A stretch of 63,064 nt of DNA, filler included, from Asterionella formosa (lineage: Eukaryota), in assembly GCA_002256025.1 (NCBI GenBank). It is 25 parts of 25 records of this genome, joined end to end, with 100 filler letters (N's around TTAATTAATTAA, not from the genome) between each part and the next. Parts side by side here need not be neighbours in the genome. Positions count along the whole stretch, not along the records: positions 1 to 17,713 come from NKIB01004329.1; 24 more parts are not named here. One strand, written 5' to 3'. The notes under the pieces are model-generated. The model searched no databases. It saw only the letters and a list, made by a program, of their open reading frames with translations, and was not told where the DNA came from. The position numbers were made by a program, and so were the translations under genes. Every line of letters starts with the position of its first letter. The stretch's first letter is position 1. This document shows positions 1 through 63,064 of this stretch, piece after piece.

Positions 1-332
1 GAACCTAGTACTGTGTTAATCGAATACAGTTGATGAAATTGATAGCAACGAGGAAGTTGTCACACTTAAACTTTCACTTTACTAACTGGATTGTTTCGAG
101 ATAATGGTCTCGAAACACTCTTATTACCAGTACTCACATTGCATTTTAACATTTTTTCCTGACCTCTGATTGCTTTTCCTTGCGTTGTGCCTTTTACCAC
201 GTCAGCCCAGGTAAATCTTGGTAGCGGCTGTACGGTTTTAACTGTAGTACTGTTCTCTCTCGTGTCCACTACTGGTATACCCTTCACGCCTGTCCTGTGG
301 CAGTCAGCTCGCATTTTTCCAACACGCTCCTC
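1..332 (-). mobile_element. Ty1/copia LTR copy (1-324, cut at window start) with its polypurine tract (325-332)
   Basis: Reverse complement is near-identical to the LTR at 62580-62937. On the minus strand it starts TGTTGG right after GAGGAGCG. Similarity to the internal RNase H region stops just beyond the PPT. Confidence 0.9.
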
Positions 333-1314
333 CTACTCTCGTCCAATTTCGGCAGTCGATTTTCCTTAAGTAAACGGCAGATAATTAAGGGGCTATAGAT
401 ATCAGTAATCAAATTCCCTTAGAAAAACGGCAGTCGATTTCGGCAATAAAATCTAGGGGCTATTGAAAATATTGCAGGTAGTTTGGCAGTCGAAAAACGG
501 AGCATATGAAATTTACAAAATATGTTTTATATGATGGGCAATTGCAGGATTGAGTAATCCACGCAAGAAGGTCACCCTGCAAGGCCTCCCAAGCCGAGTA
601 CACAAGAATACTCGCAGGCAGACTCCACCCTCGGTCGTGTATTACATTCAGCATTTACCAGGTACCTGGTACTAGGTGTACTCCAAGTATACTTATCATG
701 GTCTGTCTGAATTATACATCCATGTTAATATTTACAGAGAAATGTTTTACAATCAAAATTTCTAGTGCATTTAAACTAACTAAAACTTGCACAAGGTAAT
801 GGATAATACATAAAAGTGTGAACTCGGGACAGTACCAAATAAAAGATGAGAACTCCAAACTTGAGGTAATCTGAGCTTTTCACTGCTTTTTTACCTAATT
901 TTCACTTTTGACCTATAATAAAGAAGGATAGACGCCCTATCAGATGAGATCTATCAGTATGACACAATCCAGTATATCTCAAAATACATTCTAGAGCTTG
1001 AGACATTATAAATAAATGATTTTTAATACAAACTTTTTAAATTTGTCAGTGGGTCAATGCAGTTCGAAATTTTCCCATTGGGTCAATACATTTTTTACTG
1101 GTCCCAACCATAATAAAAGGGATATTTACACCATGATAGTGGATTACAAGCCTCATTATAACTCTACCTACTAACCTTTTTTGAAGGGCAGCCAGCTCTT
1201 ACTAACAGAGGTACCATTTGTTGTAACACAAAAGTCGTGTTTTCATCAAACCTTTACAGAGATTCATTTATAGCGCGCCCATTCGTTCATACTCCCCTAT
1301 TTCTAGGTAAGTCT

Positions 1315-1560
1315 TGCTTTCATTGTGCTACCTGCCGACAAGACCTGTGCTTACCTAGTTGTTTTGTTAGTGTAGATGAGTCTCCAACCAAGTTTCGCGA
1401 AAGCTGATTGTCTTAGCTGCAGCATTAGGGGAACTCTGACCGCCTAGGAAGGAGACACAAGCTGCTTGTAGGGGGGAGGGCAACCCACTATTTCTTGCAC
1501 ACAAGTAAAGACAGTGCGGGATGGTAAGCAGAGTGGGAGTCAAACGCAACAATTGCTTCT
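1315..1560 (+). repeat. Dispersed hairpin-rich repeat, copy 1
   Basis: Aligns by eye with 36480-36668 (shared TTTCGCGAAAG, GATTGTCTTAGC, GGGCAACCCA..CTTGCACAC) and with the reverse complement of ~13960-14054. Boundaries approximate. Confidence 0.7.
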
Positions 1561-2718
1561 CAAAAAATTGCAGGAATTGAACCTAACAACGTCAGATCAA
1601 AGACAACTTGCTCAACTACTAAGCCATTCCCTTCATTTAAAAATCACTGTGATGACAAAAAAAGCAAATCAGTTAGCCACTTTTTTCATGTATCCCCAAA
1701 CATGTGAATTATATACAAAGGCAACCAAACAATATAAATACATACATGTATTGCGGTAATAGCAAGCACACCAGCAAGAATGCTTAAAACTGCTTCTTTG
1801 TTACTACTTTTAAAAGAATGGATCTAATGCAATTATTAAAATTCTTGCTTACCAAACAGGCTTCTGCGCTTTAAATGGCACATCAATTTTCTTCATGCGC
1901 TTAAATTTGAGCAAGCATGAGCAATCACGAACTTGAGTGCTATCATTGGAATATTGTGTTTGTTTGCTTTCGTCAGCTTCCCAAACACATCAGGAATCAA
2001 TTTATGAATTGCAATTATTTGTATACTTCTTACAACCTGAATTTCCTATACTGTTTAGTTGTGCAATGGCCCAGTAGAAACCACCATTAATTTCCTATGC
2101 GTTCAATTTCATACATAAAGTATGTACAAGGCATATATATGTAACTATGTGTATCTGTTTTTGCCAGCTGACTATTCGACAATCATGTTCAACGCATACA
2201 TACACTTATTTATTATCTGAAGATGGGGCGTAGCACAGCCCTTCTATGTATGAACCGAATTTTAGTTACTGTACTGACATGTAGAGCATTTCAACCCAAC
2301 TGCATGAACATACTATTGACAAAAAGCGAAACCAATTTAAGCTTCCGGTCAAAATGCGTCACTGTGCAATTCAACTGGTTTAAAATATGGCTTGTGCTGG
2401 CAGCATAGCACCTACAAATGCACTGGTAGAAATTTAAATTTAAAAGGTGCACACAAGTTTGCCATATGTTTGTGTACTGCACTTGACAGTCTGTAGAGTT
2501 AAATACCATTCCCTGGCTGCAACAATGACAGCATACCGGTACCAGGTACTACTGGTAGCTACATATCTACACAAGACTAACAACTTTTTTATTTTATGTT
2601 TTGCGTGATTGCGAGAGTATTTAGGGAATTAAAAATTTCAAGTCTGAAGGCCGAGACATGATGTACCTGCCCTGGCATCTGAATCCTATCTGCACATGAC
2701 AAGTTCTCATTATGTGCA

Positions 2719-2744
2719 CCGGCAAGTTGCGGTAATTTTGCTGA
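2719..2744 (+). mobile_element. Isolated terminal inverted repeat of the CC(A/G/T)GCAAGTTGCGGT MITE family
   Basis: CCGGCAAGTTGCGGTAATTTTGCTGA matches the ends of the element at 16115-16212. No convincing partner end seen. Confidence 0.65.
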
Positions 2745-5700
2745 TATCACGATCTCAGCAATATACAATGTAGTTGCTCCTTTGACCCACACTTTGTGCA
2801 ATACGCTAGCCAGCGCATGATGCCGTTAAAGTCCATTCGTGGCATGATTTTGAAAAAATTTTAAGCTCAAAATACGATCATTTTGGCAGATATAGCAAAA
2901 TATTTCGATTTAGAGGATAAATTAAGAGTAAAGCTTACTTTGGGTTATTGAATTATTGCTTGATTCGAGTAAAGTTTACTTTATCTGCCATAACTGCCAA
3001 AGTGATAAAAAAACCAGCAATATTTATCTACGGGTACTAGTAGCACTGTCTCGGCTAGAAAAATGAAGTGAGGTTACTGATACAACGAGAATAATGTACA
3101 TGGCTGGACTACATAGTATCTCACATACTTATGGATATGCAGTTGTCGAACAAGAACAGCAGCAGGTATAAGTAATTTTTTCCTTTGTTCACAATTATGT
3201 ATTAGAACTGAGATGACATTTGGCTCTTAAGCATTTTATGTATCCTCCGCTTCTTTTGTTAGAGCACCTGAGCTCTTGGTAAGTGCATCCATGGCTTCAA
3301 AACTCTACTGAAACTCTTCAGAATCCGATCTATTTACTGTTTCATTCCTGGCCACATCAGCCTAGGCTTCCTTCAAACGTTTCGCAGTACATAGCAGCTA
3401 CTGCACCCATTAAATCTTTTTCTCGTCTTTCACTCTTTCACAGCAATAGCTTGCTTCTTGGGCTATTTCTGTTGCGGAACTTTTGGATTCCAGTGCCAGT
3501 TGTGTACGAAGTTAATTGGTCTTCGAGAATTCAACTTGTTTTGCATCATGTTTGTCAGAATCAATGACATTCTTGTCATGTAATTTTTGATTTTTTGTTA
3601 AAAAGGAAGTTTGGTATCTTCACCTTCATGTGCATCCTTGCCAGGATCATTTTATTATACTGCTTTCTCTACCAACACCGTCAATCAATCTTGGCACTGC
3701 ATAGTTCCGGAAATATGGCACCTGTTAAAGCCATAAATAATAGGACAAGCAACGATGGAGCTTTTGCGTGAAATGATCAAAATTGTTGAGTCGACCAGAA
3801 ACTTTTTATTATTGAAACAGATAATTCAATGAACATTTAGAAACATCAAAACCTCTTACAATTGATTGCAATCCATTTCAACTGGTCATGTTTGTCTGTG
3901 TCCATGCAGGCATCCAAAAATTTGTCACAAACTGCTTTATGGGGAAAGTTGATAGATTCCCAAGATCCAAAACATCTTGACGATGTTTCTCATGAAAGAA
4001 GACTTGAATGAATCTTTGCTCTGTGCCATGATATTTAATTTATCAGGGAGATGTTGCAGCATTTTGTTTCTTCGTCTTCACTTAGGACCACATTTTTGTG
4101 AGCTGTGCCTTATCAGAGTCATCATCTAGTAAAATATTGGTAGTGAACACAGATGCACAAGCAGATAATTGCGAAGGAGATAGTTCCGAAACAGTAGAAT
4201 CATTTTCAAGGTCATCTCTGACAGGAACTTGCTTTAATTAACAATTGATCTCCTCTTCGATCTTTATGAATCAGGATAACCATTTTGTTTGAGCTTCGTC
4301 TTGGGTTTTTGGGTGATAACTTTTGGTTGTAGCCCACCATTCCTCAAAGGTTTACATTTTTAACCGATTCATAATGAGTGTGATGATTATAGCCTCGGTT
4401 TTTTTCTGTATCCAGCGACTTTGTAGAAAACACGAACACGCCGAAGTTTTGGCAGAGTGATCTCTTTAACAGGAATTTCTTTTATCATCGTAAACATTCT
4501 GTCACTATCAATGAAAAACAAAAGGAGTGTGCCGTAGTAGTAACCTACAGGTCATGGATTTTCCTAAGGACCACGGAGTAACTGTCATTATTTGAAGAAC
4601 CGTATGACGCCATGATAAGGGAGAATAAAAACAAGGGCAAGTCGTAAAAACTGCATTTGCTTACAGGCATGGGTGAATCATATAATACTTAAGTTGTGAT
4701 AATTGTCGCTGACGATCCCTCCTCCAAAATTTTTTGTAAGTTGTGTCCATTAGCTATAAAATTATCGTTTTTGTTCCTTAATTTTCTTCTTGCAAGTCTC
4801 ACTTAACATCCTTATGCTGCATCTGGAGCGATGCACCCAGTTACACATTTCGGATTCACAAAAATGTTTTTCGCAAGGATAACACATAACCTGGATGAAG
4901 GAGATAGAGAAAACGGGCCAAGAAACAAATTTCGACGAAAAGATGTTATAACAGTACATCTAGAGCTATGTAGAAGGAGGGAATATGATGCTGTATAACA
5001 TACATATAAACTGTTTATATATTATTAGCAATGCACCTTGCAATGCGATGTCAAAGATCTGCATGAGAGTTGATAAAGGTTTACTGCTATTATGTTGTTT
5101 TTTGGCCGCATTATTTGTTGTGGTGTATTATTCATGAATATTGCATTTCTTTGTGTCATCTGCTGACACTCTGGAAAATGTGCTTTTTTCCAAATATCCA
5201 ACTCACATGAATGACATCTAATCTCTGAATTTTTAATTCATTGTGAAACACTCTTAACTCTTTTATTTCTTGGAATGAAAGTCACTTTCTCTTGATATTC
5301 TGTTGTAGAAATGCGATAGGCCCCTTTGACCCTTGAGTCAACTGTATGTCAAATGATCATGTTGATAGTGTTAGACTACAACATTAATTCGTAAATTGTT
5401 TGATAGCTTTTCCAGTCTGGAAGCATGCAGGCGAATGCACTGGCTCTGATCATCATGCAGAGTACCTTTTTTCAACACTAAAATTGAATTGAAACATTTT
5501 TTCAGAGAAATCATGAAGTGTTTGGATGGGAATTATTGCTTTACCTTGCATGCATATGCAATTCTTTGAAGTATGTGACCAGAATTTCCTGTTGGGACTT
5601 TCTGAGGAAACAACACTTGCTGATCCTTTGACTACTTTAACAATTGAGTGAATGCCGTTCCATTTTCGTGTCTTGATGATGTTGGAGTAATGCTTTTTTA

Positions 5701-6255
5701 CACTGTTGCTACAAACATTTTGTGAGAAGTTATGTTCATGCCAATTCTCTCACTGTGCAACACTATGCACTCCAGGAAAACTGTTCGATACATGCATACT
5801 TCATTACATACTGCAATTTTGGTCTCACTCATCCCATTATGCCCCGGTACTTGTTATTTCCTGTAGCTTCTATATGCTTGGAGTACTAATCCAGAATTCA
5901 GAGTACTAATGGTGAGCTGTGTCTTTGCCAGTAACAAATTGAGATGAAGAAGATTATTCCCCCTATTTCAATTTGATCATTAATCAAATGTGTAGCTGAA
6001 TGTAGATGGTGAGGCTCGCACCACCAGCAAGCTTCGGTTTGGCGTTCTTTGGTTATGGAAAGATCTCACAGTTGCATTGTTGGAAAGGGGAGAACTAAGT
6101 TTAAAAAAGTATTCAGTAATTTTTATAGTGCACTATTGTTAACAAACTCGACAATTGTGGAGGTTGTAAAGTTTCACTTGGCCCATCAGAGGGCCTTAGA
6201 CCTGCTTGATTTCTGCCTCACCACCCAGAAACGAAGGGACTATATAAAGAAAACA

Positions 6256-6326
6256 GGCGGAGAATGTGGCAATCGAACCTGCCACCTCGGAAGGTGAGCT
6301 AACCAACTACTGCTAAGCTATTCCCC
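6256..6326 (-). repeat. tRNA-derived dispersed repeat (SINE-like), copy 1
   Basis: Minus strand reads GGGGAATAGCTTAG...GGCAGGTTCGATTGCCACATTCTCCGCC then TGTTTT. It has an acceptor-like stem (GGGGAAT/ATTCTCC) and A- and B-box-like motifs but no canonical anticodon arm. Homologous to 11235-11299 and 20275-20341. Confidence 0.6.
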
Positions 6327-6782
6327 ATGTTCGAAAGGGAAATAAGTTTACCAATTATTGGCTTCAGCAATGTATGCCTTTCAATGCCTTTCAATGCATA
6401 TCTTGCAGGATGTACCTAACAAAGTGGTTGCAAATGTTTGCTGAAGAAAATAAGAAACACTTCATTGGAGTCCTTTAAAATTGAAGCAGAAATGTAGAGA
6501 AAGGAACACCTAATTGTCCAATTGATGAAAAGATCAGTTGAAAAATGACTGGGATTAGGATGAAGTGGTCGGGAGGGTCTGCATACCTATATGACAAAGA
6601 CTATGCGAACTACATCATTGGCTTTTAGCTATACAGCACCAGGAGTCAATATCTGACTTTCGTCAGAGCTGAGTTGGTGCTTGCAGTAAGTTGTAGCTGT
6701 CATTGGTATCCAATTTATCTTTATGATTATCTCATAAGATATACAGGCCAATGCAGTAAGTGTCCCCTAGTAGTTTTACAGT

Positions 6783-8145
6783 CTAGTTGGAAGCACCGGC
6801 AACAGCAGATGGCGACCCTCGAGGCGACGATCTCATTTCTTCAGGTTGTGGTTCAATGTTCTCATGGTCGTTCAGGTGTACTGACCCGACGCCTGTTTCC
6901 ATACTATCTGGATCAGGCATGGATGCCAAAGCCAATGGGTGAGGTTCGCCAACCACCATATTGTCTGTCATAAGAGGAGCGGTAGCATATGACTCAGGAA
7001 AGCCCTGGATTTCAATATTTAATCGGCGAAGTGTCATAAACTCATCCATCTCAACTTGTAGTGCAGCATTTCTCATTACCGGCGGTGGCTCATCCGGTCG
7101 ACGCTTCAATTTCGGTTGATATGGGCACACATGCCCCTTTTTGGGTGCTCCACACTGACAAATGAAGAAATGAGCTGCAATTTCTGAAACAATTCCAAAA
7201 AAATGATACAATTTAACTTACTCTTCCACAACGATAACTCCCTCTACCCTTGTCTTTGTCAGCCTGTGACATTTTTGACTTGCTTGAAGCATCATCTGGT
7301 CCCCGCGACATGTACATATCCATATCTACTGATCCATCTATTCCAACAGCTTTGTTCAAAGTATCTGCTGGCATTCCATTCATGGTTGGAGGATACATCA
7401 TTCCTTCAGGAGATCCACGTGGTTGACGACCTGGAGATGCCATTCCATTTCCTTGTCGAGTACTCCACATGTTTTGACTACTCATTGGTTGCATGTGTTG
7501 CGGCATGTTGGGAGATGGAGATTGGCCAGGCTGAGCCATCGGGGGACCTCCTTGCCAACTGTGAGGTGCAGCTGGCATTGGCCCCGCCGATCCTCCCCAT
7601 TGATGTTGTGACCATTGCTGTCCTTGCCAATAGCCACTTCCTTGAGAAGCGCTACCGGGAGGAGGCCCACTAACTTTACCTCGAGAGGGTGAAATTCCCT
7701 GTCCGTTATTATTCTGTGAAGGGGGCCCCGGCCGCCCTCGGTTTGGAGGTGCACCCTGCATTGTCGCAGGGGGCGCTCGATATTGGTACCCAGCTCGGTC
7801 CGGGGCCATACTGTTCGGGTTCGGAGGGCCTCCTCCTTGTCGATACATGCCCATGTTTGGAGGTCCAGGCTGTGCTTGTTGGCTTCCCCACATTTGTGGC
7901 TGAGGCTGACTTGCATATCCAGGAGGATGTACCGGCTGCGTTGGTTGACCATACTGCATATGTCCACCATATTGCATGGGTGGATATTGTTGCTGACTTC
8001 CATACGGTAGTGCTTGTTGAAAATGGGGTGGTTGCTGACCATATGGAGGAGGACCATGACCATACGTACCATTGGGAGGACCTGCCGATACGCCCTCTCC
8101 AGCCTTTGGGCGTTTGTTTCGGTCAGGGAGCCCTGGAGCCGGCAT
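6783..8145 (-). CDS. Gln/Pro/Gly-rich protein with C-terminal CxxCx5HxC zinc knuckle; exons 8145-7222 and 7154-6783
   Basis: A 67-nt GTAAGT...TTTGTCAG intron (7221-7155) joins GRGSYRCGR to CGAPKKGHVCPYQPK in frame. First in-frame ATG is at 8145; the ORF track start at 8196 is TTG. Confidence 0.8.
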
Positions 8146-9667
8146 ATGATCTATTGCTTTCGGTATGGTTCTTTCTTTGGGGGGGAGTATTCCCAACTTA
8201 TTTGATTTGTTGTAGGTTCTGCTTCAGGGTAGTTCGATTCGATACTACCATGTACCTCTGGTAAAAGGGCTATGCCTGGGTGGCGATACGAGTGTTCTGT
8301 CGTCCGATGCTGACGTGAACGTCTATAAGAGTAAGAATAGATCAGTGAAACGAACCAGAGAAGGTCAGCATTAATCAAATCAATCTAGCAGGAGTGGAAG
8401 TTTCACAAGTCACGCATCAATTATCATATCGAAGGCGAAGAAAGAAAACAAACCTCCCCGTTCTAAATCATCATGCGTAATGCCGTTGGGATCAGGTCTT
8501 CGCCATATGATGCAACGTAGAATCTACACGTCAAAGCCCCAATGGTTCCATTTCACTAGAAAACCGTATTCCACGCTCGTATGTATCTTGAATATTTCAC
8601 TTCGCCATGGCGGCTTGCATTACATACTACTCACATGGTTGAATGGCGTCCCGACAGAGGTAAGGAAGGTGATCAAGGAAGAGTTTTTGATAGTCGCAGC
8701 GAATTTGTTCAAATCAGCGAAGATCCGTTGAAAGGAGGTTATGAAACACTGGCGACCCTGTGCGTGAGGTACGGAATACCGTAAAACCTGGTCTCTCGTT
8801 TCCCCCCTTGTACCAGGGGTACATACCTGTACCCCCGATTACATCTGGCGCAACACTCCCAAAAATTTGTCTACAGAAAAATAACAGCATATTATTGTAT
8901 TCTAGCTATTTGTTAATGCTATGTACTATAATTGTATTATTACTAGTCATCATCATGAAACAGCAATCATCAGCATGTGCAATGCCAATGACATTTGTGA
9001 TGGCGATATCCTTGGCTGGCCTGGGATATATTTCAGCAGTTGAAGCTGCAAGTTGCAAGCTTGTTCTGGCATGATTATCAGGCTGAATGCTGCAGGCTCA
9101 GACAGTGCTGACCTTGATGTTGTCAGCATGTTGTCAGCTTGCCAGAAGCGTTCATAGAATCATTTCGTCTGCTGCTTGATGATGCAGAAATACTTCATGA
9201 ATGTCATAATTCTGGTCCAATAATCAAACAAGTGATGTGATTGGCTCATCTCAATTTCTATCATGATTTAAGTCATAGAACCTACAAAAAATATTACCAT
9301 TGTAGGATAATGTACAAATGTGTACACTCTCTGGGAAATACTAGAGATGCCATCATGAAACAAGGGTGCACCAGCAGCCAGTCCACCAAAAAATAGAAAT
9401 TCCATTGATCATAGAAACCATTTGAACCTACAAAAATATTTCTTTTAATGTTGATATTTACGTTTAAGCCTATAGAGAAAACATTGATGAAGTTGGTTTT
9501 TTCATAATGTTGGATGATCAAAAATAAAGCAATTGCCGTGTACTCCCCTACAAGTAAAATCAGTGGTTGTGGCTGTGTACATTGAGGGGGAAAAGACACC
9601 ATATTTTTCGGTACTTGTAAAACATGTGCTCCCAGGTACTCTGTACCTGATGGTATGTAGTAGAGTA

Positions 9668-9693
9668 CCAGCAAGTTGCAGTCATTTTGCTGA
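9668..9693 (+). mobile_element. TA-flanked terminal inverted repeat of the same MITE family
   Basis: TA followed by CCAGCAAGTTGCAGTCATTTTGCTGA, nearly identical to the reverse complement of the right end of 16115-16212. Confidence 0.7.
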
Positions 9694-9834
9694 AATTGAT
9701 ACCATGACACAGGACAGGCGCTGAGTACACATAGAAAAGTCATCAATTCATTCTTTAAAAGTGCTTCCATGATCACCACTTAGTGATATAGGTTTTAAGC
9801 TATCTTTATTCTTCCAAAAAGGGAAACACCAAAA

Positions 9835-10945
9835 TGTTGACAAATGGCTTATAAAATGACAATGACCGGTAAGGTCGGCTCAAAGAAAAAGTAAGCAAGT
9901 CTTGTTTGAATTGATTTGTTCTCTCCAAACTGACAATTGCTCTACTTTTCCAGTCAAAGTGATGAAGAAAACAACCTATCTTAAGTAACGGTTTAAAAGT
10001 CGTTGGGATTGGAAATTTGTCGCCGCCAGCAGCATCATCATAGCAACTACCCAAAATAACTATAATGAATTATATATGCACATTATAAACACATTTTATG
10101 TATATATCGACTATCAATTAATGAAGATCATATGTACTAGCCTACCGGTACATACTAGTAAGCAAACAATTTTGAAGTCGCATCTTCATGCTTCCATCAT
10201 TGCCATGTCACAATGCACCTTTTCGCCACGATGATTAAAGTTATCCATTATCATTTTATGAATAGTTTTTTCACATCTTTTGCTTTTGTTAAATCATATT
10301 ATTGTTTTAGTCGTCTTTGTTGTCATTATGCAGCAGCTACTGTGAAAGTGTCAAAATTTGTTTGTATCATCTATAAATTGCATGAAAAATGCGTCATTGG
10401 CGACTTCAATTTTCGTTGTTAATATTAATGTTACTAAAATAACTCTTTCACGATTGTATTATCTGTATTATAATGAAGTCACTAGCGAAGCGTCGTTCTA
10501 ATTTTCCATGGAGATATTTGTTTTTATGGTCATAGTCAAGTCTGAGACAAAATGATTCAGGATTCTCCAGCCGCTCACAACGACTACACTGTACTCTGTA
10601 GTGTTTTAGAAATATTCAAAAGAATCAAATGATCCATGCTAAATAATAAATAAAAAGCGCCTACGTGTGTTAGCTTGGGTACCCTGAGCATGAATCCAGC
10701 CATCATACATACAGCACAACAGTGATAATGGGTACTGGTAGTTGTTATGTATGATGAAGCTAGCATCTGCATATTCAAATCCTAATTTCTTTACAGCCAT
10801 TTATTATTGTTGTTTTCATCACTTCGGCCGGAAACATATAGCAATGTTGAGCTTGGAGAGAATAAAGCAAAGTAGCAAGGCTTGCTTGCTTTTGCTTCAG
10901 GCCGCCTTTAGGCACCAGTCATTTTCATTTCGTTGGCAATTGTTG
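9835..10945. repeat. Diverged inverted repeat pair (~140-bp arms at ~9835-9975 and ~10805-10945)
   Basis: The reverse complement of the left arm aligns with the right arm (GTTGTTTTC..ATCACTT, TTGGAGAGAA, CTTGCTT). The spurious ORFs over the arms also resemble each other (CFLHHF..VSLER vs CCFHHF..LSLER). Confidence 0.65.
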
Positions 10946-11234
10946 GCCCTTATTATTATGTTTTAAATTTTTTTACTCACTTATATTAAGCGCTTTATGT
11001 CTACTCATTTGCTAGAAAGGTATAGCGCGTAGTACTTCCTGGACCTGCCAGCCCTGATGTTTAGCACATATGGACCTTCTTACCAACCCAGGATCATCCC
11101 AACGAATGTGGTGCCTTCGGGGGCGCTGGTGTGCGGGGATCTGTACCGGTTTTAATCGTCAGTACGGTACAACAGGAACCTGTCTTTCTCAATTCATTAG
11201 CCGCACCCCGAAACCTTGGAGACTAAATACACCA

Positions 11235-11299
11235 GGTGGAGAAAGCAGGAATCGAAGCCGCCACCTACGACGACATGCTAAACAACTAAGCAACCACCC
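11235..11299 (-). repeat. tRNA-derived dispersed repeat, copy 2
   Basis: Minus strand GGGTGGTTGCTTAGTTGTTTAGCATG...AGGTGGCGGCTTCGATTCCTGCTTTCTCCACC, with B-box-like TTCGATTCC. Confidence 0.55.
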
Positions 11300-13959
11300 T
11301 CATTTTAACGTTTTAGAATTTGGACAATTTAATGGTTTCAATCTTCAAAAACGAGCATACCATCATTTTCTTCCTTCCCCTCTTCACCACTTTCGGTTGC
11401 ATCATCCATAATGAAAGGCAAGTTGTCTATGTTATACTGCTTTATCCTACTTGCTTTGTATGTATGCTGAGAATCGATGGTTTTAAAAATGGTCCTCATG
11501 CAACTGCATTTTGCTCAAGGTAACAAAAAGTGAATATCAAAAATCCCAAAATACTTTTTTGAAATATACTAGTTGTCAATTTTAAACTTTTTATATATTA
11601 TATATACATAGATCTGTAGTTTTGAGCAAGGCCCACTCTGGGGTAACATAATTAAGCTGGAGAAAATTGTAGGAGTCAAAATGTCCACAGAGAAATTTTA
11701 AGAATCGATGTAATTGGTTTCAACTAGAGGGAGTGGTACCTGGTGGCAAGTGCCAGTGCATCACAAAACATGCATTCTTGTTGCATGTATGCTGCATGAC
11801 CTCATTTGTATGTTCTGAGAAGTAAGGCTAAATCAAATGAGGACATAAGTGCAGGTGAGCCCCATGCTTCGTAGTACAAGCTGAAAATTAGCCATGTGTC
11901 ACTTTTAAGTCCTACTATAAGGAAGCGATTGTTATAGTTGAAGGATTGGATTAGCCAAATGGCAGCAAATTATTTTACATATGTTGATTAGGCTTGGATA
12001 AAGCAAATTATCGCATTGTTTTGCAGACTCAATGGAATTGGACCACGTGAAGGCTTAAAAGCTGTTCAGGCCGAATTTTCATGATCCCGTGGTCAGAACA
12101 ATCCGAACTACATTCTTTAAGTGCTCCGAGTCACTTTGAACACAAAATAGACAGTAATACTTCGTAACTTCGCTAAACTTATGACCAAGCTCTACAAGTG
12201 CATTATTTGACGACGTAATAGTAAGAGTACTAAAAGTTACCATTCTGTGCATGTCTGACCTCATGCACGTATTAAATGATGACTAAGGCGGGAACAGGGA
12301 ATCTTGTTTTGAGGCTTCCTTGGACTGGAGGAGGCAATCAACCCCTGTGAAATAGTATTCGGCTGTTCGTGTTTTCCACTACATATGTATATCCATACAA
12401 AGTATCCTAATATACATACTGGTACCAGTGAAGGTCAAGCAAAAGATGGCTTGTGATATTATGGGGAAAAATATATTTAATATCTCTATTAAGTGAGTTA
12501 TTCCATGAATGTTGTACATGAGGCTTGTGAAAAAGCACCTGTAACTGTGATATTGGAGACTGGCCAGCTTGGGTAAGATTCACCAAGGTGCCAGGTTTGG
12601 ATGCCAAATGAGAGATATTTGATGATTTATAGTTTTCATGGGTTTTTTATTTACATGGTATAAGCTAATTTCAAAAATTCATCAATGCAAAAAGTGGAAT
12701 AGTAGCAGACGGGGCGAATAGTGACATGGTCAAGAGTTCAATAGTAGTATTCTGGCATCTTGGTCTCAAAGAAGTGTATTTTCGCTTTTGCCATTGCTGC
12801 AAGCGCCTTGAAAGTTGCTTGTTGGCGGCCTCTGTCTTTGATTAGTTGATAGATGGAAGATTTCCAACGATTGATCAGTAATGAATTTCTCTGGAGGATT
12901 ATATCCAATCTATTGGTCAAGGAGAGGCCGAATTTAGTGTCAAAAAGGAAAATTTTAGATGAACTTCCAGCTTTTAAATTAAATGCGAATTCTTCAAAAT
13001 TCTTGCTTGTCCTTGTTATTGTTTATCCTCACAAATATTGCTCTATTCATTGATGATCACCTTGTGGCGCAACTTGGGTAGCAGAACAAATTTTTGGATT
13101 GCACTGCTCATCAGAACAAACAACAACAAGGAAGGACAAATAGGAATGAATTCAGAGGCAAATGTATACAACATACAGTAGCAACACTTTTCTTATTCAG
13201 CCATTGTTCAAGGGAACAATTCTCTCATTTACATGGCAACATTGACCCCAAGTTGTTGTGTCATGGTAAAATCGTTGACTAACCAAAAATAATCAGTTTC
13301 GCTTTATTCCCTCAATCGCATCATCGATTTCCCGAATTTTTAAATGATAACAAATTGTAAAATCAGTTTGGGGTTTGATCCAACCGTGATGGCATTTTTT
13401 GGGACTAAAAGTGCTGATTTAGTTATGGGGCTGACTAGTGCCATTTGGTTTCTCAGTGTGCAGCAATTACAAGTCACTAGATCTCTGAACTGAATTGTGG
13501 TGCAGAGCAGCAATTTTATTCCAGCCAGGCAAATTTTTGTTTCCCCTTTAACTTACTGACAACGAGACTGAAGGCATACCCAATCATAGCGGAAGTTTGT
13601 GTCAAGTGAAAAGAAACGCTGGGGACCAGGGTTTCGATTTGGCTTACAGTATATGGAGAGCGAACCTAGTAAGTGACACAGCCAGGTGACAAACTGGATT
13701 ATCTCATGATTTGCTTGTAAACAGTAAGAATTGATAGCGAAAGCCCAATACTAGTGAATAGCAGTGGTGCTAGTAGTAAATGAAACTACCACAACGTAAG
13801 AACCTAATTGAAAGGATATCTCCCCAAGGCAGGGAGTAGATATCCTGGTTCTACTTAGCACAAAACTTTTAACACATTCATTACTGGTAAGAATATACTT
13901 ACCATAGTCTAGGAAAATGGCTTGGTGGCTATGCACATTGCCTTTGATGTGAAGTTTTG

Positions 13960-14054
13960 TGGTTTGAGTTGCAGTTGGTGGTTTGGACTCCTACACTCCT
14001 TGCTATCTTGAATGGTTTTGCCTGGTGGTGTGCAAGATAAAGTGGGTTGTCCCC
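13960..14054 (-). repeat. Dispersed hairpin-rich repeat, partial copy in reverse orientation
   Basis: Reverse complement GGGGACAACCCACTTTATCTTGCACACCACCAGGCAA matches 36627-36662 and continues with similarity to ~1520-1560. Confidence 0.6.
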
Positions 14055-14396
14055 AATAAGCCCCTTGTGCCACCTTTATAGACAGCAAGGGTTTCCCTCA
14101 ATTGCACAAATCAATGATTGCCTAGAAATAGGAAAGTATGAATGGGCTATGAAGCAGATTTTCATATTATACTTAAAGTTCTTTTCAAGTACCTGATGGT
14201 AGTAGAGTGCAAAAATTTGGCTACCTATATAACCAGGTAATAAATGGGATTTCAAGTCCTTTTGGATGATGATGCTGTATTGCTGGTGCATGCTTTGATT
14301 ACCTCTAAAGCAAGGTACCACACCTTTGCTATGATTACACATGTCTGCCAGCCTATAACATAGAGAATATTCTAATGAGAGTGTGCATTATTTCAC

Positions 14397-15968
14397 TCAA
14401 TTCTTTCTTGCACGCTTCTTGGCACTGGGCTTGGAGTCATCCTCTTCTGGTGCATGAGCACCTATGACTGGCGGGATAAACGTAGTCGCAGCTGCGGATG
14501 AATCAGTGGTTACAGAAGGATTGGAGTCCCCTAGCTTTTTCTTTTTCTTGGCAGTTGACGTCTTTTTACCCTCAGTATCAGTCACCTTTTGTGGTGCAAC
14601 TTTCCCCTTGCCTCCTGATATAATTTTAGCCTGCTTTGTAGAAACCTTTAGCTTTCGCGGTGGAGGTGTGGTAGCTACTATCGGTGCAGTGGGAGCCATT
14701 CCGAGCAGGGTTTCCTCCTCAATCACTCGTCCACCCCCACCCAATTTGGCAAGTCGCAAACGCTTGGTCTGTAACATTCCTTCCCCTTGCATAACCATTT
14801 TTTGTAGTGTCATCAAGGTTAAAATATCCTTGCGCACGCTGTCGTACATGTCGCAATTTCGTTTCGTCGGTAATGGTTTGCTTGTGATGTGCAATTCTTC
14901 CAACACAGTATCCATACGCTTTAGTGAGTTCTTGTTGATCCCACCAATAGATGCTGGCGGCACTTGACGGGCTGACTGTAAATATGGTGTCCCTGGAACT
15001 GGTGTTGGAGCTGATTTCGAAAAGGAGGATAGGAGCAAAGCTGCACTTTCTGCCAGAGTTGGCATGGGACTGACCGCCCGAGGTCGTTGTAAGTGTGCTC
15101 CACTTTTCTTTAGTTTCCTCAATTGCGTTTCTACTAGCATGAGTTCCTTTCGTAATTCTACTTCTTCCAATTCTTCTTCTTTGCTACGATTCCATATGAA
15201 ATCAAGATGAGCTCGTCGCTCTCGCTCTTTTTCTAAGTGAAAGACATTTTTATTAGTTGCCCCTGTCCCAATGCTCGGAATGTGTGGCTGCTGAAGTGGA
15301 TCTGACGTAGCCAACGCTCTAGCAGCAGCTGTTTCGAGCAAATGCTGCTCAGAATGCTCTGGATCTACCGTGACAGAGGTTAAGGCAGCCACTTCGTTTG
15401 CCGCTTCCTTTTGAATGCGCCCTTGTGCTAACAAGGCAGCCACTTGGTAATACCGATACATCAAGTCCACCATCTTTCGCTCCTGGAAGATGTCTTGCCA
15501 TCGATCATGAATAACAACCCAACGCAGCTCAAAAATCCGAGCCAAGTCCATCAATTTATCCGTCTCAGACTTGGTCCAGAGAGGATCTTGCAGAAGCTGC
15601 GAATACTCTTCGTCGTTGTACAAAACTGAATCCAAGTGCACATCAAATCTAGCGTATGGGTAATCTGGATATTCTACGCCAGCTCGAACCCAATGATTCA
15701 ATATCTGCCCATCATTACGTGCAGACGAAGTGAACTTGTCCCACACCCACTTGCGTGCTGCTTTGCCAGAGTCAATCATTTTGTTTCCAACCTTGATGTG
15801 GAAGGATGGGGTCAAAGGAGGCAGAGCTGCAGTTGCGTGGTCTTCTGATTTTCCAACCAGCAGATCCAAGACGGGTGTCGATATACCAGTCAATTTGTGA
15901 GCGCGAGAGGGATGATGAGAGGCTGGCATGGGTGGTGGTCGCGGTGGAAGTGATGGCATGCTGGACAT
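14397..15968 (-). CDS. DMAP1: DNA methyltransferase 1-associated protein / SWR1-NuA4 subunit Swc4
   Basis: 523-aa intronless ORF with W..FTSSARND...L.HW, YPYARF, SANT motif WTKSETDKLMDLARIFELRWVVIHDRW, a coiled coil (ERERR..L) and a basic C-terminus. Confidence 0.9.
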   Translation of the reverse strand: MSSMPSLPPRPPPMPASHHPSRAHKLTGISTPVLDLLVGKSEDHATAALPPLTPSFHIKVGNKMIDSGKAARKWVWDKFTSSARNDGQILNHWVRAGVEYPDYPYARFDVHLDSVLYNDEEYSQLLQDPLWTKSETDKLMDLARIFELRWVVIHDRWQDIFQERKMVDLMYRYYQVAALLAQGRIQKEAANEVAALTSVTVDPEHSEQHLLETAAARALATSDPLQQPHIPSIGTGATNKNVFHLEKERERRAHLDFIWNRSKEEELEEVELRKELMLVETQLRKLKKSGAHLQRPRAVSPMPTLAESAALLLSSFSKSAPTPVPGTPYLQSARQVPPASIGGINKNSLKRMDTVLEELHITSKPLPTKRNCDMYDSVRKDILTLMTLQKMVMQGEGMLQTKRLRLAKLGGGGRVIEEETLLGMAPTAPIVATTPPPRKLKVSTKQAKIISGGKGKVAPQKVTDTEGKKTSTAKKKKKLGDSNPSVTTDSSAAATTFIPPVIGAHAPEEDDSKPSAKKRARKN

Positions 15969-16114
15969 GGTGATGGATTACTTGAAATGGCAGTAAAATA
16001 GCACGAACTGTTGAACGTCGAATCTATCAATTTGGATGGATAAATATAGAATGGTACCTGGTACACTACCCGCTAGGGCGGAATAACAGTGCCGTGGTAC
16101 CCTGGTACCTGGTA

Positions 16115-16212
16115 CCTGCAAGTTGCGGTAATGTTGCAGAAGCTAAAAGAATTTAGCTATCTTTATCCTAGATTAAAATGTTAGTTTAAGCAAAATGACC
16201 GCAACTTGCTGG
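16115..16212. mobile_element. 98-bp MITE with ~23-bp imperfect TIRs, probably Tc1/mariner-like
   Basis: Left end TA|CCTGCAAGTTGCGGTAATGTTGC; right end GCAAAATGACCGCAACTTGCTGG|TG; AT-rich interior homologous to 23141-23218. Confidence 0.8.
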
Positions 16213-16223
16213 TGCCAGTTATA

Positions 16224-16670
16224 CCCTGTATTCGCAATTTTTGGTACGTTTTCAACCGCTTTTCGTCCTCAAAATCTACTACAACCAGGCATACCTTGTA
16301 TTGGGCATCGCAACGCCTTCCAAGAGAAGGTATCAGTCGTTTGACTTTTTTCAAGACAAGGTGATATATACCATTCCAATACAAGGTTTGTATTGGCGAA
16401 AGGTCGGTGTGTCAAGTCTAATACAAGGTGAAAACAACTCCGGGTATCACTCCAATTCAAGATGTTCCTTTATTTGTCCTGAGAATCCTGTGCAACACAA
16501 GGTATTCCCTGTATTGGATTCTGTTTATTTCCCAATACAAGGTGGCAACATTTTGCAAGTTCAAGGTCGCCCCTGTATTGGGTTTTGGTGGGACTATGTC
16601 CCAATACAAGGTTATAAGTTCCAATACATGGTGACGATATTTTGCAATTCAAGGCTGACCCTGCATTGGC
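16224..16670. repeat. Array of CCAATACAAGG / CC(T)TGTATTGG motifs in both orientations
   Basis: More than ten degenerate copies, e.g. at ~16294, 16376, 16418, 16508, 16532, 16572, 16601 and 16621, with irregular spacing. Confidence 0.75.
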
Positions 16671-17713
16671 CTATAGTGCTGGTAAAGTGTAGATACAATA
16701 TCAAAGTGATGTATATTGATTAAACAAAACCTTCATTTTTGATTTATATAATTGTTCAGAAATGTATACTATCTGATTGGTTAACCAATATGTCCTTCAT
16801 TTTTGTGTCTAGTTGCTTAGTAGAAACGCTGTTGACGATGTTGCCCCTTGTGGCTTTGCTGTTGAAGGCGATATCGATATCGTCACAATCGTAGTTAGCC
16901 GTTGCTCTGTCGATGTTGTGCATTGTCTGCTTCTCCAATTCTTGTTCCTTTTGCATTCTTTTGCGATCGGATTTAAAAAGTGTTTGGTTGATTGTTGCTG
17001 ATTTGTAAGCGAAGCAAAGTGGTTTGTTTTATTTATTATCAACTATTGGAACTGGAAGTCTCTGTAGTGGGAATACTAATATATTCTTTGTTCCTTGATC
17101 TAGTAATAAAGTTATCTTTTCTATACTTGCCTTCATACTTGGCTGAAAAGTGTTCTCTTTTCAAATATATTGTATGATGCATCATATTTTGAAGTGATGC
17201 CATACCTTCAATTATGCAAGCAGCCAAAATTTTAAATTCGGCTACCAAAAAATTAATTTGCATGATCACATTTGTCAATGGGTGGGTGCATTCTAAAACT
17301 ACATTAGGTAGCCACCATAGCTTCCATTACAACATAATTTTAGCTTAAGTAGAATTTTGATTTTGTAAACAAATAACATTCATGTGAATAAATTGTATGT
17401 ATACATTTAAATAATTTTACCATCTGATCTTGTTGTTGTTGAGGTTGAGGTTCTGTTCCTTCATGATGAACTTAAAATCGAAGTTCATTGCACAGTGATG
17501 GTTGTGACATCATTGTAGTAGCTTCATTGTAACTGCTATAGGACCATATTTGAGACATTCCTGTACAGTTTCATCTCCAGACAATCCACTGTCAAACTCA
17601 AGAGCTTTTGCACATGAATTGGTTGGTCATGTAGGCATGTATTTGCCATGCTCAACACTAAATAGGTCATAGATAAACCAAATCATGTGCTCCCTCGCTA
17701 CTTGATTTGTTTA

Positions 17714-17813
17714 NNNNNNNNNNNNNNNNNNNNNNNNNNNNNNNNNNNNNNNNNNNNTTAATTAATTAANNNNNNNNNNNNNNNNNNNNNNNNNNNNNNN
17801 NNNNNNNNNNNNN
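17714..17813. other. Artificial contig spacer (first of 24 identical spacers; last at 61868-61967)
   Basis: 44 N + TTAATTAATTAA (stop codons in all six frames) + 44 N, repeated between unrelated sequences. Confidence 0.98.
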
Positions 17814-18891
17814 CGAGTTGGCGACAGACGAGCGTTTCGACCTGATAACGCGCCTGGCCAAGCGCCATTTCTCTGTGTGCACGGCACTTATCACCCTCAG
17901 CGACGCACAGCAGCAATACCTGAAGTCATGTACGGGGCTGCCTTTCAAAGAAACGGCGGGCGACCGGTGGATCTGTGACCGACCCATTCGCGATAGCAGC
18001 ATTCTCCTGGCGACCCGCTACGACGCCGACAACAGCGCTGACCAACAACCGCTGGTCAGCGGCAACCCACACCTGCGCTTTTATGCCCGCTGCCCGTTGG
18101 AAGCCTCGAATGGCGACCTAATCGGGGCACTCTGGCTGCTCGACGACAAACCTCGTGAGCTAGATGACGAACAACGCGAATGTCTTCGCGACTTCGCCCG
18201 CTTGGCCGCCATTAGTGCCGAGCGTGATCGGCTCAAAAGCCGTCTACGCACCGAGGCAGAGGCCCTGCGCGAAAGTGAACGACGCATGGCGCTGGCTATC
18301 GAGGGAAGCGGTACAGGGATCTGGGACCGCGACTTGCGAACGGACGAGATCCATTACTCCGATGGCTGGAAATCCATTCTGGGTTATACCGCCAACGAGG
18401 TCTCGAACCTGATTGAGGACAGTTACAAGCGTGTTCACCCGGAGGACCTGGCCTATGTACAGGCCGCCATCCGTGCACACCACGAGGAAAAGCTGCCCAG
18501 CTACAGCGTGGAACATCGCTTGCGCTGCAAGGATGGCAGTTACAAGTGGGTTTCCAGCCGGGGCAAGGTGATCAGCCGTGACAGCGCCGGTCGGCCGCTG
18601 CGCATGATCGGTACCACCAGCGATATTAGCGCCATGCACTCGATGGCCGAGCGACTGCAACAGACCGTGGACTTGATCACCAACCTGACCAACGCAGTGC
18701 CTGGTCTGGTCTTTCAGTACCGACGCCCAAGCGAAGGCCCGGCGTGCTTCGACTATGCCAGTAGGGGCATCTGGGATATGTACGAGCTAACCCCCGAAGA
18801 GGTCACCAGCAGCGACGACGCCATTATCCGACTCATTCATCCAGACGACCTAGAGGCCTATCTGGCGTCCATTGCAACCTCACAGACCTGA
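17814..18891 (+). CDS. Bacterial-type GAF-PAS(-PAS) sensor protein fragment (architecture of diguanylate cyclases or histidine kinases); 5' partial
   Basis: ERFDLITRLA and PHLRFYA..PL...G..IG.L.LLD.KPR GAF motifs; PAS_3/PAC (GIWD, VHPED, EHRLRCKDGSYKWV..RG); second PAS truncated. Contig is visibly much more GC-rich than its neighbours and has no introns. Confidence 0.85.
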
Positions 18892-20274
18892 TCTATGAAC
18901 TGGTCGTAAAAAANNNNNNNNNNNNNNNNNNNNNNNNNNNNNNNNNNNNNNNNNNNNTTAATTAATTAANNNNNNNNNNNNNNNNNNNNNNNNNNNNNNN
19001 NNNNNNNNNNNNNAGGGGAGATATAAAAGCAATATGTTAGAGTGGCTTAATTGATAACAACAATGATAAACACGCAAAACTATCTTGTTCTTACCTCGTT
19101 TTGCTATATCTGAGCTTCCACGCATAATTTTCAATTCTGTAGAACAAGGTAGATCACTTGTGTTAGTGTTGGCAAGAATGACCAAAAGGCAAGACAATAA
19201 ACAAGATTACAAACAACATGCCAAAACGAAAAGCGCCAACATCAAACTTTAAAAACGAGCTCATTCATGATAAAATCATGAAATTTCTTTCATGATAGGA
19301 TTTAATTTAACAAGAAGGAAGGGATGTAAGAAGAAGCAGCTCAAAGGATGCATCAGTTGCATCAAACTTACCGTGGAGAGGACATCATCGTCAATGCGGT
19401 TTTCCATGCTTTCAGTATGATTTTACAATTATGTAGTGCGTGGTGCACAATGAGTATCTTGATCAAACTAGTAGAGTACCGGTATACAGTTTTATTTTAC
19501 TTTATATTGTGCTCATTTCCTAATACAATGTACCAGACTCCTGGAAAATGAATGCAAAAAATGCTGGCGCGGTCTGCAGTGTTGTACGAGACTAACATGA
19601 GCACCTCTAATTTTACCACCCTTCAACTACCAGTAATACCGGTAGATAGATATAAAGACAAAAAGTATGGCTGGTTTCATGTTCAGGGTAGCCGAGGTAG
19701 ACCTCGTAAACGCTAGTAAATAAATATTTAGCTAAGATCATGCGAATCTTTTGTACATACAAAACAATACAGTGTAGTTTTTGTTCTCAGCTGCAGCATC
19801 CTGCATCATGTCGTCTCAGCCATGACCACGACGAAAATAGCGGAAATCTCTACCGGTCCGGAAGTTGAGAATGACGCTTTACTGTTTGGTACATAGATCG
19901 AACAAAACATAGAAAATACAATCGTTAAAGAATAATTGTAATCCCACTAATATTGACAACGAAAATTGAAATCGCCGATGGCGCCTTAATTTATGTCATT
20001 TAGAAATGCACAATTGGAGACGACAATGTTTCTAAGCGATTTGACACTTTCATGGTAGCTGAACAAGGCATAAGGGCAGACTATGACTATAACAAAAGAA
20101 TGATTAGTTGAAGNNNNNNNNNNNNNNNNNNNNNNNNNNNNNNNNNNNNNNNNNNNNTTAATTAATTAANNNNNNNNNNNNNNNNNNNNNNNNNNNNNNN
20201 NNNNNNNNNNNNNCTGTCTGTTGTCAGCCCCGACACCAGCACTTGCCTAGAACTAGTACTTCATCAAAAAGACA

Positions 20275-20341
20275 GGTGGAGAGTTCAGGAATCAAACCTG
20301 CCACCTCCTCAGAAGGCATGCTAACGACTAAATCATTCACC
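20275..20341 (-). repeat. tRNA-derived dispersed repeat, copy 3
   Basis: Minus strand GGTGAATGATTTAGTCGTTAGCATGCC...AGGTGGCAGGTTTGATTCCTGAACTCTCCACC followed by TGTCTTTTT. Confidence 0.55.
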
Positions 20342-21413
20342 AAATCTCACCATCTCTGATGATTAAATTACTGGTATTTGGGTTAAATCAATCAAACAAA
20401 CCAATTTGATGTATGTAGCATAGCTAGTGTATGACATAAAAATTCATTGGGTACATAATGTATATCATAGTATCAAGCACAAGCAATGCCAGCTACATAA
20501 GTAATGTTTGTAATGATAATATTCATCTACTACTATGCCTAGTATCATCATAAGCAAAATGCTGATTGTTGAGGTCATCAACATGATACCTGCCCTTGAT
20601 GGTAAATCTACTAGGCTTGATGACAACCAACAATTGGTGCTGTTGTGCCCATCATCACTGCTGTGACTTCACTGTTGAAGTTGGGTTTGTTGTGTACTAG
20701 CTACAACTTACTTCAACTGCTGGTATACCCCAGTGGCAAGCAAGCAACTCCCAAAGCAAATAATGACAGGCCACTTATCTGTGTTTAATCCCATTCATAT
20801 AGCTGATGATGCTGTCTCAAATCTCGAGGATTTTGTGATTTTCAACAATGAAAAGTTTTTGAATCGACACATTATGCTTGTCAGGAACTATAATTTTCCA
20901 GCTTGACAGCTCCAGATCTCTGTCTACACAAACTTGCCAGAAATTGATTGATAGCTATTGGTTGAATGGTGACATTCTGAGAATCTTTTTCTCATTCATG
21001 ACTTGTTGTTATTGTATCATAAGTGTCAGGCATGCACTAAGTGGGTCACGCATCTGTGTGCATGCTTACAATGTGAAGCAAGTAATGTGGTTTTGGACAT
21101 AACTCAAAGTTAAAATGGTTCGATGTTTTGTTCTTGGCTGCTACAAATATCTTTTTGACTTAGTAATCCAGAATGTTACTATTTCTTCATACAGTGTAAT
21201 ATAGTATGCATGATGATTGAGAGCAAAAAGTATCAATGATTGCACTACAACTGTGTTTTGCTTTGCAGAATTTTAGCATTAACCAAAGCATTGGATTCAA
21301 CATTGCCTATCCANNNNNNNNNNNNNNNNNNNNNNNNNNNNNNNNNNNNNNNNNNNNTTAATTAATTAANNNNNNNNNNNNNNNNNNNNNNNNNNNNNNN
21401 NNNNNNNNNNNNN

Positions 21414-22513
21414 GCGGGAAAATCTCTTGACTTAAACTGTCCACGACGACCGGCTTGGTGCGCCCTCGTGATCCTTTGGCTCCGGACGACTTCTCGGAGA
21501 AATGCGTGGCGGAGAGCCAGCCAATCTCATATACGTCCTCCTTGGTTCCCACGGTTTCGAAGAAGTCATCGAACGCAACATGAAATTGCGGTGACACCAG
21601 CCCCGTCGATATGTTTAACACTAGAGCAACGGACCGGGCATGCTGTGGGGACTGCCCTAGATACAAGCCTACCCTCGCTCTCTTAAACCATTTAGGTATG
21701 TGTTTCCCGGCAGCCAGCTCGTTAGTCAGAACGTACGTAGGGCACCCAAAAGGGCGAAATGACCCCAACTTAGGGGACACGTCAGTCCGGGAAAACACGC
21801 TTGCGGCGGACCTTCCGTCCACACGACGCGGAGCGCTAATAAGTGCATCATTAGCCGCACGCAGTGCATATGGCCACAGGCAATTTGACATGACTCGTGG
21901 CCATCGGGCAGTGGCGTGCAATAACGCAGTACGCGCCAAGTCCTGTAAGTCCCTAATTCGTTTCTCTGCCACACCATTTTGAAAATGTGCGTTGACACCA
22001 CAATACGAAATTCTCTGGCGCTGCTCGGCAATGTCCTGCAAGAACAGCGTGTCCGCAAATCGACCGTTGTCAGCATGGTAGTGCATCACCTTCACGCCGT
22101 GTGACTCGCAGTATCGCTCGAAGGCCCTTTTTGCCTTCACGGTGTCATCCGAGGTCAGCGATCGCTGCAAGTGGACAAATGAAAGGCGGCTGAAATGGTC
22201 AACAAAGATCGTTGCGGCCATATATCGCTGAGTGGTGGGAACTCCTTTGAGTTGCCCAATCAGCCCTGGTGTAGGGGACTGCATCTGGTCCACGGAGACG
22301 CACTGCCCAGGGAAAGTCGCCGTTCCGCCCCCCACCTTGCTTGGTGGTGCTTTTGACCTCCACGCCCTTCGAGTCGCCTTTCCATACATGCAGGCAGCGC
22401 ATTTGGGAATGCGGGCCTGCAAGAGTCTCTTGGGAAGAAATCCGGTAGCAGCCATGCTCCGCAGTTGGCTGAAGGGCAGATGGCCAAGCCGGTAGTGGAG
22501 ACGAAGCAATTCC
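21414..22513 (-). mobile_element. Ty1/copia (CoDi-like) pol fragment: HHCC pre-integrase domain and integrase core
   Basis: LHYRLGH...CAAC zinc motif and catalytic D-D-E in VSVDQM, YHADNG and QNGVAE. ORF open across the whole contig. Confidence 0.92.
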
Positions 22514-23140
22514 NNNNNNNNNNNNNNNNNNNNNNNNNNNNNNNNNNNNNNNNNNNNTTAATTAATTAANNNNNNNNNNNNNNNNNNNNNNNNNNNNNNN
22601 NNNNNNNNNNNNNTCTTCCAAAACTTCTCCACCAACTCTTCGACTTCATACCATCAACACTGACATTCAGGATCGCAGCATTCACAGATGATGCATGCTT
22701 CACATCCCTCCAATTCCGACTAGAATTCAACAGCCTTGACATGTTGGAAATTTATCATGGTGACTGCATTTGAATTTGAAGACTCCATTGTTGTCCAAAT
22801 GGTGTGTAAATTCGCTCATGGTTGATTGTCGCTTTTTTTCTTACAGGTAGTCATCAACAAAATTAGCAATGCTGCAAACGCTTCTTGTAGTATGGTCTGA
22901 CACATATATGTTGATCTTATCATGGTGAATATATACACCATTGAGCCATGTAGAATGTTTAAATATATTTAGCAAATTCGAAAAGAAATCTATGTACAAA
23001 CGCGCAAATTTCCACTGATTTAAATATTTCAAATGGAATTACGTCATTCAAAAAAAGTTCACACAAATTCTTAGTTCCAGGGAAATCCGGCAACCCTAAG
23101 AAATATTTTAGTTTTTGCCTAGGGGTTCAAATGCAGGAAC

Positions 23141-23218
23141 CTTAAATAAACAATTGAATCTAGCTAGGATAAAAAAAGCTGAAGTTTCAGTTTCAGCACA
23201 ATTACCGCAACTTGCTGG
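23141..23218. mobile_element. Second copy of the MITE family (one TIR plus interior)
   Basis: CTTAAATAAACAATTGAATCTAG...CAGCACAATTACCGCAACTTGCTGG aligns with the reverse complement of 16115-16190. A further degenerate end, TA|CCAGCAAGTTG, lies at 23299. Confidence 0.7.
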
Positions 23219-25916
23219 CATCATCTGGAGTCACTGGTGCGGTAGGCAGACTACCCTGGTACCTGGTACCATACTAATATACTCAGGAAGAATATATACC
23301 AGCAAGTTGTGATAGTTTTGTTATATCTAGGTCTGCATCTGAATTCATACCAGCAATACTGATTCGAATTCCAAATTAATACATATGTCTACTTTATATC
23401 CATTTAATAAACCAACCCGACCGGTTTGTTCTTCCTATTTATATATTTAGCTTTAATCTGATTTAGCCTAGCTAAATATTGAGACCAATCTGTTTTGCTT
23501 ATTCTGCCATTTGCTTCTCGTTTGTTTTATTTAAAGAAGGACCATTTTGCTGAAAGTAGATTTGACTAATGTAGATTTGCTTAAAGTAGCAATTTTGCTT
23601 ATCGTGATGGCATATAAAAAAGCATTTGTGCAAAGGCCACCTCCCCTCCATTTCGAATTTGTAGAGTCCTTGTTATTTTTGTTTTGTTCGTTCTCGTTAT
23701 TATTGTTATTGTTNNNNNNNNNNNNNNNNNNNNNNNNNNNNNNNNNNNNNNNNNNNNTTAATTAATTAANNNNNNNNNNNNNNNNNNNNNNNNNNNNNNN
23801 NNNNNNNNNNNNNAACATTTGGTAAACGTTTTTCTCTGTGTCCGGCAACGATTGGGTTTGTCGTGATTTGAAATGCAGTTGTTTATATCGTGATCCGTTT
23901 ATCCTTTACTAGTTTATCAGACCTTTCCGCTCCCTCTCCTCCTTGGACCCATTGTACTTTGACGCAGATTCCATCTGGTCAAAGCAGCTGTTGTTACAAA
24001 CCAAAAGTCACTGTGTTGAAGCGGTGCGCCTCAGTAGTTTGTGTGGTGTGTCTCCGCATTTACTGTTGTATTTCTCTCTAACCACAGCTCTCGGCACAGA
24101 GGTCCCGTTTGCTTGTGCCCCCACCCACCCACACACCTTACTCGGTACTGAGTCTAAAACGACGCTCACTAAGCCCACAAGACCTTACAAAGGGGCCCTT
24201 TCTTCTCTTTTACACTTGATTCTGCGCCACCATGTCCCTAGCCATTCCGGACGCCCAGGACCCTTGGCTTGTCAACCCTCTTGACATTGGCAGCGCACCA
24301 GCCATGGTTGATCTCGCACATGCCGACTTCATGCTCACTACAATCAACCTCACCAATACCAGCCTTTTTCCTGTATTGCCACACCCCAGCATGTCTTGTT
24401 CCCATCTATCAAGTATCGTCAACCCTAGGCTTGCCGATTCTCTTAAATAGGGGGGGGATACTGCTGGATCTTGCCTAGTACTCAAATGCTCACAGCAACA
24501 ACAAAAGTTTCATAACATGGGGTTTTTCTCTATTATTTTACTCTCCCAACAACCAAGGACTTCCTTTGCCAGGATGTACAAGAACCCTACACTATGATGA
24601 GAGGGAGACTGTGTTCTTGGATATCTTTCTTCTTTTCACCAGCCACTTGTCACTGGAACACCGCAGATAGGGGAGATATGTCCCATGGCATCAGAATAGC
24701 AGAAAGGGGAGCTTGTTGCATCACAGAAATCAGGCAAATGAATTGATGAGATACTTCTCCATATTTGTTCAAATTTCAGATTGATTCCACAGCAAATCTG
24801 GGAAATCTTGTGACAACCACCATACATTGATTAACAGCTTGAATGAAGGGGAGTAGCAGAGAAATATTACAACGTGCCCCAGGTAAGCAAAGTCATTCAA
24901 TAGTGAACAGGCANNNNNNNNNNNNNNNNNNNNNNNNNNNNNNNNNNNNNNNNNNNNTTAATTAATTAANNNNNNNNNNNNNNNNNNNNNNNNNNNNNNN
25001 NNNNNNNNNNNNNTTGTGATGGATGTTGAGTAGTCTTCCGACCGACTACCATTACCTATGGAATCATGTCGACACTAACATTTGTGACAAATATGCACCC
25101 CAGTTAAAGGTTGGGGATGTACGGGATAGCAGAGTATTTACACTAAGAGACTTCACTTCCCGTACGATCATAGCTACCGGGTATGCAATAAATACCGGTT
25201 GGTACAGTAGGCTTCATTGTATATCACATGTAACTAGCAACACAGCCAAAAGGGTTAAAAATTGAGTTATCAGCACAAAAGCGGTCGTCAAATATGATAC
25301 CGGGTACCGGTAGGTACATACCGGTGGTCATACTATGGGACCACCGGTGCTGGTACCAGGTACCGGTACTCCTAAAACGGCATGAGCGACGTCATATAAA
25401 AAGATAGTACCGGTATACGATTTCGATTGACGCACACTGTCGTCACCATCAATGCAGCAACAAACAAACACTCTCCAGTTGGAATCTTTTCAAGCATGGT
25501 GATTGACCAGCTCTCAACGTACCTACGTACAGACGAACACCTGTGTTGTCATTCGAACACCCTGTCCTTCGCCTCAACTGTCCGGTAGACTTCACATACC
25601 CGGTAGGTACTACTACGCACAGTGTGGTATATGATTCATGACTCACCTCCGGGTTTTCGAGAAATCTTTAAAGTACATAAGTTGAACTCTTGTGATGCCA
25701 GTAGAAAACTTACCAGGTGCACGCCATCACCAGACGCCTGTTTCTGATTGGTTTCTTCCCTCCCAAACGACCTCAATTTGCTCCCAACATTCATGCATCA
25801 TTTTCGTTGTCTGTATTGGTACCATCATCCCGCTGCCCTGGTCAGGTCACTCCATTGGTCCCCTTCCGCGTCGATTCAGCAGCGTTGATTAGCCACCACC
25901 CATCAAACTGGTGAAA

Positions 25917-26112
25917 ATGGTTCGATTCGTCTTTGTGGCTGCCGTCTTGGCATCATCCCTGGCCCTTTCTGGTGCCTTCACTCCGTTGATGAATAGAGCC
26001 GCTCGCGTTACTCCAGCGGCAGCTGGATCCGCCTTGTTCAAGGCGGCTTCATCTACCCCTAGCACATTAACGGCGCTAAGAGCATCTAGTTCATTTACAC
26101 AAGCAGAACTCC
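25917..26112 (+). CDS. N-terminus of a nuclear-encoded plastid-targeted protein (bipartite presequence); 3' partial
   Basis: MVRFVFVAAVLASSLALSGA-FTP: signal peptide with an ASAFAP-like cleavage motif, followed by an Ala/Ser/Thr/Arg-rich transit peptide. Confidence 0.7.
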
Positions 26113-26212
26113 NNNNNNNNNNNNNNNNNNNNNNNNNNNNNNNNNNNNNNNNNNNNTTAATTAATTAANNNNNNNNNNNNNNNNNNNNNNNNNNNNNNNN
26201 NNNNNNNNNNNN

Positions 26213-27257
26213 TACGCTTTTTCGAAAGTCGAGCTTTGAGGTCATCTACGTCAACACCGCTACCGGTAGGGTTTTGAGTACTGGATGACTTTGCAACTCG
26301 TTCTGGAACTGTTTCTAATTCTTGATCCCTCGCTGATCGCTTTGCTTCAGATTTACCCTTGCTTTCTATCCTCTTCTGCACCACCTTTTTGGCCTGTCGT
26401 TCTTTCTCCGAGACGAAGTATTCTCCAGTTTCAAGTTGAATATCCACCTTGCGAGGTGTTTGAGCAGGAGGAAAAGGCGTGTATTGTTTTTTAGTTGGGT
26501 CTGGTTTGGAAAGAGGCTTCTTGCGTGGAACATTCTTTTTCTGAAAGGTAGGAAGGAAGCGAGCCCAATCTTCTTTCGCTAGCTTCGGATCCTTGGCAAG
26601 TTCCTTCTGGATCATAAGCCTTTTGATATTGTAAACTGGATGTATGTTGTTCATGCAGTCAATCACCACTTGCCTAGCCTGCTTTATGCCTTTATATGAA
26701 TTTCCCATGATGCTGACAGTATTTCCCTGAACAAGGATGAAACAGCCAGTTAATAACTCCAGCGCCTTGAGCGTCGCTCCATCAGGTCCCACCAGCCGCT
26801 GCCGACGCTTGACGAAACGCTCCTTGTTACGAACCAGACCGCCAGTCTTGACAATATCACAAAAGTATTCGTCATCCAAAATCCTGAGCGCTTGTGTGAC
26901 GGGCATGGAGCGAGCGAGAAGCTTGAGCAAGTCTCGCGCCTTGATAATAATGTAGGGATCGCTGGTCTTTTTGGTGGTCCGTACAGTCATGCTACCTTCG
27001 ACTAAGTTGAGTTCGCAGGCGATCTTGACCTTGTCAAGCGCCTTGGTGATGACAGGCCACGTTTGTCGGAGGTATGCCTCCCTGTACTTGGGAAAGAGTG
27101 TCGCGAAACTGGACTCTTCGAGCAAATGTCCGCCTGGCAAGGCGTCCTTTTGTTCGTCCCACTTGTCTGTCGCCCAGTGATCAATGTCCTCGTTGTCCCA
27201 CGGCTTTTCCCGTCGATACTTGTTGTGGTTCTTCTTCGGCTCTGGTTCTTGCGTCAT
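26213..27257 (-). CDS. KRR1: Small-subunit processome KH-domain protein Krr1; 3' end cut by contig edge
   Basis: [55 protein letters not shown]. Confidence 0.96.
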
Positions 27258-27458
27258 GGTGGATAACTGGTAAGCAGTGCGATATGGTACCGGTAGTTAT
27301 TTTAGGTTCCTNNNNNNNNNNNNNNNNNNNNNNNNNNNNNNNNNNNNNNNNNNNNTTAATTAATTAANNNNNNNNNNNNNNNNNNNNNNNNNNNNNNNNN
27401 NNNNNNNNNNNAGATTCTATTTTTTGTATTTTGCAGGAATCCTGGCTCACTGAGAGCT

Positions 27459-28415
27459 TTAAGGAGCACTGACGGCTTTGAGATAGGCATCGCGCAATAG
27501 CGACTTGTAGACGATGAGCCTTTCCCTTTCTTCCCAATCCTTAAGGGTGGAAGCGACAAGGTCACGATTTGTTGGAGTGATCGAATAGTGGGGGGTAGAC
27601 ATAGCCTGAGGAAAGGCGAACATAATGGTAATTGGTGTAGCAGGCGACGAGACAGACAAATCGTCTGCGGAGACTTGTGACGTGGTGCATGACGATGAAG
27701 GGGCCGAGCAGATAGCCGATCGGACGGAAAGCGATGCCAGAGATGCCAGAGACTGAGCAGTCAATGTAGTCGGTCTTTGATTCACAATGCATGATTTCTG
27801 CACCATGATCTTTTTGTTTTGGCACAGGGTCGAAGTCTGAGCAATAGGAGGCATAGGGATGTCATATTTTGCCTCGTTGGGGGATTTCGTACTATTGCGC
27901 TTTCGGGACTTTTGGCAGACCATATCGAGGCACAGACGAACGTCGTCTCGTCGAAAAAGGGGATGATGAAAGGCTCCAGTGTCAGGACCACGGGTAGTTT
28001 GGCGGAATCCCCAACGATTGAGCTTTCGCGTGAAGGAAGCGTACTTCGTGCTGGAACGAATGTCGTTCGAGGGAAAGTATTTAGGCAACACCTGCTCAGA
28101 GAAGGAAACAGGCCGAATAATCACAAACGATTTGCCATGAGGTAACCAGGAAACAATTTCAGAGAGAGAGATATCAGCGAGAACACTGAGAAGACGCTGA
28201 GGAAATGTATCTTTGGGGTTGCGGGCCATTACTTTGGTCTTTCTCATTTCGTCATCGTCGTCACTCACGACGACATTGACACCAGGCGCCTTTTGGGGAG
28301 GGCGAGAACGCTGCTCGATTTCTGAGTTTCGGCAGGTATCGACGCGCATAGCAGCCTCCACCAGTGAGGACAGACCACCGATGCTGGAAGGCCATTGATA
28401 CGGAGGAGAGGTCAT
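27459..28415 (-). CDS. Heat shock factor-type transcription factor
   Basis: HSF DNA-binding domain: FPQRL, SWLPHGKSF, FSEQVLPKYF, KYASFTRKLNRWGF, FHHPLFRRD. ATG at 28415. Confidence 0.92.
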   Translation of the reverse strand: MTSPPYQWPSSIGGLSSLVEAAMRVDTCRNSEIEQRSRPPQKAPGVNVVVSDDDDEMRKTKVMARNPKDTFPQRLLSVLADISLSEIVSWLPHGKSFVIIRPVSFSEQVLPKYFPSNDIRSSTKYASFTRKLNRWGFRQTTRGPDTGAFHHPLFRRDDVRLCLDMVCQKSRKRNSTKSPNEAKYDIPMPPIAQTSTLCQNKKIMVQKSCIVNQRPTTLTAQSLASLASLSVRSAICSAPSSSCTTSQVSADDLSVSSPATPITIMFAFPQAMSTPHYSITPTNRDLVASTLKDWEERERLIVYKSLLRDAYLKAVSAP

Positions 28416-28610
28416 GTTCGTGGAGAGGGTTTGTTTATGATAACACTCGGGATAAGTTCGCAAACTGCAAAACCGTAATCCATATGATGGTCACTTCACA
28501 ACTCGAAAAGNNNNNNNNNNNNNNNNNNNNNNNNNNNNNNNNNNNNNNNNNNNNTTAATTAATTAANNNNNNNNNNNNNNNNNNNNNNNNNNNNNNNNNN
28601 NNNNNNNNNN

Positions 28611-29709
28611 GGTTGAATGTCCTGTCTTCCTCGCTTACATAGGAACATTCCTTTCATAACAAAAGTATGAAATATTTTTGCTTTTTCATATTCAAGCTTC
28701 TTTGATTTTGTATCAACTGTGAACAATTTATCTGTCCAAGGAAATTTTCCAACACCTTCAAGTTTCACTGGAAAATCATCAATCATTGATTTGACATATT
28801 TGGTCATGTCCACCCTTAACACTCCTGGAATAGAGTAATCTAGCGTCATAGCCAAATAATCATGCTGCTTTCCACGCATGACCTTGACTTCACCAATTTC
28901 GTCAGAAGCGTATTTCTTTTTGAGCCATTCCAAAAATTGATCATTCACTTTGCTGTCCACGTGACTTGATTTCAAATCGTCTACGTGCCAAGTAACTGTG
29001 TGCTGTTTGCCATTAACAATGCGATTTGCAACACATGGATCATATGGGTTTACCTTGAATCCAATTGACTCAATATCCTTCCGAAATTTCTTGTAATATA
29101 ATAATGATGACTGTAACATGCCATATAATGCCTTGATCATCCTAACATATAGGACCTTGTTGTTCCCTTCATAAACAACATATCTTTCATAAGTCTTGGG
29201 GCTGAGTTCTGTCAACATATTGACAAGTAAACCTCTAATCTTCATAATGATTCGCTCCCCTTTTTCTTTCTCATCGATATCCACTTGCACAAATGCATTG
29301 GGTATATCTGCAGTCATAACATCGCGATTTTGCTTCGCATCAATTGTTGCTGTTATCATAACAGATTCAGTCATGGTAGTTGGACTAGCTGCTTCATCTC
29401 TTTCCATGTATTCACGTTGCGAACTGCCATTGGCACATGCTCTGCCTTTAATGCTCTTGTCTCTCTTTTCAACCAAAAAAATTAGACTTTCCATTGCACG
29501 TCGCTTTTCGATATCAGTTAGGTCTTCAATCCTAATCGGTTCAAACACAACTCTATCATGTAGTTGTTTCATTTCCTTATAAGCAGCGTCTCTTCCTTTC
29601 TGGCCAAATTTCTTGAGGCCTTTCCTTAAGCTGTATGACTGAACAAAGTGAAATGCTTCTTTATCGATACACATCTCATTCATATAACACATTGTCTTTG
29701 CGATCACTT
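28611..29709 (-). mobile_element. Ty1/copia (CoDi-like) reverse transcriptase fragment
   Basis: KGRACANG, ADIPNAFVQ, KALYGMLQS, NPYDPCV and catalytic HVDDL. ORF open across the contig. Confidence 0.95.
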
Positions 29710-30287
29710 NNNNNNNNNNNNNNNNNNNNNNNNNNNNNNNNNNNNNNNNNNNNTTAATTAATTAANNNNNNNNNNNNNNNNNNNNNNNNNNNNNNNNNNN
29801 NNNNNNNNNCGCGAAATACGCCACTTTTCGAAATTTCGTCTACGTATGAGTGTTAATTATGTGGTACTTCACATGCATTAATGCCACTCTTCACGTAAAA
29901 AAGATTACTTTTAACGGTTTCATGTGAAGTTTTAACTGTTTCATGTGAAGTTTTCACAATGAATTTTGAACGCGAGACTGAATTAGTTGATGTTTCAAAT
30001 AATTCATTTGAAAGTTCAATTGATTTCGTTCAAACAGTTTGTTTTGATGCCGATGACTATGATAATGGTTTATTCCTTGATAGTTTAGTAGATCATGATG
30101 CTGCTGCTATTAATGGTCCAATCATTCAGAACGGAGAAATAAACGACATTATAAACCCTACCAACTTCCGATTTTGCGCACAAAGTATATCCGTTTCGTC
30201 CACTTCAGCATGACAATCTCGCCAATCAACCCGTAAACAAACACATTCTACTTGTTCTCGTTGACATTTTCAATTCTCACATGATAC

Positions 30288-30639
30288 TGTTGAAAAAATT
30301 CGAGCTGACTGCCACAGGACAGGAGTGAAGGGTATAGTGGACACGAGAGAGTACAGTACTACAGTTAAAACCGTACAGCCGCTACCAAGAGTTACCTGGG
30401 CTGACGTGGTAAAAGGCACAACGCAAGGAAAAGCAATCAGAGGTCAAGAAAAAATGTTAAAATGCAGTGTGAGTAATAAGAGTGTTTCGAGACCATTATC
30501 TCGAAACAATCCAGTTAGTAAAGTGAAAGTTTAAGTTTGACAACTTCCTCGTTGCTATCAATTTCATCAACTGTATTCGATTAACACAGTACTAGTTTCA
30601 AGGCCTACGATACGGTCGAATACGGTAGTTGTTACAACA
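30288..30639 (+). mobile_element. Solo LTR (352 bp) with 5-bp target-site duplication GATAC
   Basis: TGTTG...CAACA ends, GATAC at 30283-30287 and 30640-30644, near-identical to 62580-62937. Confidence 0.93.
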
Positions 30640-31008
30640 GATACTACATCTACTATTGAGATTCAGCATAGAAGGAGATACGAAAATGTGCGTAACAGAC
30701 TACTGTCCACATAGCTATAGTTATAGAATGATTCTGATTAGAACGCATTTCATTTTCATATCGCTCGCTCGTTTCTGCATTTGGCATACTGTACTTGAAT
30801 TAACTATTGAACTTGTCCGCATCTTTGATACCATCAAGAGAGCGAAAGCAAGTGGCTCTTTTCACTGTTGTTTGCTCGTAGGAAGAATTTGATATCTGTA
30901 TCGTCATTNNNNNNNNNNNNNNNNNNNNNNNNNNNNNNNNNNNNNNNNNNNNTTAATTAATTAANNNNNNNNNNNNNNNNNNNNNNNNNNNNNNNNNNNN
31001 NNNNNNNN

Positions 31009-31887
31009 GGAAACAAGGAATGGGACACAGAGTTGTTTTTTGCACGTCAAGCTGTGGAGCTCATCAATGGTTTGGATCCGAGACCAGCCTTTTGTTGTGT
31101 TTGCGGCGACATTGTCGATATGGAATATACTTTCTTCGAAGGAAAAGGATTTACTAGGAAGGAATGTGACGAAATACAATCCAAACAGAACGAAGACTTC
31201 AAAGAAGTTTGGTCAGGTCTACATCCAGACATAGCCCTCGTTTGCCTCTGTGGCAATCACGATGTTGGTAATCGGCCAACCAAAGCCAGTATAGAAAAAT
31301 TTCAGAATGCTTTTGGTGACGACTATGTTGCCTTCTGGGTTAATGGAACATACAACATTGTTTTAAACAGCTGCCTATTCAGCAACCCAGAGGGGGCGAT
31401 GGAACTTTATGAAGATCAACTTTTGTGGCTAGAGGCTAGGCTCATGCATGCAGAGGATATGCAAGCAGCAAGTGTCTTCGTTTTTACCCACCACCCATGG
31501 TTCTTGTATTCAGAGGATGAGACTGACAACCTCACGGGTGTCACCCCCTTCCCGGTTGAGTGGGGTCCCTCTGATCAGGTGTTTCCTGATTACTACTTCC
31601 ATATACCGATCCTCTACCGCAAGCCTGTTATGGAAATCTTCAGAAAATATCGGGTCAGCGCAGCTTTTTCTGGCCATTTTCACCAAAACTTAGTTTCCAG
31701 ATCATCTTGGGGGATGGATATGATAATAACCGGGCCGCTTTCTATGGTTTTTGAGAGCACAGGGAAACCGACTAGTTTAAGCGAGCCTAACGTAAGAGGA
31801 GTGAGGGTAGTTCGATGCAGTGTTCCGCCATCCGGTCGAGCTTCGTTCACTCACAAATTCAAGCCTCTTGCTCAATCAAGCATATAA
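31009..31887 (+). CDS. Calcineurin-like metallophosphoesterase, CPPED1-like; 5' partial
   Basis: Metallophosphoesterase motifs CGDIVD, CGNHDVG, THHPW and SGHFH. Confidence 0.85.
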   Translation, partial: GNKEWDTELFFARQAVELINGLDPRPAFCCVCGDIVDMEYTFFEGKGFTRKECDEIQSKQNEDFKEVWSGLHPDIALVCLCGNHDVGNRPTKASIEKFQNAFGDDYVAFWVNGTYNIVLNSCLFSNPEGAMELYEDQLLWLEARLMHAEDMQAASVFVFTHHPWFLYSEDETDNLTGVTPFPVEWGPSDQVFPDYYFHIPILYRKPVMEIFRKYRVSAAFSGHFHQNLVSRSSWGMDMIITGPLSMVFESTGKPTSLSEPNVRGVRVVRCSVPPSGRASFTHKFKPLAQSSI

Positions 31888-32636
31888 CCACGCAAACAGA
31901 ATAATGGAAGACAAATATGCGTATGTATAAGTTAATAATTATAGTGCAAGATGGTGATGGACACTTCATTTCGTCGCAACCTACATGCTTCGACTCAGTT
32001 GCATCAGCGCTTCCTCTTTCACGCGTTCACTTCGTTGTTGAACCTTCAGAGCCTCGGATACATCGACGCTTCCAACACCACCAACCATACGATTGTAGCG
32101 CATGCGNNNNNNNNNNNNNNNNNNNNNNNNNNNNNNNNNNNNNNNNNNNNTTAATTAATTAANNNNNNNNNNNNNNNNNNNNNNNNNNNNNNNNNNNNNN
32201 NNNNNNTGACAGGGAAGAAGCAGATAAGGTGGTCGATGCTCTTAATGAACAGAGATCGAAACTGAATAAGCTACTGTAGTCGTTGCGATTGTAGTTATTA
32301 CTATGGAACAAGACATTCTCATCGGCTTCCCTTCCAACGAATTTATTGTTGTACATTATTTATGCTTCGCTAATACGGATGTACCCATTTGCGCGATATG
32401 GCTTATTGTTCTTTGTCTTGTTAGGGTGCCTTTTTCTAACATTCGCTATTCGCTCTTGGTGAGCTTCATCCGTTTACAATTTTTAACGTTAAAAAAAGTT
32501 AACACGAAGCAAGTGGCAGGGTACAAAGAATTACCCACAGTATTATTTCCAAAGACGGACTACCGGTACTACTATTTAATGCTTCATTTAAGCTAGTATT
32601 CCTTTGTACAATACTCACATGGTTCCGAAAATACAT

Positions 32637-33304
32637 CTATGCAGCAATCTGTTCCTTGGCGGCAGCCTCGCGTTCCAAAAGAACACGTTTATAGTCGTGC
32701 GGGAAGACCTTGACGAAGCTGCCCACTCTCTGGTCAAAGTTGTCAAGCATGGCCTGTCCCAGGTCACTATTGGTGTTCTCCACGTGTTCCTTAATGTAGT
32801 TGTAAAGCTCTTCCTTTTCGTCGGGATTTTCCACAGGATAGAGGCCCACAAGACCCATGTTGCAACGGGCGGGGAACTTTCCATCAGGATCGTAAATGTA
32901 CGCGATGCCTCCGCTCATTCCAGCACCAAAGTTACGTCCGGTCTCGCCAAGACACACGACAATACCTCCCGTCATGTACTCACAGCCGTGATCACCAAGT
33001 CCCTCGACGACCGCCAGAGCACCCGAGTTACGCACGCAGAAACGTTCACCAGCCTTTCCGTTGAAAAAGGCCTTGCCTGCAGTAGCACCGTACAAACAAA
33101 CGTTACCAACCACGACGTGCTCTTCAGGCTTAAATCCACTCTTGATGACACCTGGCTGTGGGAACACTGCAATCTTTCCTCCAGAAAGACCTTTTCCGGT
33201 GTAATCATTGGCATCTCCCTCCACAGTCATCGTAATTCCCTTGGCGAGAGTGAAAGCCATGGACTGACCTCCATGTCCCTTCAAATTTATTTTGATGGTA
33301 TCAT
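32637..33304 (-). CDS. gltB: Glutamate synthase large subunit, C-terminal GXGXG domain; 5' partial
   Basis: EGDANDYTGKGLSGG, GNVCLYGAT.G, AGERFCVRNSGA, GDHGCEYMTGG, GRNFGAGMSGG, FVKVFP.DY. Confidence 0.93.
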
Positions 33305-36300
33305 NNNNNNNNNNNNNNNNNNNNNNNNNNNNNNNNNNNNNNNNNNNNTTAATTAATTAANNNNNNNNNNNNNNNNNNNNNNNNNNNNNNNNNNNNNNNN
33401 NNNNATTACATGTATTATTAACTTCACTTTTATGGCGCCTTGAAACTATTCTATTTATGATAGGGCAACCGGTATGGTGCTTCCTGGCGTGAACAGCCTG
33501 GGTTTTTGAAGAAACGAACCCTACTGATAGCATCATAACATATGTATTGACTTCTGGCGCTGTTAAGCGGGGATGTAGTAATTCTATGTACTACCCAATA
33601 TACTAGAGTAAGAATATTTTGTAAAGCTTGTCGATCACTGAACTATTGGAAAATTCTTGGATATTGAATCATTGAATGAATCCTCGATCCATCAACAAGA
33701 AGGTACTGCCTTGCTTTGAATCTAACTCTACCCACCATCACCTCCTAATAACCATCTTTCCATCCCCTTGCTGCCTGAGCGTGCAGACAATTCTGCTTTT
33801 TCCTGCTGGGTTTCATTTGATGTCATTCAAGACGATGATTCTTGTATTTCCTCCTGGGTTGCATCATACTATGTCTTTAACAAAAACCATATTCCATCAT
33901 GTCTCACGCAAATACTCCCCATGGCATCTTGAATGCCGCCTACAACAAGAGAGGGTGTATTCATTGTATTGGAAGAAATTAATGACGAAATGGCACCACA
34001 ACCAACCTACTCTTGGAAAGTTCGTCATGCATCCATAATAGCACTATCATCAAAATGAATATTTCTATAACCAAATGATGCTCTTCCCTTTGAAGGAGTC
34101 TCCCACCAATTTTGGGCATATCCATAATGACATTCAAAGAAATGCAACAAATAAATGATGTCGAAATTGACAGTGACAATGTCAAAAGAAAAAACAAGCA
34201 ATGTTCCATGCATTTCATGATGTTATCATTCTTCGCTGTTTTGTAAGAAGATATATATTATCACAGATCTAGTACTAATTTACCTAAAAAATAATCTTGC
34301 CCAATTCTGAAATCGTGACATATGCAATGTTGTCAGATTCTTACGTACAACTGTCCCTTTGTCAAAAGTATGGAATCCGTGGTAATCTTTTTCAGCAATC
34401 ACTCTTGCAGTTACAGGGACCGGCTCAAAAATTCTCATCACAAATTCTATATTTTTCCCATGAATTCTTGATAGAATCAAAATCGGGATGAAAATAGAGG
34501 ATCAGCATATAAAATTTAAGTTTGAAGAGACACTTTTGAGCGAAGTATAAAGGCGAGTTTACGAAAGACTAATACAGTACCACAGAGCAGATCACAGAAT
34601 TTAATGGTATTCAAGCTACAAAGACCTCTGGGTCCCGATAGTCAATAATTCCTAAAAACGACCAATCCACCATGATGAAAGGCGCTATCCAAGCGGCCAA
34701 CCAAGGACAGAAAGAAAAAATCATTCATTTGAGACAGAACCATTCAATAGTAATGAAATCATCCAATAGAACGAGAGTGCAGAAAGAGAAGGAGGGGATG
34801 GAAAAGCAGAAAAAACCTAATGCAGGCGGAGCACTGAAAATTGGTGATTGCATGGACGTCGATTTGGCATTAGACATAAACACTACAATTGAGTAATTTA
34901 TAGCAATGATATCAACACAGAGTAGACAGAAGAAGGGCCATGCAAAAAAACAAGAGATATAAAAAGAAAATGAAGAAGTTTAATCCCTTTTTATGACAGT
35001 GAGTACTGCTACAATGCAAGAAGATGAATGCAAGAATGGCAAGAATATGCTAAACATTGACAAGAACGAAGTGGAAGGCAGAGAAATAAAAAGTCACTGA
35101 TGAAGAAATTGCGCCAGAGCTGGATGCACTGCTCAAAGCAATAATTTTATGATGAAAAAGACAATGAAGTCAAAGACAAAGACAATGAGTTGGAGGCCCT
35201 GACATCACCAATTGTTATGAATACTTCAAATAGAACCATCAGAATTGGTGCCCAAATAGATTTCTTTAATCCAATCCACATTAACAGTCCAATTCTCCCG
35301 CTGACATGGGAAGTGCAGTCATTGAGAACTGAACCAAGAACAAAGCTACCACAAATGTTTTTTGAAAAGTACGTCCACATGAGGAGTGCCAAAGTGACAA
35401 CCACCCAAACCTTTCCACTGCCCCACCCTACATGGGCCATTGATCGCAATGACGGGCTCTCTAGAAATAGAATAGGAAGAATGCGTTAGTATAAAAATGA
35501 TTAATATATGTTTTCGTTTGAAGGGTAAAATGTGTTGTAAGTGCCCCAGCATCTACCGGTAGTTCGAGTTTGTACATGTGAAATCCTCCATATGTATTAT
35601 AGTTTAATCACCCTGTAATGTTCGGTAAAACAAGTTTTTTACTTAGGAAAGGATTAAGCTCAATGTCTCGATAATTGGACCTTCCCTGGACTACCAATAT
35701 ATTACCTGGTTCCCAGGTACCTGGTCCCTGATACTACAACCGGCATGTAAGAATACTGTACTCCGCCTACTATGCATATATTTCTTTTCAATTTCTCCCA
35801 GGACCTGGGACATCCGGAAAACGTGCTTAAAACCGTTGAACGGTAATAATTGAGTTAAGTTTTATTAGCTACCTCCAGAACTTAATATATATATTGAAAG
35901 CACGTCGTGCAAGGGCTGGCACGCTTCTGTGGAGGCTTGGTTTGCGCTCTTTACCCTTGCTGGCTGCTTAAGTGAAAAATAAATAAGCGCTTGGTGCTTA
36001 AGTTGAAAGTAAATAAGCGTTTGGTGCTTATTACTTAGGTAATTTCTTTCCAAAGTTACCTAAACACAGGATTCCGCTTTGACTACTTTGAATGCAGCAA
36101 GCACAAACCCAATTACCGGTATTCTCATCTTCGAGTCAGTATATATTGTGTACGTGTTTAAAATGTACTCTAAGTATGGTGACTTGATGGTGGAAACAAT
36201 GATATGTTGATGACGATCACAAGATACAACTTTTCTAAACAGATAAATAGTGAATTGTAAATCAATTTTGGTTTTGGGCCTGATCTCTTGTAGACAAAAG

Positions 36301-36479
36301 CGGATCATTGTAGAACGGCGCATATGTACGAATAAGAAGCGTTTCAATGCGACGATGAGGCATCGAGATATCTTCTTTGTCATTGAGCCCACTTGTGGGT
36401 TTCCGATTTTACCGTTTCTACTATATCTAATTAAAACTCACTTTTAACGCGCTTTCTATGACTACGAAGTTACAAGTGG

Positions 36480-36668
36480 AATTTCATAGCATGGCCTACC
36501 AACCAGTCCGTGTGCTTCTCTAGTTTTGTTAGCGTAGGGGAGTCCCCAACCATCTTTCGCGAAAGGTGATTGTCTTAGCCGCAGCGTTAGGGGAAACCCC
36601 GACAGGCAAAATTCTTGTAGGGGGGGGGGGCAACCCATTTTTCCTTGCACACCACCAGGCAAGGCCAT
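36480..36668 (+). repeat. Dispersed hairpin-rich repeat, best-preserved copy
   Basis: Homologous to ~1315-1505. Contains GGGGAGTCCCC, CATCTTT-CGCG-AAAGGTG, GGG-GAAA-CCC and GGG-GCAA-CCC stems. Confidence 0.7.
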
Positions 36669-37623
36669 GTAGCTAAAGGACGCACATCATACATGTACAT
36701 GCGTGAAACAAATGACTTTTTCATAGTAAATATTGTCATATCGCGAAAATTGAAAAATTTTGTTGTACAAAATGTAAGATTACCTTGTTATAGTGATCTA
36801 CGCAGATCATAGTGCTGATCTTAACCAGATTTTGACTGGTAGTAGTGTTGCAACCAACCAATCTGGCTGGTGTGCTTTTTCAGGTTCATTACGTAAGTAG
36901 GGCTGATAAAAAAAATTACTGATGAAAACACATTCTGATCAATAAACCTGGTGACGTGATGTCAAAAGTATCTGTGCATCTTTTTTCTGAGAAATGAGCT
37001 CAGACAAGAAGCAAATTTCTGATAGCAAAATTGAGATTGAAAACTCCATTTTGCTGTTAAACTGTGATATGCTATTTGCGTAGCCAATCATAATTTTGGT
37101 TTAGGGTGGGCGATCCTTGTTGCTGTTTCATGGGCTGGCATGTTGTGCTGGTCTGGTGTGTTTGGTGTTTGGTGATTGTGATTGTGATCGTGATATATAG
37201 TAGTACTATATATAAGCAAAGATTTTTACCACCACCATATTTCACCATCAGTGAACAATCGCCAATATCTGCTACTTCCAACAGCTAGCTAATTTTGGGG
37301 ATACTAAACTATTTTTATTAGCTAGCTGAGGAATATTCTCATAGCTGTTTACGTATGTGAAAGGTGATGCTTGCCACATGCAACAATACCTGCAGTCAAA
37401 ATTTTCCAATTTTCGGGTTGGTTGTTAATGCTAAATTTTTTTTTCTAGTTTCCCCGACTTTTTTGATGAGGCTTGTCAATAAAACCCTATAGTAGCTACT
37501 TTTAAGACTAATTCATATTAATCATCTGTAAAGACTGATTTGATACCCCGAAAAATTAATTAACATGACAAATCTAGTGACTTTCAAACAAGCAACCATG
37601 GTGGTACCTTTTAAGACCACTAA

Positions 37624-38515
37624 GGCCGTTGACCCAAACCAAAACCCAAAAACTTTTTTTGGGTTGGTTTTGGTTTTGGTCAACTGACGAAAAAACGATG
37701 CTATCGGTTTTTGGGAAATCCTAAATGCTGTCAACCACCCATCTACTGTGACATAGGATGACAAAACCATTATAAAAAAATTAAATATTTCTATTAGACT
37801 ACTTTTATAAATGAAATATTATGATTCCTATTTGGGAATTAGTTAGTTTTCCCCACAATTTACTGGTAGTGCCGTAAATATATATACTCCGACCACACTT
37901 CTTCATGATGAAATACAACTGACAGCAGTTTCAGCAATCCAGACAGAATTGAATGCCGCAAACAAAAACAATGGTGTCTTGGTACAAACGAATTGGCGAT
38001 GCGCCATTACCTGCAACAAAACATCTACTGCTTACTAACCAGATATATTGATACAATGGGACGTGGCGATGCACCAGTCCCAGTTGCCGGAGCTATGCCG
38101 CCACCAGCAGCCTCAGTTGAAGAGGACAACGAAGATGAAGTCCTGGTGGTGACAGAAGATTGATTTATGTGTTGCGCATAATAAATCGAAGTCGATTTGT
38201 TGTTGTTGTTCTCGCCAGTGTGGTATGGTACCTGGGTACCTGTTACCCTGGTACCTGGTACCGTATAGCTATTGTTGTATATAGATATGATATACTGGTA
38301 CCGGCATATGATGCATGCGTCCTATATGTAGTGATTCTGCGACGATAACCTAAACGTAATGCGTTTGGGTAACTTATTGGGATATGGGCACGGAATCCCC
38401 TAAACGTAATGCGTTTGTTGCATTGGGTTTTTCACTCCTGATAGCATCGTTTTTTAGGGTTACCGAAACCAAAACACTGTTTGGTTTGTGTTTTGGTCCA
38501 CCATTAGCAACGGCC
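37624..38515. mobile_element. Non-autonomous PIF/Harbinger (Tourist-like) element with TAA target-site duplication
   Basis: TAA|GGCCGTTG ... CAACGGCC|TAA, plus subterminal inverted blocks AAAAAACGATGCTATC (~37690) / GATAGCATCGTTTTTT (~38440) and CCAAAAC/GTTTTGG repeats at both ends. Confidence 0.75.
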
Positions 38516-39175
38516 TAAAACTTTGAAGCTAACAGGCCTGTCTATTTGGATTCATTAGATAGTATGTACAACTGTTACACTAAACAGGTGAGGTTGTCTT
38601 TACAAAAATAGGGACAGTATAGTATTGGCTGGGACCAGAATGTACTAGCTTCATATGTCATATTCGCTAGTAAAGCTGTACTATTTTCTAGTCGAAAATC
38701 AATCAAACAATCAAATAGTGTTCAAACCGTGCGTTTACTCCGTTTACCAGTGGCTTTTCTGTCAAAAGTCGCTGTAGCGGTGGCTTACAGTTTTTAGCTT
38801 GTAGTCTACTCTACCAGGGTACTGGTACCTGGTACTGCATACATCGACATGGCGACTGGTACCAGTAGTCTACCAGCAGGTACATCGAACAATGCGCGTA
38901 CCTTATGTATGACTCCATGCCTGCGTCTGCACCATCACTGTCACACATAGTCACCATCTAACGCACCGCCTGCAAGTGATGGCTGCCTATATAAAATACC
39001 GGTATTATCATAACAATCGTTATAAATCATTGATTAATTTCCAATATGTATATACAGCATATATATACAGCATAATTCATTTACAAATGAAACGAGGTTG
39101 TATTTTCTCCCACAAATGAACGGTACGCCTTTTGCTTATTGTTTGCTGAGGATCTGTTCGACCAAGTTCAGCACG

Positions 39176-40710
39176 ATGTTGCGTAATTGTTTGGCTCAGT
39201 TGTGGCTGCTGCTTCTTCTTCTTTCTTCTTCATTGCTTGTGGTCCATGCGTTGGACGAAAAGGAATGCTTGTTGGGAGACGACGGAACATGCTTAAGTAC
39301 ATCCGCCACGAACGAATTATCATGCCACGATAACGAACAGTCATGTTCATTTTGGGCCAGTGAAGGCGAGGTATGAGCTGTGTTGTGTTGTGTGTCCTAT
39401 TGCGTATCTCTCACTTACACTTTTTGACTATCCATTAATGTGTGAATCTTGTTGTATATCACAATAATAGTGTGATGCCAATCCCAAATACATGTTGTTG
39501 CAATGCCCGAAATCTTGTTCCGTATGTCATGTTCTTGACATTCAAGCGTTGATTGATCAAAAATTAGCTCCTGACATTGATGCGACTGAATTAGGTGTAC
39601 CTCAAATTGTGGACCAGGACCGGGCTCTGGAAGTAGAAGCACGTATTCAAAATATTACCAATTACTTTCAAACCATTGTCAAAGTGCAGGACGAGTATCA
39701 AAAAGTACGAAAGGAATGCAAAAATAGACATGAAAGCTGCGCCTATTGGGCAGTCCTTGGAGAGGTGAGAGTTGCTATAATTCTCTGTACATTTTCATTC
39801 CACATCACGAATGATACACACACTTACACTCACACCGCCAAAAACATTTATTATTTCTATTACTCTGCAGTGCGAAGCGAACCCTAATTACATGCAACTT
39901 CAATGTGCCCCGTCCTGTTACAGTTGCCATTTGATTGATTTTGATCAACGGTGTCCATACGATCCCAAGGCTCCTATTATTTTGAATCCAGGGGATTTGG
40001 ATCAACTATTTGTCAATATCACCACCTCGCCCGAAATGGCTAAATATGGACCCCTTATTCATAGCATGCCACATCCTCCAAAATCCTCAACAATTAAAGC
40101 AGGCCCATGGGTCGTGACTTTGGAAAATTTCCTCACAGACGAAGAATGTCAAACTCTCATTGATCTGGGTGGCGTTGAGGGATACCAGATTTCCCAAGAT
40201 GTTGGGAAAAGGAAATTCGATGGATCGTATGATGGAAATATCAACAAGGGACGTACGAGTACAAATGCATGGTGTCAAAAGGACTGTTTCCATAATTCCA
40301 CGACCCAACAAGTCCTTCAAAAGATTGAACACTTAACTGGTATTCCTGATGAAAATTCAGAATTCCTTCAACTTTTGAAATATGAAGTGGGACAATTCTA
40401 CCAACAACATCATGATTACATCCCTCACCATTTGGAGCGATCTGAGGGGGTGAGAATCTTGACTGTCTTTTTGTACTTAAATGACGTAACTGCCGGGGGT
40501 GGAACAAACTTTCCACTCTTGGACATTACTGTCATGCCCAAGAGGGGAAGAGCACTGATTTGGCCAAGTGTTTTGAATGATGCTCCCAATGGTCCGGATC
40601 ACAGAACCGAGCATCAAGCACTTCCTGTCGAAGAAGGAGTCAAATATGGGGCCAATGCATGGTTGCATCAAAAGAACTTTAAGGAAGCCTTTAATCGGTC
40701 GTGCCATTAA
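39176..40710 (+). CDS. Secreted/ER prolyl 4-hydroxylase alpha-like 2OG-Fe(II) oxygenase with two ShKT domains; exons 39176-39370, 39471-39764, 39871-40710
   Basis: Signal peptide; two ShKT motifs (C..WA..GEC..NP.YM...C..SC..C); RTS..AW, QLLKYEVGQFYQQHHD, TVFLYLNDV..GGGT.FP, H...PV..G.KY. GT-AG introns restore the frame. Confidence 0.92.
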
Positions 40711-41500
40711 CCCTACATGTTGATGAAGGGGCGAATGATGAAAAAGGCGCTGTCACATTATTTACCTTGGATTTTAGATCTTTCTTGAGTTTTAGGTTTT
40801 CTAGTTTAGGAAAAACTGTGATTTATATAGCAATTCTCATTGCAAGGCCACCATGCTTAGTGTCCCTGCCAAACCAGTTGAAGGTATCCTTTCGGAGATA
40901 CACGAACATCATTTCACCTACAATTGTAGTATTGTGCTGGCATATTTTACCTGGTTGTATCATGTACTTGTCCCCCACAGTTGTACTGTCATGCAAGTCC
41001 TCGACTGGATCACCAATGCTTCTATGGAATCATTTGATTAAATACAAGAGACTCCCAGAATTTATAGTCACATCACATCATCACATAGATACTGTATCGA
41101 TCATCATCCTTTAGGATGGTTTCATAATGTAAAAGGTGTCATCATCTTTGGGATGATGTTCTCTATGGTGAATTCATTGCTGATCATATTGTTGCCATTC
41201 TCTTCCTTTGCAAACTCATGTCAGCCTTGTTTTGTTGGATATCCTTCGCCCACTTATATCGCATATGAAAGTTCTTCCAGTTCACATTCATTTTACTGAG
41301 CACTGATGTATTAACCTAGTTTCAGCCCTACCAGTACTCTGGCATGTCAGAGCCACTTTGGGTTCATTCATCCCAATTGCAGATGGATATTTGTGTTCAA
41401 AACATCTCACGCACAGAATGAGACAATTTTTTAATCAGATGATAAGAGAAGCTATTCTTGGTTTGATCATATCAATAATTATAGCTCTAGATCTCATTGA

Positions 41501-42820
41501 TTATACCAATGGATCGATGCTCAAAACATTCATGGATGTTGTTATTGGTAACATATTGGTAGCAATGGTTTTCAGGACTTGCAAAACATAAAAAGTTTTG
41601 AGCATGTTAGCTTCCAACAGAAGGTGCAATCCATCTGATGTTTGCGCATCTCTTGTAAGATTCCAGAAATCTATTATTGTGACATTCATTTCAATGGATG
41701 AAAAGTACTCTTCCATTTCTCGATTGAACACTACAGCCCGTTCTCGACGTTGGCCTGGTTGTTTATGATCTAAATTTCTTGATTGAGCCCCCACCGTGAT
41801 CCATATGACATGGGCTTTGCCTCTTTTGACACAATCTATCCATTGCTGGTCCTCAAAAAGGTTCATAAATGCTTTTATAGTTCGACTTGAATCAAGGCGC
41901 AAATGAAGGCCTCCTTGCACCAGTAATACATTTGGTGAATAATAGTCGGATGATTCACAGTTGCTCTTTACTATATCAGGAATATCATTGCTCCATGAAA
42001 TAGAAAAAGGTTTCAGATGAGCACATACTCCTAGCTGATGAGAGCTTTCAGCATGCTGGAAAAGTCCATCATTTTTGCGGCAAATTTCATGTTCACTGAA
42101 TTGTCCATCGCATTTGCAATGCTCATACGTAGGAACACTGGTTGAATAAATACCTCCAGATATATAATCACTCCTCATACCAATAAAAATACCTTGATGC
42201 ATATGCCGTGATAGCGAGTCCCCAACGTTGAAAATGTGTGAAAACTGACTTAGAGTTTCACAGATTTCAAAAGTGGTCATTGCAGGAATATCACACTGAT
42301 AGGGAACAAAGTAGGATGGATGGCGCTCTTTTTCTTCGGACGTTGCATTTTCAATCTCAGGGTTATGTATCCACCTTCTAGATCCAAGTTTAATGGCTTT
42401 CAGCATTTTCTCCAAGGAAGTGCATGGTGCATCGTGATGTGCCATCATATCATTCATTGTCAAGGAGAATGGGCGAGAATTGTTTTTGATCTTTTCTCTC
42501 CAGCCACCATCACGAAGGACGTCATTTCGTTGGAGGACAACATTGTTGCCAAACTTGTTACAAAATTCAAAGTCTCTTTTGCTGATAATGACATTAGCGG
42601 AGTCCAGAGGAAAGGTATAGTTGTTGTCAAGACGAGTGGTATGGTGTACATAAGTGCTATGATTGGTCCCATTCTCCCTCTTTGACACGTAGTCAGGTTT
42701 ACGAAAGCAATTCGGGGTCATGATGCCCATGAAAATAAAGTAGATACAAAGACAAGTTCCGCCACCAATCACTCCCAGAAGGCGCACATTAACAAGAAAT
42801 GAACCACTCCTCGGAGCCAT
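41501..42820 (-). CDS. Type II membrane SGNH/PC-esterase-like protein (putative polysaccharide O-acyltransferase or esterase)
   Basis: N-terminal TM segment, VGDSLSRH (GDS) and SDGLH (DxxH) motifs, conserved Cys. ATG at 42820. Confidence 0.65.
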   Translation of the reverse strand: MAPRSGSFLVNVRLLGVIGGGTCLCIYFIFMGIMTPNCFRKPDYVSKRENGTNHSTYVHHTTRLDNNYTFPLDSANVIISKRDFEFCNKFGNNVVLQRNDVLRDGGWREKIKNNSRPFSLTMNDMMAHHDAPCTSLEKMLKAIKLGSRRWIHNPEIENATSEEKERHPSYFVPYQCDIPAMTTFEICETLSQFSHIFNVGDSLSRHMHQGIFIGMRSDYISGGIYSTSVPTYEHCKCDGQFSEHEICRKNDGLFQHAESSHQLGVCAHLKPFSISWSNDIPDIVKSNCESSDYYSPNVLLVQGGLHLRLDSSRTIKAFMNLFEDQQWIDCVKRGKAHVIWITVGAQSRNLDHKQPGQRRERAVVFNREMEEYFSSIEMNVTIIDFWNLTRDAQTSDGLHLLLEANMLKTFYVLQVLKTIATNMLPITTSMNVLSIDPLV

Positions 42821-43727
42821 TTTGGGGAAACTCAAGCTTGTTTAATGCTCTCTCTTTTTATTATAAGGGTATAGGAATGCATAGCTAACTGATGGCCAAC
42901 AACAGAAATCAATTGAAGGTAGGACTAGCTGGTGTAGCAAAAATTCAGCATGAAGGATAGTTTTTTTGAATTGTTGTGGTCGCCATTAATGATGGATCGG
43001 CCAGTCCCTGTGTGTTCACCTGTGGTACAATGTGACGAGGCTACCGGTATCATTATTTCACATACCGGCATATATTTATCATATTCAGCCATACAAAATG
43101 ATTTTTTTTTGTTTTGATGTTGATAAGTATGATACGCTATTTTATTTTATTTTATTTTATCCCCCCCTTCTGCTCCATCCTCTATGTAATTATGTACAGT
43201 ACCAGTACATACAGGTAACACATAAGACCTACCGGTAGTAAATAATAAGGCACAGTCGAGCGAAAGTGAGATTTAACATGGTTACAGTAAGGAGCAGGCG
43301 GACTCTTGGTGGCGTTGGGTCTAGCGGGGTACCAGGTAAACTACTAACTATTAACTCTATATAATTACCGGTAATGGTTGAGATCAGTTCCCGGTATGAC
43401 CGGTACCGGCACATGGTATATGATTCAAGGCAGGGGCTTTGGATTCTGAAAAGTTTCCTGTTACAGTACTACCTGGTCCCACCGGTATCATAGTATCGTC
43501 GTATGTACTAGTGTTTTTATCCCATCCTTGTCGCACTCAATTGTGGTCAATTAATTTGCTTCATTTAAACGACAGGGTTTATGTACACCAACCTCGATTG
43601 GCTTGATCAACATAGAGAGATCATCATTTTGTTCAGAGAGCAGATCGAACAAGGCCTGTTGCATTAACACATTTATATTACAAATGAGTATTACATTCAT
43701 TCATAGTATAAATGAATCAGAGAAATA

Positions 43728-46271
43728 ATGTATTCTCAATGCATGTTGCGACAAAATCATTTCTTCGGGTATTGTTTGTTTTCTTTCCTAGGTGTTTATT
43801 TTGGATTGACGCTCTTTGTCTTTCTTCACTTTACGACTTTTCTCGAAAAGAACAATAGCAATACGCATGGTATTACGCAATTTCAACTCATGCCAGGGAG
43901 GAGGATGCCAATACATCATATTGATGGTCAACACCATGACGACATGGAAAAAAGTCATCAACAACGAAATGGATTGGTAGTATTAGCACCGGTATTTTCT
44001 AAACACAAAGCCCAACAAGCACTCCTTCAACATGGAGCAGAAAGGATTCGGCAGCCAATAACTGCATTTTTAGAAAAACCAATGCAGGATATCATACCAT
44101 CATCTCGCAATCAGGGAGCACATCCAGGGGATGTTGGGATACCACCAGAATATATCATCCCACTCCCACTAAGGACTCAAGCTCCCAAGGATCTTGTCAA
44201 GGTGGTATATCCCAAATTTCAATCCTGTCATACAGATCTACCTTCGAAACTTCCTGTGGATCGAGGATATCAACTAGTAATAGTAAATAAAACAGCTGAT
44301 GGACACAACAACAAGATGGAGCATTGGAATGCACAAGCTGCACCAGATCCACTTTACAATGACTTGAAAAATTGTCCCGTCAATGGTGATCCCTTTTTAC
44401 CATGGATTCATGATATTGTTCCATCACACGATGGGACGAAGATTCAATTTGTAGCACAAAACAAACGACGATGCATTTCCGGGGATGCCTATCGAGATTG
44501 GGCTTGGGACATGCAACCGCAAGTGGCATTATTTCAACATGTGTCTGTTAAACGCGTGAATCGAACCAACGCTCAACGAAAGGCACCAGCGTTGTGGCAG
44601 TCATCCAATAATGACGAAGAATCCTTCTACCAACTGGTACCCATGGAAGATGCTGATACAGATGGGAAAGAAACACGCTTCATTTGTAGGTTCCACATGA
44701 CATCGGTAGATACAAACACATTGGGCCAACTATTATTTGCCGGGGAAACTCTGTCGGCCTATCCATTCAATTATGAATTTGTATCGTACAGACGTCTACA
44801 TCCAACCATGCTCAACCCTCGAGGGATGGACCATGGAAGTCCATATTTATCAACCTTATTATTTCATTGTCCAGTCCCTCAACCGCTTCAACACCTTGTG
44901 GCAAGTGGTGAATCTGTATTGTCGGATGGTACACCCATGCTCCATCTAGATCTGATCCCCATTCGTACATCACCACGATATGGTACATCTGAAATTTACC
45001 TTTCCGAGGAAATGATTGGCCCCAAACAGAATTGGCATTTAGGGAATGTAACAAGAGTGTTGTGGCGAAAAAAAGAAGATTTAATTCCTGGATTTGATCC
45101 CAAGAAACGTTGGGGGAAAACTAACATTCTACCAGCCGTGCAAGCGAGTGGACGATGGACGAATTTACCGATTTGTCAGCCGCCTTTGATACAACAGCAA
45201 CAACAACAACAAGTTGGCGAAGAAATACCAAAGGCCAATACAAAAACGAAGAAACGTTATGAATTGGTAGCCTGCGTTTGGGCATCCGAGTCATATTCAA
45301 CACGAGGAGCAGCAAATCTACCCATGGACACTTCTACTGTGAGTCGTTTTCGTGAATGGCTTGAATTCGCCTTTTTGGTCGGCTTTGATCATGTGTATGT
45401 TTATGACAATTCTGCAGCCAACACCCAAAATGGGAGTCTTACGACTGCCCTAGAACCATTTGGTACCAATGTTTCTATCATTGAATGGCCTCATGTTGTA
45501 TGCAACAATAACAAACCAACCGACAAAAATTGTGGTGAACGATCCAGTCAATATGCAGCCGAAAATTCATGTCGAACAAGGTTTGGACCACACACTGATT
45601 GGATCGCTTCATTTGATGTGGATGAATATCTTATTCCAATGGGCAGCTACCAAAGTTTGAAAGAGGTTGTACGAAATGCTTATTCCAAGGGGAATAAAAT
45701 TGTTAGCTTTCGAAGTACGCGGACCAAACTTCGATTGGATCAATCCGAAGTGATTGGTCCTAATACTAGTCGCCGACGGAAGAAGAAGGACGCGTTATTC
45801 GTGGAAGCCTACAATTGTGATACAGATCCTGGCCCAAAACCAGACGCATCCGATCGAGCTCGAAAAGAAATATATCGCGCTGACCATGTCTTGTATCACT
45901 TTGTACACTATTCTCTGGTTACCAAAGACACAATAGTTTGGTACAAGGATGATTCCAAGCATTGGAAACGTGAAATCCAAGAATTAGCTCCTCCCCCATA
46001 TATTACAGATGAATTCAATGAAGCTGTTATGCTGCATACCAAGGTTGTTGAAGAAGAAAAGGAAAACTGGGATCAAATGTGCAGCCCCATGACAAAAAAC
46101 TGTGCAATTGGCTTCCCACAATCACTTGAGCTTCGTAAAAATGACGCTTCTTCGAACAATGTTCATGAGCATAATTGTTATACGAACATTCGACTGTCCG
46201 ACTACTGGATTCCAAAACTGAAAGAAGCCATGATCAAAAGATTTACAACCACAGTAGCTCAGTTAGGCTAA
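43728..46271 (+). CDS. Type II membrane glycosyltransferase, GT92/DUF23-like
   Basis: 847-aa ORF with N-terminal TM helix, REWLEF...VGFDHVYVYDN, SQYAAENSC and DxD motif in WIASFDVDEYL. Confidence 0.8.
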   Translation: MYSQCMLRQNHFFGYCLFSFLGVYFGLTLFVFLHFTTFLEKNNSNTHGITQFQLMPGRRMPIHHIDGQHHDDMEKSHQQRNGLVVLAPVFSKHKAQQALLQHGAERIRQPITAFLEKPMQDIIPSSRNQGAHPGDVGIPPEYIIPLPLRTQAPKDLVKVVYPKFQSCHTDLPSKLPVDRGYQLVIVNKTADGHNNKMEHWNAQAAPDPLYNDLKNCPVNGDPFLPWIHDIVPSHDGTKIQFVAQNKRRCISGDAYRDWAWDMQPQVALFQHVSVKRVNRTNAQRKAPALWQSSNNDEESFYQLVPMEDADTDGKETRFICRFHMTSVDTNTLGQLLFAGETLSAYPFNYEFVSYRRLHPTMLNPRGMDHGSPYLSTLLFHCPVPQPLQHLVASGESVLSDGTPMLHLDLIPIRTSPRYGTSEIYLSEEMIGPKQNWHLGNVTRVLWRKKEDLIPGFDPKKRWGKTNILPAVQASGRWTNLPICQPPLIQQQQQQQVGEEIPKANTKTKKRYELVACVWASESYSTRGAANLPMDTSTVSRFREWLEFAFLVGFDHVYVYDNSAANTQNGSLTTALEPFGTNVSIIEWPHVVCNNNKPTDKNCGERSSQYAAENSCRTRFGPHTDWIASFDVDEYLIPMGSYQSLKEVVRNAYSKGNKIVSFRSTRTKLRLDQSEVIGPNTSRRRKKKDALFVEAYNCDTDPGPKPDASDRARKEIYRADHVLYHFVHYSLVTKDTIVWYKDDSKHWKREIQELAPPPYITDEFNEAVMLHTKVVEEEKENWDQMCSPMTKNCAIGFPQSLELRKNDASSNNVHEHNCYTNIRLSDYWIPKLKEAMIKRFTTTVAQLG

Positions 46272-47524
46272 AACCTCAAACCACATTGACAACTAAAACA
46301 ATGATAAGTCTTCAACACTTGACCAGTTCATTTTGCACTTATTCAATGACATTTTCAATGTCTATCATGTGTGCATCTGATCAATGTCTTTATTGTAGGT
46401 TCAGTTGACTGTGACAGCCAACTGGTGAATCACACATCCGGCTTTGGCTCAGCAACTTTTCAGAACTCCTCCCTTAGCAATTTCGAAACGCAATGAAAGA
46501 CTTGAACCAGCTCCAACAACGACCTCTAACAAAGGCTATAGCAAGTCCGGTGGTTATCACTCAGTTGCAATATGTCCCCTATGATTAGAATTATGGAGTA
46601 CGACACTGGGCACCACTGGATCGTTATCTGATAATGGATTATCGTCGTTTAGATATGTACCAAATATCATGCAGTTATCGAAAATGCAATTCAGTGAAGA
46701 GATTTCATGCTCCAGACTGTTTGATGGTCACACTGAAAGTTGGAGCTCCACCTGGGGACTTTGAAAGGAATTATTTGAAACATCAACTTATTCAGGCACG
46801 AGTTCAATGTCTATCTTTAAACCATTCAAATGAAAGTGTTAAAAGTATACTTAGTTTTGGGAAGGGTTGCATTACTTCATGTGTGAAACAAAAGAAACAA
46901 AATTAGAGTATTTCATGACTTTGATGAAAGCTTAGAAAACATTGGATGGTCATTTGAGTTCTCTCACAGTTAAGAAAATTTTCTTTTCTGTTATATTTTT
47001 ATTGATAGATGCTAATGATTTTATTCAGATGCATAACGACAATATGATGGTGAGCAACAAGGCACAAAGTGTTCTTCAATTTTTACTGCATACCCAACAG
47101 TTGAAGAAAGCTTGTCTGTGAATGTACTTGGACAGAACATGTTTGATGTCATTCAGTTATTGTGAATAACACTGCTCCTGTCCAGATACTTTTTACAATT
47201 TCTTATTCAGATAATTAAAGTGTGAACTATTCTATTCCAGCAGTGTAACTTTAAAGGAGCCATGAAAACAATGCAAAAAATAAATAGTTACTGCATGCAA
47301 AATGAGAAATGTTTATTAAAAGGGTGATAATTTTGGTTGATGCTGGGACCAAAGCCTGTTACTATGATACTGCCTAGAAGGCAGGCTCCGTTTCCCTAAT
47401 CCTTGAGAGTTCTTTTGTTATACCAGTACCTCTGTGACACTACAATAGTCATGACATTTCATGAATAATCTGCCATTTTCCCTCAACCAAGACCTTTACC
47501 ATACATGTTTGATAATAAAAACCT

Positions 47525-49687
47525 TTATTTGCTCGATACAAATGGCCATTTTAGACTATTGAGACAGGGAATGCTGCTTTTGCATAGTGCAACAACTGTG
47601 ATTGGCCCCTGGGTTTCAGGAATATTGCATCGGGCAGAATCAGCAAGTTTTTGTTCGGGACTTAAATAAAGCAAATATACCTTGCTAAACTTGATAAGCC
47701 ATCCAGCCTCGTTACACATTGCTGTAAACTTTTCCAACACATTGTCAGGTTTGGAAGTATGTACCTGAACACCACACACAAATTGGCCAAACTTCCAGAT
47801 CAGATCAATTGCAGGGAAATTGGAGTTTTCGGGCACATACATTCCATTTTTTTCCATGATTTTTGGCAACTGTTTTGAGGGAAAGGTTTCAATGAAATTG
47901 CAAATTTTCAAAGGCAAGAGCCTCTCGAAAGTAACATTTGCATTGATTGAACAGCGATTGATCACAATGAATTCAAAAATCTGACCACGAGCATCATTTG
48001 TCAAATCAGGGTTGGCACAGATATCTAAAAGTACTTGTTCGTGTTTATGAACAAAAGCCATAATTTCCTTCCAAAATAAGATTCGATAGCCTTCTAGCAC
48101 CAAAGGAAACAAAGGCTTATAATGATTAGCCTCCTTCCCCTCAGCAGGAACTGAATATTCCATGTCATGTTGTATTACATCTCCTGTATTTGACAAAACG
48201 CAACCAACTGCAGATGCTGTGATATCATCCCATGTACATTTTGTTTTTTTGTCAGGCAAATTTTCAAGAGAACACAGAATTGAGTGTAATTCAGCCTCTT
48301 CATAGTCTTCAAAAGAAAACTTGTAGGAAATCAGTTTCCTAACCTGCAAGGGCACCCCACCAGTTACCTCGAAGATATTTTCCTTGTCACTTCGTGTTTC
48401 CACTTCCTCAAAGGCTGCACATATTTCTTTCAAATCCATGTTACAAGGGTGATTGTACTGCTCAAACCCTCGATGTCTTGCCTTGTAGGCAACCTCATTG
48501 TCTGTTGAAGCAGAGATGATGGATACAATGCGGCGGCCTCTCTTCATAATGTTGTTGATGGCACTAAAAGGAAAGGGAAGCGTACCCAGATCATCGGCTT
48601 TGTCTAGCACTGGTCGATAAAACAATCTGTTGACTTGATCGAAAACAAGGACCCATCTCCTGTCCATACGTCGAAGAATCAAGTCAATGGCTTTGACAAA
48701 ATTATTCAGACTTACCAATTGTTCGTCCAAGTCTGAGCCGATCTGCCACATGAGAGCCGTTAATGTAGTACCAAATGAACTGCAGATTGCAGTGTACAAG
48801 TCGCCAACACATTCCCATCGATCACAGTCTGGAATAAAAGTAACGAGGTATTTGCAGCTGCTGTCATATTGCAGGGTACGAACCAAGTTGACACGTGAGT
48901 GCGACTTGCCAATTCCATGCGGTCCTTTGATCATGATTCCACCCCGACGATTTTTGTTGAAGGTATCGTCAACCACTTTCATCATTTCCTTCACAATTTT
49001 CGGGCGATACAAGATGCCCCTACTCTCGCCATCATCGAACCGCTCCGGTTGGACGTCTTTCATCCAGTACCCATCTATGGGGGAAAAGGCAGATATAGTA
49101 GGATCAGAATTAAGCTCGTTCGGCTCAATCTTGTAGATATGCATTTTCTGTTCAATGCTCCGCTCCTTCTGTTCCTTCTTCAAGTGATCAAAGTAATCGT
49201 TGAGCTTCTCCTTGAGCAGCACTGATAAGGAGTCTTTGATCTGGTCACCACCTTGTTTCTGGCGCTTCGTCATTCTTTGGTCGTCCAAACAGTAGTGAGT
49301 AAGCGTCGGATAAATGACAAAATATGATGCGTGAGTGTTGCATGTCCAATACTTGTTTCAGCTGTGGAATAGTCTAGAATGGAATGCAAGGTATTCCATG
49401 AGATCAGAAAACGTACCAAAGTCAGGTGCGACCACAACAAACGTTGCAGATTCAACAACACGATCTCCAGGATTCAAGGCTGGAACATCAGCAACCGGCA
49501 CTTGAGTTCCAGGTGGGTACACACGGAGCTGCGCAGCATCTATGGAACTTAGACTATTTTCACATTTCTTCTTCACGGCATCCTTCAAGTCGGCAATCAA
49601 ACTATCCTCATTCAAAGTGACAGAAGAGGGATTTAGTGCTGTGTGTCCAAGAAACAACTGGAACCAAACCTTCGTTGTTGTCGACAT
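47525..49687 (-). CDS. Crinkler/RHS-type (CR) protein: N-terminal ubiquitin-like header, P-loop NTPase, C-terminal restriction-endonuclease-like domain; junction between header and body unresolved
   Basis: Header VWFQL..IADLKDAVKKK...IDAAQLRVY...FVVVAP (ATG 49687). Body 49288-47525 has Walker A GPHGIGKS, Walker B LVFDQ, TGGVPLQV, then RGQIFE and PENSNFPAIDLIW..GVQV. GTACGT donor at 49416. Confidence 0.75.
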
Positions 49688-50534
49688 GATGGTATCTGGT
49701 AGACTACCGGTACTCCAACAATCATACAATGGAAATGTTGTGGGGAACTACCGGTTTTTTGTGATTCACAGTACCTGGTAGGAGTACTAGGTACTAAGAT
49801 GAGCTGTTAAATTTGGTTGTCACTCTTCCGTAGCCATGATTTGCATTTGAAATAATATTCCGGTTTCCTATCGCGGTCAATACTGTCATGATGTTACAAC
49901 TCCATCACTCCGCGTCCTCCCTCTTTAGAATGGGGCACCCAGCTCCTCTACCATGTTGCCCAGCTGGAATGGTACCTGGTAATCCCTACCTGGTACCAGT
50001 ACCATCAGGGACTCCTGCTAATCCTTGTGGGTTTTGTAGAGAATTGAAATATTCTGACATTCATAATTAGCAACTCACATTTGGTATACCATGATACCAG
50101 CATTTCTTTAGGTACCATACCAAAACTTGCATCACGAAATATTCCATTCGAATATGCTGGCCTGCTCGAAACCTCACTACCGTTGTATGGTACAAGGTAC
50201 CTGGTACCAGGTACCAAGATGGGTATGTAATACCATGTTATGTACCGAGAATATACATAGAAGTGGTACCAGTACGTTAGAATGGACTGTTCACCTTTTA
50301 TATACGTATTCAGGTATGTCAATATTCCTCCGCTAGAAAACTAATTTAGTATCCTCTAAAATTTATTTAATATGACTACGACGGCATTGCGCTTTCGCTC
50401 GTGCGCCATAATAAAGAGATAATTTCATTAATGGAAAACGTCAAATAGGAATTCCTGGTGCGCCCGAATTATGAGTACAAAAATTAAATGCAAACACACA
50501 ACAATCACCCATCACCCATCACAACACCAACACC

Positions 50535-51088
50535 ATGACATCGAAAGCGCCTCGACAAGGCAATGCCTTGCCTCGAAAGAAATTGTCTCCTGAAGAGTTG
50601 GTCAGTGTTCAGATTTGTCTTAACAATGTGATTAGGGAGCTATAAGCTAAGAAGGCTAAGAATTGTGGAAAAAAGCCTTATGGTGCTATTTCTAGGACAG
50701 TATCAGCTAAGCAATGCATTTTCCCTTGGATAGCTGTTAACCAAGTGAAGAATGATCTAAAACAAAGTGCTAAACTAGAAGTGAAGTCTAGTACTACTAG
50801 TATGTATACTACTTCTGGTTCGTCCCTCTTTCAGCCATCAACTGCAACCATGGTGTCTACATTGACACCTGACCATTGTGGCCCTACTAAACCCCAACTC
50901 TTGAATGCTGATGGCAGCTTTGCCTTGTTATTTCCCAGTAATCTCATTCATAATTCATATAAAATTGTCGAGGAGGAAGAAGATGACAACAATGAAGGTG
51001 TGAGTGAGCATTATGATAGTCAGTTTACAATGATGGGCACTTTGGCATATGAAACTGGAAACAATGGTGTGCTTACCTGGGGAAGTTT
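50535..51088 (+). pseudogene. Interrupted ORF remnant, possibly the N-terminus of a DNA-transposon protein
   Basis: MTSKAPRQ...VIREL*AKKAKNCGKKPYGAISRTV...FPWI continues in the same frame as ORF 50745. One in-frame TAA. Family assignment is tentative. Confidence 0.35.
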
Positions 51089-53144
51089 NNNNNNNNNNNN
51101 NNNNNNNNNNNNNNNNNNNNNNNNNNNNNNNNTTAATTAATTAANNNNNNNNNNNNNNNNNNNNNNNNNNNNNNNNNNNNNNNNNNNNTGCATCAGAAGA
51201 AATCGGTGATGATGCAAGCGCAAAAAGCGTACTGCATCGCGCAAAAAGGTAAAGTAATACGAAAAGAATTTCTGTAGTATAAACGGAGTAAAAATAATCA
51301 CGGTTTGGGGGGAAAATATACTCATGTATGGATAGAAAAATATGTACTGTAAGCCACCGCAACTATGTTGATGACTTTAAAAAAATTAGATCTTCATGGC
51401 TTAATACACTGAATCGAAGCTGATTACTTATTCTTAGAATAGAGTGCAACGTGTAACATGCACTTGCATCAGGTTTCGATTTTAATATTACTTGAATATT
51501 TTTTAAGTCGGAAGATGGAGTAAAATAACGGTGGCTCACAGTTTTTAAATGGTCCCTTCTGGTAGCTATTACTTGATACTGTGTACCAGGTACCAGGGTA
51601 CCGCACACAAATGGCGAAGCACTGCGCCCATCGGGGGATGATGGTATGTCTACCTTGGTGCTTCCGTTGATGAATGCTCAAGTTAATTAGGCAATAAGAG
51701 GTTACAGGGATAGGGATATGATACGAATCATTACCTGTAACCAAATAAATCGAATGCGATAATTTTGTATTCAGCTGCGAATATGCATCATATCGCAATG
51801 AAGTCTCAAAACATGGGGTAATCCGTGTTCTGGCAATATTTTCGTCGATTGCACTTTTCAACCAAAAGGTTTAGGACAAACCAATTGCTATAAACTTACA
51901 TCAAATGGCACAAAGGGTACCGGTATCTTACATGCTCAGGATTCGGGTCGAAGTTTTAAAATCAACAAATCGGCATTTGGTGGGGTCAAACCGGTTCACC
52001 GCAGTTTTCAACTGGTACTGGTAAAGACAATTGAGGTTGCTCCTCCTAAGTAAAACCTTAGTATTCGCCAAATTCCACCGTTGAAGGATCATAGTTATGC
52101 CATTACTTTAAATATGATATTTTCTGTTGAAATTGCTTTACACTAATTTCATACTGCAAGGAATTGTATGTATCGTAAGAAGGGTGAGACGAACTCTGTA
52201 ATATGGTCTTTGACCGTTGAACGGCCAGTGTTCTCGACAACTTTTATATTTTCTTGCGAATTTTATCGTCACCAAACAATTCCCTGNNNNNNNNNNNNNN
52301 NNNNNNNNNNNNNNNNNNNNNNNNNNNNNNTTAATTAATTAANNNNNNNNNNNNNNNNNNNNNNNNNNNNNNNNNNNNNNNNNNNNAGGACTTTGTCTAA
52401 TACAGATTTATAATATTACAAATATTCGTCTCAAACCGTGTGATTACCCCGTTTTGTTATGACTATCAGTACAAAACTGAAAGTTTGTATGACTCTCAGT
52501 TTTTAGGTGGTACTCTCTCAGGGCGAAAACATGCAAGCAATTGCATCACAGCCTATTCTTAAATATCTTCCGGGGCCGTTATGGCTCCTATGATGATATG
52601 ATGAGTTATATTTCAGTTTTACTGGACACTTTTACCTTACGTAGGTCATATATTAACAGGAAACATACAATGGATTCTACACACAAGTATACCACAGGAC
52701 GGAATCCTGAATCTTTTCGTATGCCATACTTGATGTCGAAATTGGGCAACATGTTATAAAATAGTGTACAAAGCATGTATGAAATCGTGCATTGATTTGT
52801 ATGATTCACACGGTATACGTAGTACACTCAATGCACCATGTGACTAGAATTTTGAATTAGCTAGCAGTACCAACATCATACTATTTCGAGATGTTGTTGG
52901 ATACGATCTCACATCATGACAACAAATAGCAATTCAGATCGGAATCAAAATTCGGTTTGGGCCTGCTAAGATTTAATTGGCACCAAATCGTCCAAAAATT
53001 AATTGCAAATATACTGTTTTGATTTGTTAGGTAATTAGGTCATCGTGAGATGAAGAACAAATTGTATGAACAAGGACCAGCATTATGTTCTGAGTTGTTC
53101 TTGGATAAAATCTATGGTCACAATGAAGAAGAATTCATACGGTC

Positions 53145-53249
53145 TGGAATTAAAGCGACAATTAATTTGGGGTTAGCTGACAGATTATGTAAACAATGGA
53201 ATTAAAGCGACAATTAATTTGGGGTTAGCTGACAGATTATGTAAACAAT
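53145..53249 (+). repeat. Perfect 52-bp tandem duplication
   Basis: TGGAATTAAAGCGACAATTAATTTGGGGTTAGCTGACAGATTATGTAAACAA twice. Confidence 0.9.
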
Positions 53250-53586
53250 CAATTCTACTTGAGTCGAGTTTTCTTTGACAAAGCACTGTCTCAACGACGA
53301 CAAATAAGTCACAGGTAAAGAGAAATTCAATTTGGATCCAGTGAGCATTCAATCGAAAAAAAAACAGTTCGGTCAGGTTTGTGTCGACTTGGCACTGTTC
53401 GAAAAGTGCATACATACTGTTTGCTGTACAGGATAATCTTTCATTATATGATGAAGACTAGTAATGATTCATATGGAAAGCAAANNNNNNNNNNNNNNNN
53501 NNNNNNNNNNNNNNNNNNNNNNNNNNNNTTAATTAATTAANNNNNNNNNNNNNNNNNNNNNNNNNNNNNNNNNNNNNNNNNNNNAA

Positions 53587-54588
53587 TATGGAAGGGTCAC
53601 CATGGCAAATGTGGTTGCTCACGCAGCCACCCATGTTCATTCCCAGACGCGTGACGCACAGAACAGTGCGCAGTTGTTTACGTGCATTTACGATTCACTT
53701 TCAATGGAGGCTTTGCTCAAGGTTTCTACAGACTCATCTGCCTATCGTCTTACGTCACCCACAGCCCCTACACACGTGGTGGCAAGTGGTGCTGCATTCT
53801 TGAAACTTCTCATTACGAGATGCACGGTCGATACACGATCCACGGTGGCTACTATTCGCCGTACCCTCAGCGTGTTGGATGAATACATGTTATCGGTGGA
53901 CTGCAACATTGAGAAGTTTAACCTCCATGTCCGTGTGCAACGTGACGCACTTATGTCTCGTGGGGAAACTTCTTCTGACCTACTGACAAATCTGTTTACA
54001 GCATACGAGGCTGTGGAGGATAAAGTGTTCCATGATTACATGATTGGTCAGCAGGATCAGTATCACGATGGACGGGTGGATTTTGATGTGGATTCGCTGA
54101 TGGACCTGGCCCTAAATAAATATAAGATGCTCGTGGAGTCTAAGAAGTGGAATTTACCATCTGCTAAAGATGCTAAGCTGGAGGCACAGATTGTCGCACT
54201 CACGGCGAAACTGGAATATTTCAAGACCAACAAGCCTGTGAACAAGGACAACAAGAATGACAAAAAGGAACGTGCTCGCAAGGCTAAACTGGCTAAGAAA
54301 TGGGCCTGGAAATTGGTGCCGCCAAAGGAGAATGACGCGAAGACCAAGACAGTGGACACCAAGGAGTATCATTGGTGCACCAACCATGCATCGTGGACAA
54401 TGCATTCCGCCAAGGAGTGCAACCTCAATGTAGCAACTACTCCTACTGCTACTAAAGGTGCCAAGAAACCACAGGGGAAAGCCACTGATGCCATTTCCCT
54501 ATCGAACGCTCTGGCCAGTATCATGGAAGGGCGCGATGATGATGAAGACTCCAATCAGGGGGAAGATGAGACATCTGTGAGTGGCTAG
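53587..54588 (+). mobile_element. CoDi-like copia Gag fragment ending in TAG
   Basis: SGAAFLKLLI, NIEKFN, LLTNLF.AY, KWAWKLVPPK and variant zinc knuckle YHWCTNHASWTMHSAKEC, of the kind seen in diatom copia Gag proteins. Confidence 0.8.
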
Positions 54589-54782
54589 GGAAGTGGCCGG
54601 GGAGTGATGACCGATATAACTAGCCTACTTAGCTATCTGTGGTTATGTCAATTCATTCTCTGTGGGCCAACCTACATCAATTNNNNNNNNNNNNNNNNNN
54701 NNNNNNNNNNNNNNNNNNNNNNNNNNTTAATTAATTAANNNNNNNNNNNNNNNNNNNNNNNNNNNNNNNNNNNNNNNNNNNN

Positions 54783-54921
54783 CATGCATTGGAAAGCATT
54801 CATTGCAAAGCGGACAATTTCCGAATCGACTCGAGTTGTCTTGATGATTAGTTCGCGTTCTCTTAGAACCTTTCTTCGTGGATCCAAAAAAGGAAGGTAA
54901 GTGCTGTTGCTGGGGGGCCAT
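54783..54921 (-). CDS. Probable 5' end of a gene with a UBZ-like zinc finger; cut by contig edge
   Basis: MAPQQQHLPSFFGSTKKGSKR...FGNCPLCNECFPMH. Only the first half of the motif is visible. Confidence 0.4.
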
Positions 54922-55979
54922 TTGCGATGCTGAGTCACATATAACTTCCTCCTGCACAACATAAAGAGTATAATTTGACAAGAACAACGACCAAGTCTGC
55001 AAGTCGAGAAGTGCAATTGCTAGCGGTAATTTTTTACGACCTTGTCTACTGGTATGTCCTTGTCTATGTTGATGGTGTTGCGTATCCATGTGTCAGATAC
55101 CAAACCAGGGTACCAGTACCCTGATCGTTACCTGGGGCAAAACAGGACCCGGTAATTCCGAGGTAGGTTACTTTGCTTGTTACTGCGTTACCCAGGTACC
55201 ATGACTTACTCCGGAGTCAAGTACCAGTACCGGTAGAGGTAATAGTACGCCAGTACGTTGTAGTATTTAACTAATAAAAATGTACCGGAACTGCTCCTTG
55301 TCATCGTGCGGGAATCTTTTTACCGCCACCACCAACTATAATTAATACGTACTGAGTGCAAATATATCCTGAAGAGCTGTGGAGCTGTGGAGTACATTTT
55401 TAAAATTTGTACACAACATAACTGTGTAGTATTCCTGTATTCCAACATCGACTACCCGTACCGGAAATAAAACAAAATGGAGAAGGCGGACAACACGCAC
55501 AAGAAAAATTGCGATCAGCATCAGCACTGATAATGATATAACGACAAAACTTGTTGTTGCCGACCACATCATTCCGCGCTTCGGTGCCACGACAGCACCC
55601 GCATTCTAATGGAGTTAACTAATTTGGATATACTTCCGGCAGTTGATTGGTGCTTTTACTGTTACTGTCATGCATAATACAAGATTTCAGCCATAGTAAT
55701 CTCTCCTCGCCCATGATAGCCTAGTCTTGTCTTTTCAAGTCTTTTGAATTTGGCCCATCAGATAGTATCATTCATGTCAGCTCGTATCTTCCGTCACGTG
55801 ATGCTCTTATTAGTTGTTGTGGTACCTCGTGCCAACTCCTTTGCTGGCATCGACGAAGGATCGCTTGGTAGACGACGATNNNNNNNNNNNNNNNNNNNNN
55901 NNNNNNNNNNNNNNNNNNNNNNNTTAATTAATTAANNNNNNNNNNNNNNNNNNNNNNNNNNNNNNNNNNNNNNNNNNNN

Positions 55980-57076
55980 GATGATTGAATTCAATGTCTC
56001 CTTTTGCCATTTGACTGTCAGGTTAAGTTGAATCTCAATACCCAGATGAATTCATCCAACCCTTCCATGCTGTCAGTATATGCAGCCCTCACGGCAATTA
56101 AAAAAATTCTGCACCATGAATGCTCATGATTTTGTTCCGCTTTGCCAATTCGCGCAGGAATGCAGGCCTTTCTGTAAAGAGCTTGAATGCTACACCGGTC
56201 AATTGCGTGGCCCCAGGTACAACGATCAATTCACAGCCAAACATAACCATACAGGTACCTGAGAAATGCTTCTCCTCTTGTATTAGATATTTTCCAAGAA
56301 ACCTTCCGTATTTATCACCCCATTCTTTGAGCTTGGGAAGCTTGGACCGTTTTGCCATATTGGCAACCGTTTGCCATGTCCCTTCCTCAACTTGAGCAAT
56401 GGACTGAAATGACGCTACTTTCGTTTTGCTATGATTATAGATGGAGATTTTTAGCTGATCCTGTTCTTCGGACCCTCTCAGCTGTTCCTCTATCTGAAAG
56501 AATATATTGGCCGCATCTTTTGTTCCAAGATCCACCAAGATTTCCAAAACGGTCCAGTTAGTTATTGGTTATTCATTCAAATCGAGGCATGGGAGAGTCC
56601 TGCTTCGATCAAATTCATTGGTGGCGAGCACCCAAAAGAAAAAGCCCAGCGGCTCTGGAACAAAGAAAATTCTCCGCCTCTCTGGAACTTTCTCAGCTTG
56701 GGGTGCGTTTAGCATGCACAATTGCTCAAAACCCGAAAAACCTTATACCAAATTTCAATAGGATTTGACAGTTTCTTTTGTAACTCGTACTGTTTGGAAG
56801 ACCGCTGGTCATCACCAACATCAAGGGTTGCATATTTCTTTATCGATTGAAGGAGCCTGGAAACACAATATTCAAATGGATTATAGCTCGTTTCATTATC
56901 AAGAGTGTTAGTCGCATCTGGGTGTTTCTTAATCAAAATACAGACGACCTCAAAATCAGGATAATCTCCTAGTTGCAACGCGAGGAGAAGAGGTGACTGA
57001 GGTTTGGAGTGCCATAGTTTGCAACTGAATTTGGGTTGTCCTTTATGATTTGCTTGATCTCTGGAGCTTTTTCACC
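55980..57076 (-). pseudogene. Disrupted gene with ankyrin-like repeats followed by a kinase-like N-lobe
   Basis: SPLLLALQLG..DFEVVCILIKKHPDA, then GRFLGKYLI...SGTCMVMF...VAFKLF..RPAFLREL. Needs at least two frame changes plus an in-frame TAA, with no obvious introns. Confidence 0.5.
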
Positions 57077-57176
57077 NNNNNNNNNNNNNNNNNNNNNNNN
57101 NNNNNNNNNNNNNNNNNNNNTTAATTAATTAANNNNNNNNNNNNNNNNNNNNNNNNNNNNNNNNNNNNNNNNNNNN

Positions 57177-57560
57177 TTGAACTTGTCCGCATCTTTGATA
57201 CCATCAAGAGAGCGAAAGCAAGTGGCTCTTTTCACTGTTGTTTGCTCGTAGGAAGAATTTGATATCTGTATCGTCATTTGCTTGTTGGAATTGTCCGTTG
57301 CCTCAAACTTGCTTGCCGTGTGCGTGCACACACTGTCGACTGGTTTTCAATGGTATGTTGTTCTTGTATTCACTGTTGAACTTGTCCGCATCTTTGTTAC
57401 CATCAATAGAGCGACAAGTGGGTCTCTTCATTGTTGTTTGCTCCTGGAAAAGTCGGTGTCCGTGTCATCCTCATCAATAGAGAGACAAGTTCTTTCGTTG
57501 GAAAAATTGGTATCCGTGGTATCATCATTCGCTCGTTGGAACCACTGTCCGTTGCCTCAA
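57177..57560. repeat. Diverged ~199-bp tandem repeat; first 102 bp identical to 30807-30908
   Basis: TTGAACTTGTCCGCATCTTTG at 57177 and 57376; GTCCGTTGCCTCAAAC recurs at ~57293 and ~57547. Confidence 0.75.
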
Positions 57561-58373
57561 ACCTGATTAGCGGTAGGACTGAAGCGCGTCCAGAAAGATA
57601 CGCTCCTTTTCGGCTACTGTGAGACGAATGAGTTCCCCACTTTCCGGATCGACGACACAGTATTCCTCGTCAGGACTAGTTTCGTTTTTGCTTGATTCCT
57701 ATGGGGAAAGATGGAAGTATGAATTTTTATTTACTCATAAATAGTTACTAACAAAATGGTTATTTGTTTTTAATCAAGTACAGCCATTTGCAAATAACCG
57801 GACGCTGGTGTCGTTTCTTTTGCTCCATCGACCGAGTCGGACAGAAGTGTCATGTTTATGACAAGTCGCTTCGTTCCAACCACTCCTCATATTCGAAACC
57901 CGTTTGATTCGCCGTTGTGGCAAGTTTTGTTGTGTTGCGCAGGAAGTCACAAATAGGCGGGAGACATCCATCGACCAAGTTGGACAGAAGTGTCAGGTCA
58001 GTTCTTGTCACATCTCTTCGTTTCAACTCCTCTTATTCGAAACCGTTTGATACGGCGGGATACAACCTTCCTCGCTGTTTCCCAAGTCCAATGGTACCAC
58101 CAGAATGCAGCAAAGTTTTCTTCCCATTCATGATCCTTGGGACTTCGTCATGTTGTGGCGTTCTACCCCCTGCTCCATAACCACAGCCACCCTGTCGCGG
58201 GCCGTTGCAACGCACGATAATGGGTGATGTACCAAATTTTTCCGGTATAATAGAGGGGGGGGGGGCAGCGCTTNNNNNNNNNNNNNNNNNNNNNNNNNNN
58301 NNNNNNNNNNNNNNNNNTTAATTAATTAANNNNNNNNNNNNNNNNNNNNNNNNNNNNNNNNNNNNNNNNNNNN

Positions 58374-59470
58374 GGCCAGCCCCACAGGCTTGGTCCCAAA
58401 ATCTTTGCAGAGGGCTTTAAGTTCATCAGCAAGGGCTTGAAACGCTGTAGGAAAAACTGTACTAGCCTGGAATGCATCTGGTAGAGAATCTGACACTCCT
58501 TCTTGGGAGAACAGTTTGGGAAGGTGGCCATTGTCCATTGTCCATGAGACGTTTGTACTGTGTGAGTGCCATATCAAGAAGTTTCTTAACACCACTTGGT
58601 GTAGCCTGGAATTTGACAAGGGCAGCATTATCTGTACTACCCATGATGAGACCCCGTTCTTCAGTATCAATCTTGACAGAGATTGTATAGAATACAGCAC
58701 GGAATTCCTCAGCTTGACAGAGTAGGAGCTTGGTAGCAACTATGCTGGAGGCAGTGATAGCTAGGAAGACACTGTCCACTCTTTAGTAGGTTAAATGAAG
58801 CTTGAATATCATGGACTATGAGGCGGACATTAAAGTTGGATCTTCTTCAAATTTTCCAAGATGCTATCCATTGCCTGAGGTGAACCAGAGGTGACTTCAT
58901 CCATCATGGCCATAAAGAAGAGGAGGAGGCCTGGACCACGATTCCCATACTCTTCAAGACGTTCAAGGAGACCTGTTAGGAGGTTTGGGGAGATGTAGGA
59001 TACAATCAAACGCCAGAGGTGGGAAAAATCATCCAATGCCTGATCATCAAAAATCTGACGTGACTTGGTCAGCTGTGGGATTTCCAGTTTTAGTGTCAAT
59101 GTCTGGTATGAATGTCTCAAGAAAAATACAATGATCAACATACTTCTTTGTCTCTTCAAAAGTAAGTCGAGTATGGTGTCTGGTCATACACCAAACTTTC
59201 CCAGAACTGTCAGGGGCATAGAGGAAAGCGTTCACACCACCAGTGTCTGCATAATTGTAAATAAGAGTGCAGAGCTGAGCAAGAGTGAGGTTGTTGATAG
59301 GGTAACCATTGGGACCATTGGGGCCATTGTATACCTTTTCATGTTTTTGAGTAAAAAACTCAAATGCGGTCTTGATGTCCCTGGAATCATCTGAACAGAT
59401 CTGGTAAGGAGACCACATTGGTTTCTTGGTGATAGTAGTAAAGTCATCATTCAGTTGCCCACCAAAGTAC
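58374..59470 (-). pseudogene. Degenerate retrotransposon Gag-like coding fragment
   Basis: Successive ORFs in shifting frames (FLYAPDSSG..HHTRLTFEE; FDDQALDD..GPGLLLFFMAMMDEV..ENLKKIQL; LLDMALTQYKRLMDNGQWPP) resemble the Gag at 53587-54588 (LMDLALNKYKMLVESKKWNLP). Confidence 0.55.
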
Positions 59471-60770
59471 NNNNNNNNNNNNNNNNNNNNNNNNNNNNNN
59501 NNNNNNNNNNNNNNTTAATTAATTAANNNNNNNNNNNNNNNNNNNNNNNNNNNNNNNNNNNNNNNNNNNNTGCTTTTAAGGGTCGTCCCCATGTTGAAAA
59601 CATATATTGAGCACAGTTGTGGTTAAATGTTGTCTTTATGAATTCAGAGGGTCAAAAATCCTGGCGCAGCCATGACTTCATCTTTGTACCAACAGAACCT
59701 ACAATCTACATGAAAAAACCTGGCGCAGTCTTCTTACTTCGTCGGGAAAAATTTTGATGCTACAAGTGTGACCTTAAACAAATATCGGTATGACAAGAAG
59801 GAGAGGACACAGCCAGTGGTTATTCTTAATATATTCACAGTACGAACGCCATATTCTATTGTAATAAGGGGAATACGGGAAGCAATGCTGGTAGTGCAAA
59901 CCTACAGTTCCACAGTATGCACGTAGAAATGAGTACAGTTTCTCAGTACGAACGAAATAATTCCTATTGTAACAAGAAGGGAAAGACGGAAATACTGGTA
60001 GGGCAAACCTAGAGTCTCACACTTGTAACGATGACCTGGTACCTACCAGCCAGGAGTACCTGGTGGTACCATACAGTATAGCTATTTGTTAGTATGTCTG
60101 AGTGCAACGTCAAAAGACCCAAGGTACAAGGTACCAGGTACCAGGTACCAGGTAACAGGTACTCCCCTGGTACTAGCCCTGGTAGTATGTATCATAGTAG
60201 CCCTGAGTAGGCCTTGTATACCGGTACCTGGTCCCAGGTACCATACCTACTATTCATTAGCTGAGGTCAACACACTCAGCATCACGATGCCATTCCAGTC
60301 ATATTCACAATACACCAGGTATGTTTTCCATATATTTTGTATCTTCAGAATTCATACGAAATATAGTTTATGTAAAAGAATAAGAGAATTCATATTGGAT
60401 GCTGACAATATCGATGGTAAGGATGATTGTTGATATGCTTCATGCACCCACTTGCCGACAACCACATCGCGCTTCGATTTTCTCCATCAATTCATGCCCA
60501 ATAGCACTCCGAAGATTTGCAGTCGATAACACACACTAATTCAAATAGATATTTAGTTTAGCATTTCAAATTCAATATTAAATGTTTCGTTCCGTACCTG
60601 TTTTGTCCTCATTAGGGTTGGTTGTTGCTTGCATCCTCACGAATCATGTCGCGATATTTCTCGAGATCCANNNNNNNNNNNNNNNNNNNNNNNNNNNNNN
60701 NNNNNNNNNNNNNNTTAATTAATTAANNNNNNNNNNNNNNNNNNNNNNNNNNNNNNNNNNNNNNNNNNNN

Positions 60771-61867
60771 GTGCTCAAATCTTTGCAAATGAAGCGTATT
60801 TCGTAAAAGCGTACCCGATGGAGAAGAAGTCTGGCGCGGGTTTGGCGCTCCGACAATTCATTCGTGATTACGGAGCACCTGAGTACCTCACGTCTGACAG
60901 GGTGTCCGAACAGACTGGACCGAAAACGGAATTCATTAAGGAAGTATGGGATTGAACATCACGTGAGCGAAACTAAACAGCATCGACAGAATCGAGCGGA
61001 GTCAGTTATTCGTGAAGTGAAAAAGCGATGGTTTCGACAAATGATGAAGCGTCGGGTTCCGAAGCGTTTGTGGGATTACGGAATCGTGTGGGTGTGTGAA
61101 ACAATGTCTCTCACTGCTAACTCATCATTTGCGCTGGAAGGTCGGACTCCTATAGAACAAATCACAGGCGAGACACCCGACATATCCGAATACTTGGATT
61201 TCGGGTTCTACGATTGGGTGTGGTACAAGGATAATGCAGGGGTTGGCGAAAACATGTTCGGGCGCTGGCTTGGGGTGTCTCACCGAGTCGGTAACCTAAT
61301 GTCATATTGGATTCTAACCATTGCTTGTCGCGTTATCTCACGCACTACAGTGCAGCGTATCACTCACCTTGAACTGACAACTAGCGAGGTCAATGACAGA
61401 TGCAAGGAATACAATGAGAGGATAAAGGAAATAATACGTGACTACAACCACCAAAATGCAGGCGACGAGGAGGAGCAACAATTGCAGGATTGGGATGAAT
61501 ACTCGGATCTGCAGGACGACTCAGTAATGGCGAAGAGATAAACAATGTTGTGAGCGATCACCAAATACCAAATGCCGATGACACTTTCACGCCCGTTTTT
61601 TTCGAGGATACATACCTCAACAAAGAGATAGCGATAGCGAGGGGCGCTGGAGATGACAACGACGGTGTTCAGTTTGGCAGAGTCACCAAGAGATTGCGCG
61701 ACGCTGATGGTAGACCTATCGGCAAGGCTCACGAAAATCCTTTGCTTGACACCAGAGAGTATGAGGTCGAGTTCTTTGACGGACACACAGAGGCATTGTC
61801 TTCTAACCTTATTGCTCAGAATTTGTTTTCACAGATAGACGAGGAGGGCGAACGACACGTACTTCTC
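60771..61867 (+). mobile_element. Copia (CoDi-like) integrase and downstream pol fragment, frameshifted
   Basis: LRQFIRDYGAPEYLTSD, QNRAESVIREVKK, GRTPIEQITGETPDISEYLDF, GRWLGVSHRVG, NPLLDTREYEVEF. Frame breaks near 60945 and 61540. Confidence 0.88.
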
Positions 61868-61968
61868 NNNNNNNNNNNNNNNNNNNNNNNNNNNNNNNNN
61901 NNNNNNNNNNNTTAATTAATTAANNNNNNNNNNNNNNNNNNNNNNNNNNNNNNNNNNNNNNNNNNNNA

Positions 61969-62832
61969 AAAAGCACCAAACAAGATCAGCAAAAGCTACG
62001 ACGGGTGTTGGAATACATAAATGGAAGTATGGATGTGGAATACACCATTGGAGCCGACGACATGGGCAAGATGAGGTCGTGGGTGGATGCGGCTTTTGCC
62101 GTGCACCCTGACATGAAGAGCCACACCGGTGGCGTGATGTCTTTTGGAACTGGAGGCATCATATGCAAGTCGACCAAGCAGAAATTGAACACAAAGAGTT
62201 CGACGGAGGCTGAATTTGTGGGTGCCAGCGACTATCTCCCGAACACACTGTGGGTAAAAATGTTTCTTAAAGCACAGGGATACAAGATTCAAGAAAGTTT
62301 CTTCGAACAAGACAACGAGAGCGCAATTAAACTCGAGAAGAACGGACGAATCTCGGCAGGGCCAAAGTCTCGGCATATCAACATCCGCTATTTCTGGATT
62401 AAGGATCGATCGGTGGATGAGGGAATCACCATTCACCATTGTCCAACGTTGGAAATGTTGGGGGATTTTTTTACGAAACCACTGCAAGGAAACCTGTTCA
62501 GAACATTCCGAAATGTGCTTCTAGGAGCTGCGCACGTCGATACCCTGACTGCCAGTTCCTTGGCAACAGCCGAGGAGCGTGTTGGAAAAATGCGAGCTGA
62601 CTGCCACAGGACAGGCGTGAAGGGTATAGTGGACACGAGAGAGAACAGTACTACAGTTAAAACCGTACAGCCGCTACCAAGATTTACCTGGGCTGACGTG
62701 GTAAAAGGCACAACGCAAGGAAAAGCAATCAGAGGTCAGGAAAAAATGTTAAAGTGCAATGTGAGTACCGGTAATAAGAGTGTTTCGAGACCATTATCTC
62801 GAAACAATCCAGTTAGTAAAGTGAAAGTTTAA
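61969..62832 (+). mobile_element. Copia RNase H end of pol; ORF runs ~250 nt into the 3' LTR
   Basis: WVDAAFAVHPDMKSHTG, KLNTKSSTEAE, EQDNESAI, RHINIRYF, MLGDFFTKPLQG. Confidence 0.95.
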
Positions 62833-62937
62833 GTTTGACAACTTCCTCGTTGCTATCAATTTCATCAACTGTATTCGATTAACACAGTACTAGGTTCAAG
62901 GCCTACAATATGGTCGAATACGGTAGTTGTTACAACA
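62572..62937 (+). mobile_element. Polypurine tract (62572-62579) and 3' LTR (62580-62937, 358 bp)
   Basis: GAGGAGCG followed by TGTTG...CAACA. Boundaries confirmed by the TSD-flanked solo LTR at 30288-30639. Confidence 0.93.
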
Positions 62938-63064
62938 CAAGGTCCGCATTCACGGTATCTTCGACATGACCTTGTAGGAAATGACGAAGTAAAATACGGT
63001 GAGTGTGGTCACGATGCTGATCAAGCAGTACTCGAAGTCTCCATTTAACCACAACCCGATATGT

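Follow-up and report, generated by a model that had tools for sequence, protein, structure and literature searches.

Elements of the Tc1/mariner/pogo superfamily leave footprints when they excise, and both these footprints and the mechanism that produces them are textbook matter. As described in the available parts of the primary papers, the 3′ cuts at Tc1/mariner ends are exact, and the 5′ cuts lie 2–3 nt inside the element (PMC2170065), and end joining then leaves a footprint between two TAs (PMC2874221). For the Passer family, elements of which are present in nine stramenopile species according to the available text (PMC7386202, PMC9976928), footprints of 0–4 bp are given (PMC9976928). The 6-nt insertions analysed here are like the canonical IS630/Tc1/mariner footprints in that a TA is doubled around a few terminal bases, but differ from them, as far as the available parts of those papers describe, in that one 4-nt palindromic core dominates (PMC2170065, PMC2874221).

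The insertions lie in an LTR of Asterionella formosa. The window (the whole stretch of 63,064 nt that was analysed) consists of separate contigs strung together by N linkers, taken from an assembly of 68 Mb in 15,436 contigs, so the three LTR copies that it contains are not neighbours. Matches to this DNA in other datasets are mainly from freshwater metagenomes. One 1.1-kb contig of high GC (window 17770–18891), with a bacterial-looking frame that we take from its motifs to be GAF/PAS-like, is likely to be a contaminant. The features relevant to the LTR are as follows.

1–324, minus strand: LTR copy A, truncated by the contig start, with both 6-nt gains present
270–277, minus strand: site 1 scar of copy A, GGGTA-TACCAGTA-GTGG, which is TA-CCAG-TA on the LTR strand
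125–132, minus strand: site 2 scar of copy A, GAG-TACTGGTA-ATAAG, which is TA-CTGG-TA on the LTR strand
30288–30639, plus strand: solo LTR with a 5-bp target duplication, GATAC
61968–62832, plus strand: end of a Copia-like pol frame, which extends into the 3′ LTR
62580–62937, plus strand: LTR copy C, a 3′ LTR after a polypurine tract, with site 1 empty and site 2 filled
62766–62773, plus strand: site 2 scar of copy C, TACCGGTA, that is TA-CCGG-TA, the unmutated form

The solo LTR has a bare TA at both site 1 (30335–30336) and site 2 (30474–30475). The preliminary description had placed 6-nt, TA-duplicating differences among these three copies, and on realignment both their positions and their nature were reproduced in full. 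An 8-nt remnant of a polypurine tract is found at 325–332, before copy A on that copy's own strand. With TG...CA ends, a 5-bp target duplication, a polypurine tract and pol upstream, the host repeat has the features of a Ty1/copia LTR. The end of the pol frame is presumably RNase H-like, judging by its motifs, though it gave no Pfam match at E 0.001. Inside the 3′ LTR the scarless form has 82 pol codons, and one or two scars raise this to 84 or 86; the +6 gains thus preserve the pol frame, adding two codons per scar. At locus L027 (750–1508) two copies of the LTR form an inverted pair, arranged head to head.

Both indels are real and both are gains. A pattern search of the genome found site 1 filled in 3 of 77 LTR copies, two with CCGG and one, the window copy, with CCAG. 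Site 2 was filled in 8 of 74, seven with CCGG and one, again the window copy, with CTGG; this count misses two further carriers, L005 and L009, owing to a substitution. In line with the preliminary description, these are footprint-like gains at TA, among copies that are predominantly empty. In a metagenome scan, four of the seven hits were copies of the LTR, with site 2 empty in all four and site 1 empty in all three where it could be read. The same inserts are present in independent contigs, so a single assembly error cannot account for them, and an identical 6-nt gain occurs at other TA sites in other repeats. Filled LTRs include both 5′ and 3′ copies whose flanks differ, showing that the scars have spread by reverse transcription.

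All three carriers of the site 1 gain also carry the site 2 gain and share one substitution (77% support). On a substitution tree of 32 LTR copies, from which indel columns were excluded, the site 2 carriers form no supported clade (support 10–30); L005 and L009 stand apart and some empty copies fall among the carriers. This calls for recombination, for a further gain or for a loss at site 2; a single gain followed by recombination is the simplest reading, the other two being possible as well. It would seem most likely that there were two events rather than a spectrum of them, the five filled sequences tracing to about two events that were spread by retrotransposition.

The preliminary description had treated CCAG as a footprint type of its own. 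This did not hold, as the other two genomic copies filled at site 1 and the other seven found by the site 2 pattern are all CCGG. Of 324 columns the window copy and L006 differ at 2, each of them a CpG transition within one of the two cores, so both gains started as a change from TA to TA-CCGG-TA. The CCAG and CTGG of the window copy are CpG transitions of CCGG and not separate footprint types. The two substitutions of the window copy fall on precisely the two cores out of its 13 CpGs, for which the chance is about 1 in 78. A special hypermutability of the core CpG was considered and is unsupported, the figure being 6 of 14 cores against about one third of the CpG sites in repeats generally that have a CpG-transition partner. 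Methylation is presumably the cause of the core transitions. The scars may serve as a small clock, being born as CCGG and ageing to CCAG or CTGG.

The 8-letter word is also abundant beyond the LTR. In the window TA-CCGG-TA occurs 21 times, where 0.3 are expected from 30 dinucleotide shuffles, and TA-CCAG/CTGG-TA occurs 22 times, where the same shuffles give 1.1. In a 400-kb sample of the genome, a non-random set of nine long contigs chosen by length among those with transposase hits, the corresponding counts are 135 against 3.4 expected (an excess of about 40-fold) and 101 against 15.9, while TA-CCWGG-TA is found 153 times against 3.7. Among the 16 possible dinucleotides XY, the pattern XY-CCGG-XY is enriched in this sample for TA alone. 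The density there is about 0.3 words per kb, or 0.55 with the decayed forms included, mostly outside long reading frames; frames of at least 200 codons hold 14 of the 135 TA-CCGG-TA words, compared with 29% of all TA. Scaled to the genome this corresponds to about 23,000 words that are intact and 14,500 that have decayed. The preliminary description had seen in footprints the explanation of the motif throughout the window, which is tenable for the 8-letter TA-CCGG-TA word but not for the TA-CCWGG-TA arrays.

The CC and GG of the core equal the terminal bases of two resident families of TA-duplicating elements, F2 and F3. F2 is about 2.46 kb in length and begins, after a flanking TA, with CCGTAAAACC and ends with GGTTTTACGG before the second TA; its copies are up to 100% alike, it has 0.8-kb derivatives and 82 exact ends are found in the genome. 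F3, which begins after its TA with CCGTATAC, has 308 exact ends, so that the two families together account for 390, all of the form CCG...CGG. Where F2 or F3 is inserted within other repeats the empty paralogues have a single TA, demonstrating TA duplication. The F2 transposase has a DDE_1 domain (PF03184, above cut-off) of the DD35D type, the 35 residues being counted by hand with the leading D of the DD pair as the starting point. F2 therefore has the DDE_1 catalytic domain, TIRs and TA duplication of the pogo superfamily. Neither BrkDBD nor HTH_Tnp_Tc5 was detected in F2 itself; among 109 homologues PF09607 (BrkDBD) was found on three and PF03221 on one. F2 fits the Passer family as described in the available part of PMC7386202, though it may instead be Fot-like, elements of that kind being likewise DD35D and likewise found in stramenopiles. 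A profile search of the genome gave 93 DDE_1 matches among 116 candidates. DDE_3 had no match among 16 scored candidates in this incomplete assembly, in a search that left out PF01359. The IS630/Tc1/mariner source named in the preliminary description is therefore correct in so far as TA-duplicating elements with matching ends exist, but these are pogo-type (DDE_1).

Among 70 flanks and 7 metagenome hits, a small sample, there was no case of an element in one copy and a scar in another at the same site, so we infer the link to pogo-type elements. Scar flanks and element flanks match in part, T being favoured at position 3 in both, while a depletion of A at position 1 is confined to the scars. 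The word TA-CCGCGG-TA, an expected side product, is nearly absent, with one occurrence in 400 kb. At L039 a young F2 copy directly adjoins a TA-CCGG-TA word, a pattern to be expected if one spot were used repeatedly. Contigs from four further runs were aligned to window positions 33405–51088, a range outside which the LTR itself lies. Run X9 has a 6-nt gap, placed only to within a 460-bp piece whose sole motif is at 43042, and runs X2 and X6 have 6-nt gaps placed only to pieces that span 49705 and four other motifs; none of the 12 indels listed, out of 78 for this range, is at a motif. The 6-nt gaps in these contigs hint at polymorphism.

Taken together, the scars are probably excision footprints of pogo-type F2 or F3 elements, made twice in one LTR lineage and then copied by retrotransposition. 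An element with CCG...CGG ends would have entered the LTR at a TA and subsequently left it again, and this would have happened twice in the same lineage. Two or three terminal bases would remain on each donor end; end joining would then give TA-CC+GG-TA, while 3-nt CCG overhangs could pair through CG and be filled in to the same TA-CCGG-TA word. A cut staggered by either 2 or 3 nt would, with such ends, leave exactly this word. The pol frame extending into the 3′ LTR would survive the net gain of 6 nt, and each scar would be carried by reverse transcription into both LTRs and to new sites. A CpG transition would later have altered each core of the window copy. Such hit-and-run transposition would leave far more scars than elements, with the scars hitch-hiking on the retrotransposon, and would tie the most over-represented short word of the genome to a named, young and testable element.

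It is unlikely that the scars were instead left by another CC...GG-ended family, moved by a transposase other than those recognised here. The flanks would allow for this, since their bias is unlike that of F2/F3 insertions, with A adjacent to the TA at a frequency of 0.13 at 308 scar flanks versus 0.27 at 60 element flanks. Suitable ends also exist: a small TA-CC-N-GCAAG element of about 100 bp has 706 exact ends, with one copy in the window at 16113–16214, a TA-CCGGCAATT family has 21 ends (12 CCGG and 9 CCAG), and older families with TA-CC-N-GCAA ends could likewise yield CCGG. However, these families are old, being 80–88% alike with decayed ends, whereas the LTR copies that carry the gains are 97–100% alike. 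Moreover, the ends of the small element are mainly CCAG/CCTG (92 among the first 100 listed), which fits CCWGG rather than CCGG, and for the TA-CCGGCAATT family neither a second end nor a transposase was found. Somewhat less probable still is that host repair adds CC and GG at TA-centred breaks, by the same process that gives rise to XY-(C/G/GC)-XY insertions. That stereotyped and source-less class is about ten times commoner, with 66 XY-S-XY and 11 XY-GC-XY among 191 minority insertions, and of the 50 polarised gains of 3 nt in which a 2-bp duplication is exact, 48 have C or G in the middle. That class, though, accepts any dinucleotide and has a G-then-C polarity, whereas CCGG is restricted to TA, has a C-then-G polarity and equals the ends of a young resident element.

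Loss of an ancestral motif, through slippage or TA-microhomology deletion, was the alternative that the preliminary description had set against its own reading. While the lack of clade support among site 2 carriers would suit it, and one paralogue indel outside the LTR (L050) is a minority loss of the motif, the empty LTR copies are the great majority and are more diverse, those from other samples are empty too, and motif loss cannot account for the 40-fold excess of the word. We consider it very improbable. That an assembly as fragmented as this one has produced the inserts as an assembly or sequencing artefact is a negligible prospect, since identical inserts are found in up to 10 separate contigs with differing flanks and the word decays through CpG transitions as real DNA does.

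The pogo footprint does not explain either the 7-nt TA-CCWGG-TA motif or the XY-(C/G/GC)-XY class. The 7-nt motif is mostly chained (89 of 153 in the 400-kb sample), and no isolated gain of it was seen among 951 paralogue indel contexts or among the 191 minority insertions. It matches the old inverted-repeat element of about 100 bp, the ends of which are TA-CC-N-GCAAG...CTTGC-N-GG-TA, with the same N at either end in 7 of 9 pairs; besides the copy at 16113–16214 the window has further ends at 2722 and 9666. The N may belong to the terminus, or CNG may be a 3-bp duplication made in a favoured target, as given for NuwaI in the available text of PMC4482050. An origin of the motif as decayed CCGGG was rejected, the sister product CCCAG/CTGGG occurring 7 times against 153. 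Chains of mixed orientation are seen in the window at 656–671, 16055–16115, 38252–38867, 49973–50212 and 60132–60154, and on paralogue evidence the chains are older than the CCGG class.

The commonest small gains convert XY to XY-C/G-XY, XY-GC-XY or XY-GCC/GGC-XY at many dinucleotides (L034–L128 and the LTR loci). These gains amount to about 3% of substitution alleles, and 77 of the 191 minority insertions belong to the XY-(C/G/GC)-XY class; part of the 3-nt XY-S-XY gains are perfect tandem repeats, which slippage could make. The LTR itself has three or four 3-nt gains of the class. No source for them was found among the element families examined. Harbinger-like families were rejected, having 3-bp duplications (TNA at one end; ANT). 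One element ending in GGTGC has an AA duplication and, searched by exact pattern, exists as a single copy. Another, 2.6 kb long and C...G-ended (L170, 3456–6066), has CGTCTGC inverted ends and a TC duplication of 2 bp and is without an intact frame; similar ends occur in 11 other places with varied flanks. DDE_Tnp_4 matches were inspected at the first 25 places and at 8 of the 150 beyond. Loci L131 and L140–L155 hold a very young Harbinger-like family (DDE_Tnp_4), many copies of which are 99.8–100% alike, with one end reading AGGGTCG after TN and the assembly breaking at a fixed point. At L203 (520–3590) and L087 (163–1280) there is a two-frame PHIS-like element with GGGCGCGC ends and an ANT duplication, as for Pangu.

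A wider reading, possible though doubtful, is that small insertions here come mainly from stereotyped break-repair scars rather than from slippage. These would comprise the pogo TA-CCGG-TA word, with tens of thousands fixed at about 100 per resident element, and the commoner XY-(C, G, GC, GCC)-XY class, whose origin may be a transposon of an undescribed kind that duplicates 2 bp, or a host nuclease combined with untemplated G addition. Because reading frames survive insertions of the +3 and +6 classes, these could in that case build low-complexity protein sequence, and also promoter words across stramenopiles, an example being the M94 motif discussed below.

From this LTR the preliminary description had also concluded that footprints form at a very high rate, which the counts do not bear out. 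For 58 distinct substitution alleles, 2 events were counted in the LTR, with about 74 substitutions on the tree, while three pogo families have 3–4 events per 2123 substitution alleles (Fisher p = 0.01 with 4), so that the ratio in other repeats is about 1/20 of that in the LTR. The latter ratio rests on two events, for which the 95% interval is 0.24–7.2, in a repeat chosen because of its indels, and a very high rate is therefore not shown by it. A true local excess in the LTR is possible, LTRs being promoters. Heavy traffic is better argued from the presence of about 37,000 words against about 200 elements.

A literature search that covered few subscription papers, with supplements outside its scope, found no report of TACCGGTA as a footprint in diatoms. 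What is new here is that gains in one LTR family are counted with their polarity, that CCAG and CTGG are traced to CpG change, that the rate is checked and that the LTR gains match young CCG-ended pogo elements in age. As set out in the available parts of the Passer papers (PMC7386202, PMC9976928), that family resembles F2 in its DDE_1 domain, DD35D triad, TA duplication, short TIRs and length of 2.2–2.7 kb. The scars of DNA transposon excisions in rice were likewise found by comparing related sequences; in the available text of that study these are heterogeneous, with 8 of 94 perfect and many deletions and fillers, whereas in the alga one stereotyped word recurs (PMC4423477). The same 8-letter palindrome, TACCGGTA, is known from another stramenopile, Phytophthora infestans, where it is the promoter motif M94, over-represented upstream of genes and published, according to the available text, as a candidate transcription-factor site; a text search of that portion found no mention of transposons (PMC3597505). 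M94 may be a pogo scar too, and motif finders will take such scars for promoter elements.
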